This document shows positions 1-64,000 of a stretch of 64,000 nt of DNA, one piece after another. Source of the stretch: Hyaloraphidium curvatum SAG 235-1 (taxonomy: Eukaryota; Fungi; Monoblepharomycota); assembly GCA_025558095.1 (NCBI GenBank), contig JAIVFI010000036.1, forward strand, positions 248,001 to 312,000. The letters run 5' to 3'. The position numbers and the translations under genes are program-made. The notes below the pieces were generated by a model. The model did not search any database. It had not been told where the DNA came from and saw only the letters and a program-made list of their open reading frames with translations. Position 1 is the first letter of the stretch. Each line of letters opens with the position of its first letter.

Positions 1-582
1 TGCGAAGAATCGGCCGAGGAAGGTGCCGAAGAGCTGGGAGTCGGACTCGAAGAGGAAGACGAGGAAGAGGAGGCCGTCGAGACTTCCGAAGGCGAAGACG
101 ACAGCGAGGACGGCTCGGAGGAAGATTCGGACGAAGATGACGAGGAGGAGGACGACGAAGAGGGGCCGAGCAACGCGGGAAAGAAGGGCAGCTCGAGCGC
201 GGTGCGCCGATTGGTCTTTGCCGACTGTTTCCAAGTCTGACCCCGATCTGGCCGATTCAGATGGCCGAGGATCTCGACGAGGAGCTGACGGAAGAGCAAG
301 AGCTGCAGGAGCTCCGTGAGCTCTCCGTCTTCGCCTCCAGCGGCCCTGCGCTGACCTTCCCGTCCTGCAGTCGAAGACTACGACGACATACCCGCCTCCG
401 AGATCCTGACCACGGGCCGGCGCACCCGCGGCAAGCAGATCGACTTTGTCGCCGCCATGGAGCGCGATCGGCTCGAGCGCGGCGCGGGGTCCAGCAGCGC
501 CACGGCGCCGGCCGAGGCCGGGTTGGAGTTGGAGAGCGAGGATGACGGGTTCGACGAGGACTTCGAGGACGGATCCGAGTAG
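1..582 (+). CDS. CHZ1: 3' part of an acidic histone H2A.Z chaperone (Chz1-like, CHZ motif); gene starts upstream of the window
   Basis: Spliced exons 1-201, 261-315 and 371-582 (GT-AG introns) give a D/E-rich protein with EDYDDIPASEILTTGRRTRGKQIDF, matching the CHZ motif (RRTRGKxIDY/F); stop TAG at 580-582. Confidence 0.75.
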
Positions 583-845
583 GCGACATGGCGGAAGATA
601 CCCCGTAGGACTCGGACATGGACGTGGGAGTGCAATGCAGAAGAAAGTTGAGAAGTGCGCGAGAAGTCCGCGCGAAGTCCTCCTCAAGACGTAGACCGGA
701 CTCGGACTTGAGCGGGAGCGAAGATACTGCACATTCCGAATCTATCTTTTTCCCACCGCGACGCCTATGTACAAGGCAATAAGACCTCAGATCTCTATCC
801 TGCAATGGCAATCCCAGATGCAGACACCATGACAAGACGCTCAGT

Positions 846-3232
<2,387 letters not shown>

Positions 3233-3241
3233 TGCTGCGAT

Positions 3242-3643
3242 GGAAGGTTGTGGAAGGGCGCGGGTGTGCGGTGCGGGCGACGCGATGCGGGCGCGGAAAA
3301 GGGCGGAGGGCGCGCCGGGTGGGCGTCGGCAGGCGGGGGCGGGGAGGGAGGGGCGGTCAGCGACTGCTGCGAGCGGGGCGGGCGTTCGGGGCGGGTCGGG
3401 AAACAAAGACGGCGCGCGGCGCCGGGGCCGCGCGAGGGCAGCCCGAGCTCGCGCACGCCGGCCGTGGGTCCGGCCCGCCCCGATGCACCGCTTGCGGGCG
3501 GCGGGCGTACCTCCGGTGGCGCGATGTCCGGGGAGGGTGGGTTGAAATTGAAAGTTGATGGGCCGCCGGGCGGGACGGGTCTTTTGTATCGGCTGTGGCC
3601 GCCAGATCAGCCTCGAAGCGCCCACAACGTTCCACAACCTTCC
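3242..3643. promoter_or_regulatory. Two HSE-like elements (14-bp inverted pair) between the divergent Hsp70 and OB-fold genes
   Basis: GGAAGGTTGTGGAA (3242-3255) and its exact reverse complement TTCCACAACCTTCC (3630-3643). Each has GAA/TTC triplets 10 bp apart, like a gapped heat-shock element. Confidence 0.35.
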
Positions 3644-3704
3644 CCGCAAGGTCGGCTCGCCGCGCCCGCCCGGACGGCGGATCGCCGGCACCGCTCCCTC
3701 CGAA

Positions 3705-4618
3705 ATGCTCGCCCGCGGGATCCCCGCGCCGCCAATGCCCCGGATCGAGCCGGCGCGCCCGCTCGGGTGGGGAGCGGCGCCGGGGCTTCCCACGGCGACC
3801 GGCCACCTCCCCGCGCACAGAAACCACGCCGCGCCCGCCCACGCCGCACCCCGCGCATTACCGCGGCCCGCGCAGGCACCGCCAGGCCCCGGAAAGCAGC
3901 CTCCCCCCGCCTTCCGCCGCACCGAGTTCGCACCCGATCGCGTGCGCGCCTACGGCTCCGTGGCCGAGCTGCTGGCCTCGGAGGTAGTCGAGAACGTCGA
4001 GCACGGAAGAATCGGGAGGGACGCCATGCAGGGGATCGTGATGGTGGAGCTCGTCGGTGGGTTTCGGGGGTTCGGCACCGGGGTCCGATGCCCGGGGGAG
4101 CGTAACCGGCACCGGTGCACCGCGAGCCTGCTGCTCGGCCAAAAGCTGCTTGGGAGGAGATTGCAGGCTCGCAAGAGCGCTCTGCTGGCGGCCTCGACCC
4201 CCTCCACCGTTCGTCCTCTCACCCCCTCCCCGCCAGCCATCCTCACCTCGCACCTCCCCCCTCCTCCACGCACCCACCCCTCCCACGCCATCCTGCACCG
4301 CTTCCTCGTCTCCGACCCTCCCCTCCCCGGCCTCGGCCCGCCGCACTCGATCGCGTGCGCGCACTACGCCGCCGACCTGCCCTTCCCGTCCCTCTCGCCC
4401 GGCGACGAGGTCCGGGTGCTGGGGATGCCGCGGATGGGCGAATCGGGGGTGGAAATGCTGTGCTATTTCGTCGGGAGGTGGGTTTGCCGCGCGTGCGGCG
4501 GGCCGCGGGGGGCTGATGCGCGGCGAATAGGTGCGAGGAGCACGAGGCGGACCTGGTGAGGCTGCTGGCGACCACGGCGTGCGAGGGGGTGACGCCGAGC
4601 CCGGCGGATTGGGACTGA
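3705..4618 (+). CDS. SPATA22-like OB-fold protein (start codon uncertain)
   Basis: Splicing introns ~4057-4236 and ~4478-4530 gives IVMVELVAILTS...HRFLVSD...[25 protein letters not shown]...[13 protein letters not shown]. By eye this resembles the SPATA22 OB fold (FEVLAVLDS...FLMRD...CVFYEIDRELPRLIRG...CVG...QCVSVR). Stop TGA at 4616-4618. Confidence 0.5.
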
Positions 4619-4769
4619 GGAGCTGTGGATTGCTGATTGCTGATCGTTGGTCATGGTCGATGTATGCTTGGTGGAGGGTCTGATTCGAGGGCGGTCGCAT
4701 TCACGTTTGGGCTCCCCATGGCCGTAGTGACGGTGCACGCCGATGCCCAGCGGTCTCAGGTTGAGCCGC

Positions 4770-5090
4770 GGTTCCCCAGCACACGGCTGGTTCGCCAGGG
4801 CCCGCCAGGTTCCCGAGGTTTGGCCAGGTTCCGCCCAGGTTCCCGACAATGGATCCCGGTTCCGAGATCGACGCCAGGTTCCTAGACCGGCGCCAGGTTC
4901 CCGAGGTTCGCGACCTCGACGTTTGGTTCCGATATCGGCGCCAGGTTCCGGACAAAGGCGCATCGACACCAGGTTCCGAGATCAGGAGCAAGTTCCCGAC
5001 GTCAACGCCAAGTTCCCGACCCTCACGCCAAGTTCCTGACATTGACGCCAAGTTTCCGACGTTGGCACTTGGTTCCCGAGATCGGCGCCA
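4770..5090 (+). repeat. Degenerate ~19-20-bp period array with core CCAGGTTCC(C)GA
   Basis: About 15 copies of CCAGGTTCCCGA, CCAAGTTCCCGA or TTGGTTCCGA separated by short variable linkers. Confidence 0.9.
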
Positions 5091-5162
5091 CGTTGCGCGG
5101 ATTCCCGAGGCTACCCCAGATAAGGGAGATGGTTTGCGCAGCGAGAGTGCCGCCGATCTGGC

Positions 5163-5230
5163 CGTTGCGACTCTCAAAACGTCTCAGGACGACCAGCAGA
5201 AGGTCCAGTGTTCGATCCACTGAAGCGGCA
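5163..5230 (+). pseudogene. 5'-truncated copy of tRNA-Thr(CGT): part of the intron plus the 3' half
   Basis: CCGTTGCGACTCTCAAAAC..GACC-AGCAGAAGGTCCAGTGTTCGATCCACTGAAGCGGCA matches the 3' part of the tRNA at 11686-11797; D arm and anticodon are missing. Confidence 0.85.
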
Positions 5231-5634
5231 CCCTTTTGCCCCGCCCGGACCCCGTCGTCCTCCGGCGGGTCGTTTTGGCCAGGTTTGGGGCCGGGGCCGC
5301 GGTTTGGACGCCTGGCCGGCCCGGGCCGCCTCGGGGGGCTGTCGGAGCGCTCGGGGGGGTGCAAAGCAATAAAAGTAGGCCGATTCAAGCGGATTTTGTC
5401 GAACATCCCCCATGTTAGCGTGGAGATTCGTTGACGTTCGGGGTGGAGGCGTCGGGGGCTAGCAGGAGCAACAAACAAACGTTCCGCGGGGACAACACTC
5501 AGTCGCCAATTCCGAAGTCGAACCTGGCTTTGGGGCTACTACAACTCTAACATTCTATCACTGGACGAGGCTCCCGACCATCTGAGCTAGATGCAGCTCC
5601 TGAACGAGGGCGTGTCCTCGATCACATCTCTGGA

Positions 5635-6737
5635 TCACAGCTTGCCCCCCCTCCCGACGCGCGGCAACCGATCCTCCCTCTTTAGCTGCTCCATATCGAT
5701 CGGTTGGTTTTCAGCGCGCAGCCACCACCCGCCGTCCGAGATGACGTTAGCGCCCGTGATGTTCCAGCTCGCCGTTGACGCAAGGACTGAAGTTCGTGGA
5801 GAAAGAAAGCAGAGCCGGAGCGAATAAGAAAAATGGCCGGCTAGCGACGACTGAACTCACAAAGAGCGAGCATTTGCATGTCCGTGAGGTTGCCATTTCG
5901 GCCAAGAGGGATACCTCGGAATCTCTCCGCCTCAGTTCCCTTGATCGTCAGTCTTTCCATGCCTCCGGTATCGTCAATGGGTCCCTGTCGGCCAGCAAGC
6001 GCCCCGGTAAATGGAAATGCCGGTGCAGCCGGTCAACTGGTCGCAAATCACGCACCGGACCCAGCGAGTTCGCCCGGATGCCAAGCTCTCCCCACTCATT
6101 GGCCACCGTGCGGACCAGCGCATCAATACCGGCTTTGGCACTCAACGCGTGGCCCATCCTGAAGCTGCCGCGCTCCGGCAACCCGCCGGCCGTGATGGCG
6201 ATGACGGCCGCGAATCCGGTCTCGGCAGCGGCGTCCTTAAGATGGGGGAAGCAGGCCTTCAACGTGTTGAACGTGCCGAGCAGATCAATGTCCACGACCG
6301 TTTTGAATCCATTGGGAGACGTGTCCTTGATCTGGGTGGGGTAGTTCCCCGCTGCGTTGGCAATGCAGATGTCGAGGCGTCCAAACTCGGCCCGGGTGCG
6401 ATCCGCGACAGCAAACATCTGCTCCGGGTTGCGGACGTCCGCCGCAATCGCGAGGACCTTGGCCCCGGGCACCTTGGTACGCATATCATCCGCTGCCTTG
6501 TCGAGTTTGGCCTGGTCGCGACTCGCGATGCAGACGCCGGCCGCGCCATGACGCAGAAAGGCCTCGCTGATGGCCTTCCCAATGCCACTACCTAGTTTTA
6601 AGGCAATCGCAATCAAAATTACTCGGGCCTTTACGCGAGGGGTCCCTACCACCACCCGTGATGAAGGCAACGCGGCCGGCGAGCAGCGTGGGCGAGAACA
6701 CGGAGGTCGTCGGAGGTGCGCCTGTCGCCGGTGCCAT
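5635..6737 (-). CDS. Peroxisomal 2,4-dienoyl-CoA reductase-like SDR (Sps19/DECR2 type), copy 1
   Basis: After splicing three short introns: VAFITGGGSGIG, DVR, NAAGNY, SPNGFKTVVDIDLLGTFN, SAKAGIDAL, EWGELGIRANSLGPGPI, ITGANVISDGG; ends GGKL*. Confidence 0.88.
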
Positions 6738-7015
6738 AACTTCCACAAAATTGATGCAGGCAAGCAGAGAAAGCAGATGTCTGTCTTTCCTAGGCAAACG
6801 GACGAGTGGGAGGCAGTTGCGTGGGGACAGGGATCGCGCTTCTCTGTCGAAATCCATGCAGACCCTGGTTCTCTCATCCCGCCAAGACCGACGTGCACTC
6901 TATCATCCGTCGTTTTAATAGGTGGTGGGAACTTGGAAGCAGGCTTCATCAATTGAGAAAGCTTCGTGAACTCTCTGGATTACAGGCCGTTTCGGCGGCC
7001 CTCCCCCAAGTCCGC

Positions 7016-8107
7016 TTACAGCTTGCCCCCTCCCCTCCCCACGCGCGGCAGCCGGTTCTCCCGCTTCAGCGCATCCATGTCGATCGGTTGGTTCTCCGAT
7101 CGCAGCCAGGTGCCGCCGTCGGAGATGACGTTGGCGCCCGTGATGTTCCAGCTCGCTGTCGAGGCGAGGACTGCGAGTTCGGCGCGAAAATGGGCCGTCA
7201 GAGCAACCGAGGCAAACGGACAAACGGAGCAGCAACTCACACAGAGCGAGAAGCTGCATGTCCGTAAGGTTGCCGAGGCGGCCGAGGGGAATGCCCTTGA
7301 TCGCCGCGGACTCGGCACCCTTGATCGACAGCCGTTCCATGCCTCCGGTGTCCTCGATACCCCCCTGGCGACCAGAAACCTTCACGGTGAGAAACATCCC
7401 GGGCTGACATAGCCGAAGCACCCACCGGACCCAGCGAATTCGCCCGGATGCCAAGCGCTCCCCACTCATTCGCCACTGTCCTGATGAGAGCGTCGATACC
7501 CGCTTTGGCGCTCAGCGCGTGGCCCATTCCGAAGCTCCCGCGCTCTGGGAGGCCGCCGGCCGTGACGGCGATGACGGTCGCAAAGCCAGTTTCGGCAGCA
7601 GCGTCCTTGAGGTGCGGGAAACAGGCTTTCAATGTGTTGAAGCTTCCAAGCAAGTCAATGTCGACGACCGTCTTGAAGCCGTTGGGGGACAGGTCCTTCA
7701 TCTGCGTGATGTAGTTCCCAGCAGCATTGGCGATGCAGATGTCGATGCGCCCGAGCTCGGCACGAGTGCGATCCGCGGCAGCGAACAACTGCTCCGGGTT
7801 GCGGACGTCCGCCGCAATCGCGAGGACCTTGGCCCCGGGCACCTTGGTACGCATATCATCCGCTGCCTTGTCGAGTTTGGCCTGGTCGCGACTCGCGATG
7901 CAGACGCCGGCCGCGCCATGGCGCAGGAAGGCTTCGGTTATGGCCTTCCCAATGCCGCTCCCTGGTCGAGGAAGGCTAGCACGCCAAGCTCTTCGGCAGT
8001 TCACGGAAAGGGGCCCCACCACCACCCGTAATGAAAGCAACGCGGCCGGCAAGCAGAGTAGGTGAAAAGACCGACGTCGTCGGCGGCGGGCCCGTTGCTG
8101 GCGCCAT
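7016..8107 (-). CDS. Peroxisomal 2,4-dienoyl-CoA reductase-like SDR, copy 2 (tandem paralog)
   Basis: Same exon structure and motifs as 5635-6737; ends GGGKL*. Confidence 0.88.
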
Positions 8108-8488
8108 GATTCGAAGTGTGCGGGAGGCAGTTCCAGATCGGCACTGCGCATCGCCCACACGCTCAATTGCGGTTTCCCGCGAAGAATCATCCGAAAGACA
8201 AAATCACACGACGATCATTTATCCTTTCAGAACCAAGTCTTCGATTTCCTCCTGTTGATGTCACCCTTCTTCTTGATCGAAGTTTCGTAGGCTCCTCGTC
8301 GTGGCATCCATCCAGCTTTAAGAGCGGAACGAAGCCAAACACAACCGATAGCTGTCTTGAATGCTGGAAAGCGGTTTTCCGTTCTTGATCCGATTTATGG
8401 TTCCGGTGCGGTCAGGTCAGTCTACCTGGGATGAGGCGGCGTCCTTTCTCCTCGCGTCGCTCTGTTTACATCCGGAGCCCGACCGAAA

Positions 8489-11149
8489 ATGGCCGGCCCG
8501 GCGTCGCCCGAGGCTCCGGGCACGCTGACGCCGTTCATGGCGGACGGCGATGACTATGGCGCAGGCGATGCGGCCTTCCTCGGGGCAGCCCGGCCGCTGA
8601 CCGCGCGGCCCATCGCGGCCAGACTTCCCGACGGCTTCGGCGGACCGCCGAAGCTTCTGCCCAACGGCATCGCCAACGGACCCACTCCGAAGACCAAGAA
8701 GTCGGCAAAGGAGCGCACTCCTGCCAAGGCAAAGGCGCAGGTGGCGGAGTATGAGCCGCCCATTCGTCGAACGGTTTGCTCTCTCTCTTTGGCGGCTTCG
8801 TCTCCCCCGATGCTGCTCGCTGCCATGCAGGCCGATGGTGTGCACGGCTACCTCGTGGATCGGCCGGCTGTCAGCAGGAGCGTGCCGCCTGGGACTATCT
8901 TTGCCAGCGCCCCGGTTTTCCTGCCCTCCCCTTCCCAAACGTCGGCGCCTTCTGGCCCAGTTGATGGACCGCCGGGCCTCCTGGTGGCTGCGATTGTTGC
9001 CTCGCCAGATGTTCCAGTCGCAGAGACGGGGAAGCAGCTCTGGGCGTGGCAGGTCCCCTCTCCGAGGCCGCTGGAGAAGGCGAAACGGACCCTCTCGGCC
9101 GAGGTCGCCTCGCTCGTGCCCCTGAAAAGGAGCCTTGTTGCTGTGCACGTTGACGGCTCGGCAACCATCCTGGATGGCGGCAGAGACCTCACTGTGCGCG
9201 GGCAGGCCGAGTTGCCGCTGCCTGGCCCTGGTCGTGTCGTTTGGGTCGGCTTGCCGGCGGCGGAGGAAGATGTCGACGCGGAGGGAGGTCTTGGAGATCA
9301 GCTGGGCTCTTTCTGTCTTGCCTTTCGGGGGAGGGACTCTGGCAGGTACCATGTCGCCGCCATGACGGTCGGTTCCGACCTGGCTCTGTCTCCGGACTGT
9401 GTCGCCGACCTCCCGGAGGACCTTGGCGAACCTATTGCGTGGGCCTTCCGGCGCGGATCTGGCGACGAAGATAAACCGCATCAGCTTGCCGTGATTGGTG
9501 AGTTCACGCATTCTCCGCGCAAGCTCGACAAAAGCGGTTGAGGCTCACGATTGCCCACCACCTTTCCCGCAGTCGGCACGGATCTCGTCTTGTTTCAAAT
9601 CTCTCTCGCCTCGGGCCCGGTCAAACCCTCGATGCGGATACCGTTGCCCGCCAAAGATGCCGAGATTGCTTTTCTCAACGCCACCCACCTCCTCGCCCTG
9701 TCCCCGACAACCGACTTTGCGGTACGAGCCATGCTGGTCGAGACCGTGTGGGGCACCACGCAGGCGGACAAGGAGCTTTCTGTGGACGATGGAACTTCCG
9801 GATCGCTCACGCAGAGCCCCGAAAAGGGTCCGAAAGGCATCTTGATCGCGCTCACCGTGTTCCCGGATCCCGACGGGCCTCGGGCCGCGTTTGCCGTTTC
9901 CGTGCCGGCGGCAACCGCGAACACGTTTCGGACTTCGATTCACCTGGTACCGTTTGCGGTGCCGCACCGGCCGACTCTTGCGTCTGTGCTCGGCCGCGCG
10001 CCACCCAGACCTGCTGATCCGGACCTGGAGGCCCTCGAAGCTGCCGCTGCTTCTGCGGACGCTTCGGCGTTTGAGAAGGCGTTCGCAGAGCGTTTCCTTT
10101 CCAAGACCTTGGTTTCGCCCTCCGACTTTCCCTCGGCATTCCCCGACTTTCCCTCTCAACTCATTCCCCGCTTCGTCGGCCTCTGCCTCCCGACCGACGC
10201 TACCTTTTCCCCCTTGCGCTCTTTCGTTTTCCTGCTGCGCACGCGCTTGGTGTCGGCGCATTCCGTTGCGGGGTGGTTCCCCCGGCTCCTGGAACGGGAT
10301 GATCCCGTTGCCGTGGAGGCTGCCTTGCTGCACGTGCCAGACCTTCCCGAATCCGATCTCGCGCTATGCATTCGCTGGATTCTTGGCGGCGCACTTTCGG
10401 ACGCGCCTGCAGATCCCGCCAGGATCGGCAGTATGGACGCGCTCGCCGCGCGGCGTCCCGCCCAGCCTGCCTCGTCGCTCTCCGCGGGCCAATCACACCT
10501 CCTCTCCCTGGCGCTGACGTACCCCAGCTCCCGCCTGGAGCTCGTTCGCGCGCTGCGACGCGGGCTGTCGGCGGCAGAGTGGTGCTCGCTGTGGTCCTGG
10601 CTCGCAGGGCGGATCGAAGGGTACGCCGAGGGCGCGGAGGAGGAGGGCGACCTCGAGTCTGGTCTGTGGATGTTCAGGCCCGTTCCCGGAGACGGTGCGT
10701 TGGACGGGGATAAGGGCAGAAAAAAGAAGGATGGGAAGGGGAAGAAGGTTGAGGGAGATTGGCTTCCCGGGCCGAAGGGCGAGGAGAAGATGATTGCGTC
10801 TCGGACCAAGCTCTCGCTCCAGCAGGTTCGTGGTTACTGCGGGCCGGCTTTGAAGCATTGCGAACTAATCGCTACTAAACCACAGCTCGTCGAGGCCACC
10901 TCGCTCACTTTGGACGCGAACGTCCACGTTCTCGCTCGCGAGCCCTCCCTCCACCCCCTCCTTCGCCGCCTGCACGACCTGGTGTCGTCGTCTCTCTCCC
11001 TGTACCGCTCCTGGGATCCTCTGCGCCCCGGACTGGGTGCTTGTCTGGAGAGAGGGGTCAAGAAGACCACCAAGGGGCCCGGGAAGCGGGCGAGGAGAAT
11101 GGGCGGAGGGTGGCAGGGGCGGTACGGGATTGAGGTCGTCGAGTTCTAG
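8489..11149 (+). CDS. Utp8/NOL11-like t-UTP (SSU processome) protein
   Basis: ORFs 8489-9541 and 9551-11149 joined by a short intron (another near 10826-10884). Beta-rich N-terminus, helical LLHVPDLPESDL region, C-terminal RYGIEVVEF resembling the Y-x-(I/V)-E-x-L/V tail of Utp8/NOL11. Confidence 0.6.
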
Positions 11150-11685
11150 GCGGCCACCGCTGGGGAATGTAAGAGATGGGTAAAGGCGGCCTGCGCGGTC
11201 GGTCATTGACTCGGTCTGCCTCGTTTCGGGGCGTTCTCCGAGGGAGCTGGTCCTGCCCTTGGACCGTCATCTCCGCCGGCGACAGCCGGTTCCCAGGTCC
11301 CGTTCATTCAGTTTTCAACTTCGAGCGATCGTAATTCGCAAGTCAGATGGTGTCATGGACGAGTGAAATGCTTGCAGGGGCGAGACCTTCTGTGGGAACA
11401 GGGAAGTTCCCGTTCCGCGACCCTCGGCGAAAACGCATCTCCTCCCGCAAGGCTGTCCACCAAAAGGAAACCTTCTGAAGCTGGCTCTGATTAGGTTAGG
11501 AGTCGGTCGCGCCCTCTGGCCGAGTGCAAACGCGGTTTGCCCCGCCCCGGCTTGCACCCCCCCGAGCGCTCCGACAGCCCCACGAGGCGGCCCGGGCCGG
11601 CCAGGCGTCCAAACCGCGGCCCCGGCCCCAAACGTGGCCAAAACGACCCGCCGGAGGACGACGGGGCCCGGGTGGGGCAAAAGGG

Positions 11686-11797
11686 TGCCGCTTCAGTGGA
11701 TCGAACACTGGACCTTCTGCTGGTCGTCCTGAACCGTTTTGAGAGTCGCAACGGGATCAAATACGAGGCAGACGCACTGCCACTGTGCTAAAGCGGC
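11686..11797 (-). tRNA. tRNA-Thr: tRNA-Thr(CGT) with a 40-nt intron (11722-11761)
   Basis: Cloverleaf GCCGCTT-TA-GCAC AGTGGCA GTGC-G-TCTGC CT CGT A[intron]A GCAGA-AGGTC-CAGTG TTCGATC CACTG-AAGCGGC-A, followed by a TTTT Pol III terminator. Confidence 0.93.
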
Positions 11798-12189
11798 GGA
11801 CCGCACTACGAGCCGAGGATCGTGGCACCCAGGAGCCGTCCTCCCCGTCCCAGATGACGCACTGCCACCGTGCTTAAGCGGATGAACGCATGCGAGCCTT
11901 AAAGTCTGTCCGACAACGGATGCGCCTCTCATCCTTGATTCACCGGGGCGTCCCTTGCGGGGCCTGCATGTTCCAGCTAGCCAGCTCCCATGGTGACGTG
12001 CCCGCATGGTCTAGCGGACTTCGCCGCTAACGCCGGTCCACCTCGGGAATGATGCAACACACCCCGTCATGACCCGGAGGACGATGATTCTCGGCAGATC
12101 GGCGGCAGTGTACTCCGGGGCCCTCCCGTTCGCAGGCCCGCGTCATCGTGCAGCGTGGGCCATTCAGCTGGCGTGTGGACCTCCGCAAC

Positions 12190-12570
12190 CCATCGTCGGT
12201 TGTGGGAACTGGGCACCGACGTCGGGAACCTGGCGGCGGTCTGGGAACCTGGCGCGAAAGTTCGGAACCTGGCGTCGATGTCGGGAACTGCCTTGGCGTT
12301 CGAGGTTGGGAACCTGGCGCCGATCTCGGGAACTGTGCGCGGACCTCGGAACCTGGCGCCCTGGTCCGGAACCTGGCGCCGATATCGGAACCAAACGTCA
12401 ATGTCGGGAACCTGGCGTTGAGCTCGGGAACCTGGCGCCGGTCTAGGAACCTGGCGTCGATCTCGGAACCTGGATCTTTTGTCGGGAACCGGGCCGGAAC
12501 CTGGCCAAACCCCGGGAACCTGACGTGCTCTGGAGAACCAGCCAGGTGCCGGGGAACCGCCGGCTCAACC
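12190..12570 (-). repeat. Second copy of the ~20-bp period CCAGGTTCC(C)GA array
   Basis: Repeated TCGGGAACCTGG(CG) on the + strand; unit number and linkers differ from the 4770-5090 array. Confidence 0.9.
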
Positions 12571-12929
12571 TGGGACCGCTGGGCATCGGCGTGCACCGTC
12601 ACTACGGCCATGGGGGATCCGAACGTGAATGCGAACCGTCCTCGAATCAGACCCTCCACCAAGCATACATCGGCCATGAACAACGATCAGCAATCCGCAG
12701 CTCCTCAGTCCCAATCCGCCGGGCTCGGCGTCACCCCCTCGCACGCCGTGGTCGCCAGCAGCCTCACCAGGTCCGCCTCGTGCCCCCCTCCTCGAACTTC
12801 CCCACGCGCCGCTCGGCCCCGCGCGGCCTGCTACCGGCCTGGCGCACCCACTGCCCGACGAAAGCACAGCCGGCAACCCCTGCTTCGCCCATCGCGGCAT
12901 GCCTCAACCTCCTGAGCGCAGTCGGCTCT

Positions 12930-13997
12930 CTAGGCCTTAGCTTCCGCCCGTGCCCTGACCGCCTCCTCGAGCCCTCCCCAGAACGCTTCCGCGTGTGCCG
13001 TTTGAAACAAGCTGGGTCGAAGCAGCACAGAAAAGTGCTTGAGCCTCGGCAATCTGAAGAGGATCGCCCGTATCTCATCCTGGTCCAGCAGATCTGCGTC
13101 CGAAGGCACCATGTCGACTAGGCGGAGGTTCTCAAGCGAAGGAGGCAGCTCGTGCAGCAGCGCAATGAACGCATGTCGCAACTCGATGGTGAGGGAGCGA
13201 AGGCTGCGCATGCCGGTGACAGATTCCAGCCATTCGAAAACACATCGCCCCTGCTGCGAGTCCACAAACACGTGCAGCTCGACCAAGGCAAGGTCGTTGT
13301 CCTTCACGAGGGCTTCCACGAAAGGATACGGCGCCGTGAGCGAGACCATGTGTTCGGCAGCGTACTTTGGCAGGGGCGCATTGGGAAGCCGGTAGCCTCG
13401 CCATCCCGGTCCTGATTCATCTTGGACGCGGAGGGACAAGCCGAGCTCCGGGTGATGCAAGCGAGCGAGGAACTTCAAAACTCCCGTCCACGAGTCGCAG
13501 GCGTCGATTTCAAGGATCAAGTTGGTGACATTTGGTGGCAGAACGATCTCGGCGAGGGCGTCCGCGCAGCCGGCGTTGCAGTCGAGCCCGAGATGGCGGA
13601 GGTTCGAGGCCAGCGCGATGGCCCTGGCTACGGGGTGGGCACCAGGACTTCCAATCTGCAGCAGCAGGATGACCAGGTTGGGCGCGACGATCTCCAGAAG
13701 CCTGTAGCGGAGCCGATTCTTGCTTTCGGCCCCGAAGGGGCAGACGAACCGCCGCACGGCAGCCGCGCACTCGACGCCGTGGCCGTGTCCCGACGTGAGA
13801 AAGTCCAGCTGCGCGGCCTTTGGGTCGCGGATCTCGCTTTACAGCCGGGGGACCGCGAGCGAGCGGAGTCTGCGGCACGCGGCGCCCAGCCGCGAGAGCG
13901 CGCGCAGACCGCCCGCCGCGACAATGTAGTCGGCGATGGCTTCAAAAATCTCCGGCGGCACGTCTTCCAGCGCCGGCGGGGGCTCGGCGGCGGACAT
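12930..13997 (-). pseudogene. F-box/LRR-like gene with an in-frame TAA
   Basis: MSAAEPPPALEDVPPEIFEAIADYIVAAGGLRALSRLGAACRRL (F-box-like, paralog of 15814-17100) is interrupted by TAA at 13839-13841 (PRL*SEIRDP), then continues in frame into ORF 12930-13757. Confidence 0.7.
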
Positions 13998-14070
13998 GAT
14001 TGATGGTTGGTTGCACGTGCCCCGCGTCCCTTTGTTGACCGCTCCTCGTCACTCACCCCGGTCGTCAGCA

Positions 14071-15702
14071 ATGCCGCCGAAGCGGAGGAAGAGGACGGCA
14101 AAGAGCAACGCCGTGGTTGAGCGACCGGCCGTAGCAGCCGCAGGATCGCTGCCGGGCGACGGGACCGCGGTCGCGTCGCACCGGCTCCCCGCCGAGGTCG
14201 TGTCTCTCATTCTCACGTGGGCCTCCTTCGCGTACGACGCGCTCTGCGCTCATCTTGGCTCGCCAGCTTCGCGTACCCGCCCTGCTTGTTCGTCCCTTCC
14301 GCCGGCGCCCCGTCCGTCCGCCCCTTTGGCTTCTTCGACCATGACGAGGCGGTCTGCAACTGCCGCGCCGACAGGAAGAAGGTGTTTCCGCTGCTCGCGC
14401 TGGACTCGGCCTGGTTCGCTGCCGCCGCATCGCGCATCTACTCGCATCTGGACCCCGCGAGCTGGACCTCGGACCGCTCCCTGTTGCCGACACTGCAGTC
14501 GGACGCCGCCCTGCGCTACCTGCCCCTCGTTCGGCGGATCTCCCTCAGGCTCGGACCGAATCACATCGTTAACGAAGCGCAGCTCGCCCCCCTCCTGTCG
14601 CTCATCCCGCGGCTTCCCAACCTGACTCACTTTGACAACACCACATCCGTCGTCGTGCCGGTCTTCGACGCTCTTGAAGCTCCGCTCTTCAACGCCGTCC
14701 GCCCGTGCCCCATCCGCTGCGCCACGCTGCAGTTCCACCAGAACTATTACCCCGCCGCGGAAACCGCCCTGCGCACGTGGAGGGACCTCGACGACCTGAG
14801 CATCGATCTCCACGGACCTTCGTGGATGGATCAGAACAAAGCGCTTTTTGATCTCCCGGCCGCATTGGTGGATTACGCATGGATTTCCAGGCTGAATTGC
14901 CTCCGATTGGACAGTGGCGTCCGGCTTCTGGACTCTGCCGCTCTGCCCAAGCTCGCGCCCTTGCTCACCAATCTGGCCAGCTTGGAAGTCCACGGCAAGT
15001 ACGACATGATGCACGGACGGCCTCGCTGCCTCGCCGGGCCCGTCCGGTCAACAGACGATGCCGCGCTCCGGACCCTGGCCTCGTCGCCCCACCTCCAACA
15101 GCTCGTCCTGTACGGATTCCCCGAGAGTGCGCTGGACGGGATCGTATCGAGAAAGATGAGGAAGCTCGAGCTGCACGCGATCAGGCTGAAGGATGCGGCG
15201 GTCATGTCGCGGTTCGCCGGCATCCTCCATGGATGTTCGGACCTCATGGAGTTCGACCTTTCCGAGTGCGATCTCCAGCCCGTGGGTCCTTTCTTCTCCT
15301 TCGCTGTCTTCGAAGTTGACCGTTGTCCATCGCCAGGAGTCGGAGTTCTGGCTGATGTTTCCCCTTGCCGTCACCCACTTCGGCATGCCTGCCGCGCTCG
15401 GCGAGCCGGTCGGCTTCGAAATGCTCTACGAGCTCCCGAACCTCGGCTCCTTGCGGGTCGGCGGACCGCCTGGCACAGTGCTCTCCGTGGCCTTCCTGAG
15501 ATTCCTTGAATCATCCAATATCGCCGTACTGGACCTGAACCTGTGCCTCAAGGATGGGGCTTTCCCGGACGACTTGCTGCAGACGCTGAAGAAGATGCCG
15601 AAGCTGGAGAAGGTGGTCCTTGCTAGGCACAGGAAGACCAGGAACGATTGGAAGCACAAGGTGAAGGGCGTGGAGGTCAAGATCGTGACCCACTATCGTT
15701 GA
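14071..15702 (+). CDS. F-box-like/LRR (RNI-like) protein
   Basis: HRLPAEVVSLIL F-box-like start, then LxxLxL repeats (LPNLTHF, LTNLASLEV, LQQLVL, MPKLEKV). Introns 14232-14266 and 15282-15336 join the frames. Confidence 0.65.
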
Positions 15703-15813
15703 GCTTCAGAGAATGCAATGCATTCATTCAGACTTGTAGAAAGCACTCGGTTTCAGGTAGCCTTTCCCTATACAGCCGGCACCGAAGAAAGCAGCTAATC
15801 ATGGTAACGTCCA

Positions 15814-17100
15814 CTACAGGTCTTCGTCATCCGCATCCGATGGCGGGTTGTAAACGAAAGGTCCATCGAGGTCATCGGCCGCCGACAAGGCGCCCGTGTT
15901 GACCTCTTCCGCGATATTGAACCATGCATGCTGCTCTTCGACTGGGATCCCGCGCGAGTTCTTGTACTCTCGAAACGTGCACGTGAACGACTTGAGCTTC
16001 GGAAGCGCCCGCAAAGCTCGACGGATGTCCGTGAACATGCCGGGGGGGGTGTTGCTGAAGAAGATCTCCTCCAGGTGCAGCTTTTCCACTGAAGGGGGAA
16101 TGTAGCGGAGGAACAATTCACTAGCCAACCGGACGATGGTAAGAGTCCGCAAGGAATTCAAGCTCCTGAAAGCGGTCCACCAGCTGTCGTAGTACGAAAA
16201 GTCCAAGCAGTCAATGAGCGTCAAGTGCCTGATCGAAAGGCCAGGCAGAGCAACAAAGGCCCCAAACGCAGTAGGAGGCACTTCCAAAGACGAGAAGAGC
16301 CCTGCCACACTCAAGGTCCCCGAAAGAGAATCCTGCGGCACGCGGTAGTCGTCCGGATCCAGCGAGAACACCTCGACCCGCAGCGCCCAGCTTTCAAGGT
16401 TCCTGGGGAACCGAGCGATAAAGCTCCAGAGCGCGGGCCATGAGCGTCGTATGCTACGGAAATCCAGTTCTACGCTCCGAACGCTGGCCGGCAGCTCGAT
16501 AGACGCGAGCTTATCCGCGATCCCATACTCAACGAGAAGCCTCAAACGTCGCAGGTTTGGAGACCGTGCGACGAGCTTCCAGAAGGCAGTCCAAGCGTCG
16601 CTACCGGCCCTGTAGTCAATCTCCACGGTAGGGATACTGGCCGGGATGTCGAGCTTGTCGAGCCAGCTGCATCCGTTCGCGCCAATGACCAGCCTGAAGC
16701 GGCGCAGGTTCTCCGCGCGAACGAGGGCCCGCCCAATATGAGACCCAGTGTAAGTGGTCAAGGGCATGTCGAGCTCGACGAGGTTGGGCGCGGTGAGCTT
16801 GAGGAGCGAGAAACGAAGCCGTTTGAGGTCCTTGGGGCCAGGCCGCGAGATCGACAGGCTTCGCACCGACGCCGCGCACTCGGCGCCGGCTTTCCTCAAA
16901 AGAAACTTTGTCTGCGCGCTGCCTGGGTCCTGGACGGCCCGGTGGAGCAGGCGTAGCATAAGTGCACTGACACGGCGGCAGGTCCTCCCGAGGCGCGACA
17001 GGCCCCGCAGCCCTCCCGAGGACGCGACATAGTCGGCAACGGCTGTAATGAGCTCAACCGGGAGGTCCAAGAGCGTCAGCGCGGCCTCAACGGCGGCCAT
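15814..17100 (-). CDS. F-box/LRR-like protein, intronless
   Basis: LTLLDLPVELITAVADY...LSRLGRTCRR F-box motif followed by NLVELDM, NLRRFRL, NLRRLRL, SLRTLTI repeats. Confidence 0.75.
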   Translation of the reverse strand: MAAVEAALTLLDLPVELITAVADYVASSGGLRGLSRLGRTCRRVSALMLRLLHRAVQDPGSAQTKFLLRKAGAECAASVRSLSISRPGPKDLKRLRFSLLKLTAPNLVELDMPLTTYTGSHIGRALVRAENLRRFRLVIGANGCSWLDKLDIPASIPTVEIDYRAGSDAWTAFWKLVARSPNLRRLRLLVEYGIADKLASIELPASVRSVELDFRSIRRSWPALWSFIARFPRNLESWALRVEVFSLDPDDYRVPQDSLSGTLSVAGLFSSLEVPPTAFGAFVALPGLSIRHLTLIDCLDFSYYDSWWTAFRSLNSLRTLTIVRLASELFLRYIPPSVEKLHLEEIFFSNTPPGMFTDIRRALRALPKLKSFTCTFREYKNSRGIPVEEQHAWFNIAEEVNTGALSAADDLDGPFVYNPPSDADDEDL

Positions 17101-17265
17101 GATGTGGGCGCTTGGAGCCGCTCGTCCGAAACCGCTGAGCTGTCACAGCTCGATCGATCAAAGCGACGCTTGGAAGAACACTTGCAACCAATCGACGTAA
17201 TGAAAACACCGAAATGAGATGAACGAGGTTGCCAGCGACTGTTTCAGGCATGCAGTTTGTCGCCA

Positions 17266-18449
17266 CTACAGTTTTCCTCTGTGCATATCCTCGGCCAGAA
17301 GGTTCACCTGTTCCTCGATCCCCTTGCGAAAAGGTCCTAGCCCCGTATGCCTCGGCTTCCAGCCCATTTTTGGGCCTCGGACTGCTTTGCAGCGAGCTGT
17401 GGAGGCGTGGGCTGAGTGACTACGTCGACCCAGGGAGAACGTAAAGCGACCCACCGTTCGAGCCCCAAACCGTCGCCCCGCCGACGTTGCGCAGGTTCTT
17501 CTTCACTTCGTCCGGCGTGAACTCTCCGCACGCAACGTCCTTGCCGGTCCTCGTCTTGACCGCATCCGCCACCGCCTTCGCCACGTCCGCGAACGATGCC
17601 TCGCCCGTCTCGCCAAAGTAATAGCCTCCCCACGCCGGCCCTTCCGGGCGGGCGACCAGCAAGACGTAAAGGTCCGCGAGATCCGACACGTGCACGACTC
17701 CCCAGGCGGGTCGCCCGGTCCCGACGAAGCCGGCCTTGCCGGAGCGGAGGGCCGAGAGAACCAAAGGCGCAGTGAAGAAGTTCTCCACCTTGAACTTGCC
17801 ACGCGAGGTGCCGTCTGAAGGTATGAAGCGTCAGCTGCCAGTTTTCCACCCTGAATTGATGCCAGCAGGCTCAACCCACAGACGATCGACGGGATTACGA
17901 TCCGAGTCCGGACCTTGCCCTTCTCGCCGGCCTTCTTGACCTCGATGTCCACGTTACGGTGAAGCGCAGAGTCGGGCAGGGCGTCGATGCCGGCAGGATC
18001 GTCGTCTGAATAGACCTTGTCCGAGAGGGAAGCCCCGCGTGCTCGGTCGATGAGAACCCCGGTTCCCGATGTCTGGAAGGCATGCCGGTTTCATTGCGAG
18101 AAAGTTCCAAGGGGGAAATATCACCCACGTGAATGTAGAGGGGAGGAACTTGGGTGCGTGCGGAGCGCGCCTCGGCGCCGGCGAGCAACGCTCGACACGA
18201 GGGCAGATGGTCGGACGCGTCCGCGGTGTGGACGACCACGTCGGCGGCCTCGGCTTCGCGCTGGAGAAGCGCAGCATCGTCCAGGTCCCCCACGACCGCC
18301 CGCAAGCCCATGCGCTCAAAGGCCGCCGCGCGGTCCTTCCCGCGGACGAGCACGGAGATGTCGAACTTTGGCGCGTCGGCGTCCAGTAGGCGCGCGAGAA
18401 CCGCGCCGCCAATGTAGCCCGTCGCGCCAGTGAGGAAAAGCGACGGCAT
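17266..18449 (-). CDS. NAD(P)-dependent epimerase/dehydratase (atypical SDR)
   Basis: After three introns: LFLTGATGYIGG, VVHTA, YIHTSGTG, PSIVYG, VHVSDLADLY, GSNARCKAVRGPKMGWKP; ends RGKL*. Confidence 0.85.
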
Positions 18450-18758
18450 TTTCCCGAGTCGGAGAAAGTGCGCAGGAGGCGGGGAGACGGGAGACAACAG
18501 CGAACCTGGCCACCACTCTCCACCGTCGCGAACGGTCACCCATACACATCGGCTACTGCCGTCCTTCAGACGTTGGTCAGTCTACATTGAAGGTGGATAC
18601 CTAGAGGATGGTTGCACGAGCCTTTCGCCATCGATTCCCCTCCATTCCACTTGCCAAGTCGGGTAGAGCACAGCCACGCTTGCTGACCCGCATCCCCCTC
18701 CACCGCATCGCGGCCACCGCGGCGTTCGGCGGGCCAGATCCCGCTCATAGGTGCCGCC

Positions 18759-19596
18759 ATGCTGCCGATTACCCTCCTGGCGGCCCTGCCGCTGCTCCTC
18801 CTTGCCGCGCCGGCCGGCGCGCAGGCTCCCCAAACCCCCGCCTGCTACCAGGCTCCTTCGAGCAATGTGACCCTCACATCGTACTGGATCCCCATCGAGG
18901 GGTCGGTGGACGACAATGGGCCGCTGGACGGTCCGCGCACGGTGGTCCTGAACGAGTGCGTGACCAACCGGACGATCGAACTCGTCGCCAACGAGACCTA
19001 CCGCAAGTGCCACCTGGAGGGCACCTGCCGGCTCCAGAGCGGCGAGCTGGTCAACTTGGGACCCAGTCCCGACCCGAAGAACAACCCCTGCTTCGTCGTG
19101 CTCGGGCCCAACGAGCCCTACGGGCACGGATCAAAGTCAAATCCTCTTGTTCCTTGGATCTCGGTCGCGACGAACGATCTGCCTTTCGGGACCGTCCTGT
19201 ACGTCCCGCGTCTGAACGGGACGGTGGTACCCGGGTCCGGGGGAAAACGGCACAACGGGTGCCTCCGCGTGGATGACGTTGGCTGGTCGTTTGACGGCTG
19301 CCACGTTGACATCTTTGTTTTGAGGTGAGGCTCACCGATAATTGCAGGTCCTCCCGGCTCGTTCCTGACGTGAACACCTACTCAGCTTCGCAAACTACGT
19401 CAACGTGACGTCGAAGCTCCAGCAAAAGCAGGCCATCCGGGTCTCTAACGCCACGGCGTGCCCGCTCCAGGACTACGTCGGATTCACCGGCGATTGGTTC
19501 TACAACGCCAAGCTGTCCGGATCGGATCGGAGACGGACGGGGATGCCGGCGATATTGGCTCTGCTGCCGGCCCTGCTCGCAGCCTTCGCACTGTAG
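18759..19596 (+). CDS. Secreted 3D (Asp-Asp-Asp)-domain-like protein with a hydrophobic C-terminus
   Basis: Signal peptide MLPITLLAALPLLLLAAPAGA; PWISVATNDLPFGTVLYVP...GCLRVDDVG...HVDIFV (3D/MltA-like pattern); intron 19325-19386; C-terminal ILALLPALLAAFAL. Confidence 0.7.
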
Positions 19597-19629
19597 AGTG
19601 CCCCGCAATCCATTCCGTGCACAAAGACA

Positions 19630-22600
19630 TCAGTCCCAACCCTCGCCCAACCCCTTCCTCGGCCGTACCACCGGCGCCTCGTCCTCGCTCTCCCCCTCCT
19701 CCATGCTCCTGAGCCTGACCGCGGGGGCGGCGCCCCACACCTCCCTCTTGGAGCTCCCCTTGCGGTCGTCGAACGTGACGGGCACCTTGCCCACCATCTG
19801 ATAGTCCCCCGACAGCACGTCGAACGAATCGCCCAGCAGGTCCCGCATCGCCGCCTCGTACGACTGCTCCGCCTTGCTCGGCCGCGGCGGGCTCTCCCCC
19901 CCTCCGCCCTCCTCGTCGCTCTCCGCCTCGACGTAGACGACCCTCCCCTCCCTCTCCTCCCGCTCCTTGCGCTTCCCGCCCCCGCCCTCGGCCTCCACCA
20001 CCTCCCTGATCCACTCGGCGTCCACGCCCCCGCCGTCCGCCGCCGCGTCCGCCTCCCCCGCCTCAATCGCCTTGTACCGCTCCTCCACGAAGCGCCGGTG
20101 CTCCTGCACCGTCTTGCGGATCCGCAGCACGGCCCCTAGGATCGTGCTCGGCGGGCCCGGGGAGGGCTCCCTGTCGCGGCCGCGGCGGCGGGGCGGGGGT
20201 GGGGGGGACTCGCCGTCGGATCCGTACCGCGTGTGTCGGCCGCGGGGGCGGGCGCGGTCCCGCGCCGCGCGGTGCTGCGCGGCGTAGCGGGATTGGATGA
20301 TCAGGCGGAGGAGGTCGTGCGCGTTGCCGAACTCGCGGCGGACAGAGGCGTACTGGAAAGAGCCGCGGGTGACGTCGTTGGCTGGAATCGGAGGCCGCCG
20401 TCAGCGCCCATCGTTGCGATGCACGAAGGCAATTCAACCCACAGGCATCCAGGGGATCGGCGACGCTGATCCCCCCGCCACGACCTCCTCGACGCTGGTA
20501 GTAGTACCCCTGCCCGTCGGCGTCGAGCCCGATCCCCACGGTTGAGTGGGACAGGTTCTTGCCGTACAGCTCCAGAAAGTCCATGAACAGGGTACCCAGG
20601 CTCGCCGACGGGTCGACGATGCCGGCCTGGAGGAGCGGGTGGAGCTGTCGGGCAAGCGATAAGGTCCAACGGTCATGGTACCGATCGAGACGCCGACACC
20701 CACCGCGAGAAAATTGGCAATCATGATGACGAGCCCGTAGCTCCCCAACCCGCCCGAAAACACCTCGTTCAGGTCCCTCTGCAGCAGGAACTGCTTCATG
20801 ATGGCCATCAACCCCCTCAGCGCGGCGCCGTTGGGCCCCGCCAGCATCCCCTTGACCGCGGCCGCCGAATCCACCCCCGACCCCATGTTGAACGAGATGT
20901 CGGCCCGGAAGAGGGTCAGCGCGTCGACGCACTTGATGATGGGCACCCTCGCCGACGCGATCACCTCGACCTCCCTGCACACCCCTTGGCGGAGCGCGCG
21001 GGCGAGCTGGTCCAAACACGCCGGCGGGCGCGCCGAGGGCTCGAAGACGACGAGGTCCACGTCGGACGAGGGGAGGTACATCCGCGTCTCGAAGGAGCCG
21101 AAGACGGCGACCTCCGCGTTGGGCCAGACGGAGCGGACGGCGCGCGCGACGCGCTCCACGACCGTGCCGCGCATCGCGTGCTCCCACGGGCGGGGGGAGA
21201 TGTAGTCGACAAAGGCGGAGCATTCCGCGTTGAAAAAGTCCATGGGGTGCGCATCGGGGGGGACGGGGAGGCCGCCTTCGGGGATCCAGGGGGGGATCGG
21301 GAGGGCCATGAGCGGGGAGACGGCGACGCCGGCGACGCCGTGGGGGAGGGGGCGCGAGCCGGCGGCGGTGGGAGGCGGGCGATACCGCTCCTTGCGGGGT
21401 TTGGGCGACTCCTCGCGGTCCGAGGCCGCGCCGAGGGGGATGAAGTCCTCGTCGGCGCCGGGGGAGGTGTGACGGGGGCGCTTGCGGGAGCGCAGGTTGG
21501 AGAGGTCCGTGTACGCGTCCCGTTCGGGGTCCTCGGGGAGATCGGAGACGTCGACGAGGTAGTCGGACGCGGCGCGGCTGCCGTCATCGGCCGTCCTTTC
21601 GGCTTCGTCGTCGTCCGAAAAGCTCATGTCCACGTCCTCAGCGGCATCGCCTGCCTGCGGCATCTCGGCGGCCGCGGCACCCCTCGATTCCCCATTCGTT
21701 GGCCGGCCCGACCCCGGGGCAGTAAAGAGTGGCTTCGAGGGATCCGGTTTCGGCAGCGCGGGCGGCTCGCCCAGCGACAGCGGCAAGTTCTCGTCTGGAG
21801 CGTGCGGCGGCGGTGCCGCGCTCTTTGACGACGGGAAGGTGAATGCAAAGCCGCCCTTTGCCTTGCGCACCACCGTGGGTCCGTTTGCCGAAGCAGGCCG
21901 CGCCTTGGGCGTCGCGACCTTTGGTGCCGGCGAAGGGGGACCGTCCTCGGGCGTCCCCTCCCCCGGCGTCGCCGCCCCGTCCTCGGCGGCCCCTTCCCCG
22001 CCGCCCTTTGCCTTTCTTCTCCGCTTCTTCTTGCGCCCGCTGGCCGACGACGCGAGGGAAGCCGGCGAGTCCGTCCTTTCGGGCGACGGCGTCGACGAGG
22101 GCACCACGAACACCCGCCCCTGGGCCGGCAGCGGCGGCGGCACCGATGCGCCGGGCAGCGGCACCACGCGCACGGCGTTGGGCGACGCCACGATTGTCGG
22201 CGGGTCCCGCCCGTCCTCCGAGTCGGACGACACCCTCAGCGGGACAAAGTCGCCCGGCGACGGGCCGGGCCGCGACGCCGCGGGCGCCTTTGCGGGCTCC
22301 TCCGCCTTGTTGTCCTCCTCGTCGTCGTCGACGAGGATCGCGGCGACGGTGCGCTGCGCGGCCCTCCCGCCGCGGCCCATCCTGAACGCCACGCGGTCGC
22401 CCGCCACGGCGCCGCGCGGGAACGTCGGGTACTCGTCGAGCGCCGCCGCGCCGCCCGCGTGCGCCGCCGACCCGCGCAGCGCGCCCAGCGACGACACGCG
22501 CGAGTCCTCCTCGTCCGACGAGATGGAGACGTGCGACGCCGGCGTGCTCCGGCCCGAGCCCCGCGCTCGCTTCCGCGGCAGCCCGATGAGTGCGCCCTCG

Positions 22601-22653
22601 GCGCCGAGCGTCCGCAGCAGGCCCGGCGAGGACCGGCCGGCCGGGGAGCCCAT
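19630..22653 (-). CDS. TRF4: Non-canonical poly(A) polymerase (Trf4/PAPD5 family)
   Basis: VFGSFETRMYLPSSDVDLV, ARVPIIK, ADISFN, QRDLNEVFSGGLGSY, LFMDFLELYG; long disordered N-terminus; two short introns. Confidence 0.92.
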
Positions 22654-22842
22654 CGCGGGTGGGCGAAAAGACGTGTTCAATGCGGCAAAGCAGCTGATCT
22701 CCTTCTCCCCTCCGCTCCCTTGCCCGGCTCTCGACGAGAAGCGACCGATCTGCCAAAGAAAAGAATGCATCTAATTCGCTCTTGCCGCACCCGCACGCTC
22801 CGGTTGCCCTCCTCTCCCTGGAACCTCCCCCCGCCGCGGTGC

Positions 22843-24264
22843 TCACGCCTCGATCCTCCCCGGCCTCTTCTTGTGGTGATCCGTGGCCTGCTGGTACGCG
22901 TGGCCCAGCCTGAGCAGCTCGGCTTCGCCAAAGTGGTGCCCGACGATCTGGAACGCAGCGGGCGCGCCGTTGTCGCCGAACCCGCCCGGCAGCACCATGC
23001 TCGGGTGCCCGCCAAAGTTGACCGGCCCCGTGAACCGCAGCGCGCCGAGGAGGAAGGCCGGATCGGCGAGCTTCGCCACGAAATCGGCCATCTTGATCGA
23101 GCCCAGGTTCCATGCGGGGAGCAGGATCCCGTCCAGGCCCTCGAGCACGGCGTCGAGCTCGCCGCGCCAGATCGGGCGGCGGATCCACGCCTTGGCGAGC
23201 TCGAACTTGTCCACCGCGTGGCCGGCCTCGAGCGGCGCCGACAGGCCCGGCCCGTACTCGTCCTTGCGGGAAGGGTACGTGTCGGCGTGGGCGACCGCGA
23301 CCTCGGCGCCGCAGAGCGTCGAGGCGTCGGCGATGGCGCGCTCCATCGGGGGCACCTTGACGTCGACGATCTCGATGCCGAGCTTGGCGAACGCCTCGGT
23401 GGCAGCTGCAACGATCCGCTGCATCGTCGCGTCCGAGTGCTCCGCCAGCAGCGCGCGGTCGATCCCCAGCCGCATCCCCGCGACGGGGTTGGCGATCTCG
23501 GCGAGGTAGTCCGGCACCGGCGCCCTCGCCGCCGCCGGGTCCTCGGGCGTCGCTCCCGCGATGATTCCCAGCACCGCCGCCGCGTCTTCTGCCGACCTCG
23601 CCATGGGGCCGATGGTGTCGAGGGACTCGGAGAGCGGGAACACGCCCGATTTCGGGACGCGGCCCCACGTCACCTTGAGCCCCGTGACGCCGTTCATCGA
23701 CGAAGGGAAGCGGATGGAGCCCAGCGTGTCCGAACCGAGGCTGGCGTAGCACAGGCCGGCGGCGGTCGCGACCCCCGAGCCGGAGCTCGACATGCCCGCG
23801 CACAGCTCCGGGTCCCACGGGTTGATCGGCGTCGCCACCTCGGGGTGGTGCAGGGCATACGCCCCCTCCGTCAGCTGCAACTTCCCAACAAGAACGCAGC
23901 CGGCGTCCTTGAGCCTGGCGACGACGGTGCTGTCCTTGTCCGCCTTCGGCATTCCGCGGCGCAGCGCCATCCCCGCCGCCGTCACCGTCCCCTCGACGTC
24001 GCACAGATCCTTGACGGCCACCGGCACCCCGTGCAGCGGCCCCCTGCCTTTGCCCTCCGCCAGCTCCCTGTCCGCCTGCTCGGCCTGCGCCAGCGCGAGG
24101 TCGGCGGTCACCGTCTCGTACGCGTGCAGCCGCGGGTCGAGCCGCGCGATGCGGGCGAGCAGGGCGCGGGTGGCGTCGAGGGAGGTGACTTCGCGGGCGG
24201 CGATGCGGCGGCCGAGCTCGACGGCGCCGAGGAAGGCGAGGTCGTCGGAGGCGGCGGTGGCCAT
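22843..24264 (-). CDS. Amidase-signature family enzyme, intronless
   Basis: GPLHGVPVAVKD, GMSSSGSG, SLGSDTLGSIRFPS (Ser-cisSer-Lys triad motifs), GLKVTWGRV, DTIGPMARS. Confidence 0.93.
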   Translation of the reverse strand: MATAASDDLAFLGAVELGRRIAAREVTSLDATRALLARIARLDPRLHAYETVTADLALAQAEQADRELAEGKGRGPLHGVPVAVKDLCDVEGTVTAAGMALRRGMPKADKDSTVVARLKDAGCVLVGKLQLTEGAYALHHPEVATPINPWDPELCAGMSSSGSGVATAAGLCYASLGSDTLGSIRFPSSMNGVTGLKVTWGRVPKSGVFPLSESLDTIGPMARSAEDAAAVLGIIAGATPEDPAAARAPVPDYLAEIANPVAGMRLGIDRALLAEHSDATMQRIVAAATEAFAKLGIEIVDVKVPPMERAIADASTLCGAEVAVAHADTYPSRKDEYGPGLSAPLEAGHAVDKFELAKAWIRRPIWRGELDAVLEGLDGILLPAWNLGSIKMADFVAKLADPAFLLGALRFTGPVNFGGHPSMVLPGGFGDNGAPAAFQIVGHHFGEAELLRLGHAYQQATDHHKKRPGRIEA

Positions 24265-24534
24265 GTCGGTGGGAGGCAGTGTTGGGCTTCTGGAGCACGA
24301 GAGTTCGAAGATGCCGTGATTTGGAACCGTAGAGATGGCGGAACAGCGCGTGTCCTGCTGCTTTGCTGCTTTGGAACGAGGAGACTGCTCTCAACGGGTG
24401 ACAGGCTGTCGGGTACTGCCGATCCGAGATCCGATGCCAGCAGTGATCGGTGGCGGCGGCGCAACAAACAAGTCGCGTCCGGCGCGAAGGACCTCTACGG
24501 GACCGCCAGCCACGCGGCCTCCGCAAGCGCAGCC

Positions 24535-25149
24535 ATGGCCACGCAACTCCTCGCGTACGTGCACATCCGCGACGAGCCCGCGGGCGCGTGGCACCGGCAC
24601 CGCCGCGCGTTCCCCCTCGAACTCCCTGCAGGGACGGCGCTGGACGACGAGGACGCGCTGTTTTCCGCGGTCCCGGAGATATTGCAGCCGTGGAAGGACG
24701 AGTTGTTGCGGGCGAGGGGGTGGAAGTGCGTGCGGTGCGGGAAGGCGTCGGTGGCGACCGCCGTGCGGGTTTCGTGGGCGGCGGGCGACGATACCAAGGC
24801 CGACGGGCCCCCGGCCGCCGAGAAGGACGCGGACGGCGTGAAGGACACGAATGGCGAGAAGGACGTGGAGAAGGTGCCGACGGTGGCATGGGCGGAGTGG
24901 CTCTTCCCCGTGTGCGGGTATCAGGGCAGCCCGTGTTGGCCGTTCGCGCAGGAGAAGGCGAGCACGTTCAAGCCCGCTGGGGCCGAGATTTTGGACTCGA
25001 AGAGAATGTGCGCCGCGTGCAGGAAGACGACGTCGGATCTGGCGGGGTTCCAGAGGTGCTCGAGGTGCAGATCGACGTATTATTGCTCGCAGGCATGCCA
25101 GCGGGGGCACTGGGCGCAGCACAAGGAGTGGTGCCACGCTCCGCCGTGA
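24535..25149 (+). CDS. MYND-type zinc-finger protein
   Basis: C-terminal CAAC...RCSRCRSTYYCSQACQRGHWAQHKEWC. Confidence 0.85.
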   Translation: MATQLLAYVHIRDEPAGAWHRHRRAFPLELPAGTALDDEDALFSAVPEILQPWKDELLRARGWKCVRCGKASVATAVRVSWAAGDDTKADGPPAAEKDADGVKDTNGEKDVEKVPTVAWAEWLFPVCGYQGSPCWPFAQEKASTFKPAGAEILDSKRMCAACRKTTSDLAGFQRCSRCRSTYYCSQACQRGHWAQHKEWCHAPP

Positions 25150-25460
25150 AGCCACCCCCGTGGTCATCTCGGCAGGTGCCAGTCTTGCTAGCAAGGATGA
25201 GGCAGATCATGTCTATGTAGTTGCGTGAACGCACGAAAGCGGCAGCCAAAGAGGGGCAGCGGCGTCTCATCACACCTCACCAGCACGTGCCACGCGAACA
25301 AAAGCGAGAAAGCAACCCGCGCTTCCGCTACCGGCCGAGCTCTCTCGCCATCCTTGTGTCCGCTCGGCACACCACGCGCTCGCTCAAAGCAGACAGTTGC
25401 TAGCCGCCCGAGTCGGCCCTGTCGACGTGTCGGTCGCCCGCGAAGCCTCCCTCCGAAACT

Positions 25461-26317
25461 ATGTCGACGCCGCTCCCCAGTCCCGCCTCCCTGCCGTATA
25501 ACCCCGCGCGGGGCGAAGGCTCGAAGGACCCGCTCGAAGTGCTGGCGTATCTGGCCCGGGATCCGACCGCCTTCTTCAGTCATCGATTCATCAACTCGTA
25601 CCTCAAGATCCTCAAGCCCGTTAGGAAGGTGGCAATCCAGACTTTCGATAGTTCGTGCTCCGCGAAGAGCACCTCCGTCCGCTTCTTCGCACCATCGGCG
25701 AAATGCTTGCTAAGGACGAAAAAGGCGGCAACGCGCTGCAGTTCGTGTACCGGCGCAGGACGGACATTGCGGCTGCACTCTCCTTGGGAAAGTCGCTCGA
25801 GGAAGCGGAAGAGGACATCTTAGAGGAAGGACTGACCGGGCGCATGGCATACACCATCGAGGTGCTCACCAACGAAGGCATACGGTTGGGCCGCTTCTAC
25901 ACGCTCTGTGTCGATTGCGACGCTGCAGAAGCAGCCGGCATAGCTCCCGCTGAGAACTGCATGCAGGTGACTACGAGATGGAAAAAAGCCGCAGTTAAGG
26001 ATGGACCAAGAGCGGGGCGGAAGGATATTGAGTTCACCAAGTGCTGCGTCAACCAAGTGCTGCGCGACGACGATCCCGACCTCGATCCGAACGCCAAGGC
26101 CGGGCTCGGTGCGTACATCAACAAGATGACATCTGATGATGCGAAGAAGAGCGACCGCTATTGCCGATACCAGGAGTGCCGCGCACGGAAGCCAACCAAG
26201 AGATGCGGGAGGGGCTGCGGTGCGGCATACTGCAGCAAGGAGTGCCAGGTCGCCGATTGGCCCGAGCACAAGAAGATCTGCGTCGTGCCTGCCGAGAAGA
26301 AGAAGGATTCTGCTTGA
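25461..26317 (+). CDS. MYND-type zinc-finger protein; apparent frameshift near 25650
   Basis: CRYQEC...KRCGRGCGAAYCSKECQVADWPEHKKIC. The ATG-led ORF at 25461 and the MYND ORF are in different frames around TTCGATAGTTCGTG, with no normal-sized intron. Confidence 0.7.
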
Positions 26318-26851
26318 ACCCAGCGCGGGAGAGGGGCATCGTGATCGAAACCATGGGAGTGAGGTGGCAAGTCGAGCTGTATCGTCACAGAAGGCACCAG
26401 AACGATCAATCAATCAGTGACGTTGCCAGATCCTTTGTTTCTCGTTCCCCCAGAAAGCATCCGGCGTTTGGGGCGTGAGATCCGACTTGTTTTGAGGTTT
26501 AATTGGCGCGCATAGTATGGGTCGCGCCCAGCTCCTGCGCGACTTCCTGAAGCAGACCCGCTCCCCCGGGCTCGTCTCGCGAGTTGCTGCCCTTTGGCCC
26601 CCTCCGTGGTGGCTCTTTAGCCGAGAACGGCATTTTGGACGTGGCGCTCGGGTGCACTCGCCTCTGGAAGGCGGTCCCATGACCCTCGCGGACCGCGCCG
26701 CGCCGCGGCCCCGCTGCTGCCCGCGGCTCCAATAAGCCCGCGCTTGTCGGCTTTGCTGAACGAACTGCTCGCGGAAGACGCCGGCTTCGTGCAGCGGCGC
26801 CCGGTTCTGTTGGAGGAAGGCCATTGGAACCAGCCTCGTCGGCGCGGCACC

Positions 26852-29056
26852 ATGGACAGCCCCCACTCGTACTCGCGGGCCGTCACGGCAAACATGCCGT
26901 CACCGGTGCCGCCCACTGGCCACCCGAGGATGCCGGCGCCGTCGATCCAGACGACAATCGGTTTCGTGCCGACCCTCCATTCCCCGCTCCGCGGCGCACC
27001 GTCGCCTGGACAAGTCAATGTGCTGGTTCCGCGGAGCGCCAAGAAGTCGGACGCGTCAAGGGCCCCGGCGTGGGGCACGGGCGCTTTCGGGGTGCCCACG
27101 CCGCCGCCGACCGCGGCCAACTCCATGGAAGGATTCCCCGCACAACCGGACGCGCGCGGAAGCACACACCCTGCTTCCCTTTCGGCGACGACACCCTGGC
27201 AGGGCCAATCTGGAAACACGCCGTGGAAGCAGCAGAACGGCACGCCGTGGTCCGTGGGATCTGCAGGCTCCGGGATCTCGGCCGGCTCTTTTGGCTCGCC
27301 GGGAACGACGCCGTGGTCGACCCTGTCGAACGCGCCAACGCTTTCGACCCCATGGAACTTGTCGCGAACGCCGGCGACGCCCTCGACGGCATCGACCCTT
27401 TCGGGCTCCCCCGCCGTCGGTGAAGGCGACAACCCGTGGCCCTCGAACCGCTACGGCACCCCGAAAACGGACTCGCCGCTCTTTGATCCCCAACCTTTCC
27501 CCCTCACACCGACCCCGCCCGACAACAACCCCTTCTCCTTCCCGATTCCCGCGTACGCCCGGCCTGCGCGCGTGTTGGTTCCCGATCCGAACCAGCTGTC
27601 TAACCCGGGAGCGCAGAGCCTTGCGCCTGAGCGCCGGACCATTGATCTGGTGTGCTCGGTGCAGGTTTCCAGGACCTGGCTGGCGAATCCGCCGTCCGCC
27701 GCGGCCCTCGGACCCCTGCGCTCCTACTTTACCGCCTTTCCCCCGCCGAATCTGGACCTCTACCCGGCGTCCCTGCCGGACGGCACACACGTGCTCGGCA
27801 TGCTTCCGGCGGCGTTTTGGAATCTGAAGGTAGAGCTTGAGAACCAGATTGGACTCCAGCTCCCGAGCATCCCGCCGAGCAAGGTCGAGGTCATGGTTCC
27901 CGTGCACGTCTTCTCGGGCCCGCTGAACCCGGCAGGCTACGACGGCGGATTCCGCCGCGAGCCGCCGTACATTCCTGGCCGACGCTTTCGGAGCCCGGAC
28001 GAGTACGAGCGGTACGCGGCATCTTTCGTCAGCGGACACAACCGAAATCTTGCACAGGTTGGTTGTCGTCTCTTGGTGCATATACTCTGTCCGCTAAAGC
28101 TTTCCCCGCATCAGCAACGCCGCCGACATGACGCTTACCTCCATTCCCTGCGACATCTCCTCCATTCCCACCACCTTCTTCGGCGCCGGCAAGCACGGCT
28201 GATCGCGCTGGACATTGAAGCTTGGGAGCACGATCACTCTCTCCTTCTCGAGATCGGGTATACGACAGCCGCCTTCCGGCCCGCTCCTGGAGTTGGCGAG
28301 GGCGGCGATGGTGTTTGGATCATGAAGGGACACCACCTGGTCGTGGAGGAGAATGCGGGTCGACGGAACGGGATGCGGGTCGAAGACAACCGCGACGGGT
28401 TCCTATTTGGAACGACGCAGGTGCTGCCCCTCAAAAAGTGCCTCGCAAAGCTTCGGACAGCGCTCCGCGGAGCGGACTATGTCGTTGCCCATGCCGCGCA
28501 TTCGGACGAAAAGTTCCTGCGCCGGCACGGCCTTGGCTTTTCGGGGAAGCCCGTGCTGGACACGCAGATCATGGTCAAGTGCCTCCGCGGGACGACGGAG
28601 CAGCTCCGTCTGTCCCGCGTCCTGGACGAGCTGGGGATGCGCAACTACCGCGGCCTCCACAACGCCGGGAACGACGCGTACTACACCATGGAGGCCTGCC
28701 TCAGGATGGGAAGGGGCCCACCGCCTCCGCGAGAGGTCGCCAAGCGGCTCGGGATCGACTGGCAGCGGGTCGTTAGCAGGGAGCGCGATCGCGAGGCGAG
28801 GGAGCGGGAGGCTTGGGGCAGCAGCCCAAGCATCCGAGGCCCCGTCCCTCAGGGAGGAAGCCTCGTCGCAAACGATGGCGATGGGGCCCTCGATCCGGGC
28901 GAAGGGCCGGCAGACGATCACGACATTGGCGACGGTGGTGTGGATGGGGCGGATGGGGCGGCTGGCTACGAGGAGCTGCCGGTTGACGATGGTGGCAATG
29001 ATGGCGAGGTTCAGGAGGAAGCTAACGACGAGGACGTGATGGATGTGGACGGTTGA
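26852..29056 (+). CDS. DEDDh exonuclease-domain protein (Gfd2/QIP-like) with a low-complexity N-terminus
   Basis: LIALDIEAWE..LLEIG, VVAHAAHSD, VLDTQ, LHNAGNDAYYT; probable in-frame intron ~28058-28113. Confidence 0.8.
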   Translation: MDSPHSYSRAVTANMPSPVPPTGHPRMPAPSIQTTIGFVPTLHSPLRGAPSPGQVNVLVPRSAKKSDASRAPAWGTGAFGVPTPPPTAANSMEGFPAQPDARGSTHPASLSATTPWQGQSGNTPWKQQNGTPWSVGSAGSGISAGSFGSPGTTPWSTLSNAPTLSTPWNLSRTPATPSTASTLSGSPAVGEGDNPWPSNRYGTPKTDSPLFDPQPFPLTPTPPDNNPFSFPIPAYARPARVLVPDPNQLSNPGAQSLAPERRTIDLVCSVQVSRTWLANPPSAAALGPLRSYFTAFPPPNLDLYPASLPDGTHVLGMLPAAFWNLKVELENQIGLQLPSIPPSKVEVMVPVHVFSGPLNPAGYDGGFRREPPYIPGRRFRSPDEYERYAASFVSGHNRNLAQVGCRLLVHILCPLKLSPHQQRRRHDAYLHSLRHLLHSHHLLRRRQARLIALDIEAWEHDHSLLLEIGYTTAAFRPAPGVGEGGDGVWIMKGHHLVVEENAGRRNGMRVEDNRDGFLFGTTQVLPLKKCLAKLRTALRGADYVVAHAAHSDEKFLRRHGLGFSGKPVLDTQIMVKCLRGTTEQLRLSRVLDELGMRNYRGLHNAGNDAYYTMEACLRMGRGPPPPREVAKRLGIDWQRVVSRERDREAREREAWGSSPSIRGPVPQGGSLVANDGDGALDPGEGPADDHDIGDGGVDGADGAAGYEELPVDDGGNDGEVQEEANDEDVMDVDG

Positions 29057-29258
29057 TCCACTTGTATGCTGACGCATGGTTGCCGGACATTTCAAGAGTA
29101 CACATCTTGAAAGTTTCCGCTTGGTTCCACGTTCTGCTGCTTGCGACGGATCCAAATGAATCACTAGCTCACCAGGCAAATCCGCTCAGCACAAAGTCTC
29201 TTTACCGTGACAAAGCTCGTCGATCCATGATAAAGTATGCTATCACCGCCACTTCGCA

Positions 29259-30258
29259 CTAGTATCCCCTTCCCAACGGGATGTTGTTTGCGCCAGTCAT
29301 TCCCATCCCAGGCATCATACCCGGCATGCCCATTCCCGGCATCATTCCAGGCATGCCCATTCCAGGCATCATTCCCGGGACACCCATGCCCATCATAGCG
29401 TACTGTGCAAGGCGAAAAGTGTCAGCTGAACATCCCAGTAGGTCTTTGCTACGATTGCTCACCAAACGATTCGGGTTGTTTTTCCGAGCCTGGCTCGCGA
29501 TGAGACGCTCTGCCGCGCCACCGTGACGCTCCCCTTTGCCGTCCTTTTTGAGCGCGTACTGCACGTTGATCGGCTTCCCCATAAGATGTTGGCCGTTCAT
29601 GGCCTCGATGGCTGCATCGGAAGATTCAAAGTTGTCGAAGCTGACGAAACCAAATCCTTTCGAGTTGCCTGTGTCATTGTCGCGGGACACCTTTGGCGGT
29701 TGCACGATGAGTCCGAACTGGGAAAAGGTGTCGTACAGGACGCGTTCGTCCACGTTCGGATCCAGGTTCCCAATGAAAAGGTTGGCCCCGACGTCGATCT
29801 GCCGCTTATCCGACGAGGCCTTGTTGACACGGAGAGGTTTGCCAAAGAACTTGACCATCTGAAGGGGCGTGTCAGCCGAGCCGGCGAGGAGGTTGAAAGG
29901 AGACCCACGTTCATGATCTTGATGGCGTAGTCGGCATCCTCCTCCGACGCGTACTCCACGAAACCGTAGCCCTGGTGCATCTGCGTTACTCTGTCCTTTG
30001 GAAGGTGGACATTGACTGAGGGCGTGGGCACCATTAGGGAGGTCCCGTGAGCTGCGCACATCGCGGCGGCTACCCGAAGGTCAACGCACCGACGGGTCCC
30101 GCCTGAAGAAACAGCTCCCAAACCAGAGCATCTGTCGCGCGCTCGTCGAGGTTGCCACTGGTGAGCTGCCCGTCAGCGACCGTGAATATTTGTCCCCGCG
30201 TTCCTACCACCCACACGTAGCACGTCGCCTCCTGGTTACGCTCCTGCGGTTGCGCCAT
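29259..30258 (-). CDS. SF3B4: Splicing factor 3B subunit 4 (SAP49/Hsh49)
   Basis: [65 protein letters not shown]; two RRMs and several introns. Confidence 0.96.
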
Positions 30259-30595
30259 CGCGACAAAGGACACGGCCGGAAGTGCGGGCTGCCGCCACCA
30301 AAGCCCCAAATGGCCGATTGAAGCCGAGAGTCCGGAGCTCAAGAATCCGCGGCCGCGCAAGTGTCGGTTCCCAGACGGCCGATCACGCCTTCAAAGATCC
30401 TCCGTCGCGCAGTTGCAAAGTAAGAAAGCACGTTCCAAGCCGCGAAAGGCCTGGAAACGGAGGGGTCACGGCCGTGAGGTGTTGGATGAAGGTGCCGTTC
30501 GCCCCCTGCTCCCACGGCCCACGGCACACGCAAACAACGCCCCGGCTTCGTCGAAGAGCGATGTTCACCAAGGCTACAGATTCCTAAATGATTGA

Positions 30596-31657
30596 ATGAT
30601 AAGAAGCCTTTCGAGGCGCGAATTGCTGGCATTCTGCCTCCTTGCCATCGCCTTGCTGGTCATCCTCCTCCGAACTCCTCGTTTGGCTCGCCCGCTGCGC
30701 TCATCGCTCCATCGGATTCGCCCTTCCTGCAGCCTGTATGCTGGCAAACTTCACCTCAATCACACGCACCCCACGGCCTCTGGCATTCTCCCCGATCCCG
30801 TCTCGGGCTGCCCCCCCCTCCTCGCGCTGTTCCCCGATCTCTCGAAGCCACCGGCTTGGTTCCCCAACAAACGCGTGGTACTCATCGGGGATTCGGTTGC
30901 AAGGAACGCGCTCGTGGATTTCTGCTCCTTTGTCGGCGGAAACTGCTCCGCAACCGAGCTTCGCACCCGCGATTCTGCAGCACGCTGCTCGAGCGCCAAC
31001 GGCGTCGACCGGCTCCCCGGCCGGCCCTACTCATGCCGCCTCCCACAATGGAACCACCAGTGGGACTCTTTTGTTGTTTACGGCCTTACGCCGGAAGACC
31101 GTCTGTGGGTCGACAAACCCGGCGTGGAACAGCCCGCGGGCTTGAGAGGAAGGCTCAAGGTCCTGCGTGAGAGGGAGCGTGGGCTCGCCGCACCGGACAT
31201 GGTGATCATTTCGTCCTTTTTCTGGGACCTTGCGCGGTACCAGCGCCACCAAGTGCTCCACACGGGGAATGACTCGCGCCCAGAACTGTCACCATCTTTC
31301 CTTTCGGCCTGGAGGGCGAATGCTACTGCATTTCTCCTTTCTGTTCGCGAAATCTATCCTCAAGCTACTCGCATCCTCTGGGCGGTCCCGCACGACGTTG
31401 ATCCAGGGGCGTTCCGCACCTTCTCTCTTCCTCTTGGGGCGGCCAAAGACACCATCTCGGCCTTCCATCCCATCCGGACCGCTGCCCTCATCGCTGAGCA
31501 GGAATCATTTGCTCAAGGGCGGGAGTTCCCGTTCGGAAGGCTGGTGAAAGGCCAAGAAAGGTGGCTGACGGATGGGGTTCATCCCGGCGCGGCCGGGAAT
31601 GCGGTGTGGGGTGGGTTAGTCCTGGAAGAGCTGAGGCGCACGGTGGAGGAGCTATAA
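30596..31657 (+). CDS. Type II membrane SGNH/GDSL-like esterase or acyltransferase
   Basis: N-terminal anchor LLAFCLLAIALLVILL, GDS motif (VVLIGDSVARN), FWDL, and DxxH motif (TDGVHP). Confidence 0.75.
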   Translation: MIRSLSRRELLAFCLLAIALLVILLRTPRLARPLRSSLHRIRPSCSLYAGKLHLNHTHPTASGILPDPVSGCPPLLALFPDLSKPPAWFPNKRVVLIGDSVARNALVDFCSFVGGNCSATELRTRDSAARCSSANGVDRLPGRPYSCRLPQWNHQWDSFVVYGLTPEDRLWVDKPGVEQPAGLRGRLKVLRERERGLAAPDMVIISSFFWDLARYQRHQVLHTGNDSRPELSPSFLSAWRANATAFLLSVREIYPQATRILWAVPHDVDPGAFRTFSLPLGAAKDTISAFHPIRTAALIAEQESFAQGREFPFGRLVKGQERWLTDGVHPGAAGNAVWGGLVLEELRRTVEEL

Positions 31658-31772
31658 CGTTGAGGAGGGAAATCGCGTAAGTAGTGCGAGGCAAGGCCTC
31701 ATGCGACGACCGTCGCAGCGAACGTCAGTGGGGTGTTCAGTCAGATCTCTATCATGGCCAATACAAAGCAGC

Positions 31773-34700
31773 TCAGAACGACTCCTTGTAAAAGCGGAAA
31801 GTCGTCGCAGAGCCCTGCTTGCGGTAGTAACCCGTGGCGATCCGGCAGGCCCGCTCGACGTCGCGGGCAAACCCGATCGGGCCGCAGAAGAACACGCCAA
31901 AGTCCGCCCCCGGCGATCCCATCGCCTTCTCCTTCACGATCGCCGGCCAGGACGGCCTGCCCGGGTACAGGTTCCAGCGCCGCCCCACCGCCTCGCGCTT
32001 GTGCGCGTCCCTGTCCGCCGTCAGGAAGACGTTGAGCTCAATCGCCGTCCCGTCGCCGAGGGCCTGCTCCGTCGACTCCATGAGGTCCCTGAAGGCGTCG
32101 AGCTCCTTGCTGTCCCGGCAGACCCAGTAGAACGACACGTTCATGGGGTGCTCGTTGTACCGCCTGCTGATGGAGCGCAGGACCGAGGCAAAAGGGGTGA
32201 CGCCGATGCCCGCGCCGACAAGGATGACGTGCGTAAACTTCCACACGTCCTCTGCCGGCGCCCCGTACGGCCCGTCGATGCGGAGCCGGGGCAGGATGGT
32301 CCGGTACGTCTGCCCCGTGACGGCCGACGGGTCCGCGGCAAAGACGTGCAGCAGGTGGTCCTTGACCTTGGACGCCCAGTCGAACCCCTTGCGCACGCGG
32401 ATGTGCACCGTCATCTCGTCGTCCTCGGGCGCCGACGAGATGGTGAATGGGTGGAACTCAAGCCTGCTGCCCGACACCCAGGGGTCCGCGAGGAAGATGT
32501 ACTGGCCGGGTTTGAAGGCCACCTTGCGCCCGCCCGGGTGCCGCATGCTCAGGCGCAGAACATCGGCCGACACCATGTCCGCCGCGCTGACTTCGACCTC
32601 GACCTCGCGCCGGCGGTACTGGAGCGCCTTCTCCGCAGCCATGAACAGCAGTGGTATCAGCACAAAGGTCCCTGGCGGATGGAGCAAGGTCAGGCGCTGC
32701 AATCGACCGGCGCGGAAAAGAACCCACAGAAGCTCGGCCCGTGGATGAGCAGCACCCCGTACACCGGAATCCAGAGCGTGTGCATGATGAGAAACACCGA
32801 ATAATCGATCCGCAGGCAGCACAGCTTGGTGATGCGCCTGCCAAACAGCGTCCCCACGAGGAGCACGAGCATCAGCAGCGTCACGAGGTGACCCGTGAAC
32901 CCGGCGACGGTCAGCACCGCGGGCTGGACCAGCGGCACGCCGTTCTCCTTCTGCTCCCAGAGCATGTTGAGATAGTGCATCAATATGTGCCCGACTGAGC
33001 CGATGACGATGAGGACGGCGACAAAGATGTGCAGCGAGACCGCGTCCCAGAGCGGGATCACCTCGGCGATCGGGGTGCCGCGGAGGTAGCCGAGCAGGCT
33101 CTTCATGACAGGGAAGAGCAGGAAGGCAAAGTTGAAGTCCAGCGTCTTGCCGAAACCCTTGGCCAAAGGCAGGTAGACCGAGCTGAAGGGTATGAGTGCG
33201 GAGACTGACCAGATGCCGAAGCCGAAGGCCCCAGCGTTGGCGAGCAGGTAGATCAGGGCGATGGTCATCCGGGGCCCGTGCCAGTTCCACCACACGGCCA
33301 CCCGGTCCGCGCATGTTACCCTCCTGTCCTCGCCGAGGTCCCCCCCGCCCTCCTCCGGGTCCGCGGCCGGCGCCGCCTCATCGGGAACCGCGCCGGGAAC
33401 CATCGGAATCGGCACGGGCTTGAGCGGTGGCACGTAGGTCGTATCCATGCCGCCGGCCGGGATTACGGGGTTGTGGCTCCCGCGGTACACGGGCGCCGCC
33501 GTCCCCTGCACACCGCGCACGCTGGATAGCTCCACGGCGCCGGTGGAGGCTTCCAAACCCGCGGATCCGTTGGCGTATCCGTTGGCGTAGGTTTCTTTGG
33601 CCTGAGCCTGCACCGTCCCGTTGGCGGCCGGCTTGTACGCGGCCGCGACGGGCACCGCGGCTGCCTTGGCCGGCATCTTCCACGGCTTGACGTCCGCAAA
33701 CGCCTCGATCTCCAGTTCCTCCTTGCCCTTGCGCGTCATGCATGACGCCACCTTCCCCCCCGGGTTGCGCTTGGCCCACACCGACAGTCCCCACCACGCC
33801 AGCAGCGCCAGCACGATGCACCCCACGGCCGCGATCGCCACCGCGATCCCGATGGTCTGCCAGTCCGTCGCGACGGTCAGCGTGCCCTTCATGTCGCGGT
33901 TGGAGAAGGCGTGGTTGCGCGTGCCGACGAAGTGGTACGTGCCCGTGCGGGTGACCATGAAGGGCGGGAAGTTCTGGTACGCCGAGGCCGCGTTGAGGAA
34001 GTTGCACGACGCGCGGTCGTCCTCCCTGACCGCCGAGAGGTTGCACGGCCCCTGGTTCGCGTAGGCGAAGCGGGCCGCGAGCTCCGCGGTTGGCGCAAAG
34101 TGCGCGGCGGCGCCGCCGGCCACGTTGGCGGGCACCGACAGCCCCCTTGCCGCGATCACGGCGAGGTTGGACCTGTCCGTGCCCGGCAGCCCGTTGCCTT
34201 CGTTGCCCTGGGGGTTGGCGTCCGACCCCGTCCACTGCACGTGCAGCCAGTCCCCCGCGACCAGGTCTAGCCGCGAGGGGACGAAATCGTACTCGACCGA
34301 GGGGTAAACCTGCACGATGTTGCCCCTCCGCCCGCGCACGTTGAGGTTCACGAACCGCGGGCGGCGGAGGGCGCCGCTCCGTGCCACACCCTCGGGCGGG
34401 GCGCGGATCCTGAAGGCGTGCGTGCGGTCCTCGAACACGCGGAAGGTCTGCGAGGTGTCGACGTTGAGCGTGAGCGGGCCCGAGACGCCCTCGCCGTAGC
34501 CGACAAAGTCCCTGCGCGGGTCCGTGGAGAGCGCGCCGTTCTGCGCGGCAAAGGTCGAGTCCCCGGGAAAGTCGGCCGTGGAGACGTTGTACCGGATCCG
34601 GAGCACGCACAGCGCGCCGTCCGCGTGGCCCGAGGGCACGGTCCACGTGTAGGACGGCATGTCACTCGTGCCGTCGGCGGTGCCGAGGTGGTTCGAGCGG

Positions 34701-35688
34701 CCCGAGGGGCAGGCAGTGCACGCCGGCGGCGACTGCGCCCACGCCGAACCGAGGGTCCACTGGCCCCCGCCCGCCGTGCACGCGGTCTCGTTGTTGTACC
34801 GCGGGAGGCTGCATGAACCTTTGGGCTGGATGTTCTGGCTGCCCTGCTGGAGGGCGGGGCAGGCCTGCGAGGCGTCCGAGGCGCAGATCCAGACGTCGCG
34901 CCAGGGGCTAGGGTGCCAGTACGGGAAATAATCCCTGGACACAGCGGGCAATCAGCAACGCAGGCAGCAGCCATCACGATAGGGAACCCACCGCTCCTCG
35001 GCGCACTCGAACCCGTACCGCGTCCCTGCCGGGTTCTGCCGCGTGTACCTCGCCGTGTCGCCCCCCAGCCTCTGGTCCGCCGTGAACAAGCCCCTGTTCC
35101 TCTCCCTCGTCCGGCACGCGTCCCAGAACTCGAACGCCTCGTGCTGCCCGTACCGCAGCTGCGACGGCTCCGCCAGCGCGGCCTCGGGCACCGTCGACGT
35201 GTTCGTGCCGTCCCGCAGGCCGGGCATGCTGTCCTCGCACGCGTACTGCAGCACGATCTTGCTCTCCACATTGGGGTTCCCGGGGCCGGAGCCGTGCTGC
35301 GCGGTCCATTCGATCCGGAGCTCCGAGCCGGCGTAGAACTCCATCGTGCCCTTGCCGGCGCCGGGCAGCGTGGGGTCGTACGAGCCCGTGGCGTTGAGGC
35401 ACGGGCCGGGGCACGCGTCGCCGACCTGGTAGCCGCCGCGGGCGTTGTTCTGGCTGTCGAAGAGGCGGTTCTCGTTGGTCGCCTGCGAATCGGGCGTCGG
35501 GTCAGATGTGGCCCATTCGGGGGGCCCGAGGGACGGACCTGGTTCGACACCTCGTTCAGCTTGTTGTTACTCCCCCGCGGCGAGTGCAGATAGATGTCCC
35601 CCAGGGCGGGAGCGGCGAGCAGGGGCAGGAGGAAGATTGGGATCCAGGCTGCCGCGGCGGAGCCCCTCCTCGCCGCCATGGCCGGCAT
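31773..35688 (-). CDS. DD3-3-like ectodomain + TM + NADPH oxidase (NOX) fusion protein, ~1,248 aa
   Basis: Exons 35688-35539, 35482-34992, 34934-32728, 32671-31773 (3,747 nt, frame-consistent). Signal peptide, then DIYLHSPRGSNNKLNE, NRLFDSQNNARGGY, ECAEERDYFPYWHPSPWRD, GRRGNIVQVYPSVEYDF, TRNHAFSNR (DD3-3-like). Then a TM helix and NOX motifs: four heme His, FKPGQY, HPFTISS, IDGPYG, GAGIGVTPF, GRP, FFCGP, YKESF*. Confidence 0.88.
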
Positions 35689-36349
35689 CGCGAACCCCGG
35701 ATCCCGGGCCACAGATGAGGGCGCGCCGAGTGCCCGGAAGCGGGGCCTCGGTACTGGCCGCACGGCGTCTGGTCGGGGGGGGGGGCGTTTGCTGGGTTGG
35801 GGACACGGACTCCGCCCGCACACGGAGCTGAGCCCCCAAGCCCCGACACGCACGGCTTCCGTCTCGTCGCATCGAGGCAAATGGAACGCAGAATGAACGA
35901 CGGTGGAGCCGGGATGCGTACGATGGCGTGGATCGACGGATTTATCGACTTACGGCCGGAACGAAGGCGTCCAGTGGCACCGATCGGTCCCCCACTACCC
36001 CACCGAGCGAATCGCGTGGGGGACGAACACCAGCTGTAGATCGCTGTCTCCAGAAATGAAGAGATGATCCCTGATCTGATTTCCGGGTGCGATCTGGGGG
36101 GTGGAGGAGCGCTGAGGCGGTACGGGGCGTTCTCGGGTCTGTGCCGGGCAGCAGACGCCGGCGACGGAAGATCCGCATCTTTCCAATCTCAATGCGGTGG
36201 TAGGAAGGGGAGATCGGAGTTCCCTCGGGGGTACGGGGCGTTGTGTGGTACAGCGTCGGCGCGAGTCCGGCCGGCTCCCACGAGTTTCCACGACGAACAG
36301 CCGCCAACATCGCGACATCCGGGGGCGCAGTGGGCGCCGGACACGCGCG

Positions 36350-39300
36350 ATGCCGTCGCTAGCGGCTCTGTTCCAGGCCGGCGGCGAGCGGTTCCGGCTG
36401 GGCGGGGCGGCGGCGGCGCAGGCGGACGTGCCGGCCGCGGAGGGGGAGCCCGAGCCGCCGCCGCGGGGGCCGCGCGACGCGGACGCCGACGGGGGCGGCG
36501 CGGCTGCGGACGCTGAGACGGCGCCGGCCGAGGGCGCCGACGCGGCCGCGCGGCCCGCGGGGGAGGGCGGCGCGGCAGACGCGGACAGCGCCTCCCCGCC
36601 GCCCGCGGGCGCCGGCAAGAAGAAGAAGAAGAAGCCGAAGCGCGCGGACGCCGAGGCCGCCGCGCCCGCAGACGCCGCGGACGTGATCGCCGCCGTCAGC
36701 GACTTTGTCGGCGCGGCCTCGCGCGCGCAGCAGGCGGCCGACGCCCCGGCAGACGCGCGCGGCGGCTCGCCCGGCTCGCAGGGCTTCGTGACGCCCGACT
36801 CGGACGCGCCGCCGAAGGAGGGCGGCTTCCGCGACGCGCTGCCGGACGCAGGCAGCGACAGCGACGACGAGGACGCACAACTGCCCGGAGCGCCGGGATC
36901 CGCCGCCGCCGCAGCGAAGCGGAAGAAGAAGAAGAAGAAGAAGCCCGCCACCGGAGCTGCCGCCGGCACGCAGGCACCCGAGACTTCTTCCTCCGCGCCG
37001 GCATCTTCCTCCTCCGCACCGTCGGGCCCCTCCGCCGCATCCTCCGCACCTCCCTCCTCCTCCTCTTCCGCACCTGCATCCTCCTCCTCCGCCTCCAAAT
37101 CCGGCAAACCCCCCGCACCCGCTGCGACGGGCCCCCGTCCCGACCCGGCTCCCGCGGAAAAGCTCCGCTCCCGGCGCGAGCAGCTGCAGCAGCGCCGCAC
37201 CGCGCGGATCCCCATCATCCGCACGCAGCCCGCCAAATCCGCCAGCTTCTCCTCGCAGGCCTCGTCGTCGGCCGGGGGGAACGGGAGCGGCGCGGGGAAG
37301 GACGACGCGGCGCCGAACCTGTCGCGGGACCAGGCCGACGCCATCATGAGCTACACCTCCCAGGTGTTCTTCCACAACTACCTGCGGCAGGTGGTCGGCG
37401 TGGGTGGGGCGGCGGGGATCAGCGTGGTGCAGCAGCGCGGGAGGTGGGTTCCTGCGTCGCCTACCTGGGGACGATGCTGATCTGTCGGGCTATTCAGCGA
37501 CGACGAGCGCGAGGGCCACCCGTCGCGCAAGCGCCGCGAGGACGCGGACGTGGAGCGGCGGAGGGACATCGTGGACCAGATCAAGAAGCTCAAGGGGAGC
37601 GACTGGGAGCCCGTGCAGGCGGCGCCGCTGGCGAGGTGGGATTGGCCGGTCGAGGTCGCGGGATCGAGCGCTGACGATGGAAACGGTCCCTGTCCCACAG
37701 GATGAAATACAGCACGCTGCAGACCGCCGGCGAGGTCATGATCCAGGTCAACCTCCCCGGGGTCAAGGAGGACGAGGTCGTGGTCGGCTGGCACGGCGAC
37801 AAGCAGGTCGAGCTCTCCTTCCCCACGGTGCAGTTCCACCCCGACGAGCCCACCGCGCTCTCCCTGGCGCTGTACGGCGCCGTGGTGCCCAAGAACACCA
37901 AGATCGAGTGCAAGCCCAAGCACGTGCAGGTGACGCTGCGCAAGGCCAAGGTGGGGCAGTGGGAGCGGATCGAGGGGCAGAGGAGGGACCGCAAGGCCGA
38001 GAACGGGGGCGAGGCGCAAGCGGCCCCGGGAACGGAGGCGGCGGAGGAGGCCAGGGGGAGGGGAGGGGCGGCGGGGGCGGACATCGACGAGATCGTGCGG
38101 GAGATCGAGGGGCGTGCCGGGGGTGGGCAGGCGGCGCCGAGGCCGGACAAGAGGTCCGCGTCGGTGGGCAAGCCAGCCAAGGAGAAGGAGGGGCCGCCGG
38201 CGGTGCGGACGGCGTCGGGGACGGAGCTGCCGTCCGAGGCGGGGCAGGCGATGCCGGGGAGCTGGGTCGAGGCGCCGGCGTATTCGTGGCCGGAGCTCGA
38301 GGGCGCACCCGACGGCGTGGAGCAGGGCGGGGAGGAAGTTGGGGAGCTGGCGCCGGCGGCGAGGAGGAGCTACGCGCCGGCGGGGCTGTTCAACATGGGG
38401 CAGACGTGCTACATGAACAGCATCCTCCAGGCGCTGGTGTCGATACCCGACGTCGGTCGGTACTTCATCGGTGGGTCGTCTTCTTGCTGTTCAAGCACCG
38501 TTTGCTCATGGATTGCTCCACAGACAACGACTATACCAACGACATCAACGCCACCAACCCGCTAGGCCACAAGGGCGAGATGGCCAATGCCTTTGCTGCC
38601 GTCGTCAAGCAGCTCCTCACCCCCGGTGCCGCGAGCTTCACCCCCAAAGCCTTCCTCAGCACGCTGCGCCAGCTCTGGTACAACCTGCAGGACGAGTACC
38701 AGCAGCACGACGCGCACGAGCTCATGTCCTTCCTCCTGGACGCCGTGCACGAGGACCTGAACCGCGTGCAGGACCGCAAGAAGGTGCCGCAGCTCGAGGA
38801 GAAGGACGACGAGCCGGACCACCTCGCTGCGCGGCGCTTCTGGGAGCACCACTCGATGCTCAACGACAGCGAGATCGTGCGGCTGTTCCAGGGGCTGTAC
38901 CGGAGCGCGGTCGAGTGCAAGAACTGCAAGAAGCGCAGCGTCAAGTTCGACCCGTTCATGTACATGACCGTCTCGCTGCCCGAGGAGCGCATCCAGGTGC
39001 GCGTGAGCTCGGTTTCCATCACGGGGCAGAAGACCGTGCACCCGGCGCAGTCCTTCCCCAAGGAGGCCAAGTTCGACGACGTGCGCAAGCGCATCGGGCA
39101 GAATAACGCGGTCGTGTGCGCGCTGAGCGACGACGGGACCATGGTCAGGACGGCGTACAAGTCGGAGAACCGGATATCGAGCATTTACAACGAGCACGGT
39201 CCCCCGGGCCCGCTCGATGTCTTTGTGTATGTTCCGTCGGGTCTATTGTCGCGCGGTCGTTCCTGACACTCTCGTCTGCCCAGCTACGAGATCGAGCCCG

Positions 39301-40610
39301 ACAGCGCGTTCATCGCCGTGCACCATGTCGCGACAGGCAGCCGCACCAGCGCCTTCGGGGAGCGCTTCGGCTCCGCCCTCGTCCTCTCGGTCCCGCCGGG
39401 CACCTACACCCGCGCGGAGCTGTACCGCGTCCTGCTGGAAAAGCTCAAGATCTACGGGGTGCTCCCCGCCGACTTTGACGACGCCACCGACCCGCCGCCC
39501 TTCCTCGTGCGCGCGCACAAGAACAACGGGCCGGCGTCGCCGACGTCGTCGGACGAGGAGGGGTCCGAGACCCGGAGGCGGTCGACGGAGGAGGCGGAGC
39601 AGCTGGGGCTCGCGGAGCCCGAGGGGCCGTTCGTCACGCTGCAGCCGACGAAGTTCGAGCGGATCGTGCTGGATTGGCGGGCGGACGCCAAGAACCACTA
39701 CTACCGGGACAGGGGCTTCGTGGGTGGCTCAGGGGCGTCGACTTTCTTTGATGCCGCGCTGACTTTGTCGCCGCCAGAAATCGGACTCGGATTCGGACGA
39801 CGAGGATGCGCGCTCCGCGTCTTCGCCGAGTAAGCAGAAGCCGAACGGCATCCTGCACAGCCCGAGCAGGCCCAACGGCGTGCGCGGCGGCTCGGCGGAC
39901 GGCGCGGTGCAGCAGCCCCCCATCACCCTCGAGGACTGCATCCACATGTTCAGCGCCCCCGAGGACCTGGACGAGGACAGCTGGACGTGCCAGCGGTGCA
40001 AGCGCAAGGGCATGGCAACCAAGCGGCTCAACCTCTACACGCTCCCCGACGTCTTCATCGTGCACATTAAGCGGTTCCGGTGGCTCGACAACCCCGGCGG
40101 GTTCTCCTACAATAAGAAGATCGACGTCCACGTCGACTTCCCCATGGAGATGGACCTGAGCAAGCACGCGCTCGGCGTCAAGGGGCCCGCACAGTACAGG
40201 CTGTTTGCCGTCGTCAATCATTTTGGAAGCACCTTTTCCGGTCACTGTGGGTTTTGAGGTCGGATGTTCAGCGTCGATGTCGCCCTGACCCTGATTCTCG
40301 TAGACACTACCTTCTGCGACCGATCCGGAATTCAGGAGCTCTTCCCGGACGCGGCGGACGGCGAGGCGGCGTCGGGCACCAGCTCGGGCGATAGGCAACC
40401 TGCGTGGTTCGAGTTTGACGACGAGGCGGTCAAGAAGATGAGCGAGTCGGAAGTCAAGGTATGGTTTTTCCCGGGTTCTTCGTTTCAACGGTTTTCTGAC
40501 TCTGCTTCGCCGTTTAGACAAAGTGGGCTTACTTGCTCTTCTACAGGCGGTTGAACAGCGACCGGGAGCCCGCAAAGGCGGTGTCGTCGGAGACGCTGTT
40601 GGCTGAGTGA
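36350..40610 (+). CDS. Ubiquitin-specific protease (C19) with an upstream CS/p23-like domain
   Basis: Cys box GLFNMGQTCYMNSILQ, QQHDAHELMSFLLD..HEDLNR, LPDVFIVHIKRF, His box VVNHFGSTFSGHY, WFEFDD, AYLLFYRR. CS-like YSTLQTAGEVMIQV...VQVTLRKA...WERI. Seven short introns. Confidence 0.9.
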
Positions 40611-41503
40611 TTTCACGGCGGGCACTTGATCTTTGTCAGAAAGCGTAGACGAAGGAAGGACCTTTGGATTCGCAGTGGGCGGCAAAGGGTCTGATGGATC
40701 TGCACCGTGTAGTGTGACATTGCTGTAAATGATCTTCTAAGTTCCATTCAAAGACACGAGAGCTGTCTCGCGCGATGCCCTATAGGAACCGCCAGGAGGC
40801 GGGTCCTGCAGGAAGCATGCGGGAGCGGTGGTTGTTCTCCCAAGCGACTGAGCGCAGGCCATCGATCCTTGTAGCCATGTGGCTACAGTACGAGCTGTGA
40901 CTCTATTGCGCTTGGTTGCGACTCGGCCGGCGCGATGTGCGACTTGGAACAAAAGGCGACGGGGATGACCTGCCGCTGGACGGTCTGCGGGGCGGAGGTC
41001 CATCCGCCGGCGCAGAAACTGAGCACTGGCAATAGCTCTATACGTAGGCAACGAATAGTAGACAGACGGCTGGCAGAGAGAGAGAGGGCCTCTGAAGAGG
41101 GATGGGTGTTTGTCGTTTTGTTTTCAGCGCCCGCGCCACTTTCCCTCATCATCGCTTGCTCTTGGCGGCCGGCGGGTTGAGTTGTCCCTTTTTCGCTGCA
41201 GGGAACGGTTAGTATCGCGTGGAGACTGGTAGCTTCCGGCCGGCGTGCCCGCTCGGACGACGCGCCGACGGCGCAGGCACTTCCCTGCGCCAGAGGGGTC
41301 CCTTGCGGGTTGCCGTCAATCCTTGGGCCTGGGAGCAATCGGGCTTGCTTGGCGGGTGCTCTGAAGTGCTGGACGAGGCATTCCTGGGTTCGCTGAGCTG
41401 GTGGCACGGAAACCAACCGTTAGATCATTCCTGACTCGGTCGCGCCCTCAAAGGCCCTCGTCTTCGGCTCAATTGCCCGGCTTGAGCTACCTTCTTGCTC
41501 AAG

Positions 41504-43789
41504 ATGTGCGGGATCTTTGCCTGCTTCGGGGTATCGGATGCCCAGGGCTTCCGGCAACGTGCCCTGCAGTTGTCGAAGCGGTGAGGGACATCCCCAGAGC
41601 AGCGAGTGCGGGCTCTGAGCAGCTTTTCCGGCAGCATCCGGCACCGTGGACCTGACTGGAACGGCTGCATCGTCATCCGTAACAACATCATTTGCCACGA
41701 GCGCCTCGCCATTGTCGGCGTCGGTGGGGATGGCTCTCCGTCGGCTCTGATTCCGGATCTAAACTTCGTCTCTCGCAGACTCGGGAGCCCAGCCACTGAC
41801 CAACGCCGACGAGTCCGTCATCCTGACGGTCAACGGCGAGATCTACAACCACCTAACGCTTCGGAGTCGGCTGCAGAAGCAGCACAACTTCAAGACCCAC
41901 TCGGACTGTGAAGTCATCTTGTACCTGGTCAGTTTGTCGTGTCTTGCTGCGGACTTTACGCTTACTGTCTTGCCCTCGCTGTGTGCCGAACCAGTGGGAA
42001 GAGCAGCGGGAAAAGTTCATCAACCTGCTCGATGGGTTTTTCGCGTTCGTGCTCTACGACGCAAGGACCAACGAGTACATCGCGGCGCGCGATCCCATCG
42101 GTGTCACGACGCTCTACATGGGATGGCGCAACGAGGACAACTCTGTCTGGTTCGCTTCGGAGATGAAGACCCTCCACGAGGAGTGCGATCGGATCATCGC
42201 CTTCCCTCCCGGCAACTACTACTCGTCCAAGACTAAGGAGATCACGAGGTGGTACAACCCGACTTGGTACGGCCACATCGACTCCGGCTTCCCGTCCCCG
42301 GCCGACTTCGAGAAGAAGCAAACGCCGGAGCAGGACGCCAAGATGTACACCAACCTCAGGGTGGCGCTGGAACGGGCGGTGAAGAAGCGGCTCATGTCCG
42401 AAGTGCCGTTCGGTGTGCTGCTTTCGGGAGGCCTGGATTCCAGCCTCATCTCGGCAATCACGGTGCGGATGGTCAACAAGTACCGCGAGGAGGCCATGAA
42501 GAACCAGCAAGCCAACGGCCACGGGCCTACTGACGCCGAGGAAATCGACGAAACTGGTGAGCTGCGCGCGCTACGTGTCGCCGCCTTGCTTGACTCCTCA
42601 TTTTCCAGCCAACGCCTTCCGTGCCATCGACTACTGGCCGCGCACCCACTCGTTCTCCATCGGCCTTCCCAACGCCCCCGACCTGAAGTACGCCCGCAAG
42701 GTCGCCGAGTTCCTGGACACTGCCCACCACGAGTACACCTACTCCTTCCAAGAGGGTCTGGACGCCATCCCCGACGTTATCTGGCACCTCGAGACCTACG
42801 ACGTGACCACCATCCGGGCCTCCACTCCCATGTACCTTCTGTCGCGCAGGATCAAGAGTATGGGCGTCAAGATGGTGCTCAGTGGCGAGGGCAGCGACGA
42901 AGTGTTCGGAGGTGAGCTTCGGTCGGCGATCTTAAGGACATCTACGGGCTTTGGCAATCGGCCGAGGGGGACGGCCTGCAACATGATGAACGAATTTACT
43001 CACAGACCTGTACCGATCTACGGATCTGAGGATTCAGTAATTCTGCTTCACTGACTTGCTGGCGGGGCTGGGGACTTGGGAGGGATGCTGCAGCGCGAAC
43101 GTCTCTAACTCTCCTTCCTTCTGGCCTTGCAGGGTACCTCTACTTCCACTCGGCGCCCGATGCCCAGCAGTTCCACCACGAGTGCATTAAGCGGATCCAG
43201 AACCTTCACACTTCCGACTGCCTCCGCGCCAACAAGGCTACCATGGCCTGGGGTCTCGAGTGCCGCGTTCCGTTCCTGGACAAGGCCTTCCTTGACGTGG
43301 CGATGGCCGAAGTGCCGCCCAACCACAAGCTCATCAACCAGGCGCCCTATTTCCACAAGGTGGAGAAGTACGTGATCCGGAAGGCATTCGACGACCCCGA
43401 GAACCCCTACCTGCCCCCGGAGATCCTGTGGCGGCAGAAGGAGCAGTTCTCGGACGGCGTCGGGTACGGCTGGATCGACGGGCTGAAGGCACATGCCGAG
43501 GCCGCCGTCTCGGACGCACAATTCGAGGCCCGCGCCGAGCGCTTCCCGCACGACACTCCGACGACGAAGGAGGCGTACTGGTACCGCCACCTGTTTGAGC
43601 AGATGTTCCCGGAGAAGGCGTGCCTCGAGAGCATCGTTCGCTGGATTCCGCGTCGGGATTGGGGTGAGTCCACGGAGCGGGCGGGACCGAATGTCTATGC
43701 TGACTCAACGATTTGCAGGCTGCCCCGAGGATCCTTCCGGACGTGCGCAGAAGGCGCACGAGCAGGCATATGACAAGCCCAAGGCGTGA
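41504..43789 (+). CDS. ASN2: Glutamine-dependent asparagine synthetase
   Basis: [77 protein letters not shown]. Confidence 0.97.
42978..43059 (+). ncRNA. Intronic box C/D snoRNA (U25/snR56-like, double guide)
   Basis: Lies in an unusually long ASN intron (~42912-43132). GCAA/TTGC terminal stem; C box ATGATGA (42983-42989); guide TCACAGACCTGT complementary to SSU rRNA ACAGGUCUGUGA; D' CCGA; C'-like TGAGGA; second guide AATTCTGCTTC; D box CTGA (43051-43054). Confidence 0.85.
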
Positions 43790-43968
43790 ACACCTTAGGA
43801 GGTTAGATTGTATAGAGACCACTCAATGTGTAATGAGAACCTGAATCGAGGTCGGATCGCGAGTAGTCATCGCGAGAGAGAGATGGACTTCAGCGAAAGC
43901 TAGATCGGTCAATTCTATTCGGCAGTTTCCCTGTCCGTCCGCCCCGCCTTCGCAACGACATTATCAAC

Positions 43969-44916
43969 TCATTGATTCTTCTTTGGGCCCCCGTCGGCCC
44001 TGCCAAGATCGGAGTTCGTCAGTCGTCCAAAGTGTGTGGCCGTGATCTCACCATTCCGGGTTCAAAGTCAAGACGCCCCAGTTGAGGTAGCTCGCAAAGG
44101 AGACCCAGATCGCGTACGGGATCATGAGGTAACCAGCGAGCTTGTCGCGTCGGAAGAACGAGACTCCCGTGGCGGCGACTAGGAACCAGAGGGCGGAGAT
44201 GTCGATCATGGCCCATCGGACACGCTTGCTGGTAAAGACAGCGTCAAGTGAGCTTCTGCTCCCGAAGAGAACGGAGTGAGGCCCACTAGTAGAAGAACAG
44301 AGGGCTCCAGAGTAGGTTGAGCGTTAGCTGGGCAAGATAGAGCTTCAGAGGCCCCGATTCCAGAATGGTCCGCGGAGTGTACGTGTTGTACACTCGGTAG
44401 CTCGCGTAGCCCATGCAGATGTAAAGCGTCGTCCAGCTGCGAGGATTTGGCTAAGCGCGGAAGGTGACCCCGAGAACCGAGATCCTCACGCAATAGGAAA
44501 GAGGTAGTTCGGCGGCACCAACTCCGGCTTCTTGAGGTCTTTGTACCACGTCTTGACCGAGGTACGCGTAACGAACCCAGATGCCATCCCCAAGCCCAGA
44601 GCTGGTCGATAGCGGTTTCAGGGACTCGTCGGGGTCTCTCCGCACACTGCTCACGCATGGCGATTGAGAGTACGAGAGCGCGATTGAACGGCAATCCGAG
44701 GAAGGATTTGTCGAGAAAGTCGTGGAAGCCCGAGGAGGAAGCTGCTGCCGCTCCCGCGGCGGCGGAAGCGCCTGCGGCGCCGGAGGAAAGGGCCGCGGTC
44801 ACATCGTCCGCCTCAAGCTCCGCGTCCGCATCGTCGGCGGACGGGTCGGCTTCGACGTGACCGGAACCTTTCACGGGAGCCAGGCCCGACCACGGCTTGG
44901 CAGAGAACCAGGACAT
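43969..44916 (-). CDS. TSPO: TspO/MBR translocator protein
   Basis: Spliced: WYKDLKKPELVPPNYLFP, WTTLYICMGYASYRVY, YLAQLTLNLLWSPLFF, AGYLMIPYAIWVSFASYLN; ends GGPKKNQ*. Confidence 0.92.
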
Positions 44917-45140
44917 CCTTTCAAGTGTGCGGCTTGGGGACAAGGCCACAGTGACTGCACGCAACACTGGCCGCGCCGGCCGTAGAAACAGCAGCACCAG
45001 CACCTCCAGGACGGCTGATCTCCACAAAGACTTGATGGCAAGGTCAACGGATAACTGTTGATGGCTACGAATCGTTAAAGGTCGCTACAGATCATGAATG
45101 GCCCCCCGCTCCGGCCGCCCGTCCCGATCCTACACGCACA

Positions 45141-45218
45141 AGAGCGCGACACTAGTACACTGCGTTTCCACGCATCTCTGGCATGTCGAGGTCTCCAGTT
45201 CAACTCTGGAAGATGGCA
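45141..45218 (+). pseudogene. 5'-truncated copy of tRNA-Thr(AGT)
   Basis: Begins at AGAGCGCGACACTAGTA and lacks the first ~21 nt (5' acceptor strand and A box) of the gene at 45836-45934. Confidence 0.85.
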
Positions 45219-45913
45219 AAAATCGTTTTGGATCTGTCCGTCATGTCCCTGGGGAACGGGAGGGGGACGGCCACTGTTGAGCCTCGGGGGCGTCGGGACT
45301 AAGCTCTGATTGAGAACAGAAGCAGCCACCGTTTCTGCCTCCTCCGCCCATCAATCCGGTTCGAACGGCGGCTCACAGCTCGGAGTGATCGAAGCAAACG
45401 AGCTTATGTCACTTCCAATCCAGCTTCCTGCACGGATTCCCGCAAGACCAACCATCGTGGCCGGGGCGAAGCGGCAGGGGGTTTTCCCAGCTACGCGAAA
45501 CTATTAGGGCCTGGGAGGCGGAGGCGAATGGTGGCGCCGACGCCAGCAAATGAATGGACTCTAATGTCCTTTGCTCTCTATTGGCTGTTTACGTCAAAAG
45601 CGAATGCCAGAAGCTGGATTGGAAGTGACATAAGCTCGTTTGCTTCGATCACTCCGAGCTGTGAGCCGCCGTTCGAACCGGATTGATAGGCGGAGAAGGC
45701 AGAAACGGTGGCTGCTTCTGTTCTCAATCAGAGCTTAAGGCGTGGTGCCCCTCCCGCCCGACGCCCCCGAGGATCAAAAGTGGCCGTTCCTCTCCCGTTC
45801 CCCAGGGACATGACGGACAGATCCAAAACGGTTTTTGCCATCTTCCAGAGTTGAACTGGAGACCTCGACATGCCAGAGATGCGTGGAAACGCATTATACT
45901 AGTGTCGCGCTCT
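45141..45913. repeat. Foldback: inverted arms 45141-45427 and 45610-45913 with a ~180-bp spacer
   Basis: Near-perfect reverse complements, e.g. GCTCGGAGTGATCGAAGCAAACGAGCTTATGTCACTTCCAATCCAGCTTC, with one ~18-bp indel. Confidence 0.95.
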
Positions 45914-45934
45914 AACCAACTGAGCTAAGACGGC
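45836..45934 (-). tRNA. tRNA-Thr: tRNA-Thr(AGT) with a 25-nt intron (45872-45896)
   Basis: GCCGTCT-TA-GCTC AGTTGGTTA GAGC-G-CGACA CT AGT A[intron]A TGTCG-AGGTC-TCCAG TTCAACT CTGGA-AGATGGC-A, with TTTT shortly downstream. Confidence 0.92.
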
Positions 45935-46195
45935 GGATCCTCGTGACAGGGCCTTATTGGAAACTCTTAGTGGGGAAGTCGAGGTGAGTCGGGTGGGTGG
46001 TGAACTCGTCGTTGACTCGAAGCAAAGATCCACGATCATGAAGAAAGGTCTTCTTGCTCGCCCTGTCTCATTTTGGAGCCGATCCGAGCGGAATGGACCG
46101 TGGTTGGGGGCGGTGATCATTTCCCCCTCCGCGGTGGCGGGGCCTGTGTGGCGGCAAGTGCCTCCGTCTCCCACTCAAAGCTGCACGACCGAGCG

Positions 46196-46984
46196 ATGGA
46201 CGTCCGCGGAGTCTGGAGGCTCGTCGCCCAGCGCTCTTTCGATGCCGCCTCGGGCGAGCCGCACCACTACGAGCCCTACGGCCCCGAGGGCATGGGCATC
46301 GTGCACATCACGGACCACCGCGTGATCGCCGTCCTTTCGGACGGCCGCGCCGAGCTCCCCGACGGCCACTCGCGCACCTTCTCCTCGTACGGAGGCCACT
46401 ACACCTTCGACGGCTCTACGTTGGTGACGACGGTGGACGTCTCCTCCGATTGGTCTAGGTTGAACGGACAGCAGGTCCGGGCCGCGCGGATGGTCGGCGA
46501 CCGGCTCGTCCTGAGCCCGCCGCCAAGGGAGATCGACGGAAAGCACCTCAGGATGGAGTTCGAGTGGGCCCGGCTCGCCCCGGGGAGCAAGCCGCGCGCG
46601 TCGATCCATGGGGCGTGGAAGCTGGTCGAGCAGCGGGCCGTGGACGAGTCGGGGGAGCCCGTCGGGCAGAACCCGTTCGGCGAGCACGCGACGGGGCTGA
46701 TCCTTTCCAACGGGGACCGCGGGATGGTGGTGGTCGTCGACAACAAGCCCGGGCACCACGACGAGGAGAGGAAGCGGCCGTACGCCGCCTACGCGGCCAG
46801 GGTCCGGCACGAAACGAACCGACTCCTCAACCACGCCGACGCGGCATCGCACGAGGTTCTGCTCGGCGAGCAGCACCGCGAGATCAGCTTCGATGGGAAG
46901 CACATGGTGCTCAAGGCCCCGCCGACGCCGATCGGGGACGGGAGAGTGGCGCACGGGATCCTCGTGTGGGAGCCGTTGGAGTAG
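46196..46984 (+). CDS. Tandem two-domain lipocalin-like protein, intronless
   Basis: Two similar halves: VRGVWRLV...PYGPEGMG...SYGGHY...QQVR..LVL..EW and IHGAWKLV...PFGEHATG...AYAARV...EQHR..MVL..VW. Confidence 0.72.
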   Translation: MDVRGVWRLVAQRSFDAASGEPHHYEPYGPEGMGIVHITDHRVIAVLSDGRAELPDGHSRTFSSYGGHYTFDGSTLVTTVDVSSDWSRLNGQQVRAARMVGDRLVLSPPPREIDGKHLRMEFEWARLAPGSKPRASIHGAWKLVEQRAVDESGEPVGQNPFGEHATGLILSNGDRGMVVVVDNKPGHHDEERKRPYAAYAARVRHETNRLLNHADAASHEVLLGEQHREISFDGKHMVLKAPPTPIGDGRVAHGILVWEPLE

Positions 46985-47137
46985 CAGTGAGGGTCTGGGT
47001 TGGAAAGAAGTGTCGCGTCTAGGTGCCTTTCCTCCTTTGGAACGGTGATCCGATGCCGGTCTACGCCTCGTGGGCTCGGAGGGCGCGGTGGAGTCGAACT
47101 TCAATGATGACTTCTCGCCCGAGCGCCGAGTTCCGGC

Positions 47138-47992
47138 ATGATATCGCAAGCGCGCGCGCTGCCGCTGCTGGTCGCGGCCGCGATGCTCGTGTCTTTCCTG
47201 TACTTGTCGCCGGCCTCCGAGCCACCGGCGGACAGTACGGGCGCGATTCGGGGACAGGCATCGCGGGACGCGTCCGCCGGAGCACCAACGGAGCCGCGCG
47301 CCCTCCCGCTCTGCGCGCACCGCGGGTCGACGGCGCCGTCGCCATCGCCGATGACGGCTGCCGCGCTCTCCGCCAACGTGGCCGCCCTCTTTGCCGCGCG
47401 CGTCTTCTGCTTCGACGTGGACGTGACGGCCGACCCCGACGGCGGGCCCCCGATCCTCGGCCACCCCGCGGACGTGGGGCGTGCACAATCCACCGCAGCG
47501 CTACCTCGCTTGGCGGATTTGCTGCACAGCCCGCTGCTGCGTGGCGACGGGCCGCCGGTGCTGTTCCTCGTCGAGCCAAAGGCCGGCCCGGAGAAGAGGC
47601 CCGAGCTGGTGAAGCGGATACTCGAGATAGCCGAGACGGCATCGGCGCTGTCGCAGCGCGCGCGTGCGATCTACCTGATTAGCAGCAATGCCGCGGACGC
47701 GGCCTCGGACGCGGCGGCGGGTGCGAGGGTTGCCTTTCCGCTGTTGGACCGTACAAAGTGCCCTGTGCCACCCGAGGCCCTTCGTGCGGCGTCGCTCCTG
47801 ATGCCATCCGTACGCTGCATGGAAGGTGCCTCGCGCCAGGCTGTGGACCGCTGGCGCGGAACGCACGCGGGGGCCGAGATCGTCTCCTGGTTGGCCGACG
47901 ACTGCCGTTCGCTCAGGGCGGCCTTGGCCGACGGCGCCACGCGGGTCGTGAGCAATGTAGCGGACGATCTGGCACGGAATTGCACATTCTAG
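47138..47992 (+). CDS. Glycerophosphodiester phosphodiesterase (PLC-like TIM barrel)-like membrane or secreted protein
   Basis: N-terminal hydrophobic segment, CAHRG, FDVDV..T.D, ILGHP, VEPK, SWLADD, VVSN. Confidence 0.65.
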   Translation: MISQARALPLLVAAAMLVSFLYLSPASEPPADSTGAIRGQASRDASAGAPTEPRALPLCAHRGSTAPSPSPMTAAALSANVAALFAARVFCFDVDVTADPDGGPPILGHPADVGRAQSTAALPRLADLLHSPLLRGDGPPVLFLVEPKAGPEKRPELVKRILEIAETASALSQRARAIYLISSNAADAASDAAAGARVAFPLLDRTKCPVPPEALRAASLLMPSVRCMEGASRQAVDRWRGTHAGAEIVSWLADDCRSLRAALADGATRVVSNVADDLARNCTF

Positions 47993-48029
47993 TCCGCCGG
48001 AAGCTCGTCTTGTGTTCCCATGCTACTGC

Positions 48030-50263
48030 CTAGAGCTTGGCCTTTTCCAGCCCGCCGTCGTCGTAGCCGGCCCTCAGCGCCGCCTTGTAGACCTCGTCCT
48101 TGAGCTCCCGCTTGAGGATCTTGCCCGACGCGTTCACTGGCAGCGGGTCCTTCCGGATCTCGACAAACGTTGGCACCATGAACGAAGCCATTGTCTTTCG
48201 GCAGTGTTCCTGGATGTCCTCGGCCTTCAGCTTGCCGTAGACGTCCTCGGTGACGCGCACCACGGCCGCGACGTTCTCGCCCAGCACGCGGTGCGGGATG
48301 CCGACGACGGCGCACTCGAAAACGCCGGGCTGCAGGCACCGCCTGTCAACGACGAAGGGCAGTTTGGCGAGGTCCACTCACAATCTCGTAGATGCGATTT
48401 TCCACCATGGCTGAGTAACAGTTCTCCCCTCCTCTGCATTTCCATGTGTCAGCTGTGGAGAGGCTCAGAGCGTACCAAAGTCCATACCGGATGATCATGT
48501 CCTTGATCCGATCCGAAACGTACCACAGCCCCTTCTCGTCGACCCTCCCGACGTCCCCCGTCTTGTACCACCCGTCTTCTGTGAACGCCTCGGCCGTCTT
48601 GGCCGGGTTGCGGAAGTAACCCTTGCACACCAAGGGGCCCCGCACCCAGATCTCCCCCAGGCTGCCCTGCGGGACGTCCTTGCCGTCCTCGTCCACGAGG
48701 CGGACGTCGTGCGTGGGGAAGGGGCGGCCCACGCTCGCGGGGTGGGCAGCGTACTCGGCGGCTGTGTTTCGGATGAAGGCTGCGTTGGTCTCGGTCATGC
48801 CGCTGCGATCGAGGTCAGCGGGGGCCAGCCGGGCGTCTCGCGGGCAACGTACTAGCCGTTGGCGGTGCTCGCCGTCGGCACCAGCCGCACGATCATCTTG
48901 GGCAGCGCTGCGGCCGCGGGTGCGCCGCCGGACCCGAGCACGGTCATGCTCGACAGGTCGAACTCCTTGAACCGCGGGTGCTCGAGGAGCTGCCAGACCT
49001 GCGTCGGCACGCCGGTCATCTGGTTTACACGCTCCTTCTGGATGATCTCGAGGGCGAGCAGGGGGTCCCACTGCGCAGCGGCGCGGCGGGGCGATCAGAC
49101 CAAGCGACGCATCGGCATGCGGCAACCGAACCTTGAAGCTGTAGATCGCTTTGCCGCCCCAGAAGGTCAGAGGCAGCGTGACACTCAAGCAAGCCGTGAT
49201 GTGGAACATGGGGGTCGGGACGAGGTACACACGGCCGCGGTTCGCGTCCCATGCGGGCGGCTTGCCTCCGGCGCGCAGAGCGTTGGCGTGCGCGCTGAAT
49301 TCCATATTGAGGATCACGGTGACCACCTGGCGGTGACTGCTCAGGGCTCCTTTTGGGTTTCCGGTCGCTGGCAGGCGAGAGAAGGTGTCAGAAAGGCGGC
49401 AAGGGCAAACATCAGAAGGAGTTGGCAAACGGCAGCAAAAGGACAACAGGATGGACTCACTGCCACTGGTGTAGAAGATTGTGCAATCTTGCTCTGGATC
49501 CACGACCTCCTCGGGCATCTCCACGTTCGGACCCGCCAGCAGGTCTTCGAAATCCAGGTCGGCCCACCGGCGCCTCTTGCCCGCATCCTCCGCGGCGCCG
49601 CTCCGGCAAAACACCACGTTCCGCACGCCCGCCGCCCGCACGTCGTCCTTGACCGCCGCGAGGCGGTCCTCCCTTTCAGGGTCGACGAAGAGCAGCGCGC
49701 AGCCAGAGTCCCGGATGCAGAAGAGGAGCTCGGGGGAGAGTAGCCACGCGTTGAAGGGCACGCAGACCAGGCCGATGGAGAGAGCGGCGAAGAAGACGAG
49801 GGGGAAGGAGACGTAGTTGCGCTGCCGACCCGGACACGCGACATGGCATCGTCGGCGCGGCGGGTTCGGAGCAAGGCATTAACCCCGGCATGGAGGGAGA
49901 CGGTGGTGGAAAATCAGCTCAAAGTCCGTCGCCGGAAGCTTTCCAGGAGCCCACCATGGCGATCCCGACCCTGTCTCCCTTCTTCAGCCCGAACCGGTGC
50001 CTCATTGCATAGGCGAGCTTCGCAACGACAACCCAGGCCTCCCCGTACGTCAAGGCCACCCTCGTCCGGTTCCCGTCCCCATAATAGACGATGTACTCCG
50101 ATCCGGGAGGGTGCGTTGCTGTGGCCTCCCAAACAGCACGGGCCGTGTGCGGTCCGCGTTTCCAGCAACGGAGGTTCCTGCGAGGACCGATGTCCCGCAC
50201 GTCGAACTCGAAGGGCCGGCCCGGGCCCGTGAGGTCGGGGAGAACTTCTTCCAGAGTTTTCAT
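48030..50263 (-). CDS. AMP-binding acyl-CoA ligase with peroxisomal signal AKL
   Basis: After splicing: IFYTSGxTGNPKG, YGMTET, GEIWVRGP, WYKTGDVG, DRIKDMIIRGGEN, LPVNASGKILK; ends KAKL*. Confidence 0.92.
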
Positions 50264-50376
50264 CGCGGGGCAAGAGTGGGCGGCAGGACCTTTTCCGGCC
50301 GTTTGCAGGGCAAGATTTGCAGTGCCCGGCGGCCCGGATTGAGCCGCGCCAAGGGGTTGACCGGACGTTCGTCAGC

Positions 50377-50439
50377 CCCCCGAATCCCCGCGGAGGGAGC
50401 CTCCAGTCGCCCCCGAATCCCCGCGGCGGGAGCCTCCAG
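50377..50439 (+). repeat. Two direct copies of a 30-bp unit (period 33) in the divergent ligase/FNT intergenic region
   Basis: CCCCCGAATCCCCGCGG(A/C)GGGAGCCTCCAG at 50377-50406 and 50410-50439. Confidence 0.85.
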
Positions 50440-50448
50440 GCATCCGCC

Positions 50449-51462
50449 ATGGAGCCCGCGCCCGCCTCCAACAACGGCGTCGATGTCAAACCCCATGTCG
50501 GGCTCTCCGGCGCGACCGCGGTCACCGTCTCTGCTTCGTTCGGCTCGACGACGGGCTCCGTTGCGCCTTCGTTCGTCGTCGACCCGCTCACCCAGGGAGC
50601 GCCAAAGACTGCGCGAGGGCGGTGGCAGGTCGCGACGTACACCACTCCCCACGACACGTTCGAGGCGCTGCTCGCGACGTCGGTTACGAAGGTGAACCAC
50701 TCACCTTGGGAAACCGTCGGACACGCGTTTCTGGCCGGCGCCTACATCGGGATCGGCGGGCTGTTCTCGCTGGTGTGCGGATGCCTTCCCGGGCTGGCGC
50801 AGAGCAATCCTGGACTCCAAAGGCTCATTTTCGGAGGCGTATTCCCCATCGGACTGCTGCTCATCGTCGTCACGGGGGCGGAACTCTTTACCTCAAACGT
50901 GCTTGTCTTCTCCGCGTGGATGGACTCGCGGATCCCCGCGCTCCGGTGCCTGTGGAACCTCGCTCTCGTCTGGGTCATGAATTTCGTGGGCGCACTGTGG
51001 CTTGCGGGGATGGTCTACTGGTCGCAGGTTCTTTCGGGACCGTACCTAGCCAACTCCCTGGATTATTTCGGTCACAAGGTCTCGCAACCGACGGACGTCG
51101 CCTTCTGCAAGGGAATAATGTGCAATTGGCTCGTCGCCTTGGCGATGTACTGCGCCTCCTCCGCACACGACCTGCCCGGGAAAGCCGTGGGCGTGTGGCC
51201 GCCCATCGCGGCGTTCGTTGCGATCGGCTTCGACCATTGCGTTGCCAACATGTTCTTCCTGCCACTCGGCCTGTTCCTCGGCGCGGACTACAACGCGGGC
51301 CAGATGCTCTACCGGAACATCCTGCCCGTCACCGCCGGCAACATGATCGGATCGATGCTCGTCAGCGTCGTCTATTCGTTCCTGGAGAGGAAGACGCGCT
51401 GGCAGAAGAAGGCGGTCGCACCGGTGCCGGAGAGGAGCTGCACGGCGCACATGGCTAGTTGA
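50449..51462 (+). CDS. Formate/nitrite transporter (FNT family), intronless
   Basis: AFLAGAYIG, VFPIGL, GAELFTSN, NFVGA, KGIMCNWLV, FVAIGFDHCVANMF, GNMIG. Confidence 0.94.
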   Translation: MEPAPASNNGVDVKPHVGLSGATAVTVSASFGSTTGSVAPSFVVDPLTQGAPKTARGRWQVATYTTPHDTFEALLATSVTKVNHSPWETVGHAFLAGAYIGIGGLFSLVCGCLPGLAQSNPGLQRLIFGGVFPIGLLLIVVTGAELFTSNVLVFSAWMDSRIPALRCLWNLALVWVMNFVGALWLAGMVYWSQVLSGPYLANSLDYFGHKVSQPTDVAFCKGIMCNWLVALAMYCASSAHDLPGKAVGVWPPIAAFVAIGFDHCVANMFFLPLGLFLGADYNAGQMLYRNILPVTAGNMIGSMLVSVVYSFLERKTRWQKKAVAPVPERSCTAHMAS

Positions 51463-51582
51463 TTATCGGGCTCTGTTCTTGCTCCGACAAATCTTGTTTA
51501 TTGCCTGCTCGGCGACGAATTTCCATCCTTCCGCCACATCCGCCAACCGTGCCCGGTCCAGCTCACTTCACCAACCCCGCGC

Positions 51583-52495
51583 CTAGAGTCCGAAACTGCT
51601 CTTGATGACCTCGGCAGCCGCCGCGTATGCTTCGGTCCTCAGCTGCTCCGCCTTGCTCCCCTTCTTCGCCATTTTGTCCCACGCATGCGGCATCCCCGGC
51701 ATCATCATGTACCGCACGTTCCTCTTGCCGTCCTTGAGCCGCTCTGCCAGCTGCTCAGCCTCGGCTACCAGGTTGTCGCACGCCACCGTGATGATCAGGA
51801 CGTTGGGCGGGAACAAGGCCGGGTCAGCAAAAGACGGCGACAGACGGGGGTCCTTGAGGTCCGTGCCAAGAGGGATGTATGAGGTATCAAACACGCGCTC
51901 CATGTCAGGAGGCATGTGCGGGATCGTATCGTCGGGCGCGACCTTGCTCGCGGGGTCGGCCGAAAGGTCCGTCACCGGGTAAATGGCTATCACCGCCTTG
52001 ATAGACGAGTGGTCGATTTCGCCCACCGACGACACGACCAGCGAGAGATTGCCCCCGGCGCTGAACCCCGAGACGGCCAGCCTCGAGGTGTCGAAAACAT
52101 CGGGCTGCGAGAGCACCCAGTTCACGGCGTCCTCGACGTCGTGGACCGCCGACGGCCACTGGTGTTCCGGTCCCTTGCGGTAATCGGAGTCCACGACGAC
52201 GATTCCGCATTCTTCGGCCATTTGCCTCGCGAACAGGTCGTCGCTCCCAAACATGTCGAAGATGAAACCAGAGCCGTGCCAATTGAGCAAAACCGGTACT
52301 TGGCATCCTTAGCCGCGCCCTTGGGGCGGTAGATGTTGGCGCGGATCGTCCGCCCCGCTTCCCGGGACGGGATGTGGGTTGCCTCGTCCGGCGCCGGGCC
52401 AAGGCGTTTGCCGGTCTGGGGTAAGCCAGAGGGTAAAGAGCCCGCACGGCGTTGGCCGCGGCCTGCAAGAGGCGCTTGTAGTCGTCGTGGGACAT
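51583..52495 (-). CDS. HSL-family alpha/beta hydrolase (esterase); two apparent 1-nt frameshifts in the 5' part
   Basis: LNWHGSGF, DYRKGPEH.WP, GFSAGG nucleophile motif, SP, D and H catalytic residues. Frames break at ~52398 and ~52295. Confidence 0.8.
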
Positions 52496-52614
52496 CGTGG
52501 GTCAATGTCTCCCTTATCGATTGCCTGTGGCAAAGTTATAGTGGGACCGCCGTCATCGAATACCGTCGATTCTATCGGTTGCCTACAACAGATGATCGTT
52601 CAGCTCTCCCATCA

Positions 52615-53661
52615 TCACTTGGAGCAGTCCTGCTTGTGCTCGGGCCAGTGTGCCTTCTGGCAGGCCGGTCCGCTACGTCATCCAAAACATCAACAACTCG
52701 CAGACGCAAACGAGGCTGTTATCCCCACCAGTACCAAGCGCCCTTGCACCGCGAGCACCTCTTCATCTCCCTCAGTGGGTCCGGCTTCGAATTCTGCGTG
52801 CAGTCGGGGTAGGAGCAAACGATCGACACCTTGCGCGACACCTTGCAGCTCTTCCTTCCGCAGGCTTCGCAGTCGTGGTGTCCGGCGGCAGAGACACTGA
52901 GCACCGACAGCTTCAGGGCCGCCTTGCCGCACTTCGAATCCTCGTAGATCGGAAGCACATGAAACACGAGATCAAGGAACCGCTTGCCGGTCTTCAGTTT
53001 CTTCTTGCTGAAGGTCGCGGCAAGCTTGACGGCCTCCGACCGGCAAAATGCACATTCTTCCTCTTCGAACTCAATGATCACGCGGTGCAGCTGCTTCCGT
53101 GCCATTTGCTCCGCAAGCTTTGCAGCTTCTGCGTTTTCGTCGTCAAGGACAGCGTCGATCGGCAGATTCATTTCAGAGAAGGGATCGGGGTCGCTTTCTG
53201 TGGGCATGCCAAGTGCGGCTCCAAAAGGAATGGAGTACACGCGAGGAGGCGGCATGTCGTTCTTCCTTGAGGAGCTTCCCGCCGAAAAGGTTCCGCATGC
53301 GTTCGACCCGTTCTCCGCAGGCACTGTGGATGTCGCCTTTGCACGCAGGCCAGGAAAAAGTCACGATCGTATCGTTTCGCGCGTCGGTCCACGTGAAGCA
53401 GACCCAGGGCACGGCGCCGCCGGCGGGAAGGTAGCCGATCCTCTCGCTGCAAGCAAGGCACAGGCATTCCGAAGGCGCGAGCGACTCGAACGCGTCCTCC
53501 TGGAGACGGAGCTGAAGCGACTCGACTTTTGCGCGAATGGCATCGGTTAAGGCGGTCACGGCGAGCGCCCCCTTGGGCAGCTGCGCGAGCAGCTTCCGGG
53601 ACGGCGAGACGGGAACCCAAGCGTCGCGGGCGGCGCTGGCGAACCAGAGAACGAACTTCAT
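52615..53661 (-). CDS. MYND-type zinc-finger protein; apparent frameshift near 53268
   Basis: MKRCSRCKGAWYC|GPACQKAHWPEHKQDCSK* across an intron. The ATG-led frame (53661) and the downstream frame differ at CTCAAGGAAGAAC. Confidence 0.7.
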
Positions 53662-54091
53662 TCTGGCGGCGCGAGGAGTAACGGAAGTGGGGTGCGAGCT
53701 GGGAACGGTTGTGAAAAGAAAACGTCGAGTATAATGATGAGCGCATCATCATCTTTCTTCATCTCATCGAATCTAACAATCGTATCTACAAATCAGATCT
53801 ACTCTCCCATCACTTTGAAAGAATAATCCTGCTCGAGCTCAGGTGCCTGTCGGAGGCAGAACTAGGTTGGCACGCGGTGCCGGGAGCGATTGGACAGAGA
53901 GCTGACGTAGCGGCCTCCAGCATTCCTCCGCGCGCGAACCGCACCAGTTCAATATCAGCAGGTATTTGATTTAGCTACAATTGTCGGTATCGGAGATATA
54001 TACAGGGCGCGCGCCTTGCGATCGACGTGCGCGGCGCGGCGTCGCTCTTCCCCCCGTCGAGGGCGTCACGGATGTGTCAGAATCGATCCGA

Positions 54092-56390
54092 TCACATGGA
54101 GGCGACCGCAAAGACCACGGCCACCAGCATCGCCCGCACGGCGACGGTCGCTCTGGATGCGCCGCTCGGCTGCGACTGCGGGAGCGCGGTCGTCTTGGGC
54201 GGCACCGCCGTCTCGGTCGGGTTCGGCCCGGGCGTCACCGTCTCAAGCCCCGGGCACGACGAGTTGGCCTGCACGCCGGCGATCGCCACGTCCCTGGCCG
54301 ACTTGCACCACCCCGACGAAAGCTGCTCGCAGCGGTACCCCATCTCCCCGCGCGGATCCGGCTGCGGCTCGCCCGCGGCGAGCTTGCTGCACCCTCCTCC
54401 CTCGTACCACGAGCATTTCGTGCGGTCCGGGCCCTGGCACTGCACCGTGCCGCCGTTCTTGGGGTCCCCGAGCGCGCGGACCTTGACCGAGTTGCCCTTG
54501 AGGTCGCACATGCGCATGCAGATCCACGGGCCGGCGGCGGGGCAGCCCTGGTCCACGGGGGCGCCGGCCAGCAGCACCGTGGCGGCGGTGCCGCACCATC
54601 CGAGCGTGTTCTGGGTGCAGGCGACGCCGCCGCCCTGAAGGGGCGCGGCCTCTCCGGGGGCCAGCTTGGTGCAGTTGGCGTCCTCGTACCACGAGCAGGC
54701 GGTCGAGTTGGGGCCGTTGCAGGCGATCTTCAGCGGGTCCATGCTGAGCAGCCGCGCGGGGACGTAGTGCCCCAGGTCCTCGCACGAGCGCACGCACTTG
54801 GGTTCCTCGCTAACGGGCGGCCGCGCCGGGACGGGAGGGGGAAGCTGCGTGCCGTCGAGGCCGCAGGGCACGATGTCGGGGTTGGAGGAGGCGCAGTTCT
54901 CGTCGTAGAAGCCGACGTCGTAGGCCCAGCAGACGCGGTTCTCCTCGCTCTGGATGCGGCACTCCTGGAAGGTGCTCGGGCCGCAGCACCAGCTGCCGTC
55001 GTCGCGCTTGTACGCGTTCCGGACGAGGAGCGGCAGGGGCCCAGTGAAGCCGTTGCCGGCGATCTTGAGCGAGTAGAGCTGGGGTAGCTGGGCGAGCTCC
55101 GGGATCGGGCCGGTCAGCCTGTTGTTGGTGAGATCGATGTTGTTCAGGTTGGGCATGGTGGTGAGGAATTTGGGGAAGCCGCCAGAGAGCTTGTTCTTGG
55201 CGACGTCAAAGTAGTCCATTCCCCGGAGCAGGTTCAGGCCGCCCTCGGGGAGGTTGATGTCCCCGGTTAGGCCCTGCGTCGCGAGGTTGTGCACGTGATT
55301 GATCCATCCGTTGCTGCAACAAAGGGAGATGCCTGTCGTGGGATCCAGGCGACGTCAGCAACGCCGATGCATCCAATCCGACCGCTGAACTCACTCTTGC
55401 CGCCCTGACAGCAGTTCGCGCCCTCGTCCCACAGCGCCTTTGCATCATACCCGTGGAATATGAGCCACGAGCGGAGCTGGTTGCACTGGGCGGCGGTGAC
55501 CTGGTCGCCGGCGGGCGTGCCGTAGCCCATGGGCTGCAACGGCTGCGGCCAGCCGGGTACCGCCCCCGAGGGCGCCTGCCCCGTGCACGTGACCAGCCCG
55601 TTGCCACACGAAGGGGCCGCCGCGGACCAGTCCGAGACGGGGAACCTGCACACCCCCGGGTTGGGCGCGGTCTTGCACTCCGTCAGGTTGGCCGGCATGG
55701 CGGGCAAATAGCCCTGCAGCTTGGTGTTGGAAATGTCCAGCGACCTCAGGCTGGGCAGCTGGATGTCGAGCCGGGGCAGCTGCCCCGACAGCCCCGTCCT
55801 CGAGAGGTTCACGGCCTGCAGCGTGCCCGCCCGCGAAAGCCACCGCGGGAACGTCCCCGTGAGCCTCGTGTTGCCCGACAGGTCGACCGACGTCCACCCG
55901 TGCAGCGGTTTCCCGAGCGCGGCGTCGGTGACCCCCTGGTCGACGAAGCCGTAGTCCGACAGCGGGCCGACGAGCTCGTCGGGGCCCCAGGTGATGGTCT
56001 CGAGGATGCCCTGGTTGCAGGTGATTTTGCGGACGGTGGTGGCGTCCGAGGCGTCGTAGTTGCAGCAGCCTGCGAGGCGGGGGAGCGGGTGAGTGGGGGC
56101 GGCCCGGGGACGGGGGAGGGGGGCGCACCTTCGGGCGGCAGCGGGGACTTGTTCTCCCAGAGGAGCCGCGACGGCACCCCGTGGTTGTTCAGGAAGCGGG
56201 CCACGGGGGCGCACTTGTTGTACCAGAATGCTTGGTAGGCGCTCTGCCGCTTCTCCAGGCGCGGCGCCGGCGAGTCGGCGGCGGGGGCGACCGGCGAGGC
56301 GGAGGAGGCGAGCGGGGCCGCGAGCAGCGCGGCGGCGAGCAGAGCGCAAAGAGCGGGCGGGATCCGGCCGCTGCGTAGGCGGGCGGACAT
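54092..56390 (-). CDS. Secreted, probably GPI-anchored LRR protein with Cys-rich repeats, copy 1
   Basis: Signal peptide, LEKR/Q, two plant-type LRR blocks (VDLSGN.LTGTFP, LDISNTKLQGYLP, IDLTNNRLTGPIP), two Cys/Trp repeats, S/T/P stalk, hydrophobic C-terminus; two introns. Confidence 0.85.
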
Positions 56391-59300
56391 GTTGCGTAGT
56401 TTGGTTTCGGTGGGTATCGTCCGAGTGAATGCGGAATGTGATGGGATGTGGGAGTCACGCCGAGCTGCTTTTGAGGTCCGGATCCCGTGGCGAAGCAGGG
56501 TGACTCCCACGTCAAGTCGGCAAGATCCCGCGCCCTACAAGCACGCTTGCGCACCCGAAACGGTTCATCACCAACCGTCGGGTATCGCCGGCAATGTTTT
56601 GTCGGCCGGCCGGCGGAACGGATGCATTCCCGCGGGTGACCAACGGGGCTGCCGCTGACAGGGCCACGCTGGGCCACGCTGTGCTGCACAGGCCGACGGA
56701 TGGCGAAACCGACCGCAGGCAAGTGCCTCGGCTTTGCCCGAAAGGGGACGGCGTCCGGAAGGGGATGGGCGACCTGTTCGCGGCGCTGGGTGGCGGGGGC
56801 CGCCGAGTATTTCGCGGGGACGGGGTCTGCGCCAAGTCGTGACCGGCTCCGACGCCCTGCTCGGGCCAAGACGGAATGCAACGACAGTTTACTCGCCGCA
56901 CGCGATATATTGGCCGTCCGAACTGCGCCCGCCCAATAAACCCAACCAACACGGCAGCCTCCTGCGTTACCACTTTACGCACGGACGGCAGACCGTCGGC
57001 ATCTGCACCCTTCGATACTACTTTAGACCCCCCAGTGGAACCAGATGCTGCACGCGCGAGCGGCATTCTGTCGGAGAACGCGGGGTCAGCCCCGCCCCAC
57101 CTGGTCACATCAAGGCAAGCGCAAAGACCACGGCCACCAGCATCGCCCGCGCGGCAACGGTCGCTCTGGATGCGCCGCTCGGCTGCGACTGCGGGAGCGC
57201 GGTCGTCTTGGGCGGCACCGCCGTCTCGGTCGGGTTCGGCCCGGGCGTCACCGTCTCAAGCCCCGGGCACGACGAGTTGGCCTGCACGCCGGCGATCGCC
57301 ACGTCCCTGGCCGACTTGCACCACCCCGACGAAAGCTGCTCGCAGCGGTACCCCATCTCCCCGCGCGGATCCGGCTGCGGCTCGCCCGCGGCGAGCTTGC
57401 TGCACCCTCCTCCCTCGTACCACGAGCATTTCGTGCGGTCCGGGCCCTGGCACTGCACCGTGCCGCCGTTCTTGGGGTCCCCGAGCGCGCGGACCTTGAC
57501 CGAGTTGCCCTTGAGGTCGCACATGCGCATGCAGATCCACGGGCCGGCGGCGGGGCAGCCCTGGTCCACGGGGGCGCCGGCCAGCAGCACCGTGGCGGCG
57601 GTGCCGCACCATCCGAGCGTGTTCTGGGTGCAGGCGACGCCGCCGCCCTGAAGGGGCGCGGCCTCTCCGGGGGCCAGCTTGGTGCAGTTGGCGTCCTCGT
57701 ACCACGAGCAGGCGGTCGAGTTGGGGCCGTTGCAGGCGATCTTCAGCGGGTCCATGCTGAGCAGCCGCGCGGGGACGTAGTGCCCCAGGTCCTCGCACGA
57801 GCGCACGCACTTGGGCTCCTCGCTCACGGTCGGCCGCGCCGGGACGGGAGGGGGAAGCTGCGTGCCGTCGAGGCCGCAGGGCACGATGTCCGGGTTGGAG
57901 GAGGCGCAGTTCTCGTCGTAGAAGCCGACGTCGTAGGCCCAGCACAGGCGGTTCTCCTCGCTCTGGATCCGGCACTCCTGGAAGGTGCTCGGGCCGCAGC
58001 ACCAGCTGCCGTCGTCGTTCTTGTACGCATTGCGGATGAGGAGCGGAAGGGCGCCCGTGAAGCCGTTGCCGGCGATCTTGAGCGAGTAGAGCTGCGGGAG
58101 CTGGCCGAGCTCCGGGATCGGGCCGGTCATCCTGTTGCTGGTGAGGTCAAGCATGGCCAGGTTGGACATGGTGGTGACGAATTTGGGGAAGCCCCCGGAG
58201 AGCTTGTTCTTGGAGAGGTCGAGCCCTTGCAGGCCTCTGAGCAAGCTCAGGCCGCCCTCGGGGAGGTTGATGTCGCCCGACAGGCCCTGCGACGAAAGAC
58301 CTTGCATGCCTGCGATCCAGCCGTTGTTGCACCACACGTAGAGGTCTGTCGCGGGACCGGCGACGTGAGCGGCGAATCGGTAGTCCATCACAGGCGGGAC
58401 CCACCTCCTTTGTACCCGCGGTTGCAGCAGTTTGCGCCTTCAGCCCACAGCATCGCCGCGTCGTACCCGTGATACACAAGCCACGAGCGGAGCTGGTTGC
58501 ACTGGGCGGCGGTGACCTGGTCGCCGGCGGGCGTGCCGTAGCCCATGGGCTGCAACGGCTGCGGCCAGCCGGGTACCGCCCCCGAGGGCGCCTGCCCCGT
58601 GCACGTGACCAGCCCGTTGCCACACGAAGGGGCCGCCGCGGACCAGTCCGAGACGGGGAACCTGCACACCCCCGGGTTGGGCGCGGTCTTGCACTCCGTC
58701 AGGTTGGCCGGCATGGCGGGCAAGTAGCCCTGCAGCTTGGTGTTGGAAATGTCCAGCGACCTCAGGTTGGGCAGCTGGATGTCGAGCCGGGGCAGCTGCC
58801 CCGACAGCCCCGTCCTCGAGAGGTTCACCGCCTGCAGCGTCCCCGCGCGGGAAAGCCACCGCGGGAACGTCCCCGTGAGCCTCGTGTTGCCCGACAGGTC
58901 GACCGACGTCCACCCGTGCAGCGGTTTCCCGAGCGCGGCGTCGGTGACCCCCTGGTCGACGAAGCCGTAGTCCGACAGCGGGCCGACGAGCTCGTCGGGG
59001 CCCCAGGTGATGGTCTCGAGGATGCCCTGGTTGCAGGTGATTTTGCGGACGGTGGTGGCGTCCGAGGCGTCGTAGTTGCAGCAGCCTGCGAGGCGGGGGA
59101 GCGGGTGAGTGAAGATGGCCCGGGGACGGGGGAGCGCGGCGCACCTTCGGGCGGCAGCGGGGACTTGCTCTCCCAGAGGAGCCGCGACGGCACCCCGTGG
59201 TTGTTCAGGAAGCGGGCCACGGGGGCACACTTGTTGTACCAGAATGCCTGGTAAGCGCTCTGCCGCTTCTCCAGGCGCGGCGCCGGCGAGTCGGCGGCGG

Positions 59301-59890
59301 GGGCGACCGGCGAGGCGGAGGAGGCGAGCGGGGCCGCGAGCAGCGCGGCGGCGAGCAGCGCGCAAAGAGCGAGCGGGATCCGGCCGCTGTGTAGGCGGGC
59401 GGACATGGTATGCGGTTTGTTTGCGGTGGGAATCGTTGAATGAGTGCGGAATGTGATGGGATGTGGGAGTCACGCCCGGGGTGCTTTTGAGGTCCGGATC
59501 CCGTGGCTAAGCAGGGTGACTCCCCCGCGCAGTCGGCGAGATCCCGCGCACAACGTGCACGCTTCCGCGCCCGAAACAATCCATCACCCACGTTCAGGCA
59601 TCCCCGGCAATGTCTCGTCGGCCGGCCGGCGGAACGGATGCATCCCCGCGGGCGGCCGACGGGGCTGCCGCTGACAGGGCCACGCTGTGCTGACTGCACA
59701 GGCCGACGGATGGGGCAATTGCCGCTCGTGCCGAGCCGGGCGTTGCCGAATCGGGCCGGCGCCTGTCCGGAAGCCGATGGGCTGGCGGCGGCCCGGGTCG
59801 CGGCGCGGGAGACGGGTGTCGCCGAGGAGCAGCGGGACTGGGTTTTCCCCCGAGTCGCGACGCGTACCATGCCCTCCTCGGGCCAAGACG
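54108..59890. repeat. Tandem ~3.0-kb segmental duplication (54108-~56875 and 57121-~59890)
   Basis: Direct match at an offset of ~3,013-3,016 bp, covering the CDS and ~480 bp of upstream region. Confidence 0.95.
57105..59406 (-). CDS. Secreted, probably GPI-anchored LRR protein with Cys-rich repeats, copy 2
   Basis: Near-identical to 54092-56390 with the same intron positions. Confidence 0.85.
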
Positions 59891-60169
59891 GGCTCCGACG
59901 GCAGCCAATCGAAAGCTCTGCACGCATATATTAGCCAACCGAAGCGCACTCGATGAATCCCGACCGGCAGCCTCCGACCTTCCCGCCCGCGACTCCACAA
60001 CCCCGCACCTCCACCCGCCAAATGCCCCCCACCCTCCCCATCAATCCACGACCCCGCCGGCATCGGAGCGGTCCCACACGCGCGGTGACCTGCCGGGGAA
60101 CGCGGCATCAGTCCCCAAACCCCCTGGCAGACACACGCCCCTCCGCGACCCACCGCCGCGCCGATTCCT

Positions 60170-60569
60170 TCAGTACCCGTCGTCATCATCATCGTCGTCA
60201 TCCTCTCCATCTTCCCCGTCATCATCATCATCATCGTCGTCGTCCTGCCTCTTCTCCAGCGCCTTCTTCTCCCCCCCGCACTGCGACCGGTCAGCACCCC
60301 CCGAACGCGCCGCTCGGCAGGCCCACCTCCGCCGCGCAAACACCCCTGCAGCACGTCCCGGCAAGACACTCGAGATCGGCCGCGCAGGCTTCGCCGTGGG
60401 CTGCGTGCGGGGCGGGCGGCGCGTGAGACCGTCTCCCCGCCGTTCGCGACGGGAACGACGCACCCCTGAGCGACCCCACGACGCGCTCCCCCGCCGGCGC
60501 GGCGGACGCGAGCGCGATGAGGAGGGCGAGGACGAGGAGGAGGGGGAGGAGGGTGCGGGGGCGGGGCAT
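60170..60569 (-). CDS. Small secreted Cys-rich protein with a Kex2-type site and a poly-Asp tail
   Basis: MPRPRTLLPLLLVLALLIALASA signal; GEACAADLECLAGTCCRGVC; after an intron, CGGEKKALEKRQDDDDDDDDDGEDGEDDDDDDDDGY*. Confidence 0.65.
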
Positions 60570-61400
60570 GGTTGTGGGTGGGTGGCGGAGGGTGGACGGG
60601 TCCAGCGCGCCAGATGGGGGGGCGCGAAAACGCCGGTGGTTGGGGGGAGGTTCTCGCGGCTACAGTGATCGGTGCGGATTGCCGTGCAAGGAGGTGGATG
60701 TGGTATGCTGGCGGTACGCTGGTGCGGACGGAGGGGCAGCGGAGGGCGGGGTTCGCGTCGGAGGGGGGTTGGTGCCGCGCTCTCCTGGAAGCGCACATCC
60801 GTGCAACCGGCGTTCGCGGGAGCCGGAAGCGGGAGGGGAGGGACGGGAATAGGCTTCTTGGCCGATGGCGGGCCCGGCGCCGGGGGGATGGCGCGTTGAT
60901 CAGCTGTCACGCACCGGGACGGCGGGTCGTTCCGCCCTCTGCCCACGATGCCACGATGCGCACCCTTGGAACTCTGTAAATGCGTTTCACAATGCTGCGG
61001 AGTCTGCGGACGGTTTTGGTGCCTTGGGGGTCTGGGGGACCGGGACGGCCGCAGCAATAGGCGCGAGGGGTCCAGCACGGGCGACCCCCAGTTTGCGGGC
61101 GCCATCCGGGCTTCACGACGCCGCGGACCCGGCGAGTAAGGCATCCAAATCGTACGGTGGAACACGCGGGTTGGTGACAGGTGTTCCGGGGGTCCCGGTG
61201 CGTGCCGGGGTGCCGGATTGAGAGGGGTGCCCATTTCGACTTTTCGGTCGGGCCCCCGCGTTTCCAACTTGCCGTTTCCGAGGTCCCGCGGCAGCCCATC
61301 ACCGCACGCCGCGCGCCGCCCTCGGCGGCCCCGGACGCTCGCAGGCGGTCTGAGGCTTTCTGCGGGTCGCGGAGGGCCCGCCGCGTTGCTTGCGGGAGCG

Positions 61401-63572
61401 ATGGCGCCGCGGCTCGCGGGGCTCGTGCGCTACGTGCTCGGCAACTTTGTGCTGCTCGCGGGCGACGGCCGGCCGGAGCTGCGCGCGCCGCACTCGCCGC
61501 CGCCGTCGCCGACGCGGGGGAGCCCGGCGAGGGGCGGGCTCGCGGGGCACGGGGGGCTCGCCCCGGCAGAGGGGGACGGGCCGCCCGAGTCCGAGGCGGC
61601 CGCCCTCCCGGGGCCCGCCCACCCGCCGGCCGAGGACCCGCAGCCCGCCACGCCGCCGCCGTCGCCGGCACCCGGCGGCCCCGCACGCCCGCGCACGCCG
61701 CCGCCGCCCGCACCCCGCGCGCGCGCCCCCGCCGGAACGCCGCGGCTCGCAGAGTTCCGCGCGCTGCCGTACTTTGTCGCCGCCGCAAAGGACGGCGACC
61801 CGCGCGCGCTGGCCGTGCTCGGCTTCTACTGGGAGCACGGCCTGGCCGGCCTGCCCGTCAGCTTCGCCCGCGCCGAGAAGCTCTACACCCGCGCAGCCGT
61901 CGCCGGCTCGCCCCTGGCGCAGGCCCGCCTCGCCTTCCTCAAGATGTACGGCCGCCCCGGCGTGCCCATCAACCAGGCAGACGCCCGCACCTGGCGCAAG
62001 CGGCTCAGCCGGCGCGGCCGCCGCGCGCTGCACTGGCTCAAGCTCGCCGCGGACGCCGGCATCCCCGCCGCGCAGTTCTGCCTCGCCTCGTGCTTCTACA
62101 ATGCCATCGGCACGCGCAAGGACGACCGCAGGGCCTTCATCTGGGCGGGGAGGGCCGCCGCAAGGGGGCACCCGGGCGCGCAGAACCTCCTGGGCATGCT
62201 CTACGTCGACGGCATCCCGCCGGACGTGCCCGCGGACCCGCAGACGGGGCTCAGATGGTACATTCGGTGAGCAGAGCGTGGCGGTGGGCTGCCCTGGTCC
62301 TGCCGCTGACCCCGCCGTTTCCGCCCTGCGCATTTCGTGCGACCCGTCCTCAGGAGCGCCGACCAGGGCGAGGCCGCCGCCATCTACAACATCGCCACGC
62401 TGTTCGAGCGCGGCGTGGCCGTCGAGGAGGACCCCGCAAAGGCCTTCCGCTTCTACCTGCGCGCCTCCGAGTACGGCTCCATCTCGGCCTCTAACATCGT
62501 CGGGCTCTTCTACGAGCAGGTCGGTCTGCCGGTCCGCCGGTGCGCGTTCGCGATCTTCTTCTCACGCCTTGCCGGTGTAGGGAGTGATCGGCGACGCCCC
62601 CGACCCCGCCCGCGCGGCCGACTTTTACACCCGCGCGGCGGTGCAGGGCCACCCCTTTGCGCAGTACAACGCCGGCCGGTGCCACGTCGAAGGACTGGGG
62701 GTGCCCGCGGACCCGGCGAGAGCGCTGGGGTTCTTTGAGCGGGCGGCGCACCAGAGGCACGTGCTCGCGAGGATGTCGCTGGGTGGGTGTGGCTGTGCAT
62801 GCCCCGGGGGTCCCTCCCCGGCCTCCCCGGCAACCTTCTGACGCCGTTCTTGACGTTTCTAGGAGTGATGTGGGAGGATGGCATAGGGGTGGCGCGTCCG
62901 GACAAGCGCCGTGCGCTGGAGTGGTTCCGCCGCGCGTCCTACCGCGGCTCGCGGGAAGCCCAGCGCCGCCTCAAGCCCGTCTGGGCGTGCCGGGTGCTGG
63001 TCGCCTGCCGCGCGCTCCTGTGCTCCGCGCCGCGCCCCGCGCCCGGTGCCGAGGGCGCGGGGATGTGGAGCCTGCCGTTCGAGATACGCGAGCACGTGGT
63101 CGGCTGGCTCAACTCGGAGTGCGTCCTCGCGAGGGGGGAGATGCGCGCCGCGGTGCGGTACGGCCGCGATCGGGCGACGCTGCTTGCCGCTCCCATCTCT
63201 CCGCCGGCCAACGAGGGCATCGCGAGGCCGATGGGCCGGCTGAGCATCGCCGGCGAGGACGGCGGGACGGGGGTCCCCGCGCGATCGACGCGGAAGCGCA
63301 ACGCGGGCGGCGAGCGCCGCCCCGCGCCGCCTCCCTCGCTCCCCGCCTTTCTCGCCTCGTGCGCGATCAAATCCTACGCGGACCGCCGCGCGTGTTCCTG
63401 CCCCCCCGGGGCGTGCGGCTCGCTGCGGCACGCGATGGCGCGGTACCACGAGCGGGAGGACGAGCCGGCGGAGGAGGAGGAGGAAGAGGGGTACGAGGAG
63501 GTGGCGGGGATCGTGACGGGGGAGGATCCGGCGAGCGAGGACGAGGGGATGAGCGTCGGCGGGGGGGACTAG
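61401..63572 (+). CDS. Sel1-like repeat protein
   Basis: ALAVLGFYWEHG, AQFCLASCFYNAIG, AQNLLGMLYVDG, AIYNIATLFERG, AQYNAGRCHVEGLG, LGVMWEDGIG; three introns; acidic tail. Confidence 0.9.
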
Positions 63573-64000
63573 GTGGGGGCGGGTCCCGGGACTCGAGCGG
63601 GAGCGACGTGCCCGCGGAATCATTCATGCTACAGCTAGCACACAAAGAGGGAAGGATGTAAAGGGCGGTGGAACGGAAGGAATGGGACCGCGGACTCTGT
63701 GATGTTTCGAAAGCGCGCCGCAAGTTTACTCGGGAGGCGCTGCTCCTGCCACGAGGTCCATCGGTTCCACCGGTCCGCCCGCCCATTTCTTCGCCGAGCG
63801 GGGTTCCGAGGTGCTGTCCCTGCTCAGTCCCGATAACTCGTGTTCGCAAGCTGACGAGCGGCGCCGCGCGATGATGACTCCGCCCGGTCCCCAAACAGAA
63901 GTGAATCACAACCCCAACTCCTTGTCATGACGGACACCACTCCCCGCACCGCGTCCCGCTTCGGCTCGCTCGCTCATTATGTCATCACCGGCGGGGCCTC

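What the first reader, a model, noticed from the sequence alone, without database searches (positions are those of the whole stretch)
31773..35688. DD3-3 ectodomain fused to a complete NADPH oxidase: a DUOX-like architecture with a different extracellular module
Seen in sequence: the junction needs no splicing. One uninterrupted exon (34934-32728) runs from the DD3-3-like region through a TM helix (IGIAVAIAAVGCIVLALLAWWGL, ~33853-33780) and a ~160-aa low-complexity cytosolic linker into the NOX membrane core. Both heme His pairs are present (SLH...VGH, 14 apart; IMH...LIH, 13 apart), as are the FAD (HPFTISS) and NADPH (GAGIGVTPF, CGP, C-terminal ESF) motifs. Established knowledge: the extra His four residues after the second heme His (GHILMH) and the Thr-Gly in TM4 (FTGH) are motifs used to distinguish superoxide-producing NOX from ferric reductases. 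DD3-3 is a Dictyostelium-named family of unknown biochemical function, and I know it only as stand-alone secreted or membrane proteins. DUOX has the same layout with a peroxidase-like ectodomain plus EF-hands; no EF-hand is visible here. Inference: the fusion suggests DD3-3 domains consume, sense or regulate extracellular ROS or electrons delivered by the NOX, which would give the family a function and define a new NOX class. I cannot confirm that it is undescribed.
Basis: partly seen in the sequence, partly recalled or inferred. Interest (0 to 1): 0.9.

Follow-up and report, generated by a model that had tools for sequence, protein, structure and literature searches.

The report
NADPH oxidase with DD3-3 ectodomain
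This chytrid-like fungus (Hyaloraphidium curvatum) makes one spliced mRNA for a 1,248-residue membrane protein that joins an extracellular DD3-3 domain to a complete NADPH oxidase; the same fusion forms its own oxidase branch in many eukaryote groups and I found no paper that describes it.

Summary
On the minus strand, 35688-31773, a four-exon gene encodes a signal peptide, a DD3-3 ectodomain, one membrane helix, a 162-residue low-complexity cytosolic linker and a full NOX core. Contigs of a public run remove all three introns (56, 57 and 56 nt, GT..AG) exactly as predicted, and they cover the whole gene as two contigs that overlap by 30 nt. The organism is Hyaloraphidium curvatum. Its deposited gene model has 709 aa and starts at an internal Met, so it lacks the ectodomain.

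All NOX signature residues are present here and in 19 of 20 full-length homologous fusions (one has Ser at the Thr-178 site). The fusion occurs in chytrids, aphelids, a green alga, a pelagophyte, dinoflagellates, a haptophyte, an amoebozoan and a diplonemid transcriptome. Fused NOX cores form one clade (SH-aLRT 98) inside the true NOX group. Fused ectodomains form one DD3-3 subfamily (99).

A confident model of a homologous ectodomain shows a beta-sandwich that weakly resembles LPMOs, followed by a cupredoxin-fold domain without blue-copper ligands. What the ectodomain does is still inference. No paper I found describes the architecture, though databases hold it under uninformative names. It is a new variant of a known kind.

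The parts
31773..35688 (-). Whole coding region of the DD3-3-NOX gene: 4 exons, 1,248 codons plus the stop at 31773-31775
   Evidence: reading frames and splice sites; contigs of run X1 with all introns removed; deposited partial model P0121, 100% identical
35539..35688 (-). Exon 1 (aa 1-50). Signal peptide at 35688-35599. Invariant mature N-terminal Asp31 at 35598-35596
   Evidence: The Asp follows a small residue at -1 in nearly all family members. Cleavage is inferred, not predicted by a tool
35483..35538 (-). Intron 1, 56 nt, GT..AG
   Evidence: spliced out in an X1 contig (joint 35481/35538, cut +1)
34992..35482 (-). Exon 2 (aa 51-213 plus 2 nt of codon 214): first part of the DD3-3 N-domain, holding an invariant His (aa 113)
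34935..34991 (-). Intron 2, 57 nt, GT..AG
   Evidence: spliced out in an X1 contig
32728..34934 (-). Exon 3 (aa 214-950, partial codons at both ends): rest of the ectodomain, TM0, linker and NOX TM1-TM5 in one open frame
34367..35598 (-). DD3-3 N-domain (spans introns 1 and 2): beta-sandwich with long loops, 10 conserved Cys, invariant His at aa 113, 221 and 296. Weak fold likeness to LPMOs
   Evidence: Alignment A1; model of homolog P0003:21-566; VIA-align Z about 5 to AA10/AA13/AA15/X325 proteins. Boundaries transferred by alignment
33866..34366 (-). DD3-3 C-domain: cupredoxin fold without the Cys/His/Met blue-copper ligands; one invariant His (aa 445)
   Evidence: Z 7.3 to 5fc9, 7.1 to plastocyanin; Foldseek, cupredoxins and NirK; conserved residues
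33785..33853 (-). TM0 (aa 575-597), the single helix that returns the chain to the cytosol
   Evidence: hydrophobic stretch; every fusion has one at this place
33299..33784 (-). Cytosolic low-complexity linker, 162 aa, no Pfam domain and no EF-hand. It is much longer than in homologs: TM0 start to the NOX N-terminal helix is 185 residues here against 52-120
32610..33298 (-). NOX six-helix heme domain (includes intron 3). Heme His849 (33031-33029), His863 (32989-32987), His932 (32782-32780), His945 (32743-32741). NOX-specific His867 (32977-32975) and Thr894-Gly895 (32896-32891). Lys806 lies at the NOX2 Arg54 site
   Evidence: csNOX5 TM domain 2e-10, human NOX5, NOX2; signature columns; Ferric_reduct 19.5 bits, under the cut-off
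32672..32727 (-). Intron 3, 56 nt, GT..AG, between TM5 and TM6
   Evidence: spliced out in an X1 contig; same junction in P0121
32253..32597 (-). FAD-binding domain (Pfam FAD_binding_8); FAD motif at 32453-32433
   Evidence: 6.1e-18
31845..32237 (-). NADPH-binding domain (Pfam NAD_binding_6). Gly-rich motif at 32216-32190, Cys-Gly-Pro at 31886-31878, C-terminal Phe at 31778-31776
   Evidence: 9.5e-21; NOX2 5.9e-37, csNOX5 2.6e-34, DUOX1 6e-28

Best explanation
This is a single type-I membrane flavocytochrome, a distinct and ancient NOX class. Shown: one mRNA encodes a signal peptide, a DD3-3 ectodomain, TM0, a cytosolic linker, six heme-binding helices and FAD/NADPH domains. Inferred from NOX family knowledge: cytosolic NADPH reduces FAD, and electrons cross the membrane over two hemes held by the four His. 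At the outer heme they reduce O2 to superoxide or H2O2, because the residues that separate oxygen-reducing NOX from metal reductases are kept in nearly every fused homolog. Inferred from the fusion and the folds: the tethered DD3-3 ectodomain acts on what the NOX core delivers at the outer face. It has an N-terminal beta-sandwich with an invariant mature N-terminal Asp and invariant His residues, followed by a cupredoxin-fold domain. Most likely it is a redox or metal-dependent module that uses or converts the superoxide/H2O2, much as the DUOX ectodomain shapes the DUOX product. No EF-hand or other known regulatory domain is present, so control must come from elsewhere.
For: One gene, one mRNA: exon 3 is a continuous frame across the junction. 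The X1 contigs splice all three introns exactly and tile the gene with a 30-nt (k-1) overlap. Complete fused ORFs occur in independent transcriptomes: MMETSP Nephroselmis and a pelagophyte, Biecheleria, Ceratiomyxa.

NOX identity: the dehydrogenase half matches NOX2 at 5.9e-37, csNOX5 at 2.6e-34 and DUOX1 at 6e-28. The TM half matches csNOX5 at 2e-10. The model of homolog P0003 hits NOX2, DUOX1 and NOX5 structures at E 1e-25 to 1e-33. The nearest non-fused relatives are NOX1-3/NoxA-type proteins, with no protein named as an FRE ferric reductase among the named hits. [quoted passage not shown] These criteria come from PMC3591440.

Distinct class: fused NOX cores form one clade (FastTree 99; IQ-TREE SH-aLRT 98). 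Fused ectodomains form one DD3-3 subfamily (99).

Ectodomain: about 60 columns are at least 90% conserved, including 4 His and 10 Cys. In this protein both Cys of two conserved Cys columns eight residues apart (P0003 residues 107 and 115) are Ser, a joint loss that fits a lost disulfide pair. The model has pLDDT 93.7 with a cupredoxin fold at Z 7.3 and LPMO-like hits at Z about 5.

This genome has no other DD3-3 copy.
Against: There is no biochemical data for any member. No single contig spans the ectodomain/NOX boundary. The two contigs meet just 3' of TM0 and differ in mean depth (232 against 614), so an extra NOX-only transcript from an internal start is not excluded. The cupredoxin-fold domain lacks the blue-copper ligands, and the LPMO likeness is weak (Z about 5) and lacks the N-terminal His. 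A metal centre is therefore unproven. I could not read model coordinates to see whether the invariant His residues cluster. The full-length model has pTM 0.60 only, and the docking test of ectodomain against TM domain gave no answer. No FRE sequences were in my trees.
Confidence: 0.6

Rival explanations
1. Electron-delivery enzyme. The heme chain does not reduce O2 as its main task. It passes electrons from the outer heme to a redox centre (for example copper) in the docked DD3-3 ectodomain, which then carries out an extracellular reduction or oxygenation. The analogy is to ferric reductases fused to DOMON domains, or to cytochrome b561 feeding copper monooxygenases.
For: Both ectodomain halves have folds typical of copper redox proteins. 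The family has invariant His residues and an invariant mature N-terminal residue. Extracellular redox domains fused to FRD cores are known (FRE-DOMON, PMC3591440). A b561-NOX fusion also turned up among the relatives (P0342).
Against: The residues that PMC3591440 uses to separate O2-reducing NOX from metal reductases are kept in the window and in 19 of 20 full-length fusions, with Ser for Thr in the twentieth, and the core sits inside the NOX group. The canonical copper ligands of cupredoxins and LPMOs are absent. Docking of the ectodomain on the TM domain was not supported (no answer, not evidence either way).
Confidence: 0.2
2. Receptor-type NOX. The DD3-3 ectodomain is a ligand-, glycan- or cell-contact-binding module with no chemistry of its own, and it switches or localises the ROS-producing core.
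For: An ascidian DD3-3 homolog (HrSMLP1) is a hemocyte surface glycoprotein. Binding of an antibody to it triggers the release of phenol oxidase (PMC6916515). The ectodomain carries N-glycosylation sequons and many disulfide Cys. The fusion has no cytosolic regulatory domain.
Against: Conservation is extreme: about 60 columns are at least 90% identical across eukaryote supergroups, including charged and His residues and the mature N-terminus. That fits a catalytic site better than a recognition surface. The linker that would carry the signal is unconserved in length and sequence.
Confidence: 0.12
3. Not one working protein. The two halves are made or used separately, through an internal transcription start, or through cleavage in the long linker after translation.
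For: The deposited annotation starts at an internal Met and has no ectodomain. The contigs break just after TM0 and differ in depth. Several other genomes carry split models (P0006+P0127; P0010+P0128).
Against: The frame stays open across the junction. The contigs overlap by k-1 letters. The deposited model begins inside the last strands of the ectodomain fold, which makes no structural sense. Complete fused ORFs exist in independent transcriptomes. Both domains have co-evolved as single clades. The split models lie next to each other on the same contigs.
Confidence: 0.05

Closest known systems
DUOX (dual oxidase)
   Same: Same layout: signal peptide, large ectodomain, one extra TM helix, a cytosolic segment, then the six-helix NOX core with FAD/NADPH domains. 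The core is homologous (DUOX1 6e-28; E 1e-27 to 1e-31).
   Different: The ectodomain is DD3-3 (beta-sandwich plus cupredoxin fold), not a peroxidase-like domain. The cytosolic segment has no EF-hands. In the tree the core is nearer the calcium-independent NOX1-3/NoxA-B group. DUOX itself was not in the tree.
NOX1-3 / fungal NoxA-NoxB (gp91phox type)
   Same: These are the closest solved structure and the closest named relatives of the core (NOX2 5.9e-37; NOX3/NOX2-like at about 1e-38). All signature residues are shared. The protein ends in a C-terminal Phe.
   Different: Those enzymes have no ectodomain, no signal peptide and no seventh helix. They depend on p22phox/NoxD and cytosolic activators, which I did not look for. 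The site of NOX2 Arg54 is Lys here, as in NOX5.
Stand-alone DD3-3 proteins (Dictyostelium DD3-3, ascidian HrSMLP1, invertebrate and protist DD3-3-like)
   Same: Homologous over the whole ectodomain, 36-47% identity, E down to 1e-105. They share the conserved His, Cys and N-terminal Asp and the fold (Atlas cluster 'Protein DD3-3-like', TM 0.74).
   Different: Most end after the ectodomain or a membrane anchor. In the tree they lie on the other side of a 99%-supported split from the fused forms. Their biochemical function is unknown (PMC6916515).
Ferric reductases fused to extracellular DOMON domains (Naegleria, oomycetes; PMC3591440)
   Same: An FRD-family transmembrane electron chain joined to an extracellular domain thought to take part in electron transfer.
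   Different: Those cores are of the FRE type and lack the NOX signature residues. The ectodomain is a heme- or sugar-binding DOMON domain, unrelated to DD3-3.
LPMOs and LPMO-like copper proteins (AA10, AA13, AA15, X325)
   Same: The N-domain of the model superposes weakly on them (Z 5.0-5.2, 129-165 residues). The aligned range starts at the mature N-terminal Asp in the model, and in five of the eight matched chains it starts at chain residue 1. Both families have an invariant first residue of the mature protein.
   Different: The first residue is Asp, not the His of the histidine brace. There is no sequence similarity. The Z scores lie in the range the tool warns may reflect only a common beta-sandwich.

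Membership tests
NADPH oxidase (NOX group of the ferric-reductase-domain superfamily) | Six-helix domain with two heme His pairs in TM3 and TM5, spaced 14 and 13 residues | tested here: met
   His849/His863 and His932/His945; conserved in all 20 full-length fusions; aligned to the csNOX5 and NOX5 TM domains
NADPH oxidase (NOX group of the ferric-reductase-domain superfamily) | FAD- and NADPH-binding dehydrogenase domain of the NOX/FRE type | tested here: met
   PF08022 6.1e-18 and PF08030 9.5e-21; NOX2 5.9e-37
NADPH oxidase (NOX group of the ferric-reductase-domain superfamily) | [quoted passage not shown] | tested here: met
   His867 and Thr894-Gly895; kept in 19 of 20 fusions, with Ser for Thr in the other; criteria read
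NADPH oxidase (NOX group of the ferric-reductase-domain superfamily) | Phylogenetic placement among NOX rather than FRE | tested here: inconclusive
   The core nests among SH3-NOX, NOX1-3/NoxA-B, RBOH and EF-hand NOX when rooted on a bacterial NOX-like protein. No NOX4, DUOX or FRE rows were in the trees. No protein named as an FRE ferric reductase appears among the named rows of the top 120 hits
NADPH oxidase (NOX group of the ferric-reductase-domain superfamily) | NADPH-dependent production of superoxide or H2O2 | not testable with these tools
   Needs an enzyme assay
DD3-3 family | Sequence homology across the ectodomain to proteins named DD3-3 | tested here: met
   649 hits. Proteins that UniRef/NCBI name DD3-3 (Symbiodinium, Effrenium, Candidula) score E 1e-63 to 1e-70. 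A local HMM of A1 finds the domain. Pfam has no model
DD3-3 family | Shared fold | tested here: met
   The model of homolog P0003 (49-57% identical to the window's exons) matches the Atlas cluster 'Protein DD3-3-like' at TM 0.74 over 466 residues. The window's own joined ectodomain was not folded
DUOX | Peroxidase-like ectodomain (PF03098) and cytosolic EF-hands | tested here: not met
   No Pfam hit in the ectodomain or linker. Only the layout is shared
Blue copper proteins (cupredoxins) | Cupredoxin fold | tested here: met
   Model residues 375-546: Z 7.3 (5fc9), 7.1 (plastocyanin), 94 aligned residues, rmsd 2.3-2.7; Foldseek probability 1.00
Blue copper proteins (cupredoxins) | Type-1 copper ligands (His, Cys, His, Met) | tested here: not met
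   The only conserved His in this domain is aa 445. There is no conserved Met, and the two conserved Cys lie in an inserted region. Ligand positions were judged from the alignment, not from coordinates
Lytic polysaccharide monooxygenases | N-terminal His of the mature protein (histidine brace) | tested here: not met
   The first mature residue is Asp in 73 of 76 filled rows. The fold likeness is only Z about 5

The most novel reading that the evidence does not exclude
DD3-3 is an unrecognised family of extracellular redox (probably metal-dependent) enzymes, built from an LPMO-like sandwich that uses an invariant N-terminal Asp plus a ligand-less cupredoxin domain. Its ancestral partner is a NOX. 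The fused form dates back to early eukaryotes and is a self-contained machine that makes ROS, or delivers electrons, and uses them on the spot. The stand-alone DD3-3 proteins of animals and amoebae would then work with a separate NOX/DUOX.
Probability: 0.25. Interest if true: 0.9.

Novelty: new variant of a known kind. Interest (0 to 1): 0.72.

Why it matters
Textbook NOX classification lists NOX1-5, DUOX, RBOH and fungal NoxA/B/C. The two broad surveys I read (PMC3591440, PMC9421330) contain no DD3-3-bearing form. Here a further class is defined by its ectodomain. It is monophyletic in both halves and is found in fungi, aphelids, amoebozoans, green algae, stramenopiles, dinoflagellates (including coral symbionts), haptophytes (Emiliania) and perhaps diplonemids.

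Three things follow. First, it gives the first mechanistic lead for DD3-3, a family of unknown biochemistry that is widespread in invertebrates and protists: it is physically wired to a transmembrane electron/ROS source. Second, it offers candidate genes for the extracellular superoxide production described for marine phytoplankton and coral symbionts (my background knowledge, not checked here). Third, in H. curvatum it appears to be the only NOX-type enzyme, which makes a clean knock-out or expression test possible. It also corrects a truncated public gene model.

Tried and rejected
- Pfam on the ectodomain exons gave nothing, even at E 10.
- A profile of 93 ectodomains found no solved structure by sequence.
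- Complex prediction of the P0003 ectodomain against its NOX TM domain gave no answer (score 0.00). This is evidence neither for nor against docking.
- The full-length model of P0003 has good domains (pLDDT 85.5) but pTM 0.60, so I draw nothing about how the ectodomain sits on the core.
- The protein-atlas search on the N-domain returned only DD3-3-like clusters.
- The search of earlier findings gave nothing on this gene.
- The 'unclassified chytrid NOX' of PMC9421330 looked like a possible earlier description. The sequences in its supplement (KXS19446, XP_016606104) start without a signal peptide or ectodomain and are different proteins.
- The neighbouring genes are unrelated: an exonuclease, an RRM protein, a UCH protease and asparagine synthase.
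I obtained the coordinates instead from a printed ruler of the exon translations.
I used the exons by reference, the deposited partial protein P0121 and the full-length homolog P0003.
Full report
**What is in the sequence**

The region is GC-rich, 62-70%. On the minus strand an ATG at 35688 opens a frame with a typical signal peptide. I followed three short introns by eye: 35538-35483, 34991-34935 and 32727-32672. They are 56, 57 and 56 nt long and all are GT..AG. The exons are 35688-35539, 35482-34992, 34934-32728 and 32671-31773, giving 1,248 codons.

Exon 3 is one open frame of 735 codons. It holds the last two thirds of the ectodomain, a 23-residue hydrophobic helix (33853-33785), a 162-residue Ala/Pro/Gly-rich linker, and helices 1-5 of the oxidase core. 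The junction between the two halves therefore does not depend on any splice.

**Transcript evidence**

One public run holds 94% of the sampled words of this stretch. Its contigs, laid on 31700-35750, skip exactly the three predicted introns, with CT..AC ends on the plus strand. They show no other differences, so the run is cDNA-like.

- One contig covers 35750-33719, and another covers 33748-31700 and runs on past the gene's 3' end.
- They overlap by 30 letters, which is what neighbouring contigs of a 31-mer graph do. A 37-nt side branch sits at that point.
- I read this as one continuous mRNA broken by a minor variant.
- No single contig crosses the point, and contig depths cannot rank parts of a gene. 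An additional NOX-only transcript is therefore not excluded.

**Organism and public annotation**

A search with the exon-4 part of a window ORF returned a 100% identical 709-aa protein from Hyaloraphidium curvatum (Monoblepharomycota), named 'ferric reductase NAD binding domain-containing protein'. Its sequence starts at an internal Met, 34 residues before TM0, inside the last strands of the ectodomain. It uses the same exon 3/4 junction. The deposited model is therefore N-terminally truncated by 539 residues.

**The oxidase half**

- Pfam finds FAD_binding_8 (6e-18) and NAD_binding_6 (9.5e-21). Ferric_reduct reaches only 19.5 bits, below its cut-off of 28.
- Against solved structures, the dehydrogenase half is closest to NOX2 (5.9e-37), Cylindrospermum NOX5 (2.6e-34) and DUOX1 (6e-28).
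- The membrane half is closest to the csNOX5 TM domain (2e-10) and human NOX5.
[quoted passage not shown] All are present here, together with the other three heme His, at spacings of 14 and 13. They are also present in 19 of 20 full-length fused homologs, and the twentieth has Ser for the Thr.
- The NOX2 Arg-54 site is Lys, as in human NOX5.
- No EF-hand or any other domain is found in the linker. The distance from the start of TM0 to the NOX N-terminal helix is 185 residues here against 52-120 in homologs.

**The ectodomain half**

Exon 3 residues 1-365 found 649 proteins.

- Most are stand-alone proteins of 560-620 aa. Some are named DD3-3 by their sources (Symbiodinium, Effrenium, Candidula; E 1e-63 to 1e-70).
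- The best hits, at 46-50% identity, are proteins of 1,050-1,290 aa that also carry the three FRD Pfam domains. They come from Gonapodya, Phlyctochytrium, Spizellomyces (SPPG_05133), Gorgonomyces, Rhizophlyctis, Boothiomyces, Globomyces and Amoeboaphelidium.
- An alignment of 93 ectodomains has about 60 columns at 90% identity or more. They include His at P0003 positions 105, 211, 285 and 436, and ten Cys, all present in the window.
- Two further conserved Cys columns, eight residues apart (P0003 residues 107 and 115), are both Ser here. This joint loss fits a lost disulfide pair.
- The first residue after the predicted signal-peptide cut is Asp in 73 of 76 filled rows. It is preceded by a small residue.

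**Fold**

The model has pLDDT 93.7 and pTM 0.92.

- The ESM Atlas cluster 'Protein DD3-3-like' has the same fold (TM 0.74).
- Model residues 375-546 form a cupredoxin domain. VIA-align gives Z 7.3 to a Nitrosopumilus cupredoxin and 7.1 to plastocyanin. Foldseek lists plastocyanins, pseudoazurins and two-domain nitrite reductases.
- The type-1 copper ligands are not conserved.
- Residues 3-365 form a beta-sandwich with long loops. Its best matches are eight LPMO or LPMO-like proteins (AA10, AA13, AA15, X325) at Z 5.0-5.2. The aligned range begins at the mature N-terminal Asp of the model, and in five of the eight chains it begins at chain residue 1.
- The tool warns that Z below 8 may reflect only a common arrangement, and the histidine brace is absent. 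I treat this as a lead, not a finding.

**Distribution and trees**

Named fused sequences come from these groups:

| Group | Examples |
|---|---|
| Fungi | Chytridiomycota, Monoblepharomycota |
| Aphelids | Amoeboaphelidium |
| Chlorophyta | Nephroselmis |
| Stramenopiles | a pelagophyte |
| Dinoflagellates | Biecheleria, Cladocopium, Durusdinium |
| Haptophyta | Emiliania huxleyi |
| Amoebozoa | Ceratiomyxa |
| Diplonemids | Artemidia transcriptome, where prey contamination is possible |

- Several of these are complete ORFs from transcriptomes, which is independent evidence for single mRNAs.
- In a tree of 92 ectodomains, a branch with 99% support separates 19 fusions plus 6 'alone' rows from 66 stand-alone rows plus one fusion, P0016. 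Of the six 'alone' rows, two are split models with the NOX half on the same contig and one is a partial protein.
- A HMMER search of 1.8 billion representatives with the NOX core found 5,314 relatives. A local HMM of the ectodomain marks 23 of the best 150 as fused.
- In a 219-row FastTree, all 46 fused cores lie in one clade of 63 (support 99). The other 17 rows all lack the ectodomain N-terminus. Most begin inside the core, in TM0 or in the last ectodomain strand, and the rest sit on short contigs or are split models.
- Rooted on a bacterial NOX-like protein, this clade is sister to a group that includes SH3-domain NOX proteins. Next comes the NOX1-3/NoxA-B group, with RBOH and EF-hand forms further out.
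- An IQ-TREE run on 100 rows gives the 35 long fusions as one clade with SH-aLRT 98. For that run I left out 14 of those 17 truncated or uncertain rows.
- No NOX4, DUOX or FRE rows were included, so placement 'inside NOX' rests on this limited tree, the hit ranking and the motifs.

**This genome**

A six-frame search of the 31.9-Mb assembly finds no second DD3-3 locus. It finds one other clear FRD gene, on contig 12, with a strong Ferric_reduct score, plus one faint hit on contig 2. A NoxA/B-type gene did not appear at this sensitivity.

**Literature**

- 'DD3-3' occurs in 12 papers, none of them about oxidases. The most informative describes an ascidian hemocyte surface glycoprotein.
- The FRD survey PMC3591440 lists DOMON, peroxidase, EF-hand and SH3 additions but no DD3-3.
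- The 'unclassified chytrid NOX' of PMC9421330 are different proteins without an ectodomain.
- Searches combining NOX with cupredoxin, LPMO or chytrid terms, and searches for accession numbers of fused proteins, found nothing.
- The library lacks most subscription-journal papers, so 'undescribed' is provisional.

**Mechanism**

- Shown: one gene, and a DUOX-like topology of signal peptide, ectodomain outside, TM0, cytosolic linker, and a canonical NOX core with the dehydrogenase domain inside.
- Inferred from family knowledge: electrons flow from NADPH to FAD, across two hemes, to O2 at the outer face.
- Inferred from the fusion, its age and the strict conservation of both halves: the ectodomain acts on what the core delivers.

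I rank the readings as follows:

1. Use or conversion of superoxide/H2O2 by a redox or metal module (0.6, counted together with the structural claims).
2. Direct electron transfer to an ectodomain cofactor (0.2).
3. A receptor-type regulatory role (0.12).
4. Two separate products (0.05).

The docking test gave no answer, and the full-length model leaves the domain arrangement open (pTM 0.60).

**Verdict**

The gene belongs to a coherent, pan-eukaryotic NOX class that is present in databases but that I did not find described in any paper. The chemistry of the ectodomain is open.

Noticed in passing
window 33752-33955 and upstream; protein P0121: The deposited H. curvatum protein for this gene (709 aa) starts at an internal Met inside the last strands of the ectodomain. 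It misses 539 N-terminal residues that the cDNA-like contigs show to be transcribed and spliced.
   Followed up: yes
L003 (G000 contig 12, 41655-45284), minus strand about 1435-2728: This is the only other clear ferric-reductase-domain gene in the genome: Ferric_reduct 78 bits, NAD_binding_6, weak FAD_binding_8. No NoxA/NoxB-type gene turned up, so the DD3-3 fusion may be this fungus's only NOX.
   Followed up: partly
proteins P0391, P0355, P0331, P0303, P0342: Among the nearest NOX-core relatives are other unusual fusions: N-terminal SH3-NOX, which lies in the sister group of the DD3-3 clade in my tree, PAS-NOX, and a weak cytochrome b561 hit in front of a NOX core.
   Followed up: partly
window 29644-31772 (approx.): The cDNA-like contig covering the 3' half of the gene runs about 2 kb further, across the convergent plus-strand ORF 30596-31657 (353 aa, no Pfam hit). 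The two convergent genes probably have overlapping or abutting 3' ends.
   Followed up: no
window 33299-33784: The cytosolic linker is about 162 aa of Ala/Pro/Gly-rich low-complexity sequence. The distance from the start of TM0 to the NOX N-terminal helix is 185 residues here against 52-120 in homologs. This looks like a lineage-specific expansion in a GC-rich genome.
   Followed up: partly
proteins P0006+P0127 (one 5,047-nt contig); P0010+P0128 (Fimicolochytrium jonesii, one contig): In other assemblies the same fusion seems to be split by gene callers into an 'ectodomain' protein and a 'ferric reductase' protein. Database counts of the architecture are therefore underestimates.
   Followed up: partly
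protein P0016: One fused protein has an ectodomain that falls among the stand-alone DD3-3 proteins, although its NOX core lies in the fused clade. This could be a domain swap, a second fusion or a tree artefact.
   Followed up: no
window 36197-37480: Both strands carry long low-complexity ORFs with poly-Ala, poly-Ser and poly-Lys runs just upstream of the gene. They have no Pfam hit.
   Followed up: no
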